Positions 1 to 64,000 of a DNA stretch of 64,000 bases are shown in pieces. Below the pieces are notes generated by a model that ran no database searches, was not told the origin of the DNA, and saw only the letters and a list, made by a program, of their open reading frames with translations. The position numbers and the translations under genes were made by a program. The stretch's first letter is position 1. The number at the start of each line of letters is the position of its first letter. The DNA is from Hydrolagus affinis (Eukaryota). The stretch is taken from the NCBI GenBank assembly GCA_012026655.1, contig JAAILG010000887.1, forward strand, positions 1 through 64,000. The letters are read 5' to 3'.

Positions 1-79
1 GTGTGTGTATTTTGAGGACGGGGAAATGTATTGGTGCTGGTTCAAAATTCTCAGAGACTTCAGTTTCACTGTGAGTTGT

Positions 80-156
80 GACTGTGCCTTTCAGCGCCTT
101 GGGACGTCCTCCCGACGTGAAAGGCGCTCTACACATGTAATTTTCTTGTTGTTGTC
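80..156 (+). mobile_element. L2 LINE 3' tail fragment
   Basis: cagcgccttgggacgtcctcccgacgtgaaaggcgct stem-loop followed by (TTG)n. Confidence 0.75.
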
Positions 157-350
157 TTCAGTCAACATGCTCAAACTATTTCGCATTGTTGGAATCTGGT
201 TCTTTATCAGGGCAAAACTGATGTCAACAGGATTATCAAAACATCCTGTTCGAGATAATGTACAACACACTAGAAAAATCTTTACGAAATCTTTGCCTCA
301 TCTTTACATAAAATGTTATTGAGATCAACGTTTGTGGAAGATCTGATTTA

Positions 351-611
351 GGGCAGGACAGGGCAAAAACCTGTGCAAGTTTCCTTACTCCACATGGCTA
401 ATAATAATCCGTCCCCAAAAACAACCACATTAATAAAATTGGTCATTTCAATTCATGACTGTGTGTGGGACGCTGCTGTGTGCAATTGGCTGCCGAGTTT
501 CGCCCACAAATATACAGTCAATTCACTTTACAGTATATTCTGTGAAGCGCTTTGAGAAGTCCAGAGGACGTGAAAAGCGCTATATCAAATGCAAGGATTA
601 TTATTATTATT
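351..611 (+). mobile_element. tRNA-derived SINE, 5'-truncated
   Basis: Family body plus aagcgcttt...aaagcgct stem-loop and (ATT)n tail. Confidence 0.85.
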
Positions 612-1212
612 GATATTTTCCTAAGGAAATGAGTCAAATAATCCTTTCAATTGATACATTTAAAGTGTATTGTATTTCGCATCTTTAACTGCCTCCTACC
701 TCACCTTCGGCTCCGAGTCTCATCTAAAGTCATCTAACATTGCCTCAAAAGTTTCTGTGAATTTATTCAATAATTTAACTGACTGCCTGAGGTAGGAGGT
801 GACCTTGGGTCGTTTGATTGAAGTTCAGCTGGGACAAGTAGAAGGCAGCTGGTTGCATTGGAAGCTGCAGGCAAAGAAGACAGATCAATATTGTGGAACT
901 CCTGTTCGTAACTTTTTTTTTTTTAGCACTTTAAGGATGTTTTAAAGATAGTTTTCTGTGGTAGAAGAGGAAAGTTGGATGTTGAATGACCTTGACTTAC
1001 TCCGTGCCTTGCTAAGTCGGGTATTTTTTTTTGGGCGAATCGCATTTTAACGCTGAACATGTTGTATTAAAATTTAATGCATTAAAAACTATTAGTGCAG
1101 TTAATGGCGTCTGTGTATTCTGCTGCACGTTCGGAATAATCTTAGCTGTCACATTTTCAAGTTTTAATTTGTGACTTATTCAAAGAATAATGTCAGCGAC
1201 AGTATTGGGAGA

Positions 1213-1436
1213 AAAAAACACACAAAATACGACAGATGTTGGGAATCTGAAACAAAAACAAAAGTTGCTGGGGAAACTCAGCAGGTCAAGCGGCATCCAT
1301 GGAGAAAGGAAAAGGAGTCAACGTTTCGGGTCTACAACCCTTCGTCAGGACAAAGACCTGAAACGTTGACCCCTTTTCTTTTCTCCATGGATGCTGCTTG
1401 ACCTGCTGAGTTTCCCCAGCAACTTTTGTTTTTGTT
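1213..1436. mobile_element. Palindromic non-autonomous Penelope-like (pLTR-derived) element with 14-bp TSD
   Basis: 83-bp inverted arms (1251-1333 / 1354-1436, 4 mismatches), flanked by the direct repeat ACAGTATTGGGAGA at 1199-1212 and 1437-1450. A hammerhead core lies in the centre. Confidence 0.8.
1317..1351 (-). ncRNA. Minimal type I hammerhead ribozyme motif (Penelope-type)
   Basis: Minus strand: GTC-CTGACGA-A-GGGT tgtag ACCC-GAAAC GTT-GAC. It has both catalytic boxes, stem I GTC/GAC, stem II GGGT/ACCC, and palindromic AACGTT in place of stem III. Confidence 0.65.
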
Positions 1437-3102
1437 ACAGTATTGGGAGAGACTGTTCAGTCCATTGAACCAACATGAAACTTGGTTCCTCCACTGAACT
1501 AATAGCTCTGACCCCATGCCCCACTCTTTCCCCTGTACACTTTATCATTTGCACATAGTATTACATAGAATGTCCGATAGAGATCCGAGCTGGTGCAAAC
1601 GCCACACCCAGGCCTCCACACCTCGGAATCCCCATCTCCCACACTCATTATTCCCTTCTCCCTCAAGTCCACACCAACTTTCCTTATTTCTATGTTTATT
1701 CCGGCCGTACCTTATTCCAAGGTAATATGGAGACACACAAACCATGATAGGGGAAGTGTTTCATGCACATTGACTACTGACCCTATAGTTTGAAATACCT
1801 GCTGCGTTGAATGTAATGGGAAATCTGGATTCCCTCCCACCAGTAACTTTGATGTCCGGTTACCCACACAGAAATACTCAATTTTCTGTCTTATTAAACA
1901 CAACAAGAACGACAACAAAATTACAAACACCAATTGAAGATACAATCGGGAGGCCGAGCCATGAATATTCCACAGGACGCTGTGAATATTCGTGCGTATT
2001 GAAGTTTTCTGCTGGGCAGAAGTGGGACTCCAGCAAGGAGAGCGTTTGAAGCAAACTACAGGGCTTGAAGTGCCAGGCAAAGCCAGTGCTTCTCCGCAGA
2101 TATATAAATAAGAAGGGTTGGGCATGTATCCTTTGTGCTGCATGCAAATAAGTTGCTGCTTCCTGATTTGTGCAGAAAAGTCACCACAGGAATCTAATGG
2201 TGCTTTGCCTCCATAATTGCCATTTGTGGTACTTGAATTCAAGATGAATGTTATATTGCATTAGCCTCATTGGCTTATGTAAATTATACCTAATTAACTA
2301 TTTATGCATTCCCTCTTTTCAACACAACCGGCATATATCCTTCAAGAAAGGATTTGCACAAAGGCGGTTTGTATTTAAATTGTGAAGTCAATTTCCTATC
2401 CAATATTAAGCCTTATTAACAATTCAGTAGCCTGTCTCCATCAAGGAAGGGTGAGTTACCCCCAATATTGTGCGAAGACAGAAGACGCAACTATGAAGCG
2501 ATCTATAAAACCACTGAAATATATTTGTTTGTCGCTTTGGTTTTGTTCCATTGTTTATTAACCCTTGTTGCCCGACTATTTCGCTGTCAAAACCTCCGTC
2601 AGCCAAAGGCTACTCTCTACTTTTTTTTTGGGGGGTGGGGGGGGGGTGGGGAGGGAAAGCAAACAGAAGACATCAACATGGAGTCAGTCGAAAGCACCAT
2701 GTGTCCTCTGATCACAGGGTTTGTGATGGAAACTTCAGTTCCTCCTTGTTCTCCTGTGCTGAATAATGTAGTTGGCTCAACGAGAGGTTCGCATTTTGAA
2801 TTGCTGGCAGCACTCTCCACGCTGGCAACCAGTTTGCTCAGTTGCAGAACACAACCGCAATCAGGAAGGCTCGCAGGCCCTCTGTTAAATGTCGCTGATA
2901 TACAGTACCGTCTGGTAGTAAATCATTGAAATTCATGTCCTTGAATATCACCGGCATCAATAACACTTGCACTGGGTAGCTGGGCAACAATTATTTCTTA
3001 CCCGTTTGGCATCTCAGATGATGGAAGAGGATATGTTGCGGACACGGCTTATAGGAAAAAGGAGAGACCGAGTTTCGCCTCAGTGGGCCAGTGAAAGTTG
3101 CA

Positions 3103-3355
3103 GCCTTCAGCCCCTCTGGCCCCCACAACCTTTGGAACTCCATCTTGCAGACCCTCCGCCTCGCTCCCCCACCCCCTACCACACTCCCCGGCTTCCTTCA
3201 AGTCTCACCTCAAGACTCTCCTCTTCGATGGACCCATCGACAATTCCTAATTCCACCCCCCCCACGCCACACCCAGAAGTAGTGACTGTCCAGCACCTTG
3301 GGACGTCCTCCTGACGTGAAAGGCGCTATACAAGTGTCATTTTGTTGTTGTTGTT
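3103..3355 (+). mobile_element. L2 LINE 3' end
   Basis: Decayed 'AFS..AP.LWNS.P...FKS.LKT.LF' C-terminus, then stem-loop and (TTG)n. Confidence 0.8.
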
Positions 3356-4034
3356 TATGGAGGTCACTTTGTACCACTCTGCCTGACTGTGAGGAATATC
3401 TGCTGCAAGTAATACAACATGGAAAGAGTTAAAGAGAGAGAGAAAGAGAGAGAGAGAAGGCAACTTTACTCAATTTATTTCTAATGTCCTGTTGCCGTAT
3501 TAAATGTTCTGGTTTATTAACCGGGCGCAGAGTTAATTGGTTGGAATGTTCTTTAGAGAGTTTCACTGATAAACTGTGAAGTCAGTGCAGTAACAGATTG
3601 CGCTCCCCAGAGTAGCTTTTCCCAGCAACTCATTGCTGGCGTTTTGCTTTGGAAGTTAGTTGTTAGCATTTACATTCAGCGAAGTTAGTAAGAAAGTATG
3701 TCAGTAAACAGGCAGGTACGTCAGAAACAGGTTTCCAATCGCTTAAGGATCCGATAGTAATACAGTTTGAAGATAGGCGTATGATTCCTCGAGTGCTGGC
3801 AAAGAAAAGGTTTGCATCCGAATATAAAGAGAATTGAGCGTCTCGATGTACACATACATCACGCAGGACTTTCAAAGCTAAACGCAATCACAGAAGAAAG
3901 TCAGTAATAATCTGTGTCTTTCACAGATGTGAGTCTCAAGGTACTGTAGTCACAGAAGCCAAGCTCCATTGTGAGCTACTTGGAGTTCAGCAAAGGTTAT
4001 CCTCTCAGTATAAATTCACCGTAGATTACCTTGT

Positions 4035-4372
4035 GGAATCCTGTAGCTCAGGGGTGAGAGCACTTGCCTTACAAGCGTGAGACCTGTGTTAGAATCAAGG
4101 CAGGTCAGGACGAAACCTTGGGCAAGTTTACTTACTCCACACACACACACACGCCTAATAATAATCCCTCTAAAAAAAACACAATAATAAAATCGGTCAT
4201 TTCAATCCACGACTATTTGTGGGGGACGCTGCTGTGCGCAATCAGCTGCTGTGTGTTCGCCCACAAATATACAGTCAATTCACTTTACAGTATATTCTGT
4301 GAAATGCTTTGGGACGTGTAGATGACGTGATAAGGCGCCATATCAAATGCAAGGATTATTATTATTATTATT
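4035..4372 (+). mobile_element. tRNA-derived SINE, full length
   Basis: A-box-like tagctcag, cttacaa loop, body, stem-loop and (ATT)n tail. Confidence 0.9.
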
Positions 4373-5067
4373 AATAATAATGTTTGGAAGGTTCGACAAA
4401 TGGCAGTTTATTGAAGTCTTACAATGATACGTACAATGCCAGCCACCAAAAGCAACCGAAGACCAAGCTGGACAAGGGCAAAATAAACCTGGTTGGATAA
4501 TAGGAGATGGGAAGCCTCCATTAGCGATATCTGGGACCCAGTGCCGCTGCAAGTCTAATTAAAGGTTGCATTTTATGAACAGTACTAATACGGTAATGCA
4601 TAATACTGGCTTAAATAACCTTGTCTTAATTTACTACCACAAAAGCAGTAACTGTCTGCATAAAATACATGCGCGCTATAGCTTTGTGTGTCTCGCTGCA
4701 TTACTGACTGCTGAGCACATGCTAAGCCTCACGCACTAATAGCTGGGTTGCTATGGGAACTCATTTTTATGAGTTTCCGAGCTAAGGAGAGCTACTTTAT
4801 TAAAAAAAAGAGAGAGCAAGGACCTCTCGATCGTCATCAAGTCAAACTTTTATTGTGTTTGAAAAGTTTTGCGAGACACTTGCTTTCTGGTTGATCGACA
4901 ATCAGCCACAAGGGTTCGCAAAGTGGCTGTCCTCACTTACTCCGCCTCGAGAACAATCATTGCATTTGACAATCACCTCCCGTGTATTTTGCGGCCCAAA
5001 ACAGTCTCGTCCGCCACAAAGCACACCGTTTAACTTTTCGCCTTTTATCCTTTTTCACTTTGATGGT

Positions 5068-5373
5068 GGAGCCTGTCGCTCATAAGCGAGAGAGATCTGG
5101 GTTCGATTCCCGGCAAGGCCAAACCTTGGGCAGGGTTTCCTCACTCCACACGCCTGATAATAATAAAGGAAGGAAAAAAACGACAATAATAAATTGGTCA
5201 TTTCAATCCACGGCTGTTTGTGGGGGAACGCTGCTGTGCGCAATTGGCTGCCGCGTTTCGCCCACAAAGATACAATCAATTCACTTTGCAGTATGTTCTG
5301 TGAAGTGATTTTGAGACGTCTAGAAGACGTGAAAAGCGCTGCGTAAAAATGCAAGGATTATTATTGTTATTAT
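5068..5373 (+). mobile_element. tRNA-derived SINE
   Basis: B box ggttcgattcc, family body and tail. Confidence 0.85.
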
Positions 5374-5641
5374 CGTGCCTTATTCGCAGCTGCACACTTT
5401 TTAAATTCAGGAGCTACTTCTTTCAAAAGAAGTGGCTCAATTTTTTAAACAAAATATGAAGAGTTACATTTCACTGACAACTTTAAATGTCTAAGAATAT
5501 TCCTTTACCTTAAGTTGAATTGATTTCACTTCTTCCTCTTAAAAACAAGGTGTCAGAAGATTGCTATTGCATTGTCTCTCACTGGGTATTTGCAAAGATT
5601 AGTTGCTAATTTGGTTTAACACAGCCAGTTTCCCAACTAAT

Positions 5642-5741
5642 NNNNNNNNNNNNNNNNNNNNNNNNNNNNNNNNNNNNNNNNNNNNNNNNNNNNNNNNNNN
5701 NNNNNNNNNNNNNNNNNNNNNNNNNNNNNNNNNNNNNNNNN
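5642..5741. other. Assembly gap (100 N)
   Basis: Run of N. Confidence 1.
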
Positions 5742-5912
5742 CCCCCCCTCCCCTCCCACCCACTCCACCCCCAACCCCCCCACCCACCCCATGTCAACTC
5801 CTGAGCTCATGTGAAGCTTAGCCTCGCATTGCTATTAGCTGTGTCGCCATGGAAACCTCCCTTTTAAGTGTTGTGAACAGAACTACTTTTTTTTTGGAAA
5901 GAGAGGTCCAAA

Positions 5913-6237
5913 GATAATAATAATAATCCTTGCATTTGATATAGCGCTTTTCACATCTTATGTCTCAAAGCGCTTGACAGAATATACTGCAAAGTGAATT
6001 GACTGTATATTTGTGGGCGAAACACGCACAGCAGTGTCCCCACAAACAGTTTGTGGATTGAGGGAGAGGGGCAGGGTAGTGGCGGGAGAGAGTTGGGAGG
6101 GCTGCAGAAGGCACGATCGAAAACAAGGGTCTTGAGACCGGCTTTCGGAGGGGGCGAGGGAGGGAGGGAGCGAGGTGAAGGGACTGCGGGATGGAGTTCC
6201 AGAGTTTGGGGGCAGAGAGTGTTTGAAAGCCTGTCAT
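5913..6237 (-). mobile_element. L2 3' body (6061-6237) joined to a SINE 3' half (5913-6060)
   Basis: Minus-strand ORF reads APKLWNSIPQSLHLAPSL, followed by the SINE body and (ATT)n tail in the same orientation. Confidence 0.75.
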
Positions 6238-7174
6238 GGTAGGGCAGGTCGAGCGAACTTAGTACTGCTTTCGCAACTGGTCACTTGGACTGTTTGAGGG
6301 ACACTGCTGTGCAGTACAATTGGATGCCACGTTTCGTCCACGAAATACAAAGTCAGTTCATTTTACAGGACATTCTGTGAAGCGCTTTGAGACGTCTCAA
6401 AATCCTGGTAAGGCGCGATATTCAAAATGCAAGGCTGATTATTACTATAATTATTATTTTAGTCGGTGTTCAGGTCTTCAGATGGGAGTGCTTTCGTGCA
6501 GAGAAATTTCCTCTGCAGAGAGAGGGAGCCATTTAATGCTTCATATCCACAACATGTTTCTAAAACCATTCCATTGAAGAAAAAATTCCTTATCCATTTC
6601 CTGCTCATCTTGAACAGTAAAGCCGCTTGCTAATTATATTATGTAACGCCATCAATGCAACTATAGCGGTTTGGGTGGGGGGCAAATGCTACAATTCTAA
6701 TGTGTATTGAACTGGGCAGATGGTCGTTTTTTTTTAATGGTCCTGCACATTTCTTTGTTCCTGTAAAAATACCCGTGGTTTTTAACGATCATCTTTAACC
6801 AACTCGTACTTCCAGAAACAAAATGTCCTTATTATAAAACCTCACGAGCAGCAGTCCCCTTTCCTCGTCTTGTTTACCAGCAGTTTGTAAACGGACTGCA
6901 GAGCCAGAGAGAATCTGTGGCCTCGGCTGAAATTTTTTAACAGCCCTTAAAAGCCTCCGTAGCTCAGCTACCTCGTGGCATTGGACCTGGAGTGCAATCA
7001 TTTCCCCGATTTGAAAAAAAGAAAACGCAATTCTTTCCAGGACAGCTTGGGTTTGGAACAGGGAGCTGTGGAGTGCAGTCCAGTCTTGTATGACAATTTG
7101 CTTGTGTTAATTGAATGGATACTCTGCCAGAGCTAGATTTGGGTGAGGATTCCATCAATAATTGAATGGTCACT

Positions 7175-7434
7175 GTGGAACTCCATCCCGCAGCCCCTCC
7201 ACCTCGCTTCCTCCCTTTCCTCCTTCAAGGCCGGTCTCAAGACCTTCCTCTTCGATCGTGCCTTCGGCTGCCCCACTAACTCTTCCCCCTCTCCCACTCT
7301 CCTTCCCCCTACCCCGACCCTCCCCCCCCTGCCCGCCCCCAGCTTGGGTCCCGACCTGACTGTTCAGCGCTTTGGGACGTCCTCCCGACGTGAAAGGCGC
7401 TATATAAGTGTAATTTTATTGTTGTTGTTGTTGT
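7175..7434 (+). mobile_element. L2 LINE 3' end
   Basis: LWNSIPQPLHLASSLSSFKAGLKTFLFDRAF peptide, stem-loop and (TTG)n. Confidence 0.9.
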
Positions 7435-10329
7435 CTTCTTAGCGACTGGATAAGGACATACCTGCAGTTCGTGTTGCAGCTGTAAATGTTTACGTTCGGC
7501 AACGAGTTGCCAAACCCCCTCCTGCCCCGGAAACGCCACATGAATCGGGGGAAGATGATGCTTTCTGCAAAATTATCACTGCAGAATCACCATCTTCCTG
7601 TATTTAAGTTGAACGTATTTTTGGAATAAAGCGCTAGTTATTTTCAGGAACGATCTTTCCCGCCCCATAAAAAATGTATTAGTACTTATCTCAATTCCTC
7701 CCACTGACCACTCGAACCAACGGCACCTTTGCAATAGGTAAGAAAATGAGAATGATATGAGATCCGATTGTGTGTCTGACACATGTGGAAACCCCATCAC
7801 CATGCTTGAGTGCCCAAGCCACAGAAAGTACCTCAAGTCATATGGGGAACCCAGTTTGGCAGAGTTAACAGGAGCTCAATGGGAAGGATCTCTGCTCCCA
7901 GCGACCATTCCTACCTACAGATAAACTAGGCTCGCTGGTCTGTTATCAGCTGTGCCCTGAAGTACTACGGACCCGCCTGGCTCAGGAACCGGACTACCAA
8001 GCCCGCCACAGAGGATCGGCTTGATTCCGACATACCATAGCCAAGTGGGCCAACTCAACTCCAAGGAGACCCCACTTATCTCTGCCACATCCCCAGCCCC
8101 CACCACCCACCTCCTCTCCCTGAAGCTGGTTGAAGGTAACCAGTTGACATACAGATCAAGAGGAAGAGTTTGGGACTCAATGGAGGGATTTCTTTCATCG
8201 TTTCAACAGTGATTGGAGCAAAACGTATTCCTGAAAATTTCCTTTTCATCATTTCCTTCTCCCCCTTGTCCCCATTTCCTTCCTTTTTCCCCCCCCAACG
8301 TCTACATTGAGCAACGCCGTAAAAAAGCTCGTGAAAGTTGCACTGGATTTTTTGGGCGAAGCTGTTGACACCTGGTTCACATTTCAAACAAAACGCTTGT
8401 GCCTTGAAATGCCCTTTTTATTCTGAACTTGTTTTCATCCATTGTTTGTGGACACTTGCCACGGGAGCAGTGTGGATATCGTGGCGTTTTCAAAATTCTA
8501 AGTGGAACAATTCAACCCCTGGAGGAGTTGGATCTAACACAATGCATTATGTAAAACTCTGAAGTGTTTGGATTTTGAATCACTGAGCACAAAGGACATT
8601 GGTAGGGCTTATAGGGACTGATAGACTTTCAAAAGCAGGTCATTGGACACTTCAGGGTAAGTTAGTGTTTACTTGCGGACCTGCGTCTCATATGAAGGGA
8701 CCCTCTGTGGGGGGAGTGTGCATTCCCATCCCTACACGCATCTCACGTATCGGGATCTCGGCTCGGTCTAGATACTCTTAAGCGCGGTGATGTGTTTACG
8801 TGTGCGTCAAGAGACTGAGCTGATGCAATAAAAAGGGTTGCAGAAAGCAACCGAGTATCTGAAGAGCTTCGGAAAGTTCTGGTGAAGGCTCGTAAATTTG
8901 AAAAAAGACGAACTGCGCAGGAACCAACCTAACTTAACGCAACACACGAGTGGCAAACAAATGCTTGTTATTATTCATCAATCATGAAAAAAGGCACAGG
9001 CACGTTTAAGGTCACAAAAGACCTTAATATAGAGGTGGCTTTTAAACCACATCTGTGACCAACAGAGAGTGATTGGCAGTGCTTTTGGGACGCGAGGTTC
9101 GCTTGAAGTGAAACAAAACCCAACGAAAGCTTTTCTCCATTTGTCCTCTCCCAAGCATCATTTTGTTTCTCGCTAACGTGGTGGGGTGCTGGGTGGGGAG
9201 GTGAGATCAATAGTTGCCTCTCTACTGCCTAAATGGTTGATTAACTAACCCAGAACGATCGATGATTGGAACCGGGGTGGTGGGGGTTGGGGGGGGGAAC
9301 CTTGCAACACTGTACAATTTAACGACTCGTCAGGATAAATTTGTCATATCCTTTGGCCAAGGTGAATGTTTCAAGATGCGTTGGAACGAGACGGCGAAAT
9401 CCCAAAGAATAGTCATCCATAATTTAAATAATATTTGATGAAGGCATAGATCAGAGTCGAAGGGCAACACCAAACAAGACGATGATCAAAGAGCAATATC
9501 TCAGCACACTGGAGGCCCTCATTAATGGACAGCCAGACTAGCAATTATTGCCGAGGCGTGGTAATGACCACGATCAAACAGGAGCAATCAGCAGAGTAGG
9601 GGCAACAAAGCTCGCACTGTACAGTACATCGAGAGCTGTGCTTTCCCTGCAAGAATTTGTGCCGATTGAAGGCAGACGTTGACTTTGCATTTGAAAGGTA
9701 GTTGTGGTTTTAAGTTACTCAGAGCACCGTACTTTCGAGTTCCAGGGGTTCAGCTGCAGACAGATTGGATAAAAGTCTCGTCAGCTTGATACAGCCATAA
9801 GGTCAGAACTCCAGATGAGTTTGGCCAGTAATAATCCACTTCACCTAGGAGTCGGAAACCACGGCAAAAAGTAAAATAAAATAACTGCCTTCAAATTGAA
9901 GCACTTGAAAGAGGTTCGGCAAGAGAAAATAAACCCACTGAGAAAATTGTTAAGGAGAACTCTGTCAATTGGAAAATTAATGTAGAATTTTGTGATTCAA
10001 AAGCAACATGATACAATAACGATCCTCACATTCGATGCAGCGCTTTATCACGTCTTTGAGATGTCTCAAAGCGCTTCACAGAATACCCTGTAAAATGAAT
10101 TGACTGTATTTTGCGGGTGAAACACGGCAGCCAATTGAGCACAGCAGAGTCGCGGAGTGAATGCCTAAATTACTGTTCATTTTATTTTGTTACTGGGAAA
10201 TAATATATCCTCACCAATTCCACCAAAACCCCTTTAATACTATAACTTCCATTTTATATAGCACCTTTCTCACCAGAAGGATGTCTTAAAGTGCTTTACG
10301 GGATTTACTCTTAGATAAATCGTATCATA

Positions 10330-10670
10330 TAGCTCAGTGGTTAGAGCACTGCCTCACAAGCGAAAAGCCTGGGTTTGATTCCCGATCAGGGCGAAACCTT
10401 GGTTTCCTTACTTCACACACCTGATAATAATTCAAGACAAAAAAAAAGAGTCACTTCAATCCACGACTATTTGTGGGGACACTGCTGTGCGCAAATGGCT
10501 GCCGCCCACAAATATACACTCACTTTACAGTATATTTCCGACCCCCAACTGTTCAGCGCCTTGGGACGTGAAAAGGCGCTCTATAAATGTAATTTTTGTC
10601 GTTGTTGCATTCTGTGAAGCGCTTTGAGGAGACGTGAAGGGCGATACATCAAACGCAAGTGTCATCATCA
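10330..10670 (+). mobile_element. SINE with a nested L2 tail (~10538-10608)
   Basis: tagctcagtggttagagc head; the SINE segment cagtatattctgtgaagc is split by an L2 stem-loop/(TTG)n. Confidence 0.75.
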
Positions 10671-11418
10671 TTTCTTTGTAGGCCAACACAACCAGGTTTT
10701 AAACAAAGATTTGCCTTTCGGTTTTACGTGCTCACTCATAGCTTTATTAATATTATTATTATTATCATCATCATTATGGGAAGAGCAAAGTGAAAGATAT
10801 CTTGGTGAGGTGGGAGAATGACAATTTAGTGATAATGCAGAGTTGATTGTTCTGTTCATAAAAGAATAGGCCTCGGGTCAAAATGTTGAGTGACGCAGAG
10901 ACACTGAAGGAATTTGCTTTGACAGTGTCTAATCTATCAGAGTTATCAGTAAAGTAGAACCGCATGTGAAAGCCTAATTCTCGGGCAGTGGCTTAATACC
11001 CGAGCCGCCACTGTCTTTGGGCAGTATGATTCATCTCTTGCTTATGAATATTTTGCTTGTATCTGTCGGCAGGGGCTGCACAAAAAAACAACATGGGGGT
11101 GGGGGGAATAAAAGAATAGGTTCGTCAGACACATCAGGCGCGAAACAATGCGAGCTGATGAATTCTACGAGGTTGCTGCTTGGAATGAGAAAACGGCTGT
11201 AGGAAATGTGGTTGCTCAGGCAATTAAAAGCACACACTGCACGGGAGTACACCAGAACGCTGCATATTTACAGTTTCCATTCGCCAGGCTCCAAGCTGCA
11301 ATGCAACCGGAACCTCTGCTTCTCTCGGTAGTTATCGAGGAGTCAAGTTCTTTCGAGTCGAAACCCGTATGGCAGTCTCGATACGGTCTGGTTCCCGAGT
11401 CAGGCAGGTTCTCCAAGG

Positions 11419-11752
11419 TAATAATAATAATAATTACAATCCTTGCATTTGATGCAGCGCTTTTCACATCTTATCCACGTCTCAAAGCGCTTCACAGAAT
11501 ATACTGTAAAGTGAATTGACTGTATATTTGTGGGCGAAATGCGGCAGCCAATTGCGCACAGCAGCGTCCCCCACAAACAGTCGTGGATAGAAAATGACCA
11601 ATTTTTATGATTGTGATTTTTTTTGGACAGATTATTATCAGGCGTGTGTGTGTGGAGTGAGGAAACTTACCCAAGATTTCACTCTGATCCACCTGGATTC
11701 AAACACAGGTCTCAAGCTTGTAAGGTGAGTCTTTAACCACTGAGCTACAGGA
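11419..11752 (-). mobile_element. tRNA-derived SINE, full length
   Basis: Reverse complement of the family sequence from head to (ATT)n. Confidence 0.9.
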
Positions 11753-12560
11753 GATAATTGTTGATGATGAACCAGGCAGCCTGGGCTTCTTAGCAAGAGT
11801 TAGCAAGACTCAGAGGAGAGCGTCAACACTCTACACCAAGCAAATGGAAACCAGACTCACGTAGAGCTCCAGTTAGTTTGGTTTCGAGACTCTTAAGCAC
11901 CAGTGATGGTATTTCACACATGTCAGATCCCTCTCTGTCACAAAAAAACATATGTGATCCATCTGACGTAGCATGGGGCCTTCTGCATTTATAAAACAGA
12001 CAATGTTGTTCACTGAAAGCAATTGCTTTCACAAATAGCAAGGTTGCAGGACACCTGTGTATGGAAAATTTTCAACCTCTTTCAGATATTCTCCTTTATT
12101 TGTATTCAGTGCCTAAGCGAGTTTAAAGAAACCTTCATCTTTTGCACTATCAGCAACTGCCAGCGCTCCTTCTCCCCCCCTCTCTCTCTCTGTGTCTTTG
12201 CTAGCTAGTTCAATAAGACTGTGATGTTCGAAATATGCTCTGATATTACAGTGAGAAAGATACTTTGCTTTAATATTAACGGCTTAGAGCTAAAATAAAC
12301 AATTCAACAAATGGAAATAATTCATAAGTGTTTCACTTCTTGCTCGCCTTAGCCTTCCCTGTTCCCCTTTAAGTCAAGCACTACCGGTGACAACATTGGG
12401 AAGTGTCCTGTGAGACAACCTCATTAACACACACAATTCAATTTTCAAGATCCCTGGCATCCCACTGGATTAATGACTAAATCTTTATTGAGCTGCTTTA
12501 CGTGGTCAGATTTAACCTCCCCTCTCAGCCCCGTTATACTAATCATGTCGGCATTCATTT

Positions 12561-12864
12561 CTTACAAGCATGAGGCCTGTGTTTCGAATCCAGGCGGGTC
12601 AGGGCGAAACCTTGGGCAAGTTTCCTTACTCCACACACACGCGCCTAATAATAATCCCTCCAAAACAACCCACAATAATAAAAATTGCTCATGTCAATCC
12701 ACGACTGTTTGTGGGGACGCTGCTGTGCGCAATTGGCTGCCGCGTTTCGCCCACAAATATACAGTCAATTCAGTTTACAGTATATTCTGTGAAGCGCTTT
12801 GAGACGTCGATAAGATGTGAAAAGCGCTATATCAAATGCAAGGATTATTATTATTATTATTATT
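12561..12864 (+). mobile_element. tRNA-derived SINE, slightly 5'-truncated
   Basis: cttacaagc...ttcgaatcc...body...(ATT)n. Confidence 0.9.
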
Positions 12865-14769
12865 CATGCTTTTAAAGTATTCTGCGCCAGAAAATAACCG
12901 TCCAAAATTCCCCCCTCTCCCGCCAATCCCCACCAAGCAACGTGTATTTCTTTTAAATCCCACTTTTCTTTTACCGAGACTGATGTATTTGTTTAGAAAG
13001 TACACAACTTGGCTTCAATCGCCCTGCTTCCGAGGATCGAAAAGCAAGACGGGAGTTCTGTGCATCGGCATGGAAATTTCCCGTTGCGCACTCCTCTCTT
13101 CCCTGGAGGGACGCGACCTGCCTTACTTAAACGCCAGGAAAAACAGAGTATTTCTGCTCGGGTTGCCAGTCCTAATACTCGTATTCGAAGGAGGAAATTA
13201 ATCTTTGTTCTGGGCCCCTGCATCAGTCAGTTGTTCATCGGCCAGTCTGCGAGGGAGCCAGCAACAGGCCAGTAATAAGCATTTCAAGGCCTATGATTAC
13301 CAACCAAACCATTCACGGTCCAGTCCCCTTTCCTACGATCACTACATCTCATCAGCGCGATGAATACATGCACGGCACAACTTTTGAGGCCACAACTGCA
13401 GTATAGATAGATCATAGTGAGACAGTACAAAGCCAGCAAATATTAACAATCTCACCCCCATTACACAGTTCTTTGGGGATTCGGCTCATAAATAAAACAG
13501 ATACTTTTTATGAGTCACGCATCCTTTGGAAAGTTTAATAGAGTAGAGATGCAGGCTGTGTGGGTCAGCCCCTGCGATGCCATCCCGACGGTAATCTGGT
13601 GCGGAAAAGGAAACAACCTTGACAATGAAAACTGCTATGTTGCGAAGATGGATTTCAAGGCAATCTAATGGCAAAAGCCACTGTTCAGTTTCAAAGCAAT
13701 GCATTGAAGTATCCATTCCCTTTTTAAACGCGAGAACCCAGTGCCAAATCTGTAATGTGAGGAAGGGAAAAGAAAGAAAAAAAATTAGCAGGACTAAATT
13801 GGCATTACTTAAACCTATTAACTTGGCTGCCTTGATGGAAATTAAATCATCCCATTTATCAGGCCATCTCATAAAGCGAGGTCCATCAGGACACATTCCA
13901 AAACATTAAAGAGTCAAACTCTAGAAAATGTTTGCCAGGAAGGATTTTTTTAAAAAGTGCAACAAAGGAGTTTGTAGATTTCTCTTGTTTTTAAAGCGAA
14001 TCGCCTCTCCTATATATTCAATAATTCTATAGTGCTGATACCAGAGAGAGAAAAAGAGAGAGAGAGGCAGGGAGAGATCATTGTGAAATAGCAAGGAGAC
14101 TTTGGGTTAAATAACACATGCTCATTGCAATTTTGTATTGTACGGATTCCCATAACCTGCAAAGTGCAGAGTGTTTTTGTGTGCGGTAAATAAATCTTAG
14201 GACAACTGATCCATCCCTGTGTCAAGATAATAATTCATGCAGAGTATCTGAGACTGAGACCGGGAGTTCAGGGAACCGTAATAAGTGGCGAAGGAGAAGC
14301 TGATTGCGAATCTTAAATAAATGGTTGAAAATATGTCTCCATTGCAAAATTTTGCGTCCAATATTTACACTGACCAGTGCAGATGCTGAAGGAATGGAAA
14401 ATTAACACACATTAGTACAGGACTCTGAGGAATGTTTTTCCATGTGTCAGCAGCTTTCAACACCTGCAAACCCACAGACTTAAGGCATCACTGAGGGACA
14501 GAGATAAACCACAGATGCCTTCAATTGCTCCGAACCAAGCAAATGCGATCGCATTTATTATATGCAATAAACGGTCCCCCCTGCTTTTAATTTAAAAGCA
14601 TCTGGATTTATATTTTGCTACGTAACCACACCAGTTTGCACTGTCTCTCTTCCAGCACACACACACACACGCCTAAACAACAACAAAATTACATTTGTAT
14701 AGCGCTTTTCTCATCGAGAGGTCTTCTCAAGGTGATGAAACATATAGCTTCCACTCCTCTGCACCCCCC

Positions 14770-15124
14770 CTCACCCCCACCTACCTCTCTGACTTCCTCT
14801 CTCCTCAAAACAGCTCCCGTTGCCTTCGCTCCCCTGGGTCTTGGCCTCTCCATGTCCCCCCGAATCCTCCGCTCCACCCTCGGCGGCCGTGCCTTCAGCC
14901 ACTACGCCCCGAGGCTCTGGAACTCCCTTCCTCACTCCCTTAGCCTCACGCCCCCACCTCTCTTCCCAGTTTCAGGTCCCAGCTGAAGACCTTTCTCTTT
15001 GACCGCACCTTTGGTCACCTTTCTACCCCCTGCCCCTGGCTCAGTCCCGGGATCCGCTACTGTGAAGCGCTCTGAGACGCCGTCCGGCGTGGAGGGCGCT
15101 ATGTAAATTTAAATAATTGTTGTT
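14770..15124 (+). mobile_element. L2 LINE 3' end, second subfamily
   Basis: STLGGRAFSHYAPRLWNSLP peptide; variant tail agcgctctgagacgccgtccggcgtggagggcgct. Confidence 0.85.
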
Positions 15125-17437
15125 ACAGTTTACAGGGACTAATCCCAAGCTGTTAGCACAGAGAGCTTTTGCTGTGTGGAATTTTATCAATATAATTTAA
15201 GATATTACATTGTCTACGTACAAGTAGGAAACACACAACTTCACACCTTCTGATCTTTTGATCAATTGCAATATGAGATGGTGACCCAGGGAAATTTATT
15301 AAGGCAGAGCAAGGAACTTTCTGTCTCAAAAAGAAATTTATCTACCACTGATATTCAGTAAATATTCACTTTCATCACTGAAGGTGATTTATTTTCAAGC
15401 CGGTCATCTAAACTACAGTTCTGTACTGTATTTCTTTCCTTGCTTCAACTGCATAATGTTTCCGTTTTAAGCCACTAGGAGGCCCAGTAAGACTGCCCTC
15501 AAATCTAAGACTACCCACCTCCGTCGCCTGGACGCCAAAACAATTGACAGGGTGGGTTGAAAAGTCACATCCACTCTCAGCCCTTTTGTGAGACTTGAAA
15601 GTCCCCTCCCGAATCCCTCAAACATTTACTCCCTCAGTTATCAATTTGGGCTCGACTCCCATAAGGTGAGAAATCATAGCATTAAAAATGAAAGGTGTTC
15701 AGCATCGGGGAGATGTCTGGTAGAGGTGGACTGTTGGCTGCCTCCGCACTTCTTCTGCCAGATATGATCTGTTTGTATGCCCATATCAGCCTCCCTTTTT
15801 TTGTCTTCGGATTCAAGTTTAGGTGAGAGCTCCTCCCCCAAACTTTTTGATATTGGGTCCTATCCATTTTATTCTACATAATGATCAAGTCAAGATCAAA
15901 GGCCTTCAAAGAGTATTCTTTTGGATATAAGTGTCTGGGGGCGATTGCTAACTGAAGAAATCCAATGAATTGTTTATTAACTACATAAAGCCATTCCAAG
16001 AAGAAAGAACACAAGTCTTTGAGCACAGATCTAGTATTAATACGCTAGCTTTATTCGCACTTTTCTACACTGCCGGCTTCACAGTGTACCCTTCACAATG
16101 TATATCACTCCAAGTGCTCTCTAAGTCTTCACCTGCACCGATAGAGAAGTGTGGAAATATTTGCCCCAAATTGCATTGAAACTTTTTAGATTTTGTGGAA
16201 AATCGTGGGGTGGGGGTTTGACAAATTTTGCAAAACAAATTGCAGGTGGGGGGGGGAGGGCACTGTTGGTTGGTGCTGTTGAGGTACATTTTATTACCAA
16301 CCTATACTTTTCTACTTAATTGACAAAATGCAATTGGCTGCCGCGTTTCGTCCACAAAATATACAGTCAATTTACTTTACAGTATATTCTGTCGAAGAGC
16401 TTTGAGACGTCTTAACATAGTGATAAGGTGCTATTCTAAAATGCGAGGATTATTACTATGATTGTTGTGATTCATTATGATAATATTGATAACAGTGAGC
16501 CTTTCACATCGGGAGAATTTTTTTTTACTGCAAAGTGTAGTGACTGTGCGAGTTGGAGCGGACAAAGGGAGCTGAAAGTAGCTTTGCGGAATGCAAATGA
16601 TTTCAGGAGCCTGGCTGGATTAAAAAAAAAAGTTGGGGAATTCAAAAGAACTACACTGCAGGAAACTTCATAACTTATAATGACTTAGCTTTCTGGAAAC
16701 ACAAGCTTAATGAGATCCTTAAGGGTTGAATCTCCATTATTTGGCATCAGAGCCACATAATATGAAAATGAAACTTTGTTAGTTTATACGGGTTTTCAGA
16801 AGGTGGATAATTCCCAGACTACTTAGGGGATTATTATTGTCTAGATGTGATTCTCTAATTACTGCAGGGACACGTAGAAACATCAGTGTTGGGGTCCCTT
16901 TGTTGTTTTTAGGATACATCGAGCTGTAACCCATGGAATGTCAGGAGCACCTGTAGTGAAAGCTGTACTGCGGGAAAGCAAATTGCGCTCACAAAGCCCC
17001 ACAGATCTGCGAGAGACACTTTAGATATTTACATTCTGTGTGTTTCATTGCTGGCGTGTGTATGTGGCAGGCCCTCTAAATCTATCCTAGCATTTCCCCC
17101 AACAAATATACACTCAATTCACTTTGCAGTATATTCTGTGAAGCGCTTTGAGACGTCGATAAAATGTGAAAAGCGCTATATCAAATGCAAGGATTGTTAT
17201 TATTATTATCCTTCCATTAATTCTGATGCCATTTTCCCTGTGGCCGACTTAGATTTTTTTTAACGTCCCATTTATGTGACGTTTTGACAACCTAATAAGG
17301 CCCTCTCTCAACTGCAAGGATTATTATCAGATTATTATAATTCGGGACAAAGGCCACGGCGTTTCTCTCTCCAAACGTTACATTGTGATAGGATTCATCA
17401 GGGGAGCAAAGAAAGTTTCCATCCACAGATCAACAAG

Positions 17438-17580
17438 TGTCAAACACTTTCGTTTTAACGCAATGAAAGAATCGATCGCACTACTGTTTCCTTAAAAAAA
17501 ACAATGATTTTTTCTGTTTGTTTTGAGGAAACAGTGATGCGATCAATTCTTTAATAACATTAAAAATAAAGGATTTGACA
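17438..17580. repeat. Imperfect inverted repeat, 60-bp ungapped arms (MITE/Eulor-like hairpin)
   Basis: Arm 17438-17497 versus the reverse complement of 17521-17580: 48/60 identical, 23-nt spacer. Confidence 0.8.
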
Positions 17581-17871
17581 TGAGAATCTGGTGTGCAAGA
17601 TACACGGGATATATACACTGCTAAACATACCAAACACCTAGGATTTCAACATGTATGAACGACAAAACCAAGGCTATTGAAATCTAAACTGATCCGATGG
17701 ATCGGGATTAGGAAGCTTCTGCCTATTGAAATAAGGTTCATGTACAAGGTGTTTAGGTGGCTGCGAACCGCGATTGGTTCTTTTTTAAAAAAAAGTGAAG
17801 GTGAGAACTGTACATACGAATTTCATTTACAAAAAAATGTATCTAATGATTGATTAGATGGCTACTCCATG

Positions 17872-18132
17872 ACAAGCGAGAGAACCGGGTTCGATTCCCG
17901 GCAGGGAGAAAAACCTTAGGCAAGTCTCCTCACTCTATATGCCTGATAATAAACCCGCCAGAAAAATCGCTCACAACTATTTGTGGGATACTGCTGTACG
18001 CAATTTGCTGTCGTGTTTCGCCCACTATATATATGTGTGTGTTTATATATATATATATGTGTGTTCATTTACAGTACATTCTAAAAAGAGCTTTGAGACA
18101 TCTGGAAGACGTGAAAAGAGCTACATCAAATG
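17872..18132 (+). mobile_element. tRNA-derived SINE, diverged
   Basis: ggttcgattcc B box, body and tail. Confidence 0.75.
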
Positions 18133-18926
18133 CCCTCTGCTATAAACAGCCTAAACAATTAATTGTTTAGTGGGTTTATAGATGGCAGAGAGTCGCTTGG
18201 GCTTCGGTAACAGCTGTTTCGGTAACAGCTGACGTCGCTGTAGGCGGTGGGGTGCAAGAGGCAAATGGGCTTCACTCCACTTAAGACTGTGTGATCCCAC
18301 AGTCCTTACCTGGGGCTTGAACCCACAATCTTCTGGCTCAAAAGCTAGAGCGCTGCCACTGCTTCAGGCTGACACTCCACAATAAAGAACTAGGAGAGCC
18401 GTTCCCACAATCATCATTCACCTCGGCAATTTTTATTGCACTGCAGCAAACGCTGTTTAGTAGGTTAACACAGAATCATGCGGTTGAAATGTCTATTATA
18501 TAGAGCGCTGTCTAATAACTTATTCCACCACGCTACCTCACACCACCTTTTATTTTGCTCCTCATCTCCTTCAGTCCTGTTCCCGCATACATAAATCACG
18601 TTGTGGACTTCATTATCGACTCAAACTTTCGCTTTTATGTCAGCTTTGAAACTCTCGGAGATCAAGAGGAATTTATTTTGAAAACAGTCAGCAGTGTCTT
18701 GCACCCAAATTCTAGGTCACATCAACAGTGCATAATCGACGCGCACAATACAGACAGAGACACAGAGATGCACACACACACATACACATATGTATAGAGA
18801 GAGAACCACATACACACACACACACAAAGACATTGACATGGAAGTTCCTGCAAACAAGTATTGGATTTATCAGAGCCTTTGTGATTGAGAAGTAACATCG
18901 TTCCTCCTTTTCTTATGTTCTTATTA

Positions 18927-19037
18927 AGGCGGGCAGATGGAGTTAGATTAGAAGATCGGCCATGATCTTATTGAATGTCGGGGCAGGCTAGAGGGGCCGA
19001 ATAGCCTACTCCTCCTCCTAATTCCTATGTTCTTATG
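18927..19037 (+). mobile_element. CR1 LINE 3' UTR fragment
   Basis: gatcggccatgatcttattgaatg...ggccgaatagcctactcct...tatgttcttatg; same family as 39731-40108. Confidence 0.75.
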
Positions 19038-20739
19038 ACCGATGGACCTTCCTATTAAATAAACAATTCATTGAAACCGTCTCAAAGGTAGTGAATTTGT
19101 AGTATGGGTGATGAAAGTCCATGTGTCAAATCCCAACGAATGTTAATGTAATAGTGAAATATCAAATATCAAACTCAGTGTTTGGGTCTGGTGGATTTAA
19201 CCTCCGCTCTCAGATAATAATACTGTAATAATAATTCTTGCATTTGAATACGGCGCCTGATCACATTGTTGAGACGTCTCAAAGTGCTTCTCACTATATA
19301 TATATTATATATATATACTGCAAAAGAGAATGGACTGTACATTTTGTGAGTGAAACGCGGCAGCTAATTGCTGGTCTGCAATACCACACCACCAAATTCC
19401 AAAAGTGTTTGAAATAGATCAGCATTGATAGCATAGAAGATCTCATGGAAGCATCAGGAAATACTGTGTTATATTCATTAAACCATTAGTATTTACCTAC
19501 TTCGTGCCCAAATTTTTACAAATGAGTTAAAACACACTTCCCTATTCTGTTCAGCTTCCCCTTTTAAGCATCCAGGACAATTATACTTTATCCTTTTCAT
19601 GTGGGCGCAAAGAGAATTTTTAAAAAGGTTTGCAAATACTCGGAATGAATTAAAATAAGTCTTAGTTTCTGCTACTTTTTTTTTCGCTGACTCGTGTAAT
19701 AAATGTTCTATTTTTCCTGTGTAATCCAGCAATTTAAGCCACTGAAACCAGCGTCGCAAAACAATTTATATCGTACTTCTGTGACTAAAACAAAACAAAC
19801 TATGTTTAGTAAGTTGAATAACACTGAGTCCCCCTACCCCACCTCCCACCAAAAAATAAAATGAATAAATAAATTTCCAAGAACAAATCCTATGAACCAA
19901 ATTGAGGAGCACACTTAGCTTGGTTTTCAAACAGAGATCCAGAAACTGTTTTATTTGCAATAATTGCTGGGGGGGTGGAAAAAAAGAATGGAAATTACCA
20001 GAATTTGTAGCCTGAGCTGGGACAAAAGTAAGTTCGGATAAATAGCTGCGGGATCGAAAAGTGCCTTTGGTAGAGGCTTTCTCGATTGATTGACAACCTT
20101 AGGGGCAGCCTTATGGGAGAAAAATGGAGTATAATTGAAGACTTTAAACCAGTCTCTTCCTTTCTATTGCAAACAGGAAATAGTCCTGGGCTTTGCTGCT
20201 CTTACTTTCTACCAGCAACTGGCATTAAGTCGGTCCCACGACTTGGGAAGAATCGCACACAGCTAATGTAACATAGTGCAGTAGAAATTTCCTTTCAGCT
20301 GCTTTAGTCAATATGTGTCGTATAGATTTAATCCACTATGCTCCCTTACACAATGGCTTGCGGCCCACACTGCCTTGGCTTGATTAGCTGATTTTCTACA
20401 TCTCAATAAAACTGCTTTGGTTTTGTTACATCCAGCGCAGTCTGTCGTAACATAAAGAAGGTTGGCCTTTGTTGTGGAGACAGTTAGACTGGAGGTTACT
20501 TACCATCCTACCGTTAGATAGAGTTGTGAAATGGTTCTTTTTTCTCTCCCCCCCCCCCACCTCCCACCGAGCGAAAGAGTTATTTTCCTTTTGAATAAAA
20601 AAAAGATTTTCTTTAGGGAATGAAAAAAAATCCACAAAGCACCACAATAAGTAACCATTCCACAGCTAGTATCCGCTCAGAGCGAAGTCTGTCTATTAAT
20701 CTATTCACAAGATATCCTTCACTTCCAATTCTGTTTAAC

Positions 20740-20966
20740 AATAATAAACCTCGCATTTGATATATCACCATTATTGAAACATCTCAGAGCACTTCACAGG
20801 ATTTGCTCTAACTTGTATTTTTCAGGCCACCGGCAATACAACACTCCCCCAGCATTGCTGCGGAGTGTCGGCCGAGACGATGAGTCAAAAGCCACAATAA
20901 GGTTCTTGAACCAACAACCTTCTGACACAGAGGTGAGAGCGCGACTGACTGAGCCAGGCTGACACC
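20740..20966 (-). mobile_element. Old Deu-type (SacSINE1/AmnSINE-like) SINE remnant
   Basis: Minus-strand head gtgtcagcctggctcagtc...ctctgtgtcagaaggttgttggttcaag; a related head lies at 18310-18376. Confidence 0.6.
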
Positions 20967-21067
20967 TTCGCTGTCCAATTTCCTTGCACGTGTGATTTCA
21001 ACTGTAATGCGCTTCCCATCATTCCATTCTACTTCCTACATTGAATCAGTTCGAGATAGATTATCAA

Positions 21068-21275
21068 ACTGTTGGTGGGGACGCTGCTGTGCGCATTTGG
21101 CTGTCGCGTTCCGCCCACAAATATATAGTCAATTCACTTCACAGTACATTCTGCAAAGCGCTTTGAGACGTCGATAAGATGTGAAGACGTCGATAAGATG
21201 TGAAGACGTCGATAAGATGTGAAAAGCGCTATATCAAATGCAAGGATTATTATTATTGTTATATTTATTATTATT
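21068..21275 (+). mobile_element. SINE 3' half with a 19-bp triplication in the tail
   Basis: (gacgtcgataagatgtgaa)x3 at 21167-21223. Confidence 0.85.
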
Positions 21276-22038
21276 ACCAACACGGACTTATGTACACGGG
21301 TACATGAACCGGTAACTGTTGCTGCTAACGGTGACAAATTAATAGCTGTAGCTCCCACACTATTGCAGTTATTTCATGTGTAATCAAAATAGTACCATTT
21401 CAAACAAGCAGTGAATGCAACAGAACTTCTCTGAGTTCCGCCGTTCGCTTTGCGTTCCTTATTCGAAATAAGATTGCGTTAAGATGTGGCCCATTCGATG
21501 CAACCTCGTTTCGGAGAATAATTCAGAGCATAAAGAAATGAGTTGGGTGTTGAATTTCTAGGGCAAGGAAGGAAACAGCCTTCAAGGAAAATGACGGTAC
21601 GTACAATTATCTGTCGGACACAATGGCAGTTTATTTTCCCCCCCCAATGAGTTTAGTACATTGACAAAATCGAAAGTCAGATCAAGTGCAATGCAATCTG
21701 TGACAAAGAATTAGAAATGATGTTCATTGTTCATTAGTTGCTTGACTGTCTTTCTTAGACTCCCCCCACCCCACCCCGCCCGCCCCGTATCGCAAACCAT
21801 TGGTTTGGGAAGGAGTCAAAGCTAGGAAGCCACGTTGAACTGCATGCCCATTTCACCCCAATACAATGTCTGCCATTCCCATCCGAAAACGGAAACATTT
21901 TCGTCTTGAACGCACATTCCGTTGCTCGGTGGGAGCAATTTCTTAATAAATATCACCTGGCAACCCAGGAAACGCACACAGTACTATTGCGAGGACTTTG
22001 AAGGCTTCCTATGAGCAGGAAGAAAATGAGCAGTGTGC

Positions 22039-22258
22039 TAATAATAATAATAATAATAATAATAATCCTTGCATTTGACATAGCGCTTTTCACGTCTTCT
22101 ACACGTCTCAAAGCGCTTCACAGAATATAGACTGTATATTTGTGGGTGAAACGTGGCAGCCATTTTGCGCACAGCAGTGTCCCCACAAACACTCGTGGAT
22201 GGTGTGACCAAATTATTTATGGTTTTGTTTTTTTCGGAGGGATTATTGTTAGGCCTGA
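22039..22258 (-). mobile_element. SINE, 5'-truncated
   Basis: (AAT)n followed by the reverse-complement tail and body. Confidence 0.85.
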
Positions 22259-22996
22259 TCAAAAAGGAATGTTGGAAAAGACAACGAGCGAGAGCTATGT
22301 AGGGCAGAGGGAAGGTAATTCATACGTTGAGACGTCCGCGATGGGCAGATGCCTGGAAATCTTCTCTCCTGTACCTCATTGGCTTTGGTGAAAACCAATT
22401 AAATGTAAAAGAGAAAAAAATGAAGAGTAATTTAATTTCTCTGATTGAAATTTAGCAAAGTGCAATCAATCATGTAAGTTACATTAACATGGTGATCAGT
22501 CTCAGTTACAGACACACACACACACAGACACACACACACACACAGACTGATGGGCCCTCCACTGGCAGGGAATTGTGGTCTTTATTAAAAGTGATTTTGG
22601 TTAAACAAGCACTACAGATGCCAATTAGCTGAATTATGTATTTCAGCACAGAACACAGCTAATGAAAAGGATAGGCATTTTAAGTGAAAATTCTCATTTA
22701 AGAAGCACTACAAATCCATTACAGTGGGTAAACGGCATGGAGGAACAAATATTGTTAAATTACTTCCTGTGAAATTCACACACAAGTAAACAGATCTTAT
22801 AATTGCCACCAAAACCTGTTAATGTTATAATATCTAGTACGTGACCCAATGAGTTTGCCATCCAAAGAACCAAAGCTCACACAATCTGCGTGTAACACCT
22901 TTTAGATATGGGAATGAAGGAGTGCGCAAAACTCCAGATTTCTGTGTGTTCATGGGGATGCAATTATCGTTTCGCCCACAAACATACAGTCAATAT

Positions 22997-23200
22997 CCGC
23001 CTAGCCCCCTCCCTGGTTTCCTTCAAGTCGTACCTCAAGACTCTCTTCTTCGATGGACCCATTGGTAACTCCTTATCCCCCTTTCCCCCCTCCCTAACCC
23101 TATCATCCTCAGCTCAGCTCCGAAGCAGTAACTGTCCAGCGCCTTGGGACGTCCCCTGACGTGAAAGGCGCTATACAAATGTAATTTTGTTGTTGTTGTT
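22997..23200 (+). mobile_element. L2 LINE 3' end
   Basis: RLAPSLVSFKSYLKTLFF peptide, stem-loop and (TTG)n. Confidence 0.85.
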
Positions 23201-23239
23201 GCAATACAGAAATGCATATTACTGCACAGTAACGTTTCA

Positions 23240-23465
23240 AAAACTCAAAACCCTGCTGATGCTGGAAGTCTGAAACAAAAACAGAAATGGCTGGCAACAC
23301 CCAGCAGATGAGGCAGCATCTCTACGGAGAAAGGGAAAGTGAGTCAACATCTCGGTTCCCGCGAGCCTTCAGTTCAGACGAAGGGTTGACTCATGCTGAC
23401 TCACTTTTCCCTTCTCCATAGATGCTGCCTGACCTGCTAGTGTTCCCAGCCATTTCTCTTTTTCT
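23240..23465. mobile_element. Older, degenerate palindromic copy of the Penelope-like element
   Basis: Inverted arms (gaaatggctgg-aacac...gcagcatct...gagtca / tgactcac...agatgctgcc...gtgttcccagccatttc) with a decayed gacgaagggt centre. Confidence 0.7.
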
Positions 23466-23524
23466 TTCCCGTTCACTGTTAAATGGAAATAGAATTTCAG
23501 AAAAAGAAAATGATTTCGCTTGTT

Positions 23525-23700
23525 TTAGACGCTAAAGATCTCATGATCCTAGTTAGGAAAGAGAAGGGGGGGTTTAACCCAGTGTCCTGGCCAACAATTC
23601 CCCAGATACAATTGGTCATTATTTCCTGTCTACTTGTGGGATATTGGTGTATGTAAATCTGCTGTGTTTGCCTGACAAATACAGTCACTACTCTTTAATA
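23525..23700 (+). mobile_element. Old Deu-domain SINE fragment
   Basis: taaagatctcatgatcctag...cagtgtcctggccaacaattccc resembles the Deu/AmnSINE1 core (from memory of the consensus). Confidence 0.6.
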
Positions 23701-23979
23701 ATACCAACAAATAATACAGTGGTAAGAATGATCCTTACATTTGGTACAGCTCTTTTCACAATAGGTGAATGTGACAAAGAGCTTCCAGGACACTCTGAGA
23801 CGATGAGACATTTCAACGGCCAGGCGCTTGAACAAGTGCAAAGATTATTAGTATTATTCTTACTCCCAGTTACGGCAAAATTTGCATATTGGTTTGAAAA
23901 CACATACATACCGATTAGGCAATTTCACGCCTAGGTTTTATAGTTAGGATTTTTTCTCTCTCTCACTCTCTCTCTCTGC

Positions 23980-24520
23980 ACTCAGCCAGATGGCTTTAAA
24001 AGAGTTAAAGTGACTATTTGCCATTAAGCCTTCCTAACTGTCATTATAAATTGTAATTATAGCATTTGTGACTCTCACCAGATGATAACATTCCGTCATC
24101 AGCCCCTGCAAAGTTTGCGGAATTTAATCTAAAAGCATTTTTTCCCTTGAATTACCTAATTATCTGGTAGAATTATAAAAGTCAAATCTGCACCACCAAC
24201 TGTTCCCCGCGCTGCCAGGATGTGCGTTGTTGCAAAACTGTAGTAAAATGTAAACAAAAGGGCGCCATTAAAATGGGAAAAAAAAGCCTTTCACGTTTCG
24301 CATTCCCAGCGGTTTCAACCAAGGGAGCACTTTGCAAATAAACAAAGTCAGTGCGACTAATAAACTCTCGCTCTAATTACTGGCTGTAGTTGTATCAACT
24401 GAAGCAAATGGGAAACGTGCAACCATTAATTATCTAATGAGGCCAACAATATATCAGATGAGGTGGAGCTGATTAAATATTAAACAGCAGCATATGGAGA
24501 ATGCTCTGAAGAGATGAGCA
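23980..24520. promoter_or_regulatory. Candidate conserved non-coding element (enhancer)
   Basis: TE-free 540-bp block dense in TAAT/TAATTA/CCATTA, TGATTAA and ACAAAG motifs, downstream of rbfox1. Conservation is inferred, not measured. Confidence 0.5.
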
Positions 24521-25184
24521 CATGAAAGAACAAACCAATTCATTTCGAGGAAGCAAAAGACAAGACCAGGGCTCAATCAACGCACCAAAAAAAACACACA
24601 CACACACACACACACACAAGAGAGGAGAAGGCAATTAGGTTTGAAATAGATACGCAAAAGAATCCAGCAGGAGGATAGCAAAGCTTAGCTTCTGAAAGAC
24701 CAAATGCCTTCAGACAAAGGAAAAGGCAGTGGATAAAAGGTACAGCAGAAGGGGGTGATGGAAAGGATATCAAACTTAGTTTGACCCTCGTCAAATACAC
24801 AAAACATTTCCAGTTCGAGTATACGCACACCCACACAAACACACACACCTGCAAAGCTTACTCCCAGCAACACTAATATACCTGAATCCCAAGCCAGACT
24901 TTATCTCTAGGATTATTGTGGTCCACAGATGCGCAAACTTACATGGATGAAGCCATTAAATGGAGGATGACTAAACTGTAGATTTTGCAGGAATTAATCT
25001 GAAGCAAAAATAGTATCTTTGAGCCCACACAATGCAGACTTACAGGAACTTGTATACCCAAATCTCACAGGTGAGGGTTGTGTGCAGAGTGAGCAAGTAC
25101 AAAGCCAACTGTTCCCTCAAGCTTCAAAGTTGGAAAACTATCCAAGAAGTTTGCTTTAATCTTCAGGCAAGTCAAGGCCCACGA

Positions 25185-25370
25185 ATAAAATTGGTCGTTT
25201 CAATCCACGACTGTTTGTGGAACACTGCTGCTCGCCATTGGCTGCCACGTTTCGCCAACAGATATAGATTCAATTCACTTTACGGTATATTCTGTGAAGC
25301 GCTTTGAGACGTCGATAAGATGTGAAAAGCGCTATATCAAATGCAAGGATTATTATTATTTATTATTATT
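25185..25370 (+). mobile_element. SINE 3' half
   Basis: Body, stem-loop and (ATT)n. Confidence 0.85.
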
Positions 25371-25746
25371 CTTCAGGTGAATTGACTGCATATACTGTGT
25401 GCGAAATGCAGCAGACATATAGTCTTGTTTTATTGAAAACGTTTAATTTTAGTTTACTTTTCCCCTGGCCTTCCCTCCACCCCCCACCACTCTTTAAACA
25501 TACACCTCATACTCACCTCCTCTGGCTCCCAGCCCTGACTGCCCATTTTGCTGGGCCAGCAGTTTGTTGCATTAGTTCTAAAAGAAAGGTCGCCATCGAC
25601 TTTGAGGTCAATTTTCAACCATTTCAAAAGACAGGACTCCTGTGATTAATGGGGGTCATTTCTTAGGTGTCAAAGGTTAATCTGGTGAGTAAAAGCACAT
25701 CGACTGCTTAACCCTTTCCCCCACCCCCATAGAACTGCTGACCGGT

Positions 25747-26210
25747 AATAATCCTTGCATTTGATAAAGTGCTTTTCACATCTTCCAGACAAAGCGCTTC
25801 ATAGGATATACTGTCAAGTGAATCAACTGTATAATTTGTGGGCAGAAAGCGGCAGCCAATCACGCACAGCAGTGTCCCACAAACAGTCGTGGGTTCGGAT
25901 GACCAATTTATTTTATTATTGTATCATTGCCCTCTTCGATCGTGGCTTCTGCTGCCCTCCCAACTCTCTCCCTCCCCTCCAAACTCTCTCCCGCCCATCC
26001 CCCCCCTACCCCGCCCCCTCTCCTTTGCTCGAGTCCCGAACTGACTGTTCAGCGCATTGGCACGTCCTCTCGACGTGAAAGACGCCTCTACAAATGTAAT
26101 TTTGCTAGTTGTTGCTGTTGTTTTGAGGGATTATGACCAGGGGCGAGTGGCATACGGAAACTTGCCCAAAGTAAGGCAAGCGCTCTCACCACTGAGCTAC
26201 AGGACTCCAC
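25747..26210 (-). mobile_element. SINE (-) interrupted by an L2 3' end (+, ~25927-26122)
   Basis: SINE tail and body to 25920, then L2 ttcgatcgt...stem-loop...(TTG)n; the SINE head resumes to gagctacaggactcc at 26208. Confidence 0.8.
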
Positions 26211-26599
26211 GCAGAGATGAATAATTAATGAATAATCCTTAGAATCGACTTGGCACCTTTCGCATCAGAGGTACGTCTCAAAGCACTTCACAGGATTTAC
26301 TGTGGTGTACAGTGACTGTGGTGTTTATATAACTACACAGTACATTAAACCGGTGCAGCAACGCTCAGGAGTAAGATTTTAATGATCGTAAAAAAGCATG
26401 TAGGACTAGGGTAAATACTGACAACTCCAGTCTTTTTCAAACCCATGGCTCCAAGTGGAGATTTCGCTCGAACAGGTCTCAGGACAAATTATTGATGACC
26501 CTGATTAAGGGGAATGCTAACGACTGTACCTGTCACAGACCCTAATGCACTTGCAATTTGGTTCATTCAGAAGGACAAAGGTTGCATTCTCATCAAAAC

Positions 26600-26907
26600 A
26601 TAATAATAACAATAATCCTTGCAATTGTTCTAGATGTGAAAAGCGCTTCACAGAGTATACTGTAAAGTGAATTGACTGTATATTTGTGGGTGAAACGAGG
26701 CAGCCAATTGCGCACAGCAGTGTCCCACAAACAGTTGTGGATTGAAATGACCAATTGTGTTTTTTCTGGACAGATTATTATTAGGTGTGTGTGTGTGTGT
26801 GGAATAAGGAAACTTGCCCAAGGTTTCACCCCTGACCTGCCTGGATTCGAAACACATGTCTCACGCTTGTAAGGCGAGTGCTCTCACTAGTGAGTTACAG
26901 GAGCTCC
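26600..26907 (-). mobile_element. tRNA-derived SINE, near full length
   Basis: Reverse complement of the family sequence. Confidence 0.9.
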
Positions 26908-27340
26908 ATAGGGGGGGTATTGTGATCAGCAAGCAATGGGATGTAATGGCTGGAACCCCTTCAAGGAACAACTTAACAGTAAAGCACAAAGGAAACAAAC
27001 TCGGAGGTTCACTGGCTCGCCTCCCGTTCCTGCTCTACACTGATCGATCCCTCTCTTTGGTGAGTATTGATAACCCATACGAGAAGGTTACACAAAACAC
27101 TGATCTTGAAAGCGAGATCCTACTGTTGCTTCACTCCTGTTTGCTTCACTGAACAATCTTCCTCGATAGTCATTTTACTTCTATGATTGATTCTCGATAT
27201 TACAACTAAAGGCGTTCACGGCAATATTAACTGTATCATTGCCTTGTTTTCGCAATTGTTTTACACTAAGGTCTTTTCCTGGATGTACACAGTGCCTCGG
27301 ACAAATCTCCCACGCGGCCATTAATTTGGTCAGCTTGCTA

Positions 27341-27695
27341 TCAGCTTGGCTAATGTAGTAGCAACTCCAGAGATGTACTGAGCGAGTGCGACATTTTTGT
27401 GATGCGGTGCTTTGGATGGGAGATTAAACCGAGATCCCGTCTGTCTCTTCTGATGGACATTAAATATGTCATGATACTATTGAAAAGTGAAGGCAATATC
27501 TCTTGGTGTCCTAGCCAATAATCCTCCACCTATGTGGTTATCCATTTTATGACCGTTTGTGAGGCATTGTAGGGTATAATTGGAGTGCTACCTTTGTCGA
27601 CAAATGCACAGTAACTAGACATGCCAGCAATTACCTGTGAAGCTCGTTTAGACGTTTCAATGTTGCAGGGACTACATAAAATGCAAGGATTCCTT
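27341..27695 (+). mobile_element. Old Deu-domain SINE, near full length
   Basis: gtactgagcgagtgc...taaaccgagatcccgtctgtc...ggtgtcctagccaat...gtttgtgagg...aatgcaagg matches the DeuSINE layout. Confidence 0.7.
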
Positions 27696-28341
27696 ATGTA
27701 ATACCAACACATCATTTTAATTTTCAACCAATGACATACAAATGCCAATTTCACTGGATCTACTTCGTCAATGAAGTGACACACAAGCTGCGGCTTTCAA
27801 AATACTTTGTCATCTATATTTTATTGGGTTCATGCAGATGCAAAAATCTCAGGGCAGCTGCAGTCCAAAAAAGACATTTCATTTTACATGAGGCGAAATG
27901 CATGCAGTTATTTTTCTCTTGTGGTGTTTTTTCTGCCCATGTCATGCCAAAGGCTCTCTAACTAGCAGTCTTGTATCTAAAGCATCTGTTCTACTGGAAG
28001 AGAGAGAGAGAGAAAGAAGGCTGAAATAAGCCTCTAATTGGCAGTCAATCTTATCCATTGTGTTGTCTTGCAAGAGACAGTGTGAAGTTCAAAGTTGCCT
28101 CGTTGTATTGTCCAAGTCTGCTCAGCATCAATCCAGTCAATAACCTATTAAGGCGTTATGTTGGTCAGTGGATACTGTTTCTGTCAGTGAGTTTTGCAGT
28201 GCAGAGATCAAAATACTTTTCACCTCCATGGATTCCAATAGAGTTACAAAAGCCACTGAGTGCAAGAATCCCATTTAACTCGAGAGCAAAACAACGCAGA
28301 TTTGTTAACGATTCATTCATGGAAACAATAGAAATATTGCG

Positions 28342-28600
28342 ATAGAATATCACAACGTGGGAACAGGCCTACCTCTGTATCAGTGTTTATACTCACAAGT
28401 CTCCATCCCTGTTATGCCTCGCTCCTTTTCACTTCTATTCCTTGCTCCCTCGCATATACATCAAGTTTCCTCTCAAGTATATTGACGCTTCTCGCTCGAA
28501 TGACAGGCTAGGGCAGTGAACTCCACCATCTCACCACCCACTGCGCGCAGAAATTCCTTCCAAACAACTCCCTTTTCGATGCGTTACTGGCTATTTATAT
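28342..28600 (-). mobile_element. Degenerate CR1 3' end
   Basis: atagaatatcacaacgtgggaacaggcc...gaactccaccatctcaccaccc; reverse of a typical CR1 tail. Confidence 0.5.
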
Positions 28601-28668
28601 TTTTGTCGTCCGTTCAGTTAAATTATGATACTTCAATAGACAGCTGCTGCTCTACATTCGGGATAGGT

Positions 28669-28960
28669 GGAGCTCCTGCAGCTCAGTGGTTAGAGCACTC
28701 GCCTTACAAGCGAGAGTCCTGGGTTCGATTCCAGGCAGGGTGAAAACCCTGGGCAAGTTTCCTTACTCCACATGCCTCAAAAAACACAATAATCAATTGG
28801 TCATTTTCAATCCACGACTGTTTGTGGGACACTGCTGTGCGCAATTGTCTGCCGCGTTTCGCCCACAAATATACAGTCAATTCACTTCACTGTATATTCT
28901 GTGAAGCCGTTTCAGATGTCTAGAAGATGTGAAATACGCTATATCAAATGCAAGTATTAT
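28669..28960 (+). mobile_element. tRNA-derived SINE, full length (short-head subfamily)
   Basis: ggagctcctgcagctcagtggttagagcactcgccttacaagcgagagtcctgggttcgattcc, then body and tail. Confidence 0.9.
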
Positions 28961-29589
28961 AAGTATATTTTTAAATCACAAAAAACAACGTTTAGATAAT
29001 GTACCAAATTCAATATATTTTGTTTATCCCCAAATTCCATAATTTATACGATTTCTTCCAAATGTATATTGTGTATATTCTGAATATCCTGGACACCAGT
29101 AAACTTTTAAAAAAAAATAAAATGCAATTAAAATATTGAAGTATGGTTGAAAAATGTTTGAAAATTCAGATGCATGTAAAAAACAACTTCATCAATATGA
29201 ATAGTTAAAACTTCAATAACAAAGCGCGCTATCTCGAAAGGTAAGAGAGATAAACCTTGCATCCCCTTTAAAACATAATTAGAAGGGAAGAATGTCAAAC
29301 TCAAAAATAGGTGAGGAGAGTGAGAATGATGGTGTGTGGAATCTAAATTTCATTCAAAGTGTAACAACTGAAGGAGAGTAATCTTCATTTCTTCATTTGG
29401 ATGCACCCCATATATCTTGAGTACCTTTCTCACAGTTCATCATTGGAAATATAGAGGACCCATTATCTGGAACACAGTTTTACTGACTGCCTATTTTTTT
29501 CTTGCGCTGTGGAAGAGATAATGTGCAGCTACAGTGGATGCACTGACGAGAGAACTCCGAACTGCTATCCTTTACTATTGCATTCCCCA

Positions 29590-29810
29590 CATCAGGACTT
29601 TGAAGGCCATTCATGGCCTTGCCCACCGCTATCTCTCTGACCTGCTGTACCCCTATGAACCTGCCCCCACTCTCTGGAACTCCATCCCGCAGTCGCTTCA
29701 CTCTATTGCCTCCTTCAAGGTTGATCTCAAGACCCTCCTATTCGATCGTGCCTTCTGCTGCCTTCTGCTGCCTTTTGCTATATCAAATGCAAGGATTATT
29801 ATTTTTATTC
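29590..29810 (+). mobile_element. L2 3' body ending in a SINE-type tail
   Basis: KAIHGLAHRYLSDLL...LWNSIP...LKTLLFDRAF, then ctatatcaaatgcaaggattatt. Confidence 0.75.
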
Positions 29811-32800
29811 TTATATTATATTGGCTGGTAACTAACACGTGCTGTATTATCTTGTCGATTGCCATTTCACACTGGTTTCTTCGTCTTTAGCCAACATAGC
29901 TTGCCTAATGGAAAACCGGGGGATTTTCTGCAATCTATAAGATCATGTCACTGATACAGTGAAACAGCAAAGGTCCACACCAAAGAGAAGGAATCCATAC
30001 TGGATCCAACTGTTAAAGAGATACTGTCAGGTTCAGGAGCAACTTAAAGATGATGACTGAGAACGGCAAACTGGTTGTAATCTGCCAAGACACAAATCCC
30101 CCCACAACGATCCTCTCACCAACCTTTTATACCGCTTTGTCTTCCAATAAATCAATTGACAGCATTCTGTGTTGCCCTGATTGAGAGTGTAGCCTTTTTT
30201 TCAGGTAAGGTTCAGCTCAAACCCACCTGAGTCAATTGGCGGATCGCTTTTCCATGAGCAATAATAATTCCTTCAATAAAATAATCAGAATAATAGTATG
30301 GTCTCTCGATCCACAACTGTTTGTGGGACACCGCTTTGTCCAATTGGCTGCCACATTTCGCCCACAAAATATACAATCAATTTACTTTACAGGATATTCT
30401 GTGAAGTGCTTTGAGACATCTAGAAGCTGTGATAAGGAGCTATATCAAACGCAAAGATTATTATTATTATTGTTATTTCATTCCAGCTGTGTTATTTGTA
30501 TTTGGTACAGGGTTAGAAGATTTCAGTATTGAATTCTATTTGCAGCCCATCATGCCTATGCCCTGACAAGCAGGAGAGAAGCATTAGAGATTGACCATAA
30601 ATTATGAATCATCCCAATGTCTCTTTATTCTTCCAAGAGATCATGCTTTGCATGACCTGCATTTTCTGCTGCTAAACTACGAGACGAACGATGTCAAAAC
30701 TTGTGTATCACAGACTCATATAATTCATATAGAATCATATGGCGCAGAAGGGAGGCCATTCAGCCCATTAAGTCTTTGGCAGCTCTTTTACAAGAGCCAT
30801 CCAAATCGATCCCACTCCCCCACTTGCACCCCCCCACCACCACCCCCACATAGCCTTACAAACTTGTCCGCCCCCAAATAAATATCTACTTCGCTCGTAG
30901 GTTGTGCTTGTAGGTCAAAGAGGCAAAAAAAAAAGGGCTTCCTGAAACAGCAGGTGCTGACAATATGATTTGTTTCTTTGGTAGAAGGATTGAACGTTAT
31001 TTCTCCCCCCCCCCACCTCACTCGGCTGAAGATTTGTTTATTTGTCCAGAAGTCAAAAGACCGCAGGTCCAACAACAGAAGACAGTAACGAAAGGCGGCA
31101 TTAAAAAAAGGATTGAGTCTTAAATCCAATCCAAAGAGAGGTGGTCACGCGCTGTGTGCCTCGTAACATTAAAAGTGACGGTGTCCTTGTGATTTTATCT
31201 CCTCACTGGAGCGTTGAGCTCTTCCTTGGTGCGTGCAGCCTAACAAATGAAGAATAGTACTTCATTTATAGAATTAAATAGCATTTTATGTGTATAGGCA
31301 GAACGGAAGCCGTAGTAGTTGAAAGATTTATGTGAAAGGCAAAACACACTGTGTTCCCCAAAGCAACTGCTAACGCGAGAGCCGGTCATAACAGGACTGC
31401 AGTAATAGAGTGGAAAGCTATGAAAAACCATAAACATAGTCACTGCAATTGTATAATACTCAATCAGAGTTTATATATTGCCCCAGTTAGGTCTGCACAA
31501 CAAATCAGCCATTGCAACAGACAAAAATGACATGATTTAATCCCCGATTTAATAAAGTGAAATGAATCAAATCAACAGTGACAGAACTCTGCATCTCGGG
31601 AGCGCCTGCCGCATACACCGTTCATCATGCAGAGTTTCACTTGTGACCCCAAAAAACTCTGCCACGGGCCCCGTGGCTTTTTAATCGCTCCAACAACTAA
31701 CCGCCAGACTTGCCACGACAACAAATACAAAAGGCGCAACCGGCATTACGTGACGGATATCCGTTTTCAGGGGGCAATATTGCAGTATTTGACCTCCCCC
31801 ACACCTCCCTAACCCGCCCCCCAAAAATAAATCACCTAATAATAAATCTATACAAATCTGTAAAGAAATGGTTCTTGGCAATGATGAAAATGCAATTCCG
31901 GCGATCCCATCACTTGCACTTTCATTTCAATGACAGCCAAAACCTCGGAACGTCTGAAGCTGCTGTAGTTTAATTAAAATTAAAGTCCCTGTAGCTGCCC
32001 TGTAATCGAGAGAACCCGGGTTTGATTCCCTCACAGGTAAGTAGGAACCCGGTTGTTAGTCAATTGTCTGATCGCTTTTCAGAGGGTAAGAATCCTTTTT
32101 AAAAAAAATGTGGTCGCTCAATCCACGATAGTTTGTGTGGGACACTGCTGTGCGCAATTGGCTGCCGCGATTCCCCCACAAATATACGGTCAATTCACTT
32201 TGCAGTATATTCTGTCAAACGCTTTGAGACATCTAAGATGTGATAAAGCACTATAACAAATGCCAGGATCATCATTATCATTATTCTTATCTAGCGCCGT
32301 GGGTCATTTTGGTGGCCGATGAAATTTCACCCCAATATAATCACCCGTTGACATTTAGTTCAAAGCAGCTCCATGTTGGGGTAAAGTTAGGTGTGGAAAT
32401 AATTATTCCCCCACCCTTTCCAAAAAAACAGCCAGATCCATAGCTTTAACTTGGTGACAAGAATGGTTTGTGTTAAAACTACAAAGTAGTATACAATGTA
32501 GTGTGTCACACTGATGTCTGGTGACCTCAAAAAAATATATAGATATATAGAGTGCTGGCTTGGCTGGGATTTTAAACTCAGACCAATATTCTGTATAATC
32601 TTGGTCTGTCTGCCTTGTTCTTCAAAATAGACCCTACAGCAAGTCTCCAATCTTGGATCATTCATAATCAGTCTTTTTCTCTCTCTCTCTCTCACTCGAG
32701 ATAAATTTTGAACGAAGAATGTGAAATTGGGCCATCTTCAAAGTGATCGGTTACACAACTGCTCTGTGCTGGTGTCGGATCAGGCAGAGGGAACAGAAAG

Positions 32801-33176
32801 CCAGGAGTGAACTTGTGCACGTTTTATGCCAGTAACTGGTGCTATGGAAACACGGTCAGTCTACAGCAGGGACGCACGCAATGTACAATATGCTACTCCT
32901 TCATCTCCCACTTCAAAGATGGCAAAGGCTTGGTAGGTTGCAAGCCATCGCTTTCATTTAAAGAAAAAGAACTACTTAAACCTCAGCAAATACAGTAAAA
33001 AGAAAAACTTTGATTCAGACTTTTTATTGTTAAAACTGTAGTATTGGTGACTTTGCAACTCAAACCTTTCAAATAAAAACTAAACTGGATATGTTGTTCA
33101 TTGTTTTTTTTTTAAGTTTTATTTCTCATTGTACTCATTTTTAAAAAAATATATGTTTTAACAGAAGGCATCCTAT

Positions 33177-33366
33177 GGAGTCCTGTAGCTCAGTGGTTAG
33201 ACAAGCGTGAGACCTGTGTTTCGAATCCAGGCAGGCTGTGCACAATTGGCTGCCACGTTTCGCCCACAATGTAGGCAAAATTCACTTTGCAGTAATTCTG
33301 TGAAGTGCTTTGAAACATCTAGAAGACGTGAAAAACGCTATATCAAATGCAAATAATTATTATTAT
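33177..33366 (+). mobile_element. Internally deleted SINE
   Basis: Head joined directly to gctgtgcacaattggc and the tail. Confidence 0.8.
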
Positions 33367-34880
33367 GGTTGAAATTATACCTAATCTTTGTGTGTATCAA
33401 CAACAGCAATATACATTTATATAGCCCTTTTATGAAGAAAACATCCGAGGGTAGGATGATGTGATCTTTTGAAATTGTGCAATGATTATGGTAAATTATT
33501 CAATCTAGTCTTAATTTGGAAGCCAATCCTCTGCAATAGTTTGGGGCTTTGCATCTTTAATGGTTAATTGGTCAACTATTGGTCAATCTGGAATCAATGG
33601 TTAATTTGAAATGGTTGATTCACGGTGTTATCTCGCAGAACTCAATATGGAAATAGGTGGGTATCTTACTGATAAGATTGATGTCAATGTGTTGTTCTGT
33701 TGAAGGTTTAAACAACAGATTGCGCTAGTTCAGGATTTATAAAATGGCTGAAGCTTAAGATAATAAACGTTCAATGGAAATCATCCAAATGCAGAAAACA
33801 ACTGAAATAGGCTCAAATTCACATTTGTAGTCTACATCCTCGGTCTGTGACTTGCGACAACATCTGTTGGCCCAGTCCAGCCCACGTACTAAATTAATCC
33901 TGCTCAATTTAATTGCTCTTGCTGGAACTTAACTTAGCTTCTGAAGTTAACTGAATATAGCACAATATATTTGGGGAAAATGCTTCCCTCACCCACTGCA
34001 GTGCAATTGAACTGGTTATACTGTTTGCTCGGGGGGGTTCCTGTGAGCACTAAAACAATTGAAATCTCAGGCTTTGTGTTCAATTTGATCCAAACTAGGT
34101 TATTCACCTAAAAGGATTTTTCCATACTTTTGCAACAATAAAAACACTGAACTTGACTAATGAGAATACTCGCCTTTCTTGCTGCTGAATGGAACCGAGC
34201 TGTGTCGTGATTTATGTCCACCGTGAAAGCATTATGGGGTCTGGATTTCATGTTATTGTCTATTTCTTGTGCATTTTCCTCCTCCATATGGTTTCCCCCT
34301 AAAAATGCAACGTCCCTGCCAAATAAACAGTGTGCGAAAGTAATTTACCTTAAAAAGTGCAAGTTGAAATGGCTTTGTGATTTATCTGACATATGTTCCA
34401 TTCTCAAGTCTTCAAGGATCACAGATCATGTCTCAAGGATAATATGCATTCCGCACAGACAAAGGAAATGCAAGGGGAAACTGCGTATTTAACGAGACTG
34501 ACAGAAAACCACAGAGAAAAAAGTAAAAATCCTGCCCTTGAGTAATCAAGTGAAAGTTACACGAGACGGCTAACAGGTAAAGAGCAAAGGAAGCAACCAA
34601 AAAGCAAACTGTTCGTAAAATAGTTACTACAAAAACTGTAATTGGGAATACCATGAAGTAAAGAAAACTGACAAACTCTTGTTTTCTGATCTTTGCTGGA
34701 TTCAGGACTTGGCTTCCTCATTCTGCTTTAATACTATTATTGTCTCTGTCTTTTCTCCCTTGAGCTCATAGTCTAAGGCTGAGTTGTATTGCACTGGGCG
34801 CGTTTGACATGTGAAACACTATTTGACAGTGGAGGAGAGTAAAAATGCAGAGCAGCCCAACGGCGACAACAAATCAGATT

Positions 34881-35194
34881 TATAATAATAATCCTTGCAT
34901 TTGACATAGCGCTTTTCACGTCTTATCGACGTCTCAAAGCGCTTCACGGAATAGACTGTAAAGTGAATTGACAGTATATTTGTGGGGGCGAAACGTGGCA
35001 GCCAATTGCGCACAGCAGTGTCCCCACAAACAGTTGTGGATTGAAATGACCAAATTTTATTATTGCGGGTTTTTTTGGACGTATTATTAGGAGTGAAGTA
35101 AGGAAACTTGCCCAAGGCTTTGCCCTGATCTGCCTGGATTCGAACACAGGTCTCACGTTTGTAAGACGAGTGCTCTAACCACTGAGCTGCAGGA
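34881..35194 (-). mobile_element. tRNA-derived SINE, full length
   Basis: Reverse complement of the family sequence. Confidence 0.9.
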
Positions 35195-35397
35195 TATTAG
35201 ATAGCGTCTTTCAAGTCGGGAGGACATCCCTAGGTGCTGGATAGTCAGCCTAATCCTATCCTTTCACAGTGGTGCATTCCCATCAGTGAATGTTGACTCC
35301 TGATCAGGAGCTGGAACCATGGCTCCTCCCAAACCTTGTACCATACGGGCAATCTTAACAGCTTCCTTTCCTGCCACTCTGGTTCATATCATAATGT

Positions 35398-35721
35398 GGA
35401 GCTCCTGTAGCTCAGTGGTTAGAGCACTCGCCTTACAAGCGTGAGACCTGTGTTCGAATCCAGGCAGATCAGGGTGAAACCTTAGGCAAGTTTCCTTATT
35501 CCACACACACACCTAATAATAATCCGTCCCCAAAAAAAACCCCACAATAATGAAAATTGGTCACTTCAATCCATGACAGTTTATGGGACGCTGCTGTGCG
35601 TAATTGGCTGCCGCGTTTCGCCCACAAATACACGGTTAATTCACTTTACAGTATATTCTGTGAAGTACTTTGAGAAGTCGTTAAAATGTGAATATCAAAT
35701 GCAAGGATTATTGTTATTATT
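35398..35721 (+). mobile_element. tRNA-derived SINE, full length (best-preserved head)
   Basis: A box tagctcagtgg, B box gttcgaatcc, cgc-cttacaa-gcg anticodon-like arm. Confidence 0.92.
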
Positions 35722-36655
35722 AAAGCCATCTCAGACCAGACTAGGGATTGCATTTGGTATTTCCCCCTCCAAGTGTCTGTCTGCATGTCTCTCTCTCTCT
35801 CTCTCTCTGCTGCTCACCGGTAAATCTCAGCTATAGACAATCATTTATTGTGGTGCGGCAAGATCTCTCGTCACTGTCGATTGCTGGTGGGGACAAAGGG
35901 TGTTGTTTTCTAATTTCTTTGTCTCATCTGTAGACAACAAGAAACAAATCCAGAGGTTGAAGTTCCCCTGAATTTAAGGCTAAGTGGCACAGCTGGCTGC
36001 AACCATTAAAAAACACCAGCAGTAAAAGCCCCTTCAGGAAGTTGGCGCCTAAATTTGTTTTATCAAGTTAATGAGACCTCAGAGACTCTCGATTGCTTTG
36101 GCATACTTTTCATCAACATAAAGTACTTAAATAATAACCAAAGTCAGACTTTAATGTCTGGATTGGAACAAGGTTATATTTTACAAAGCAAAAACACAGC
36201 ACGCCAAATAGTTTACTCTCTACCCGACAGCTCTTGGAAGGGATTTGTTAACAGAAACCAGCTCGACGTGGAGAAAGGTGAATATTGTGCAAGGATAAGA
36301 TCAAATGGAGAAGACCAAGGGTTTTCTGCAACTGAATGTCTCTTGCAATCTTGTGCTTTAGGGTGTTCAAGTCAGACTGAGACACAAGCGTGCCACCAAC
36401 AAGTCGGAATTTTGCAGTATCCGGAATTAAATGCACACTCTCTCCCTGGGGTTGTGTTCTGGCTACCATTCTCTAATGCTGCGGCTAAATAGAATCCAGG
36501 AATGCGTAGGAGATCGAGGTTCAACATTGAGACCTCGCTTCGAGGGAACGCGCTTTTTACCTTCAACGATAACAAAACGAGGCTGCCGGTAATGTTTTGT
36601 GTTTCACGTGGAATGACAATCGAATGCTTTTGCTCAGACAGCCGTTGAAATGCTG

Positions 36656-36925
36656 ACAATAACAATAAGAACGACAACGAGAAAATTGCACTTGTATTGC
36701 GCCTTTCACGTCAGGAGGACGTGAAAGGGGATAGGGAGGGTGGAGGGAAAGAGGGGGGATTTGGTGTGACCGATGGGACCGTGGAAGAGGAGAGTCTTGA
36801 GGCGGGACTTGAAGGAGGCCAGGAAGGTGGGGTGGGGGAGTGGGGGGGGCGAGACGGAGGGACTGCAGGATGGAGTTCCAGATGTTGGGGGCAGTGGCTG
36901 AAGGCTCGCCGATGGTGGGGCGGGT
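36656..36925 (-). mobile_element. L2 LINE 3' end
   Basis: FLASFKSRLKTLLF peptide on the minus strand; (CAA)n tail. Confidence 0.8.
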
Positions 36926-37523
36926 GTGTCAGGGAACATGGAGCAGGGAACTGGTGTTGACAGTTCGAAATTTCCGGGCAGTGTGAGAGCCTTCCATTAA
37001 CATGCAGCACGAACTCAAGCACTCTGGGTTAATGATCTCGACTGATCGTAACTTAGCTCTCTCACACCATCGGAAGCCAAACAGTAAGAGGGAGCTGAAT
37101 TAAGATCAGTGTAGATACAGCCATTAACCGAGAGCTTCAACTCTGCATGTTAATTGAGGTCCATCGTTCCTTTGGGGCACAGTGACTCGACCAAGCCACT
37201 TTGCGGTCTTCAGCGCTCGTTCTTCAAAGCAAATATTTCCACGGGAAAAAAACACAAGGATGTTAATGATTCTTTGTTCCAATTTTTTTTTAAAAAAAGG
37301 CTACCAACTGCAAACTCTCTTTTAAGAAGGGTAATGTTAGAGGCGAGAGAAATAATCTTGGCAATGTTATAATAAAGACGTTAATTTAACGCGTGCAAAT
37401 ATTTTTCTAATTACTCATTACCCCTTGGCACACATCTCTGCTGCTGGGTACCTTCTTGCTGGGATGCTGTTCCACAGGCACTGGTTGTGGGAGCTCTGGT
37501 ATTCAGTGTTGTCACGGTTATTT

Positions 37524-37867
37524 AATAAATAATAATAATCGTTGCATTTTGATAATACTGTAGGGACTTATCACGTCTTCTAGACGTCTCAAAGCGCTTC
37601 ACAGAATACACTGTAAAGTGAATTGGCTGTGTATTTGTGGGCGAAACGCGGCAGCCAATTGCGCACAGCAGCGTCCCCACAAACAGTCGTGGATTAAAAT
37701 GACCAATTTTTATTATTGTGTTGTTTTTCAGGGATTATTATTAGGCGTGTGTGTGCGTGTGTGTAGTCAGGAAACTTGCCCAAGGTTTCGTCCTGACCTG
37801 CTTGCATTTGAAACACAGGTCCCACGCTTGTAAGGTGAGTGCTCTAACCACTGAGCTACAGGACTCC
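37524..37867 (-). mobile_element. tRNA-derived SINE, full length
   Basis: Reverse complement of the family sequence. Confidence 0.9.
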
Positions 37868-38279
37868 ACTTGATGAAGAGGGCATCAATACACAGCCTTA
37901 CCTCTCTCCACCCAGCTGCCATGCATGCAGACTACCAGTGGATGGACCAGGATCAGAACACTTTACCTTCAGTCAAGCAATGTCTACTGTTATGCTTTTT
38001 TCCACCTTTAAAGATTGCTAGTGCATTTTCACAAGAATTAGCACATTCTAAAGTTTAAAGTTTACCCAGACTAGACCTGCACCCACCTTGAACTTTGCTT
38101 TAAAAGAAGTGCGTCTTTAGTAACAGCTTCCAATATGTTAAATTTAACTAATCAGACATTTTTAAATCATATTGTGCTGAACTAATTCACTGCTAGTGTA
38201 GTCACTGCACATTTATAGGAAAAACGCGGAAGCCATGACAAGGTTTTACCAATAGCCTGAGGTGAACAACTATTTTAGT

Positions 38280-38381
38280 TGAAACAGAAGTCGCTGAGAA
38301 CACACAGCAGATCAAGCAGCATCTATGGAGAAAGGAAAGTGAGTCAACGTTTCGGGTCCACGGCCCTTCGTCAGAACTCAC
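38280..38381 (-). mobile_element. Single arm of the same Penelope-like element, with an intact hammerhead motif at 38339-38381
   Basis: Similar to 1251-1350. Minus strand: GTGAGTT-CTGACGA-AGGGccgtggaCCC-GAAAC GTT-GACTCAC, with a 7-bp stem I. Confidence 0.7.
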
Positions 38382-38999
38382 CCTGCTCACCTGCGTTTTG
38401 TTTATAACTGGCTTAGTTGGGAGTTTTGGAGGAATATTGGCAACACCAAGACGCTGAGCAATACTTATGGTCTACTAGGGCTCCAGTTTGACGAGGGAAT
38501 TCCATTCTCATACCCCCACTTTAAGCACCTTCAGAAATAGCCACTGATTTACCTCAGTGAAATTCCTGGCACATTGCAATCCCCTGTGCTTATCACACTA
38601 TGATTCCCTGCAGTCTCATTTGCTTGTCGAAACAACCCATTATCTACCTACCCACCTTTAGCTAGAGCACAATGCCAATTGCCAATTATTATTTTGCTGT
38701 CCTTGCGGTTGGCAGTCTCTCTGCAAATTGCTCTCTCTTCCTCTACTTCCACCAGCCCCTTAACCAATAATTGCGCTCATTGACTCATCTTCATTGGTTT
38801 ACCTTTGTGAACCATTCAATGCTCTCCACTCCATCGCGTGTTCACTTTGTATACACGTGGATATTTTCGCAAAACTAATAACATTTCACTATCTGCCTAT
38901 GGTGAGAACTGCAGTGACAGTTTTTGCATCACATACCGTATAGCATTTTCTCCCTCGATCTTATTCCTGCTGATTAGAATTGTTTTAACTGCCTGTTTT

Positions 39000-39240
39000 T
39001 GTGGATGATAAAGATTCCATGACCACTATTCAAACAGGAAAAAGGAGTTTCTGCTGGTGTCCTGGCTTAGAATCCCACCCAGATAAATTTGGCCATTCAC
39101 TTCGTGGCTCTTTGTGGGATATTGCTATGTTCACCTACATAATACAGTCACTACACTTCACAGTAAATGTTGGGAAGTGCTTTGACAGGTCCTCCTGATG
39201 TGAAAGGCACTATATCATACAGAAGGATTATCATTGTCAT
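39000..39240 (+). mobile_element. Old Deu-domain SINE fragment
   Basis: aaagattccatgaccactattcaaac...ggtgtcctggc...tttgtgggatattgct...tgtgaaaggcactata. Confidence 0.6.
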
Positions 39241-39730
39241 TATTAAAAATGTACTGTCCACACAATGTGATGCAAGTGGAGTTTCACCAGTTGAACTCTT
39301 TGATATTGTCTATTTTCTCTGAATATTTAGAATTTATGAACATTGGGCAAGCTTTTCTGATTGTCCAGCTGGTAACCTTACCTGTGAGGGCTTTGGTTTG
39401 CTGTGTTAACAAGAACTGAGTAGAAGAATCCTCATCTCGAGCAAGTGGTCTGCTCTTCCAAGTCCTACTTGTGATCCAGGCTGACTGATCCATAATGATG
39501 TAGGAGTGCTCAGCAAAACTACTTGAACCGCACCTGTGAAAACTGCTCTGGCAAATGCTTAGCTGTGGGAGGTGGAGGGGATTGGGGAAGGGTGGGGGGG
39601 GTAGCAGATGGGATTGGGGAGGGGCAATGCTTTGTTGAAGTGAACTATCCAATCATTGTTATTCACTTCTCCCAACACATTCTGCTAGTCACAAAAAGTT
39701 TACAACAATTGTTTTCTGTGGATAAACAAT

Positions 39731-40108
39731 ATTGAAACATATAAGATTCTTAAAGGGCTAGATAAAGTAGACACTGAGGGACTGTTTCCCTGGTAGGAGA
39801 ATCTATAACCAGGGGTCACAGTCTTAAAATGAAGGGTCAGCCTTTTAGAACAGAGTTGAGGAAAGATTTCTTCACTCAGAGGGTAGTGAGTTTATGGAAT
39901 TCACTACCACAGAAGGCTGTAGATGCTCAGTCCTTGAACATTTTCAATGCTGAGACTGATAGATTTTTGAAAAATAGAGGGATTAGGGGATATGGGGATA
40001 GGGCAGGTGATCAGAGTTAGGTGAGAAGATCAACCGTGATCTTATTGAAGGCGGAGCAGGCTCTAAGGGCCGAATGGCCTACACCTGCTGCTAATTCATA
40101 TGTTCTTA
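39731..40108 (+). mobile_element. CR1 LINE 3' end (ORF2 C-terminus and 3'UTR)
   Basis: GQPFRTELRKDFFTQRVVSLWNSLPQKAVDAQSLNIF peptide; tail ggccgaatggcct...tatgttctt. Confidence 0.92.
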
Positions 40109-40639
40109 ATATGGCTGGGAGATTGAGTGCTATATTGGTATAATTACTACCAATTTGGGCCATTGGGCTCCATGTTTTGTCTGTCCTCTTGTTCAGCCGG
40201 TATGAAATCTTGGCAAGTCCTTATTCCTGGGTTGAGGGAGCCTTTGGCATCAGACTTTATCACATACCTTCATTTGCTCTTTCATCTCAACCGGAATTCT
40301 TGGACGAACTGCAGTCGATTTTGTGGAAAAAGTAACACACGGGAATGTGACATCCCCAATGAATATGTCAATATAAATATATCTTTTCTCTAAAGTGCCT
40401 TCAGTGACTATGAAACCTCAAGCACATTTCTGCCGGGTGTTTACAGTCACATGATATTAGAAGCAATTAGAAGTGACATTCTGGCTGCCATTTCTGTAAT
40501 ATTTTTAATTATAGACTAGTTAGCTTAACATCACAGTGAGAAAAAGTGCTCGCGAGCACTCAACAGGATCCATCAATATTCATCTGAGGAGTCCAAGGGC
40601 CTTAAAATTGTTAGCATGCACTTGAAAACAAAGGATCAT

Positions 40640-41500
40640 ATGTTGAGCACCTTTACGAATGCTGTGACAGTAACTGATTTTAATCATGGGGCAACTACGT
40701 GAATTTAGCCTCCATGGATTTTCAGGAAGCTTTCAATGAAGATTCAGAGACAAGACTCGTAAAAGAAACTAAGACTTATAGAATCGAGTGGCAAATTGGC
40801 AAGTAAAATGGATTGGATGAGGCAGTTGAAAGCGAAAGTGACCGAGGCTGTTTCTAGAGGTAGTGACTCTACTATTTATTCACACTATTTATAGGTCGCA
40901 TGAAATCGGACAGCACTGGCACTAAATTTGCTGTTGACTGAAGCTTGAGGGACAATAATGAGGATCAGGCAGATGACTAGAATTCAAAGGGATCCGGGCC
41001 AATTTAGCCACGGTATCAGGAATGGCAGGTGAATTTGAATAATAAGTGTGAGGCAAATGCACACACATGCGGGAAACAATGAAGGGCAAAAGGTAGGCAG
41101 TCAGAAAGATTTAGGATAACGCATTGATAGCATCCAGTCAATGTGAAGTTGTTATCAGCAAGGCCTGTCATGTTTTTGGCGTCATCTCCACAATGTTTGT
41201 CAAAACAAGTATCTTTCACCTTGTATAAATCAATGGCGAGGCATCGTTTGAGAACGTGGCATTGGATACTTGGGCAAGCTGACTTCAATAGCATGTTGGT
41301 GCATTGGAACAGCTTCAGACGAGGATGACTCCAGCATTAAAAGCTTCAAACTCGAACGAGACAAGCAATCAATCTCAAGTTGTTTAAAACAATCATTTGA
41401 GAGAAGACATGACTCGGGTATTAAAATGGCGAGATGAATAGATAAAGTCGATGCAGACAGATTATTTACCTCTGGACGACAAGCATGGATCCAGAGATAT
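40640..41500 (+). mobile_element. Highly decayed CR1 reverse-transcriptase region
   Basis: Ordered RT motifs with stops and frameshifts: MDFQEAF (for DFQKAF), KFAVD (KFADD), WQVNLN..KCE, LYKSMARHRL (LYK.LVRPHL). Confidence 0.75.
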
Positions 41501-42514
41501 GAGCGAAGCCTTCAAACCTCCGATGGCTGAGCAAGTAAAGACAAGTCAAGGTGACACGTCTTGAAGACCACAAACTTGAGTTCTGAGATACATCTGGAAA
41601 TATGTCCAGTGTTGTGGATAACTCTTTCACATTGACTGGATCCTTTTAGCGAATCATCTAAAAACCTTTCCTTTTTTGTGAAAAAAAAGACATCAAATCT
41701 TCGCTAATGGATTTCACTTATTGTTTCCTGTTTCTACACAATGCTCAGTCGATTTACATACTGTTAGGTTCTGTTGGGAGTAACTAATACTGAGGGTGAG
41801 ACATTCTAGTTTCCAGAAAAGAAGAGATTTTGCCACTGCGCAAGACACCATCGAATTTTCCCACCGCAAGCCAAATTAACAAAGCCCCAAACGTAATCGC
41901 AACAACTTAGTTCTAAAACTTCTGGATGACTCTCCTTGCATTTGATGTAGAGCCTTATCACTTTGCCCCGAAATATCTCAAATCACTTGTGCATCTTGTT
42001 TGCGAACACGACAGCTGATTCGCGCACGGCAGTGCCTCATGATTATTGTGGAGGCTGCCAAGGTGACCTGATTTCTACGCACACTAACTCGAATTTGATT
42101 ACTCATGAGCTGGATGTCAGTCATTGGATTCCACGTGTCTAAGGAGGGGAGTGTTGAGGAACTTCACTTGGTTTGTCCTCTTGTTATCAGCTCCCCAGAG
42201 GAGATTTTATGTAGGGCAGCCTATGAGGATGCCTGCTCTCGAAGACAAGCGTTCAGGCAAACAGGGTGGTGCATCTCCATGCTTTAAAGGATCATTGTCA
42301 AAAACATCTGTCAGAGGAAAGTGCTGCCTGCGCTTCGCATAAATGAATGCTAATAAATACCTCCTCTCGGGAAGATTTGGCAAGTCATCATTTGCTGCGT
42401 GCACTTCTGCCTCGGTTCAATTGTGGAATTGAATTAGATCAGTTTCAGCGGGGCTACCTGCTGTGGAGATGGTGGACACTTTCCCACTCAGTTGCGTTGT
42501 ACAGTCGTGTACGT

Positions 42515-42748
42515 GGAGCTGCTGTAGCTCAGTGGTTAGAGCACTCGCCTTCAAGCAGGAGACCTGGGTTCAATTCCAGGCAGGTCAGGGTGAAACAATG
42601 GGCAAGTTTCCTTACTCCACACACCTAATAATAACCCCTCAAAAAAAAAATCCAATAATTAATTGGCCATTTCAATCCATGACTGTTTGTGGAACACTGC
42701 TGTGCGTAATTGGCTGTGGCATTTTTCCCACAAATATACAGTCAATGC
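42515..42748 (+). mobile_element. SINE, 3'-truncated
   Basis: Intact head and body; tail missing. Confidence 0.85.
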
Positions 42749-42911
42749 ATTTGGCCAATGGGAAGGAGGGGGGATGCTGTGGAGGGGATGAGGGAATAAA
42801 GTAGTGAACAAAAGGTCAAAATAGGAAGGGGAGTGAGGGGCAGATGTAGAAGAACTTTGAGATAGAATTTCCAAAGGATTGACTGAAAGCTCACCAAAGC
42901 AAAATGGATTT

Positions 42912-43027
42912 TGGTCACCTTTTTCCCCCTCCCACTGGCTCGGCCCCGGGATCAGTTATTGTGAAGCGCTCTGAGATGCCATCTGGCATGGAGTGAGGGG
43001 CGCTATATAAATCCAAGTTGTTGTTGT
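42912..43027 (+). mobile_element. L2 (second subfamily) tail
   Basis: Matches the 15010-15124 tail. Confidence 0.75.
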
Positions 43028-43930
43028 TAATCAGATGGGGGGGAGGGCTGGGGCGCGCTGAGGAGAGGGAGTTCACAGAGGATGGGCAGATTAAGGCTGC
43101 GGAGCGAAAGACGTCTATTTGCGCTTTCATGTCAATCGTGAGTGCGAAGTCATCATGTTTCACGAAAGGTCTGTAACCAAGTTGATTATTGGTTTCAGGG
43201 TATAAAACTTTGCGCTGTTTGTGACATAAACCGCTGGTTACTCAACCAACGTGTGTGTGTGTGTCTCACACACCGACCCACAAAAACTGTTCCGCTGGAC
43301 CCCAGCTATACATCTTGTCAGGGAGCGGTGTCTGCTGTCTGGTGTTGAGTTACACCGGTTACCACAGCAGTCAGCATCTGGTTGTAAGTATTGTAGCTGA
43401 GATGCTATGGCTGTGTTTGATTGCGAAGCCGGCGAGCTGTTAATAGATCAGGTAGATGTAGCAGTGAGTTTGCATTAGAAGATAAATCTGTGTGTCACTG
43501 GGTAAAGCCATCAGTAAATAATTGAACAAGAGGGAGTTATCCAATGTCAGGAATAGATTCTAACGGGTTTGCTGAGGTAATCTCGTCACTCAGAAGTTAA
43601 AGATGTGCTTTCCTAGGAATTTTGCTTACATTAGAATTTTTATATTCGGCAAAACTCTTTAATAAGGTTGTCTCTCGGAGCCATTACCAAAGTATGTTAG
43701 ACAAGAGTTTTCTGTCAATGAAGAGCCCTTAAAGAAATCTGCTTTGCATCAGCAACCCTTTGAAGAGGGCAGGTCTGTTTGACTGTGTATCACCATAATT
43801 GCTGAAACAATGTATTTGGACATATTTCTGAGCGTTCTGAATTCAGCAGTGGTGGTTGTAAAATACGTATATTATTTTCTCTAACCCAGGTCCTGGATTA
43901 TTGCAGTGTTCACATTACTGCTACTGCTAT

Positions 43931-44236
43931 TAATAATAATCCTTGCATTTGATATAGTGGATTATCATGTCTTCTTGACGTCTCAAAACGCTTCACAGAA
44001 TGTACAGTAAAGTGAATTGACTGTATGTTTATGGGCGAAACGTGGCAGCCAATTGCGCACAACAGTGTCCCCACAAACAGCCGTGGATTGAAATGACCGA
44101 CTTTATTATTTTTTTTGAGGGTTATCATCAGGCTTGTGGAGTAAGGGAACTTGCCCAAGGTTTCCCCCTATCTGGAATCGAACCGGAGTCTCTCACTTGC
44201 AAGGCGAGCGCTCTAACCACTGAGCTACAGGACTCC
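43931..44236 (-). mobile_element. tRNA-derived SINE, full length
   Basis: Reverse complement of the family sequence. Confidence 0.9.
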
Positions 44237-45842
44237 ACGTTAGGGTAGAAGTTCCACTTGTGCCTTGATTTACACTTCGCACGTTATTAAATAGCCATGG
44301 CTCAACTTGTTAAGCAACATTACGACATTAAAACTCTTTTGGGTTGTGAGAGTCCTTTGTGAAGTGCAACTGTTAATTGCCTCATTGCTGTCTTGACCAT
44401 CCAATGAAATGTAACTCCTTGCCATGTACTGATAAGAAATAACACAACCGATTCCTGCACCTCACAGTTCTAATGGCATGTTAAAATTATTGAAGGTTTC
44501 TGTTGAGTGTAGGTAGAATTAAATTCGCGTAAAATCAACCAAATTATTGGTTGGAATGAATAAAATCCAATTGCCATGTGCAAGCATTGGGGAACAGATA
44601 GTGAAATACTTATCTCAAAAGCCACAGAAGCTTTAATCAGGATAACTTAACGAGCAGCAATTATTTTAACTAAAATAATTAACATTTTTCCAATTATAGA
44701 TTTTAACCAGTGGAATCCAAATTCTCTGAACTTCTTAGGAGTAATGCATATGCATGGCTCATATCCAGAATGCTTGGCTTCCACCACACTTATGCAAATA
44801 CTCTCACTTCTACTCTAAAACGTTTCCAGAGTTTGCAAACCAGTTGCTGTGCGCTGTCATCATCTCAAATGTCAAATATTTACGTTCTTCATTTTGTTGC
44901 AGGATAAGAAAAATAGCTAACCATATAAATATGTGAATGTGATGGTGATTTGAAGCACCTTTGTGATGTCCTCAACATGTGAAATGCGCTATATTATAAA
45001 TGTAAATTTGTACTGGAACGGTTTCTATTCGCAAAAGTAAGCATAAACTCTGTCCCCAATACTTTATGAAACACAAAGTCTTAAAAGAGAGTTTGTAGCA
45101 GCATATGTAGTCGGTATCCGTATAACTATAATTGTTTTGCAAATGCAAATGACTGTTCTCTCCACTCCCTCAAAGAAAGACATTTTGGAGTTCATTCACA
45201 ATTGTGTTTCGAGAAGGAAAATACCTTGTGGATCGTGTGAATTTTGTGCAGGGAAAACAGATCCTCTCCCATTTATGCCCCTGATCTCAGCATCAAGTAC
45301 AATGTCAGGTACAGGAATATTGGATGAACAGTTAATCTCTTAACGCTCCTTGAAGAAGGTGTCCAATATCACTCCACCACAACCCCAATCCAATACTTCA
45401 ATCCTAACATTTTTTTGCACTTCAAATCTGCTTTCCTGTATCTTTTACAGGGCAGGATTTAATGTTGAAATCAAACTATTTTATGCTTTGAGCCCAAAAC
45501 GGTAGGACTGCATTGTATTAAGTCTGCCCCGAATCCTTTCAAATAAGACCCTAACAGCTAAAGCGAGACGTGGACTATCCTTGAAACCAAGTCCCAGACG
45601 TGAAAGACTAGTGGCTAAAGCAACTGCGATCAAAATGTTTTAAAACCATTTAAATTCCTTTCCCAGACGTGTGCGGATGGATTTTTCACAACGAGCCAAT
45701 TTCCTCCAGGCAACGGGACTTTGAGTTAGTTCATCGGCATATTAAGCGCCCCGGCGCCTGTGGACATCTCAATCTGGATTCAAAGAGACTTCGAGTTCCA
45801 AAAAAAACTGTGACGCTAACAGTACTTTCAATTTTGTGAAAT

Positions 45843-45858
45843 TTTATTGATGTTTATT
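45843..45858 (-). terminator. Tandem AATAAA polyadenylation signals (distal)
   Basis: Plus-strand tttatt at 45843-45848 and 45853-45858 equals AATAAA x2 on the rbfox1 strand. Confidence 0.6.
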
Positions 45859-46347
45859 TGTTCAACTGATCATACTGCATGCACATACGATGACAAAGAG
45901 AAAGCTTGGCCACAACACTTTCCAGCAGGTTTTTTTTTAATCGCATAGGTATATCACAGCTGTGGATTGATATTTACGAGTGGACACCAGGGTGGCGAGC
46001 ACACTACACATGAGGAGTTTAGAACTAAGAATTGCAGCAAAAAGGCGGAGGAAAAAGGAATTTTTTTTTGTTTTCTTTTGGAAGCTGCATTATTACAAAA
46101 AACAAGGAGACCTGTGACAAACACCTCAACTTAGGTACCGGTAAACAGGACAAAAGTGAACAGATTCTAGCATATGCACAGACACGCTGCAATTTTTCAA
46201 GAGCGCTCGATCAAGCTGACTTGACAACTTGCTTACATTGCACTTTTATTTTTTTTTAACACTGAAAATGGCCCAGAGAGGTGCGACCGACTATTTATTT
46301 CCCCCATTTATTTTAAAAAAAATTCATATGTTGTCAAGACCCAAGCT

Positions 46348-46357
46348 TTTATTTATT
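46348..46357 (-). terminator. Overlapping AATAAA signals (candidate proximal poly(A) site)
   Basis: Minus strand AATAAATAAA; further AATAAA hexamers lie at about 46245-46312. Confidence 0.45.
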
Positions 46358-47448
46358 TTCTGAGTGTGAAGACTTTTCCTCTTTTTATGTACTGTAATAA
46401 GTCCAGTTCAAACATAGGAAGAGGCCTCCTTATTAAAACAACATGACAAAATAAAGCTAGCTGTCAAGCAATGAAAAATTGCAATTTGTTTACACAACAC
46501 AGTCATGTCTCAAAGTACCAAGCTGACAAAATACCATGATTATCTATATTTAATGATTGCAATACTTGTAAAATGCTTATATAAATCTGAATATGATTAT
46601 CATGTATTCCATAAAAATGATACGTCTTACAGTTTGATCTACTATGCTAACTCTAAAACATCATAGGCTGTGTAATCTATAACTGAACATCTCCACTGCA
46701 CAATTTGAAATTTATTTTATACATTTTTTTAAACTGGTACAAAGAATCTAGTTTATTACTTTCCTTCTGAAAAAAAAGAAAAATATAAACAATGCTTTAT
46801 CACCATTTTCTGAATGTTTTTGTTTCTCTCCCCCCCTCCCATAATACAAAAGTCAGCAATGATATCAATAATTTATATACTGGAAGTAATATAAAAAAGA
46901 ATGCTCATTGATGGCCTAACTAGCAGATTTACTTAAATAGACCTATCTATGATTGAACTGCTGAATACTGCCTGGTGGAGTACCTTGAATCAAACGGATG
47001 CTCCTACTAAAACATTATGTACAAGTGCCGAGAAAACATCCAAAAAACATAACCTTTGGCTTGAACAAATAGTGAATAATTTAAGACAATTGATAGCAAG
47101 ATACTTGGTGCAGTGATGCCCTTTATTGTTGTTTTTTTTCTCGTGTATATATTTTTTTTAAATTCCAGATTGATGCCACCCATTTCCCTGAACTGCCTTT
47201 CCCCTCCCGACCTTTTCGGAACGCAAAACCGAATTGCAATGAAGAAACGCAAGAAAAAAAGACTGCTTTAGTCTCTTGTATTCCTATATAAAATAAGTGA
47301 GAAACTTGTTCTCCTGCCCCACCCTCCCCCCGCCCCCCGACTCTCTCCGCTCCAACCCCCTCCCCCTCCCATATACACACACACACACACACAAAAACAA
47401 TTACCTTCCAGCATTTTCGTTCACGACTATCCCTTTTAGTTTAGCTCT

Positions 47449-47517
47449 GTCCAGCGCCTTGGGACGTCCTCCCGACGTGAAAGGCTCTATACAAATGTAA
47501 TTTTGTTGTTGTTGTTG
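47449..47517 (+). mobile_element. 69-bp L2 tail insertion in the rbfox1 3'UTR with 7-bp TSD
   Basis: TAGCTCT at 47442-47448 and 47518-47524 flanks the stem-loop and (TTG)n. Confidence 0.85.
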
Positions 47518-47824
47518 TAGCTCTCTTATAACTCATTAATCTCGCCTTTCCCTTTACCACCGGGGTGAAAAAAAAGCAATTGCTATAGACGACATTTGGA
47601 CTCGCGAGTCACCTTCAGAAACCAAAGCCCCACAATATTAAAAATACACAGAACAAAAAAAATCTGAGGTATAAGATTAAAAAAAAATGTTGTATTTGTC
47701 CTCTTTTTTTTATAAAGAGAGAGAGAGAGAGTTGCTAAAATGATGCTCTACTGCATGTATTGCAATACCCAGGCCTTGGAAAAGCTTCTTTTTTTCCCCA
47801 GCAGAAGATTTAATGGTATGTCAT

Positions 47825-47986
<162 letters not shown>

Positions 47987-48188
47987 TTATTCCATTAAGC
48001 CGAAACGTTCGACTAGGTGATACTCGGAAAATGAGAAATATAATAACCTACATGCACTACATTGCCAAGAAATTAAGACATTCATCAAGTTTACTAGTAG
48101 GATTAATGTGGCGTTTTAGCTGCTGTTAGAGCCCGAGACAAATTCAATTAAGTTAAACTGAGGATTGTGGTGGCTGAGATTAAAAACC

Positions 48189-48219
<31 letters not shown>

Positions 48220-48294
48220 TAAAAGGACAGACGCATGCAGGAATGAAGAAAGAAACAAACAAGAAAAAAAAAAAAACCAGTGCGTTCAGCTTAC

Positions 48295-48370
48295 CACGGC
48301 ACCAACCCCATAGGTGGCTGCTGGAGTAAGTGTGTGGTGGTAGGGGTCTGCAGCATAAACTCTTCCGTAA
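48295..48370 (-). CDS. rbfox1: RBFOX1 penultimate exon (76 nt), read in two frames
   Basis: tttgatttgcag|TTACGGAAGAGTT...GGTGCCGTG|gtaag. Without A53 it reads (S)[25 protein letters not shown]; with A53 it reads [25 protein letters not shown]. Both match RBFOX1 C-terminal isoforms as recalled. Confidence 0.96.
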
Positions 48371-48994
48371 CTGCAAATCAAAGAGAAACGACATTAATCT
48401 TTTTTTTTTCCCCCCAGCCCCCCCTCCCCCTCCCAGATATACACAGTGCTTTTTCTTATAAGCGAACGAACCAAAAAAAAGAAAGGCTTCAACAAAGCTA
48501 CAGTATACCATGGATATCAACTGCTAAAAAGGTTTTGACGCAACAAGCCATGTCGTTTTAATGTATGTAGGTTGGGAAGGAAATGCCACAGGAATGCACG
48601 CACACACACACACACACGCACGCGCGCACACAAAAAAAAACAATAACAGAAAGGATGTAAATGGAACAAAGCACATTCAGGACCGTCCGTTGAACCCACT
48701 CTCGCCTCCTACATCTTAACAGGTAACACTCATCTATTTAGGCAGCCACCACAACCACATCACATTAAAAAAAAAGATGATGCTGTTCATGACACAAAGA
48801 GCAGGTAAAAATGCCTGAGACTGGGTTTGTCACCGATCCTAATGTGCCCACCCAACCCCCCCACCCACCCTCCCGCCCGAATATGTACAGGGAATGCAAG
48901 GAATATCTCTGCGAGAATCTCCATCCTGTCATGTGAATTCATTCACCCTTTGCGTTACTCAGAGTAAATACAACAGGGAGGGAAAATGATAGTC

Positions 48995-49228
48995 GAGACG
49001 TCTCAAAGCGCTTCACAGAATATACAGTAAAGTGAATTGACTGTATATTGGTGGGCGAAACGCGGCAGCCAATTGCGAGCGGCGGTGTCCCCACAAACAG
49101 TCAATGGACTGAAATGACCAATTTTATAATTGTTTTTCTGAAGGATTATTATTTGGCGTGTGGAGTAAGGAAACTTGCCCAAGGTTTCACCCTGACCTGC
49201 CTGGATTCAAACACAGATCGCACGCTTG
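48995..49228 (-). mobile_element. SINE, intronic, truncated at both ends
   Basis: Family body. Confidence 0.85.
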
Positions 49229-51471
49229 CTTATACAGTATTTATTTATTTGTGTGTGTGTGTGTGTGTGTATGTGTGGAGGTACATATTTATGAGATATG
49301 AAATAACCATGTGAATCTTTGGATTCAGGTTATATCGATAAATAACTCAATATTTGCTCTCGTAACTTACGACATCAGCTAAGCCGTTAGATAGATAGTA
49401 GTATCTTCTTCTACCTTACTGTCAACGTTTATTTCTATCTGGCGTGTTTTTCTTTTTTTTTTGAAAAAATAAATTATTCAAACTTAAAGGAAGAAAAAGA
49501 TTATTCTCCATGGCAATTTAAATATCTTATTTGTTTCGATGCCATCCTGAATTTGCTTCGCTGTCTAGCCCTGTCTCCCTTGTTGCTGAAAGATTATTGC
49601 TGAATAAAGGAGGGCAACATGTTTTGGTGGCGACAGAAAGCCTGTTCAATCCGACTTTCGCTTAAACAGCACTGTCTTCTAACTAATTTTCTGAGAGGGA
49701 GATTTTTACAACTATAATGTTGTCCATTTTATCTTCCGGCCACTGTAGGAAGACGAGCAAGGGTGGGTGTGCTGGACAGATATGATTAAAATGGACCAAA
49801 GGGCCTTTTTCAGCTACTTCATTCACCTTGTGATCAATTATGATCAAACTACAGCCTTTTTTTTAGGTCTTGAAGAAGACCACGTTCTTCAGATGATATC
49901 ACTCTCCTTGTGAGTATCTGAAATACAGTCAGTTTGACAATCCAGAGCCAATATGTTCATTTTTTTTTCTTTTGGAATTGACTGGAATGTCACACTAGAA
50001 ACTGCGCTGCAACTTGACTCTCATACAATTCGGCTGAGGTTGGGAGCTCAGCGATTTATTAAATTGTGGCCCCCATCCCACTTCCAACCGTTTCCCGATA
50101 CAATACAACATTGCACAGGGCAGTCCGTAACACCCAGATGTTTGGAAGAGAACTTTGTGTCTCAAACACGTCGATTAGCAGAATTTGTTTCCTCGACCCA
50201 AATATTCTCCCATTATTTTTACAATCAATATCGTGATTGATGAAAATGGCCACGTCATTTAATCGATGGACGTCTTTAATTGAAGGCTTAAGGAAAAAAA
50301 ATAAGATTGGAATACTTTTAACCATATATATATATTTAATAAAGCTTAGATTTAGGTGACATGGGGGACCATAAAAACCTTCCTTACCTAGAGGAAGATC
50401 ATTTTAAACTTTTCTAAAAAGAAACTAAACATGAAAATACAAACGAAGCAGTAATTTGCTTAATAAATTGCTACTTGTCAAAAACATGAATTTACTTTAA
50501 TAAACTGGAAAAGGGGACAACCTTTTTATTTCATTGCTTGGTCGCGGATCGTTGTCAATTGTGCAATTTTCAAGGTCCTGCCCACTGGCTTCAATAATAA
50601 GTGTAAGTGACAAGTTAATGCCTAATAAATTGCTTTACTGTGTTTGAAATCAGCTCCCGACTTTCAAGTTGAACGAGCGAAGCAATTAAGAGCACGAAAC
50701 AGCATTTGAAGTTCCATTTCAAAATGGCTTTCACCGAAGGCGGACAAGAGCTCTCGGCGACTAAGTTCTGCTAAGTGCTAAAGTTAGAGATTGATCACAC
50801 AATGTACTGCCAGAGAAACTGTTGGGACCATAGCTAAAACAGGAGCACAAATGAATAGCCCCACCTGCATTGTGGGAACTGATGTCTTATCAAACTAACC
50901 TCCCATCGCAGCATCCATCAAGCTGTTTCTAAAATGAGACCCAGTGTCCTGGCCTCACACACCCCACCCCTGGCAACCTGTTCCAGTCATTAACTACACT
51001 CTGGGTAAAGATCACAAAAAACCAAACCAGACCTCGCTTTGTGGTGTCAATTTCGGTGCCGTTTTGTACACGGAAAGTACAGAATTAATAGGACATTCAC
51101 CTGTCGAGATTCGGTGTTTATTGTTAAAAACAAGAAATAAAAACAGCTTTGGGTTGGATTGCGAACCAATAGAAGCAATCTCTGATCTTTGTTAAATTAC
51201 CCATTTCATGTCTGTGCTTACTCCGACCACCAGTGGCACAACACTCCGAAGTACAAGTGCTGCAAGAGGCTGCACAGTGAATTCACACCCGAGAAACTAT
51301 ATCCCACCTGAGGTATATTCGCAGGGAAATGGAAGCCAAGGCAACCACAGCTGTGCCAATCTGATACTCTTCCCAGCACAGAGTCTGTGTGTGGTATTGT
51401 TGGAGGCACAGAAACCCTCTTCGTCAAAAGACTGGGTGAATCCCAGGGTGGGCTAATAAGGAGTTGGAAAT

Positions 51472-51791
51472 AGTAATAATGATAATTCTTGCATTTGATA
51501 TAGCGCTTTTCACGTCTTCTAGACGTCTCAAAGCGCTTCACAGAATATACTGTAAAGTGAATTGAGTTAAAAGTATAGTGTATGTGGACGAAATACGGCA
51601 GCCAATTGCGCACAGCAGTGTCCCATCAACACTTGTGGATAGAAATGATTGATTTATTATATATATATTTGCGGGATTATTATCAGGAGTGTGGAGTAAG
51701 GAAACGTGCCCAAGGTTTCGCCCTGCCTGGAATCGAACCCAGGTCTCTCGCTTGTAAGGCGAATGCTCTAACCACTTGAGCTACAGGACTC
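51472..51791 (-). mobile_element. tRNA-derived SINE, full length, intronic
   Basis: Reverse complement of the family sequence. Confidence 0.9.
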
Positions 51792-52137
51792 AGTAGATTA
51801 CTTAATGGGAATGGCAAACAAGATTTGCAACTCGCCAAGAGATCTCAGTTGAGAACTTTTTTTTATTTTTCAGAGGCATTATTCAACTAAGACCCAGCAG
51901 TTAATGGATCACAGACTGATGTAATGGTACCAAGGGCAGGTAGCTGCTCTAAAGGTCAGGCCTCATCAGTACAATGAAATCTCCTGTAGATCACACAAAA
52001 TCAGATTGCGTGATGACATTTACTGAAACTTTCTCGAGTTTTTTGGTTACGTCCTTTCCTCTGCCGTTTCTTTTCTTGCACCTCCCCCCAAATTAAAAAA
52101 ATTCACAATGATTTAGGTTACGGTTCTTGAGGCCTAC

Positions 52138-52139
<2 letters not shown>

Positions 52140-52193
<54 letters not shown>

Positions 52194-52229
52194 CTCTCTC
52201 TCTCTCTCTCTGTCTGTCTGTCTGTCTGT
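52140..52229. repeat. Compound microsatellite (TATC)n(TC)n(TGTC)n
   Basis: Directly visible. Confidence 0.95.
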
Positions 52230-55203
52230 ACATACAGTATCTATAAAAGTTTGGAATAGAATCAATGCCGTTAAACATTTTTCCACGAAAACCTGTAAGC
52301 TTTGCTCTGCTTCTCAAGAACAGAAGGTCCATCTGAGCTCACTTTGATCACTGCTTCTTGAGAGGGAGTCACTTAACCCATAGCTTTTGAATGCTGACTC
52401 AACTCCTATAAAACTCAGGGTTAATCTAGGAGCTGAATGACATTCGAAGCATGAAATCTCAGCGATAATGTGGTTCTGTAGTTCTGGGGGGAACTGGTTT
52501 GTGTTCTCCTCGGAGGTGTTAAAAGATTTGACAGTCGAGACATTTCAACAGGGAAATACCTTCAGTGTGTGTTACTTGTCACCGTATCATTTGGAAAGTA
52601 AATCTCTGCCAATATCAAAAAGTCATTGTTCCTGGAGGTGGTAGCTACAGCAGCAGACTTGAAGCTGACAATGTGAAACAATATGAGCAAAGGCAAGGCA
52701 TCAAATGAGCCATGTTCCTCCAATTCCTAATGAGCCAGGCTGGCTGGTCTGTCATCAACAGAGCCTAGGGGATATTGCTGACCTGCCTGGCTCCTCCAGA
52801 ATCCCAAGACGCAGAATGACAGGAGCGATCATATTGCGCGTTCAATTCCACCTCCGGAACCGAAAAAAGGTGGGGGAAGAGAAATTCTAAAGTTAATGAC
52901 CCACAGTCAACGGGTTAAAAAATTCAGCTGACAAGAGAGAATATTTTACAAGCTAATAATTCTACGGATAACGCCAAAGAGAAAAAAAAACTGGTACATT
53001 AGTTACACGGCATAAAACTAGACCCTCATCTCTTTACTCATTCATGTGCTTCCCTTGAGCAATTATGAATGCCATCAAATCTGGATAAATGCACACCTGA
53101 TGCAGATCAGAATTCAAATTCAAGCGGACAGTTTTTTTTTCCAGCGTCGCCCCCATTCTCCCCACGATCTGTCTGTCCTGATACCAAGCCGGACATATTT
53201 TTCGTTGTTGGTCAAATGAGTTAAACCATTTCTGAGTGCTCCTCCGCTCTGCTACATTCAAATTGCTGAAATGTGACGCTCGCTCGACATTCAGACGGAC
53301 TGGCCTTTCGAGCTCACTGTCGCCCAGCAGACGAAGTCATGTTTAAGGAAGAACAAATAAGACAAACAAGAGCAAACGTTTAGTTTGCTGTGTGTTTGTG
53401 TGTGTGTGTGTGTGTTTTTCTTGCAATACATCTTTAGTCAATGACTGCCATTCATCGAATGGCTGAGAGGGAGACAAAGATCTCCCCCCACCCTACCCCC
53501 TACTTTTTAAATGGCTCTTTTTTTTTTACAAGATGCGCAAACTTACAGTTTAATGAATAATTAACACTCAACAGATTTTCAATGTTTTCTGTGTGGCTAG
53601 ATTGGCGATTCTGGAACAGTGAAAGCATAAAACCACAGTAATCGCCTGCTCACAGCAACCCTAGACACAAGGCAGCAGAGAGATCCATCCACTCATAATC
53701 TGTTCACACGTAACGCACGGAGGTTTGTTAAGCAAAGTCCTGCACTGTCTGTGTATTCTCTAGCCCCCCCCACCCCGAAGAAAAGAGAGCCGATGGGACA
53801 AATGTAGAATACGTAGAATACGGTTTGAAGAAAAAAAAGGGTTCTGTGCCACTATTGCTATACTGCACTCTTGGGTTTATCGTGATGACATTGTGAACAT
53901 TTCACAGGGCCCAAAAGTACAGTGAGATGACAGCTTTAAAATATCAGACACCTCACTGGTGCAGTGTTCGTACCGAATGCCCTTTATATATCTCTTTATA
54001 TCTCAAAGCACAATTTTTTTTCTTGTCACCATAGTATAAAGCACGCTTGCGAATATAATAATATAATAATCCTTGCATTTGATGTAGCGCATGTGAATTA
54101 CATACTTGGGCTTGCGACCCAAGGCTGGGAAGTGTGAAAATAATAATTTGAGTAATTCTTTTGCTCCTACTCATCATCTCTTATAGAAAATGTCTGGGGT
54201 ATGTTTCTGTTTGGCTCGGAAACATTCTATTGTCAAAACTCTACCGACACTCGCTGTGCATTGTTTGTTACACGTCAAAATGATCACTTTATCAAGCGCG
54301 TATCAGCCCTTTCATGAAAGCAACAGAGAGAAATGTAGATAGTGGGGTGGGTGGAGGGGGGGTTGGGAAAGAAACCCAAATTATTTAGGCTAAGGGCGTT
54401 TAGCAGTGTGTTATCAAGCATTTCTCTTAATCTTAGACTGCAGTTCCACCAAAAAGACAGGAAAGGGAATATATAGCACCAGCAATAAGGTCAACTAATG
54501 CTACGCAGGGCTCAAAGGGAGAATAAAATGCAACCAGCCTCCAGGTTTTATTTTCTTACCATTTCAGTTTGTCCAGAATTCAGCAAATTCTTAAATGCAA
54601 CGTTAATTTTTATTTTGAAAAAAAACTGGTTTTAAATTCTCTTAAGAACTGCAACAAATTCTGTGGGGGCGGGGGGAGAAATTAACACTAAATTCAACAA
54701 TTTGCCCAAATTCTGGATACATTAAAATGCGACGTAAATGGAGTAAAATCTCGATCGGCTGGATATTTTCCCTCCCCCACCTCGAAGCCTCTCCTCTGTT
54801 TCCCCACAATATATCTTAGCAGCACACATCTGAAATCAATGTTCCAATGAGAAACTAGGCTATAAAACTCGCCTGGTATACATATGATTTAATAGCAGCT
54901 GCTGACACAAAAAAACGTACTCGGCAGCCTATTCGCATGCAAGGCACTTCACTGCACAGTATGGACTCACTGAAACTAAGCCAGGAGAGTTGACAAAACA
55001 ACGTACAAACAGAACAATTGATGTGTCTGATATCTACTCAGGAACTCCATGGAGTCAAGCACCAATACACTCACTTGTCCGTCATTCCTACACCTTTGTC
55101 TACACCTTTGTCTACAAAATACAGTCACTACACATTACAGTCAATCCAGTAAAGCATTTTGAGACACCCTCCCGATGTGAAAGCTGCTCTATCAAATACA
55201 ATA

Positions 55204-55515
55204 ATATAATAATCCTTGCATTTGACAAAGCGCTTTTCACGTCTTCTAGACGTCTCAAAGCGCTTCACGGAATGCACTGTAAAGTGAACTGACTGTATAT
55301 TTTGTGGGCGAAACGCAGCAGCCAATTGCGCACTGCAGTGTCCCACAAACAGTCGTGGATTGAGTGACCAAATTATTCTTGTTTTTTTTTTCTTGAGGGA
55401 TTATTATCAGGCTTGTGAAGTAAGGAAACTTGCCCAAGGTTTTGCCCTGCAGGGAATGAAACCCAGGACTCTCGCTTGCAAGCTGAGCATTCTAATCTCT
55501 GCGCGACAGGTCTCC
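55204..55515 (-). mobile_element. tRNA-derived SINE, full length, intronic
   Basis: Reverse complement of the family sequence; an older plus-strand tail fragment lies at ~55110-55205. Confidence 0.88.
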
Positions 55516-58500
55516 AAAATACTGCACAAGGATAATTAGGATTTCTACGTGTGGGGTAGGAAGGTACGTTTACCACTGTCATTCCAACAAACTCAAATCA
55601 CACACTGCATTCCTGACAAGTCAAGTGAAAGGGGTATTTTAAAAAAAACTAAAATCATTTCATTGTTTTATTTATTCCACGGTTCAACACCAATCTCTAT
55701 TGGGTTGTGTTAAAACGCACTCACAATGCAAAACGCAGTAAACATTTCAGTGTTGCAAGCTATCAATTTCAATTTCAGTGCAGGGAGAATTATCACCTTA
55801 GAAAAATAATTGGAAATTAATGATAGATGTAGATTAAGCAAACAGCGTGGCTCTGCATGAAGCAGATTGATGAATCTGTAGTTCAATCTCATTGATTGCT
55901 CAGCAAGTGTAACTGTAGGGGGAAAAAAATCAGTTTTATTTTCGCATTCAACCAAGGAAGTCATGCACGAATTCCATACTTTTTGGCGTCGACTGCCGAA
56001 GACCGTTTAGGGCATTCGCCAAGTTCTACTTCAATCCCCGCCACCCCACCTCCCTCCCACCTCCTCCACAGATATTCTTTTCAAGCGAGTTTAGCAACTT
56101 AGCAGAGAGGAGGAAGTAGTGAGTAGGCTGGGGCTGTAACGCCCAGAGCCATTCCATTGGCTACAATAGCCATACTGCTCATGTTTTATCACAGTGCATC
56201 AGTGAATAACTTTTAGATCTTGCTGCCCATTTAGCTGAGGTGTCTAAAACCGATTGGAAAAGAAACACATCCCATTTCTCTCGATTTACAAGCTAACGTA
56301 AGAATAATAACGATGATAGTAATAATCTAGGCCCTAGGCAAGCGAGATCACGTGAAATCAAAGAGAATTTAACTTCAGGATTATTGCACGTTTTATCCTT
56401 AAGTCTTTTCGCGTCGGGACATTTTCCTACAATAAGGCCTCTGGAAGCCAGCGTCAAACTGTCAGTGCTTTGCAGCACCTAACAATCTAAAGTGGAGATC
56501 ATTTCACTGACTCTGGGGGGAACTTTGGAGGTTGACTGACATCCAAGTGTGGATGACACCGAAGAAAGAGGCTGCAATGTCTTTTCTCGCTTGCGACTGA
56601 CAACTGCGGCTATTCTGAACCACTTTTTGTCAGGAAAAAAAAAGCATCATCTGTCTCATCCTATTGACCATCGCCTAAGTTGCTCTTGGAACTATCTCTA
56701 CCAGAAAGGATATCGAAAGATTCAAATTGCACTCTCTCGCCATTCAGAAATCATCCCATCCCTGCTTAATCCTGTCACATTTCTGCACTCTGTCACATTT
56801 GACCAAGCATGTGAGCTGACCTGGAATTGTAAGCATGAGGCAGACAAGCTGTCAAATAGATAATGACCCACCGAGCTAAAAAAAGATGCCACTCTGCTCA
56901 TTGTGTAAGAGTGAAGGATTAATGTGGACTGTAAAAGAGAAAGGAGGTTCTATTTTAAGTATCTACAGACCCTATCACGGAAAGGCCTCATTGCGGATCT
57001 TTGCTCTGCTCCACAGAATTTCTTTTCAATGATTAGAATCTCACTCAAGTATCGAAACAATTGTTAAAGCTTTTTTTTGCTCTCTCTCTCTCTCTGTATA
57101 TATACCGTATAAAAGAAAAAAATCTTTCTGCACGGATGTGAGTTTTGCAATTTTCTGCCATTTTCTTTTTGCCAATGAAATTTCATAATGCCGTTTCATT
57201 TGTCAATGTCTCCGTACATGTCAATAAAATGAATTTGATACCCTGGTGTTGAAGCCTTTGGTACATTCAGGTGAAATTACAGCAGAGCTCCTTAGAGTTG
57301 TACTGGATTATGATTATTGGACGTAAATCATCCAGGTTTCTGGCAAACATTAAACTGGTTCTAAAAGAAAAAGTAATTTTAGTGGAAAGTGGGTGTACTC
57401 TAATCCTATTTTATTTTATTTTGTTTCGCTCGCTCCAGTGGCACCAAAGTGTCACCTGAGGGAACTTGGGATTTAAATTCCGTCTAGATACATCCCAACC
57501 ATAAATCGGGCCTTTCATTTCAGGAGGACGTCCCAAAGAGCTTCATGGAACATACTTTGTAAACTACAGTGGCTGTGCGTTTTGTAGACAAGCTAAATAA
57601 TATGAAATAATACCTAGAACTAACGTAAGACTTGATTTTCACCTTAAAAAGGATTCTGTATTGATTTGGAAGTCGGTGCTTTCAAAGGTTTAACTTAACA
57701 AGTTTGAAGTGCAGCAATGAGATCGGAAGGCCTGCAGAAGGGCTGTAAATGGCCTGAGAAAAGTGTGTGTTTGATACCCCCAAAAGGTCTGTTCTTACTG
57801 TTGGTTGAGAACAGATGATTCACAATCCCGTTTGACATTTCACAAGTGTCTGTTTTTCGTACGCAGACAGGCTTGACTGAACTGTTGAGTTCACTGGCAT
57901 TTCTTAAGTAGAAAGGCACCCAGACAATGAAAGACGGGACTTGGAGTGACAGCGATAAGAAAGATCAAGCTTCCAAGTCATCGCTTCTCTGGTGAGAGTA
58001 ATATGGTTGAAAGGGAGAAATATTGAACTTCCAAATTCCTAGAAATGTTAAATATCCCCTCACTTGTGGACTACTCTGCGCTTTCATCCAGACCTCTGTC
58101 AGCTCAGTAATGGCAGAGGTCATGTAAAGTCAATTATTGGAAGCCCGATAGTACAGTAATATCTGTGCATTTGATATTGCACCTTATCACATCACCGAGA
58201 TGTCACAATCGAGCTTGACACGATTTTACTGGGTAGTGTAGTGACTGTGCATTTGTAGACATGATGAAGCTTTGGCCATCATTTGGAGATGAAATCACAA
58301 GACTCCATCAAGGAAATTCGCTCAATAGGAATGTATTTCTTTCAGCATATCTATTGATATGCATATAATCATATTAGTTTGCTATTGAAAAGGAAATATA
58401 TTATACACGAATAAAAGGGGCAGGCATGAAATGAGCCGATTAGAAACATGTACAGTGTACTGGGACATATTCTTGATGTATAATGTACTTTGTTCTTGTT

Positions 58501-58859
58501 ATATTTGCAGGTTTTGAAGTTCATCAACTAACCCATTAAACACAATGATTCTCTGACACAATACGTTTTTCATCAGATTAGCCAAACAGAAATATATCTC
58601 GCTTACACAAATCCTGTATTAATAATTTGCGAGCTGGCAAGTGGCCAGAGAAAGGATCCTTGTTGAAATCAATGATGGATTGAAAGACCTGGAATTAGGT
58701 TGAGAAAACACCACACTGAGCTTAACCCAGCCTTCATTATCTCTGTTTACAAGGGCAAATTTAAAGCACTTTGACACAAATCCATATTTAGATCTAATCA
58801 TGCCTTTACAAACAATCCTTTTAATTACAAGATCACAACGTTGTTTCAGACGAAAAGGG

Positions 58860-59090
58860 CTCTCTCCGGCTCATTTCATCTCATGCTTCCAGAATAGCCT
58901 GCCTTACTGTCTTCCCAGCACAACATCAAGCCGCTCTTTAAATGAGTCCAGTGTCGCAGTCACAACCTCTCTTTCTGGTAGCTTGCTCCAGTCATTCAAT
59001 TATCCTCCTCACAAAGAAAAACTCCCCGGTATCTCTTTTGAAATTGCCCTTTGCAAATCTAAACTTGTATCCTTTGTTTTATTATCTGGG
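58860..59090 (-). mobile_element. Ancient CR1 3' fragment
   Basis: Minus strand resembles the CR1 'FF..R....W..LP..VV....L..FK..LD' region. Confidence 0.55.
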
Positions 59091-59124
59091 TGCGTCCAAA
59101 GGCAAGACTGAAGGTCCCTAACTT

Positions 59125-59326
59125 AATAATAATAATAGCAATAACCCTTGTATTTGATATAGTGCCTTATCACGTCTTCGAGACGTCTTATAGTGCTTCA
59201 CAGGATATACTGTAAAGTGTCGTCACTGTGTATTTTGTGGGCGAAACGCAGCAACCACAGCAGTGTCGAACAAACAGTCGTGGATTGAGTGACCGAACTA
59301 TTATTATTATTTTGAAAGGATTATTA
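59125..59326 (-). mobile_element. SINE 3' half, intronic
   Basis: Tail and body. Confidence 0.75.
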
Positions 59327-59448
59327 AAAACTTGTCTGTTGCTAACAATTCATTTTTCTAACACTAGGGATCTTTCCTCTGACCTCCACAGCTTGGGTAC
59401 TTGCCTCATGTCATTGTAACCTATGCAATACCTTAGGTATAGCCTGGG

Positions 59449-60035
59449 CAACAACAACAACAACAAAATTACACTTGTGTAGAGCCTTACACATCTAGAG
59501 GTTGGGGGCAGAGTGGCTGAAGGCTCGCCTGCCAATGATGGAGTGGTTGGGTTGGGGGACTTGGAGCAGGCCAGGGGGCTTTGAAGGTGAGGACTAAGAT
59601 CTTGAATTGAATCATTGAATCCTCTGGTTGATGGGGAGCCAATGGAGTCGGGCGAGAATGGGGGAAATGGGATCATAGAGCTTGGAGCGGTAGAGGACAC
59701 GGGCCATAGAGTTCTGGATTATCTGCAGCCTATGGAGGGAGGAGTTGGGAAGGCCAATAAGCAGGGCGAGGCTGGATGTGATGAAGGCTTGAATGAGGGT
59801 TTCAGAGGCCTGAGGGATGAGGTAGTGGTGCAGTCGGGCAATATTGCGGAGGTGAGGCAAGGCAGAGCGAGTCATTGCTCGACTGTGGGGGAGGAAAGAC
59901 GCTTGAGGATCAAACAAGATACCTGGGTTCCCGACTGGCTTGGTGAGGTGGAGTGTGCAACCATGGAGGTTGACGCTACCAGTGCCTGATGAGCGAAGGA
60001 GGGCCTCGGTCTTGTGGACATTCAGCTGGGCAGAA
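59449..60035 (-). mobile_element. L2 LINE ORF2 C-terminal remnant
   Basis: LNVHKTEALL...HLRNIARL...LIQAFITS...LQIIQNSMARVL...ISPILARLHWLPINQRIQ is the classic L2 post-RT region; (CAA)n tail. Confidence 0.92.
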
Positions 60036-60580
60036 CACTTTATAGCCTGACGTTTAGGAATTTGAACATATTTGAATATGTTTTGGGTAGAATTCGCGCA
60101 TTGAGATGGATGCTGTCCAAGTATCGCTATACCAATCCACTGTTGACTTGAGAATGGAGCTGCTTCTGAAGTTAAAGCAGTTTTTGTGTGTGTTTGGTTC
60201 TGTATACTCACACTGGACCTCTGATAATCTCAACAAATATAATTTTGACTTGACCACACCACCCACCCATAACTCTGACTTGTTCCCATAGATTTCTGGC
60301 GCAATGCGTAACATTGTTGTTCCCTGTCAGTAAAGACCTTTTTCCTTACGTGTGGCAAACCTGACAGATAAACCAGGGAGCGCTTATTTGTTTGTGGTCC
60401 TCCAGTTTGGCTAATCCACCTACTTCAGTCAACTCCCTCAATTAAATCCACCTCTGCACCTCTTCTCCCAGTCGAGCTGGTTTGTTATTTTCACGTCGAG
60501 CTAAAAGATTTCAGCAGAGTTTAACCCAGCCTCGATGATCATTTTCTATCAAGTGTTTCACGAACAATCGTTGGTGTACT

Positions 60581-60778
60581 TAATAATAATAATGACCATC
60601 CTTGCATTTAATATAGCGCTTTTCACGTCTTGTAGATGTCTCAAAGCGCTTCACGGAATACACTGTAAAGTGAATCGATATATTTATCGGCCAAATGCGG
60701 CAGCCAATTGCGCTCAGAAGTGTTCCACAAATAGTCGTGCATTGGAATGACCAATTTGTTTTTTGAGGGATTGTTATG
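60581..60778 (-). mobile_element. SINE 3' half, intronic
   Basis: Tail and body. Confidence 0.85.
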
Positions 60779-61990
60779 ACTTTTGAAAGGATTAGCTTTA
60801 AAACTACTGTCACCAACCTAATCTGGTTTTTGCTAAGCTAATTTCTGAAGTCATTTTGCTTTGGCGACACAAAGTACTGTACCTGAAAGTTTTTTTTTTT
60901 CGTCTCATTTTTTTCTTTAAAAAAAGTAATAAAAGTTTGGATTGTCTGGAAGTGCATTTTCCTAGTGGAAAATGTGTGGACGCAACAATGCAGAGGAATG
61001 TACGCACCCATAGAGAACATAGAAATAGTGGATGCTAAAAGGGATCTGCTATTATATTGGCAATTCTTCTTCTAATTGGGTAACAACCGCACTAATTTGA
61101 TATAAAACCGAAACACTGACTGAAAACACGCGACTTACTGCTAAATAAACAAAGGACATGTGGTGCAAATACGGTAGAGTCAGATCGGATCGAGGTTGGG
61201 CAGGATGATGAATCCTTTCCATCTTTCCTGTCAAAGCTACACATTATGCCATTAAACTTTCACTGTAATGAAATTTTAATACCAGCGCTCTTTGTAGTTT
61301 ATATGTGGTGACCTTTGCTGTGGCTTACGGTATGTGCCAAAAAGCTTCGTTGAAGAACTGCTTCAAGTCCACCGTGTATTAAGTCCAGCTAAAGATAACA
61401 ACATGAAAAAAATACTCTAGATTTTGGTACACGAGGTTTCAGAATTCAGGTTGTATTTCTTTTCAAGAAAGCCCATGTCTGATTGCTGCTGTTTGAAGAG
61501 ATACCCTTGTGAAGATGAACTCATTTCTAACTGTCCATCTCGATAGTGTTTTTTTTTTCTGTTCACAAGTTAAAGAACCTCAACTCAAGGACGAAGCTGA
61601 AATAGCCAAAAAGATGTTCTTGAATCAAAGGAAATGGGAGGAAGGAAAGCTCAGTGTGTATCCTGAAGGACAACTGCTGGCACTTTGACAATGACAGCTC
61701 AGAAACTACTTGTTAAATGAAAAATAGTGCTGATGTGCAGAAGCTATTTCAAACCAACTGTACCTTCTCAGCCTTTAAAAGTCAAATCTCAGCAACATTA
61801 AAGAGAGAACTAAGTAACACCTGGCTTATGCATTAGCGTGCTTTGTGAATGAAACTGTATATTTTTCAAGGACTCGAAATCTAGGTACTGATGTGAACTA
61901 AAAAAGGGCTTTGCATGTGAATTACTGTAGGATACCACAAAAGATATAAATATCACTGTGGATACATCAAAAAGTATCAACAATTATTAC

Positions 61991-62043
61991 CTGAAGAGGT
62001 GTTACAAGAAATTTCATCTGCTGCAACGAAGACGAACTGATTT
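61991..62043 (-). CDS. rbfox1: RBFOX1 alternative cassette exon A53 (53 nt, frame-shifting; 'exon 19')
   Basis: Minus strand reads ttcttttgcag|AAATCAGTTCGTCTTCGTTGCAGCAGATGAAATTTCTTGTAACACCTCTTCAG|gtaat: exactly 53 nt with canonical AG/GT. It translates (R)NQFVFVAADEISCNTSS, matching the mammalian RBFOX1 A53 peptide RNQFVFVAADEISCNTSA as recalled. Confidence 0.95.
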
Positions 62044-64000
62044 CTGCAAAAGAAGATAAAATTGACAATACTGCTTGCTGACAGAGCACGTTTGATTGGA
62101 AAATGTGCTATCTGCCCATTGATCTGAGATTTAAAGATGGGAAAGGAGAGTGGGGAGTGGGTGGGGTGGGGTGGGGGGGGGGAGGTAATATTTTATTTAA
62201 ATGGATGAGAAAAAAGCTTTATAGAGAAACTGGGGAATTATGTTGTTCATAGTTGCTGCTATTTAGTTTGGTGAATGAATACAATGTTTAAAAATATATA
62301 TTTAAATCAACGGTTCCAAAAATCTGTGCATGATCATGTGAAATTAAAGCTACCAAAATATTGGCTTAATCCTAGTTAGTCCTACTTTAAAACGATTTGG
62401 GGTTTTCCACAATAAATATATTTATATTTCTCTTGTTAGCTCTCGTTAGGGCTATTACAGAATTTTAGAGCATTGTATTCTAAATATATTCCACTATAAA
62501 GCTGTCAAAATGGTTTCCAGTAGCAGTAGCTTGCATTTAAGTCAGTTTCTCTTGAATTTCCAGGTAATGGGAACAGGTTTTTTTTAGAGAGACTGGTACA
62601 TTTTTATAGATCATCTTTCAAATACACAAGCTGATGCACATGTCAACATGTTGATTTGTATAGGTCTGATGTTTGTTCCCACTTCCCCCCCCACCCCCCA
62701 CCCACAAATTGGTATGACAAATGCCCTCTAATGCACTCACAATCAATGCAAGCATCTTGGAATTTGCATTGAAAGATTCCAATTTCAGAGGAATGCATCA
62801 ATTTTCATTGAAAACAGCAACGTGTTTGAGAAATCCTCACCTAGTTTTACAATGTAAATAGGACTGTGTTTGTTAATTAGCTTGGTGAATGGCAGGCTGA
62901 GTAATTAGACTGCAACACATTTTTTTGGGACACCACTCACGTATCTGTTTTTTTTCTTCACCTTCTATGTTCCACGGGAAACATTTAAAAAAGATCAGAT
63001 GGAGTTTTCACATCAAAACTAGTTCTTTCCTGCAATAAAATTCCCTTGCAATATTTGGAAAGAGTTGACTCATATTAAACTACTGTAATCACCTCTAAGT
63101 TACGGGAGTTTTAGAAATGGAATGGAAAATTGAACAAGGAATTAAAACAAATCTGCCTGTAATATTTATGAATTGACAGAATTAAAGCACTTTGCTTCTA
63201 ACTATTTATTTGGTTGATTAAAATGCATGCAAGTATAATTTACGGTTCTTAGAGACTAATATTTCCTGATATCGAAAAGAGTAGAATTTTTAAAATGTTT
63301 CTTTATGATATTAAACTCTATCCTAAGTTCATTTTATATCATAACTTTTCTCAGGTAATAAATTGTTTTTTTTATTATTTATTCAAGCTGAGTAAATGGA
63401 CAAATGCATACAGAAGAAAAAAGTTATGTAAAGCAAACTCTAGGTTGAAAACTTGCATTACAACATTCCCCTATCTCTTTGTCAAGAACCAAAAAGAAGC
63501 ACTTATTGCAAACAGTTATGGATAATAATTAGCTTCAGTCTACACAAAATCATACCAACAGCGTCTAAAAGCATACTGGTGTAGCGCATGCAAACTAGAG
63601 TTCATGGTACTGCATTCAATGTACAAAGTGCATGTGCATGGATTTCGAAATGCAAACAGTAGTAACCAAATTTATTCAATGGCATATATTTCAATCCAGT
63701 AATTCAATGGTTTTCACGAAAGAAACCCTAGGTTGCAAGCTATGATACACAAGCCAGTACACTGTACACAACAAAATGCACCAATCAAATCAAAATTACC
63801 ACCAGGCAGCCAAACAAGGCAAACATCCTTGCCCTGGGGCTTTGCTCAAGAAGCCACACAGTGAACTTTGTGTGATGGATCTGTCAGAAGTGATATAGCT
63901 TTGCAGATAAACTGATTCCATCAAGTGAATATGCACCAACAAAATGACAATCCATCCCTCTTGCCTAAGACCGATAAGGTACCAAAGGGCTTCAGAGTAC

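Follow-up and report, generated by a model that had tools for sequence, protein, structure and literature searches.

A 224-bp fold-back insert at 1213-1436 of the window (the whole stretch of DNA analysed, 64 kb) is most probably one insertion product of a very abundant, endonuclease-bearing family among the Penelope-like elements (PLEs), both halves of which were heavily 5'-truncated and laid down by two-strand priming. The insertion pattern is already known for PLEs (PMC3846280; PMC8557442), and the insert is a real feature of this known kind. The single locus matters little in itself, being one among very many truncated PLE ends; its value lies in marking a mechanism. The anatomy of the insert, the abundance of its family, the shared outer ends, the private centre and the masking of the hammerhead by the second arm were computed here; the insertion pattern, the cutting and extension of both strands and the two start sites that bound the tail come from published papers.

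Anatomy of the insert and of its copies in the window

The insert is flanked by two copies of a 14-bp target-site duplication (TSD; sequence unit ACAGTATTGGGAGA), at 1199-1212 and 1437-1450, which agree at 14 of 14 positions. When 63,670 offsets were scanned for an exact repeat of at least 14 bases lying no more than 5 nt from each end of a span of 224 bp, this site alone emerged in the window (11 adjacent offsets positive, all at 1199-1450). Inside the insert, 1251-1333 and 1354-1436 form inverted arms of 83 bp with four differences, at 1292/1395, 1308/1379, 1316/1371 and 1328/1359, every one of them a transition. The perfect TSD and the four transitions are as the first-pass annotation had described them, and its view of the insert as a retroposed unit with a TSD is supported. 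A repeat search stretches the arms to 87 bp because three of the first four letters of the right TSD also match the next letters of the element, a match at 1437 that may possibly reflect priming microhomology. The predicted hairpin of the insert has a free energy of -151 kcal/mol (z -20.7).

The two halves of the hairpin are unequal. On the minus strand, one arm carries a 3' tail of 31-38 nt at 1213-1250 (the family outer end lies at about 1216-1223), which falls outside the inverted arms and is unpaired in the predicted fold; this tail, 38 nt long in the insert and with no pairing partner, is a feature that the first description did not include. The tailed arm itself (1251-1351, minus strand) is the 3' end of a PLE-type pLTR and is 5'-truncated 3 nt upstream of a hammerhead core. 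The tailless inverted arm (1354-1436, plus strand) is 5'-truncated inside stem II and holds only the 3' half of the hammerhead. Between the arms lies a junction of two bases, 1352-1353, that is nearly private to this copy. A search of 900-1800 found no direct repeat of the unit.

We further note two other copies of the family in the window; the 1213-1436 insertion is the least decayed of the three. An older fold-back copy at 23236-23468 shares the tail of 1213-1250, and its arms differ at 16 of 89 sites; no TSD is recognisable around it. Its tailed arm ends within the 5' core of the hammerhead, at the equivalent of 1343, while its tailless arm (23371-23468), from which GAAA has been lost, goes on to the equivalent of 1351. 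Neither arm contains the other, and hence neither was copied from the other. The third copy (38281-38405, minus strand) consists of a tailless arm with an intact hammerhead core at 38346-38374, which also ends at the equivalent of 1351, followed by about 27 nt that are perhaps a short inverted tail piece, a weak match that is reached by 10 of 2000 shuffles against the 23239 tail and by 302 of 2000 against the 1213 tail. A possible decayed TSD at 38268 and 38406 (11 of 14 positions) is likewise weak. The three copies have three different centres, and in every one of them the longer arm breaks off 3-4 nt short of the hammerhead core. The window search yielded five single arms in all, with no further copy or longer form of the family. 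The repeat looks like some of those in cartilaginous fish.

The family in public sequencing runs

Of 14 public runs listed, four (X1, X7, X10 and X13) were aligned to 900-1799 at 80% likeness, and two with small shares (X11 and X12) were left out. X7 is labelled organism A and X10 organism B, and X13 is RNA from a poly(A) single-cell library; no RNA run is listed for the stretch itself. The alignments comprise 4,186, 12,335 and 12,759 contigs for X1, X7 and X10 and 4,339 RNA reads for X13, nearly all of them on the insert. In X1, depths there add up to about 10^5, compared with 3-5 over the flanks; the corresponding values in X7 and X10 are about 2 x 10^6 and 40-64. Summed depth is no copy number; we read it as a family size of the order of 10^4, consistent with three copies in 64 kb.

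Each of the four runs shows an accumulation of loose record ends before 1220 and 1223, and the three contig runs show another before 1244-1251; these clusters are two shared outer ends about 30 nt apart. At the centre, depth falls from 85,041 at 1333 to 54 at 1353 in X1, from 1,388,315 to 1,152 in X7, from 1,409,506 to 2,785 in X10 and from 1,354 to 10 reads in X13, that is, to 0.06%, 0.08%, 0.2% and 0.7%, respectively. Among the 15 joints listed of 70, all have different coordinates. The outer ends are thus common to the family and the centre is not. The first-pass annotation had named a lack of copies with the same ends as a finding that would refute its reading, and at the centre this is what is seen: the outer ends are shared, but the centre varies between copies.

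The insertion site itself is also present in other samples. One of its junctions is bridged by a record in each contig run (record 1 in X1, record 24 in X7 and record 10 in X10), with flanks that differ from the window by roughly 1-3%, and the orthologous copy in X10 has a left TSD with one substitution and one extra A. No record crosses the whole insert in the four runs, and no empty-site joint occurs among the joints listed. The site is filled in X1, X7 (organism A) and X10 (organism B), and the insertion is therefore older than the split between those samples. This does not agree with the earlier view of the family as young.

Records that continue behind 1348 (91, 311, 229 and 571 in the four runs) have a common start, and the 30-letter consensus behind 1348 is much alike in X1 and X13. 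The presence of common sequence there in all four runs indicates that part of the family is longer on the 5' side of the hammerhead. This family sequence, when read on the minus strand, has a pyrimidine-rich tract whose last letters, CAG, stand two bases before the core. Judged by its letters, the tract looks like a 3' splice site, which could bear on where the arms stop; helix I is the point at which an intron ends in D. virilis (PMC4209133).

In the RNA run (X13), reads fall on both strands of the element and 79% continue into other sequence. There are no reads on the flanks of the locus and no pile-up of starts or ends, in a library that may not show such ends, and we count the run neither for nor against cleavage. 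Separately, 111 RNA reads continue behind 1351 into an apparent second hammerhead core in the opposite direction, with an agreement of just 0.45; these look like transcribed back-to-back two-hammerhead fold-backs at other loci.

A minimal hammerhead masked by the second arm

The minus strand at 1317-1351 holds a predicted minimal type I hammerhead that lacks stem III and has instead a palindromic AACGUU. Read 5' to 3', it comprises a stem I strand (1351-1349), the core CUGACGA (1348-1342), an extra A (1341), a stem II of 4-5 bp (1340-1336 with 1332-1328), GAAAC (1327-1323), the cleavage triplet GUU (1322-1320) and the second stem I strand (1319-1317). Stem I has just 3 bp because the tailed arm is cut off 3 nt before the core; this short stem and the GUU triplet were absent from the first description. 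A strict hammerhead descriptor matches once in the window, at 1317-1351, versus none in 100 dinucleotide shuffles, and a loose descriptor matches twice versus a mean of 0.41 in 100 shuffles. The motif reported earlier at this position is thereby borne out by descriptor. Rfam, which had also been suggested as a check, gave no hammerhead match at E up to 10 or at gathering cut-offs. Its only matches on the insert are microRNA-hairpin models at 22-45 bits, below gathering scores, which we rejected as generic hairpin scores.

The motif belongs to the kind of minimal hammerhead described in metazoan PLEs (PMC4209133), as had been claimed for it. Like these, it has CUGANGA, an additional nucleotide ahead of G10.1, a pair between G10.1 and C11.1 and palindromic 15.2-16.2, and it lacks helix III. 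It differs from them in its 3-bp stem I, its 4-5-bp stem II, its GUU triplet and the masking of the motif by an antisense arm. In the same source, minimal hammerheads occur as thousands of single motifs in truncated PLEs, fish included, some of them close together on opposite strands, and the single minimal hammerhead tested there did not cleave (PMC4209133).

In a minus-strand transcript of the insert, the complementary arm lies 5' of the ribozyme. Transcripts that begin at 1436 or 1500 were folded as growing prefixes, at equilibrium and not as a kinetic simulation. None of the prefixes gave stem II pairing above 0.03, and arm pairing is 0.998-0.999 once GUU is transcribed. Without the second arm, short transcripts give stem II pairing of 0.98-1.0 and stem I pairing of 0.73-0.95. 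The blocking arm is made before the ribozyme, so that co-transcriptional folding would turn the hammerhead off. The first-pass annotation was right that the second arm sequesters the GAAAC half of the core; its further proposal that co-transcriptional folding permits cleavage is not supported, as the order of the arms is the reverse of what such a switch needs. In these models, the hammerhead of the 1213-1436 copy is truncated and fully masked by the antisense arm.

Folding of two molecules predicts a minimum in which a palindromic helix III is absent, and only -1.7 to -3.5 kcal/mol is predicted for the weak ACGU duplex. Since the catalytic core lies outside the program's model, dimer folding is uninformative here. 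The GUU site is read through in both arms, which indicates that the template RNA was uncleaved, as in the anole element (PMC11167929).

A control family with the same layout

Relatives were sought by motif in other contigs. The exact family motif has no match in metagenome contigs and a degenerate motif none in viral contigs. A relaxed motif gave at least 118 metagenome loci (7 of 64 parts scanned) and 23 prokaryote loci, and blastn at E 1e-3 matches none of these 141 loci to the 1213-1436 element. We used as a control the largest family among the metagenome loci listed, which has 81 loci; the other 60 loci are outside the architecture counts. The control family is biased because each locus was required to have one intact hammerhead. 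Four pairs among the 81 loci are likely same-site duplicates, and none among the 28 that were counted.

An inverted arm is present in 37 of the 81 control loci, and 28 of these have both flanks. The tail is on the sense arm in nine of the 28, on the inverted arm in 18, on both arms in none and on neither in one, so that exactly one tail is present in 27 of 28 loci; were tails independent, the chance of this pattern would be near 1e-7 (hand arithmetic). In 21 of these 27, by hand count, each arm has sequence that is missing from its partner. A TSD-like repeat of at least 11 nt flanks 20 of the 28 loci versus 0 of 195 mismatched pairs, and TSD length is about 11-16 bp by eye. Inner ends in the control family are scattered from -1 to beyond -378, with two of 28 within 10 nt of the core. 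That a second family has the same layout indicates that the fold-back architecture is generic and not particular to the 1213-1436 insert.

A long copy of the control family (L037) runs into a GIY-YIG-like frame at E 6e-4, below the Pfam cutoff, and loci of other hammerhead families (L061 and L021) have GIY-YIG frames above the cutoff with the hammerhead downstream; these three are the GIY-YIG-like frames among ten scanned. For the family of the insert, no RT or GIY-YIG ORF was found in the window or through the metagenome, viral and prokaryote motif scans, in which no family member matched. We infer that the family has or had such an RT/GIY-YIG ORF.

Three further observations were made among these loci. 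In L037 (1660-2073, plus strand), and also in L005, L010, L017 and L049, the upstream frame reaches its stop within the hammerhead, 33-36 nt beyond the first base of the core. In L051, which belongs to the hammerhead family of another host, the CUGA core is the exact pivot of the inverted arm (about 2512-2545, minus strand). On prokaryote contigs, relaxed-motif matches recur in pairs with similar flanks (L119/L129 and L135/L138); these are possibly bacterial hammerheads or repeats.

Relation to known retroelements

PLE insertions often have an inverted 5'-truncated copy at their 5' end and a tail of 30-40 bp at one end only (PMC8557442; PMC8969392). In rotifer PLEs, an inverted pLTR is accompanied by a 31-bp tail and TSDs of 8-10 bp (PMC3846280), and in Drosophila copies the inverted repeats vary in size (PMC2377424). 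The insert has the features of such complex insertions of endonuclease-bearing (EN+) PLEs: a minimal hammerhead near the 3' end, a head-to-head inverted 5'-truncated copy, one tail of 30-40 nt, a TSD around the unit, and 5' truncation and inverted repeats that vary between copies (PMC8557442; PMC3846280; PMC2377424). It differs in that its halves are just 83-139 nt long and hold no ORF sequence, and in its TSD of 14 bp versus 8-10 bp in rotifers.

The green anole Poseidon element PAc suggests how such a structure could form. Both strands are cut and extended by its protein, a predicted dimer that begins synthesis at two sites delimiting the tail and works from uncleaved RNA (PMC11167929). Two start sites, both strands and uncleaved RNA would together yield one tailed and one tailless arm. 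The hammerhead of PAc overlaps the ORF start, unlike here, and the step from double priming to a fold-back is drawn by us from that work (PMC11167929).

With the non-LTR retrozymes of animals, the insert shares its non-coding nature, a type I hammerhead, kinship with PLE pLTRs and a TSD of more than 4 bp (PMC7229834). Those elements are head-to-tail tandems with a hammerhead per unit and a circular RNA, whereas the insert has one head-to-head inversion and one full, masked motif. The canonical retrozyme hammerhead has a helix I of about 6 bp and a helix III; the motif at 1317-1351 has a 3-bp stem I and no helix III.

In the literature searched, which covers few subscription papers, we found nothing on Penelope hairpin retrotransposons of sharks and no title on PLE mechanism that concerns twin priming or inversion.

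Proposed insertion by two priming events and its alternatives

We propose the following course for the insertion. The PLE protein would cut the target in a staggered fashion, about 14 nt apart, and prime reverse transcription on both strands. On one strand, synthesis would start at the outer start site and give the tailed arm; on the other, it would start about 35 nt further in and give the tailless arm. Both cDNAs would end early and be joined head-to-head, and gap filling would create the TSD. The hairpin would arise anew with each insertion and would not itself be the mobile unit, and the hammerhead would be a passenger of the pLTR, copied from uncleaved RNA. It is likely that the two arms derive from two priming events, one per cut strand. 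A single tail per insertion, as in 27 of 28 control loci, together with arms that in many cases are not nested one in the other, is the expected trace of two priming events at the two published start sites.

One feature speaks against plain random truncation within this course of events: the near-constant end of the longer arm in the three window copies, versus two of 28 control loci with an inner end within 10 nt of the core. Also against the proposal as a whole are the negative ORF search, the lack of an empty-site joint among those listed and the self-priming put forward in PMC3846280. As to the arm ends, insertion could involve two priming events on a template that is itself a short non-autonomous RNA of about 140 nt, a SINE-like PLE derivative whose 5' end lies immediately ahead of the hammerhead; alternatively, RT could meet a strong stop in the hammerhead region. 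In either case the longer arm would be near-fixed and the shorter would vary. We consider this improbable. Besides the window copies, it draws on four X10 joints, among 12 rows listed of 48, that leave at 1348 with just 2-7 letters before the inverted arm where up to 40 could be given, and on the agreement of loose ends behind 1348, whose values of 0.42-0.52 are similarly low to those of true ends (0.38-0.57). However, the sample is small; the pile-up at 1348 arises in part because the 1213-1436 copy has a minority base at 1349; common sequence continues behind 1348 in all four runs, which means that part of the family is longer; self-cleavage at 1320 cannot create a 5' end at about 1352; and the inner ends of the control family extend over the wide range given above.

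A bolder formulation, which we regard as doubtful, is that the hammerhead marks a fixed 5' limit of RT. Either the amplifying RNA would be about 140 nt, made up of the hammerhead, the pLTR end and the tail, or the ribozyme fold would act as an RT stop and not as a cleaver; a dimeric PLE enzyme would copy from both cut strands and make a new fold-back at each insertion. If this were true, two-strand priming, and likewise a role of the PLE hammerhead other than cleavage, could be read off naturally from thousands of copies in the genome. A stop before the hammerhead, if genome-wide, would offer a testable handle on what PLE hammerheads do.

In the model of the first-pass annotation it is instead the 224-nt hairpin in its entirety that moves as a unit, forming a young, non-autonomous, retrozyme-like family in which the order of folding switches cleavage. 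The clean TSD and the mere four differences between the arms are in its favour, as are the minority family alleles carried by both arms at 1261/1426, 1289/1398 and 1314/1373, which indicate a single subfamily as the source of both arms. At 1353, depth still exceeds that of the flanks by a factor of about 10-40, and hence a few similar centres may exist. We nevertheless find movement as a unit very unlikely: the centre has less than 1% of the family depth, the joints vary, and the other window copies pivot elsewhere. The site is common to organisms A and B, and the blocking arm is transcribed first. Retrozymes are tandem units, which they need in order to form circles (PMC7229834; bioRxiv 10.64898/2026.07.22.740005), and the insert has one hammerhead and no tandem unit, so that the label "retrozyme-like" is not supported either.

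A single priming event followed by snap-back or self-priming, in which the first cDNA or an antisense template would serve to make the second arm, is highly improbable as the origin of the inversion. In the 1213-1436 copy the tailless arm does lie wholly inside the tailed arm, the minority alleles are common to both, and self-priming on an antisense template has been proposed for rotifer PLEs from palindromes at inverted junctions (PMC3846280). Yet neither arm contains the other in the copy at 23236-23468 or in most of the control loci, and snap-back by itself leaves unexplained why the second arm has a fixed end about 35 nt from the end of the first. The same pattern of tails and arms that is expected of two priming events argues against snap-back copying.

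A MITE-type DNA transposon or a microRNA hairpin, to which the long inverted arms and the Rfam microRNA models might point, can practically be dismissed, as the Rfam scores are all far below gathering, the inverted arms stop short of the left end by the 38-nt tail, the TSD is 14 bp, the centre is variable and the hammerhead is of PLE type.

Other features of the window

An assembly gap of 100 N occupies 5642-5741. A stop-free frame of 205 aa at 59612-60229 (minus strand) has no Pfam match at E 0.01; we take it to resemble the C-terminal remnant of a LINE RT of CR1/L2 type. A second hairpin, at 17438-17580, has 66-nt arms that are 80% complementary and an 11-nt loop; it is unrelated to the PLE family, has no hammerhead match and is possibly an old MITE. 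We also note a SINE-like repeat, about 300 bp long, that has a tRNA head and an AT-rich tail; it gives 35 blastn matches in the window and eight tRNA-like heads by Rfam. Examples found by blastn are at 35290-35700, 34915-35194, 4032-4317, 11463-11775, 26640-26908 and 51509-51788, and several copies stand in close inverted pairs, probably through density alone.
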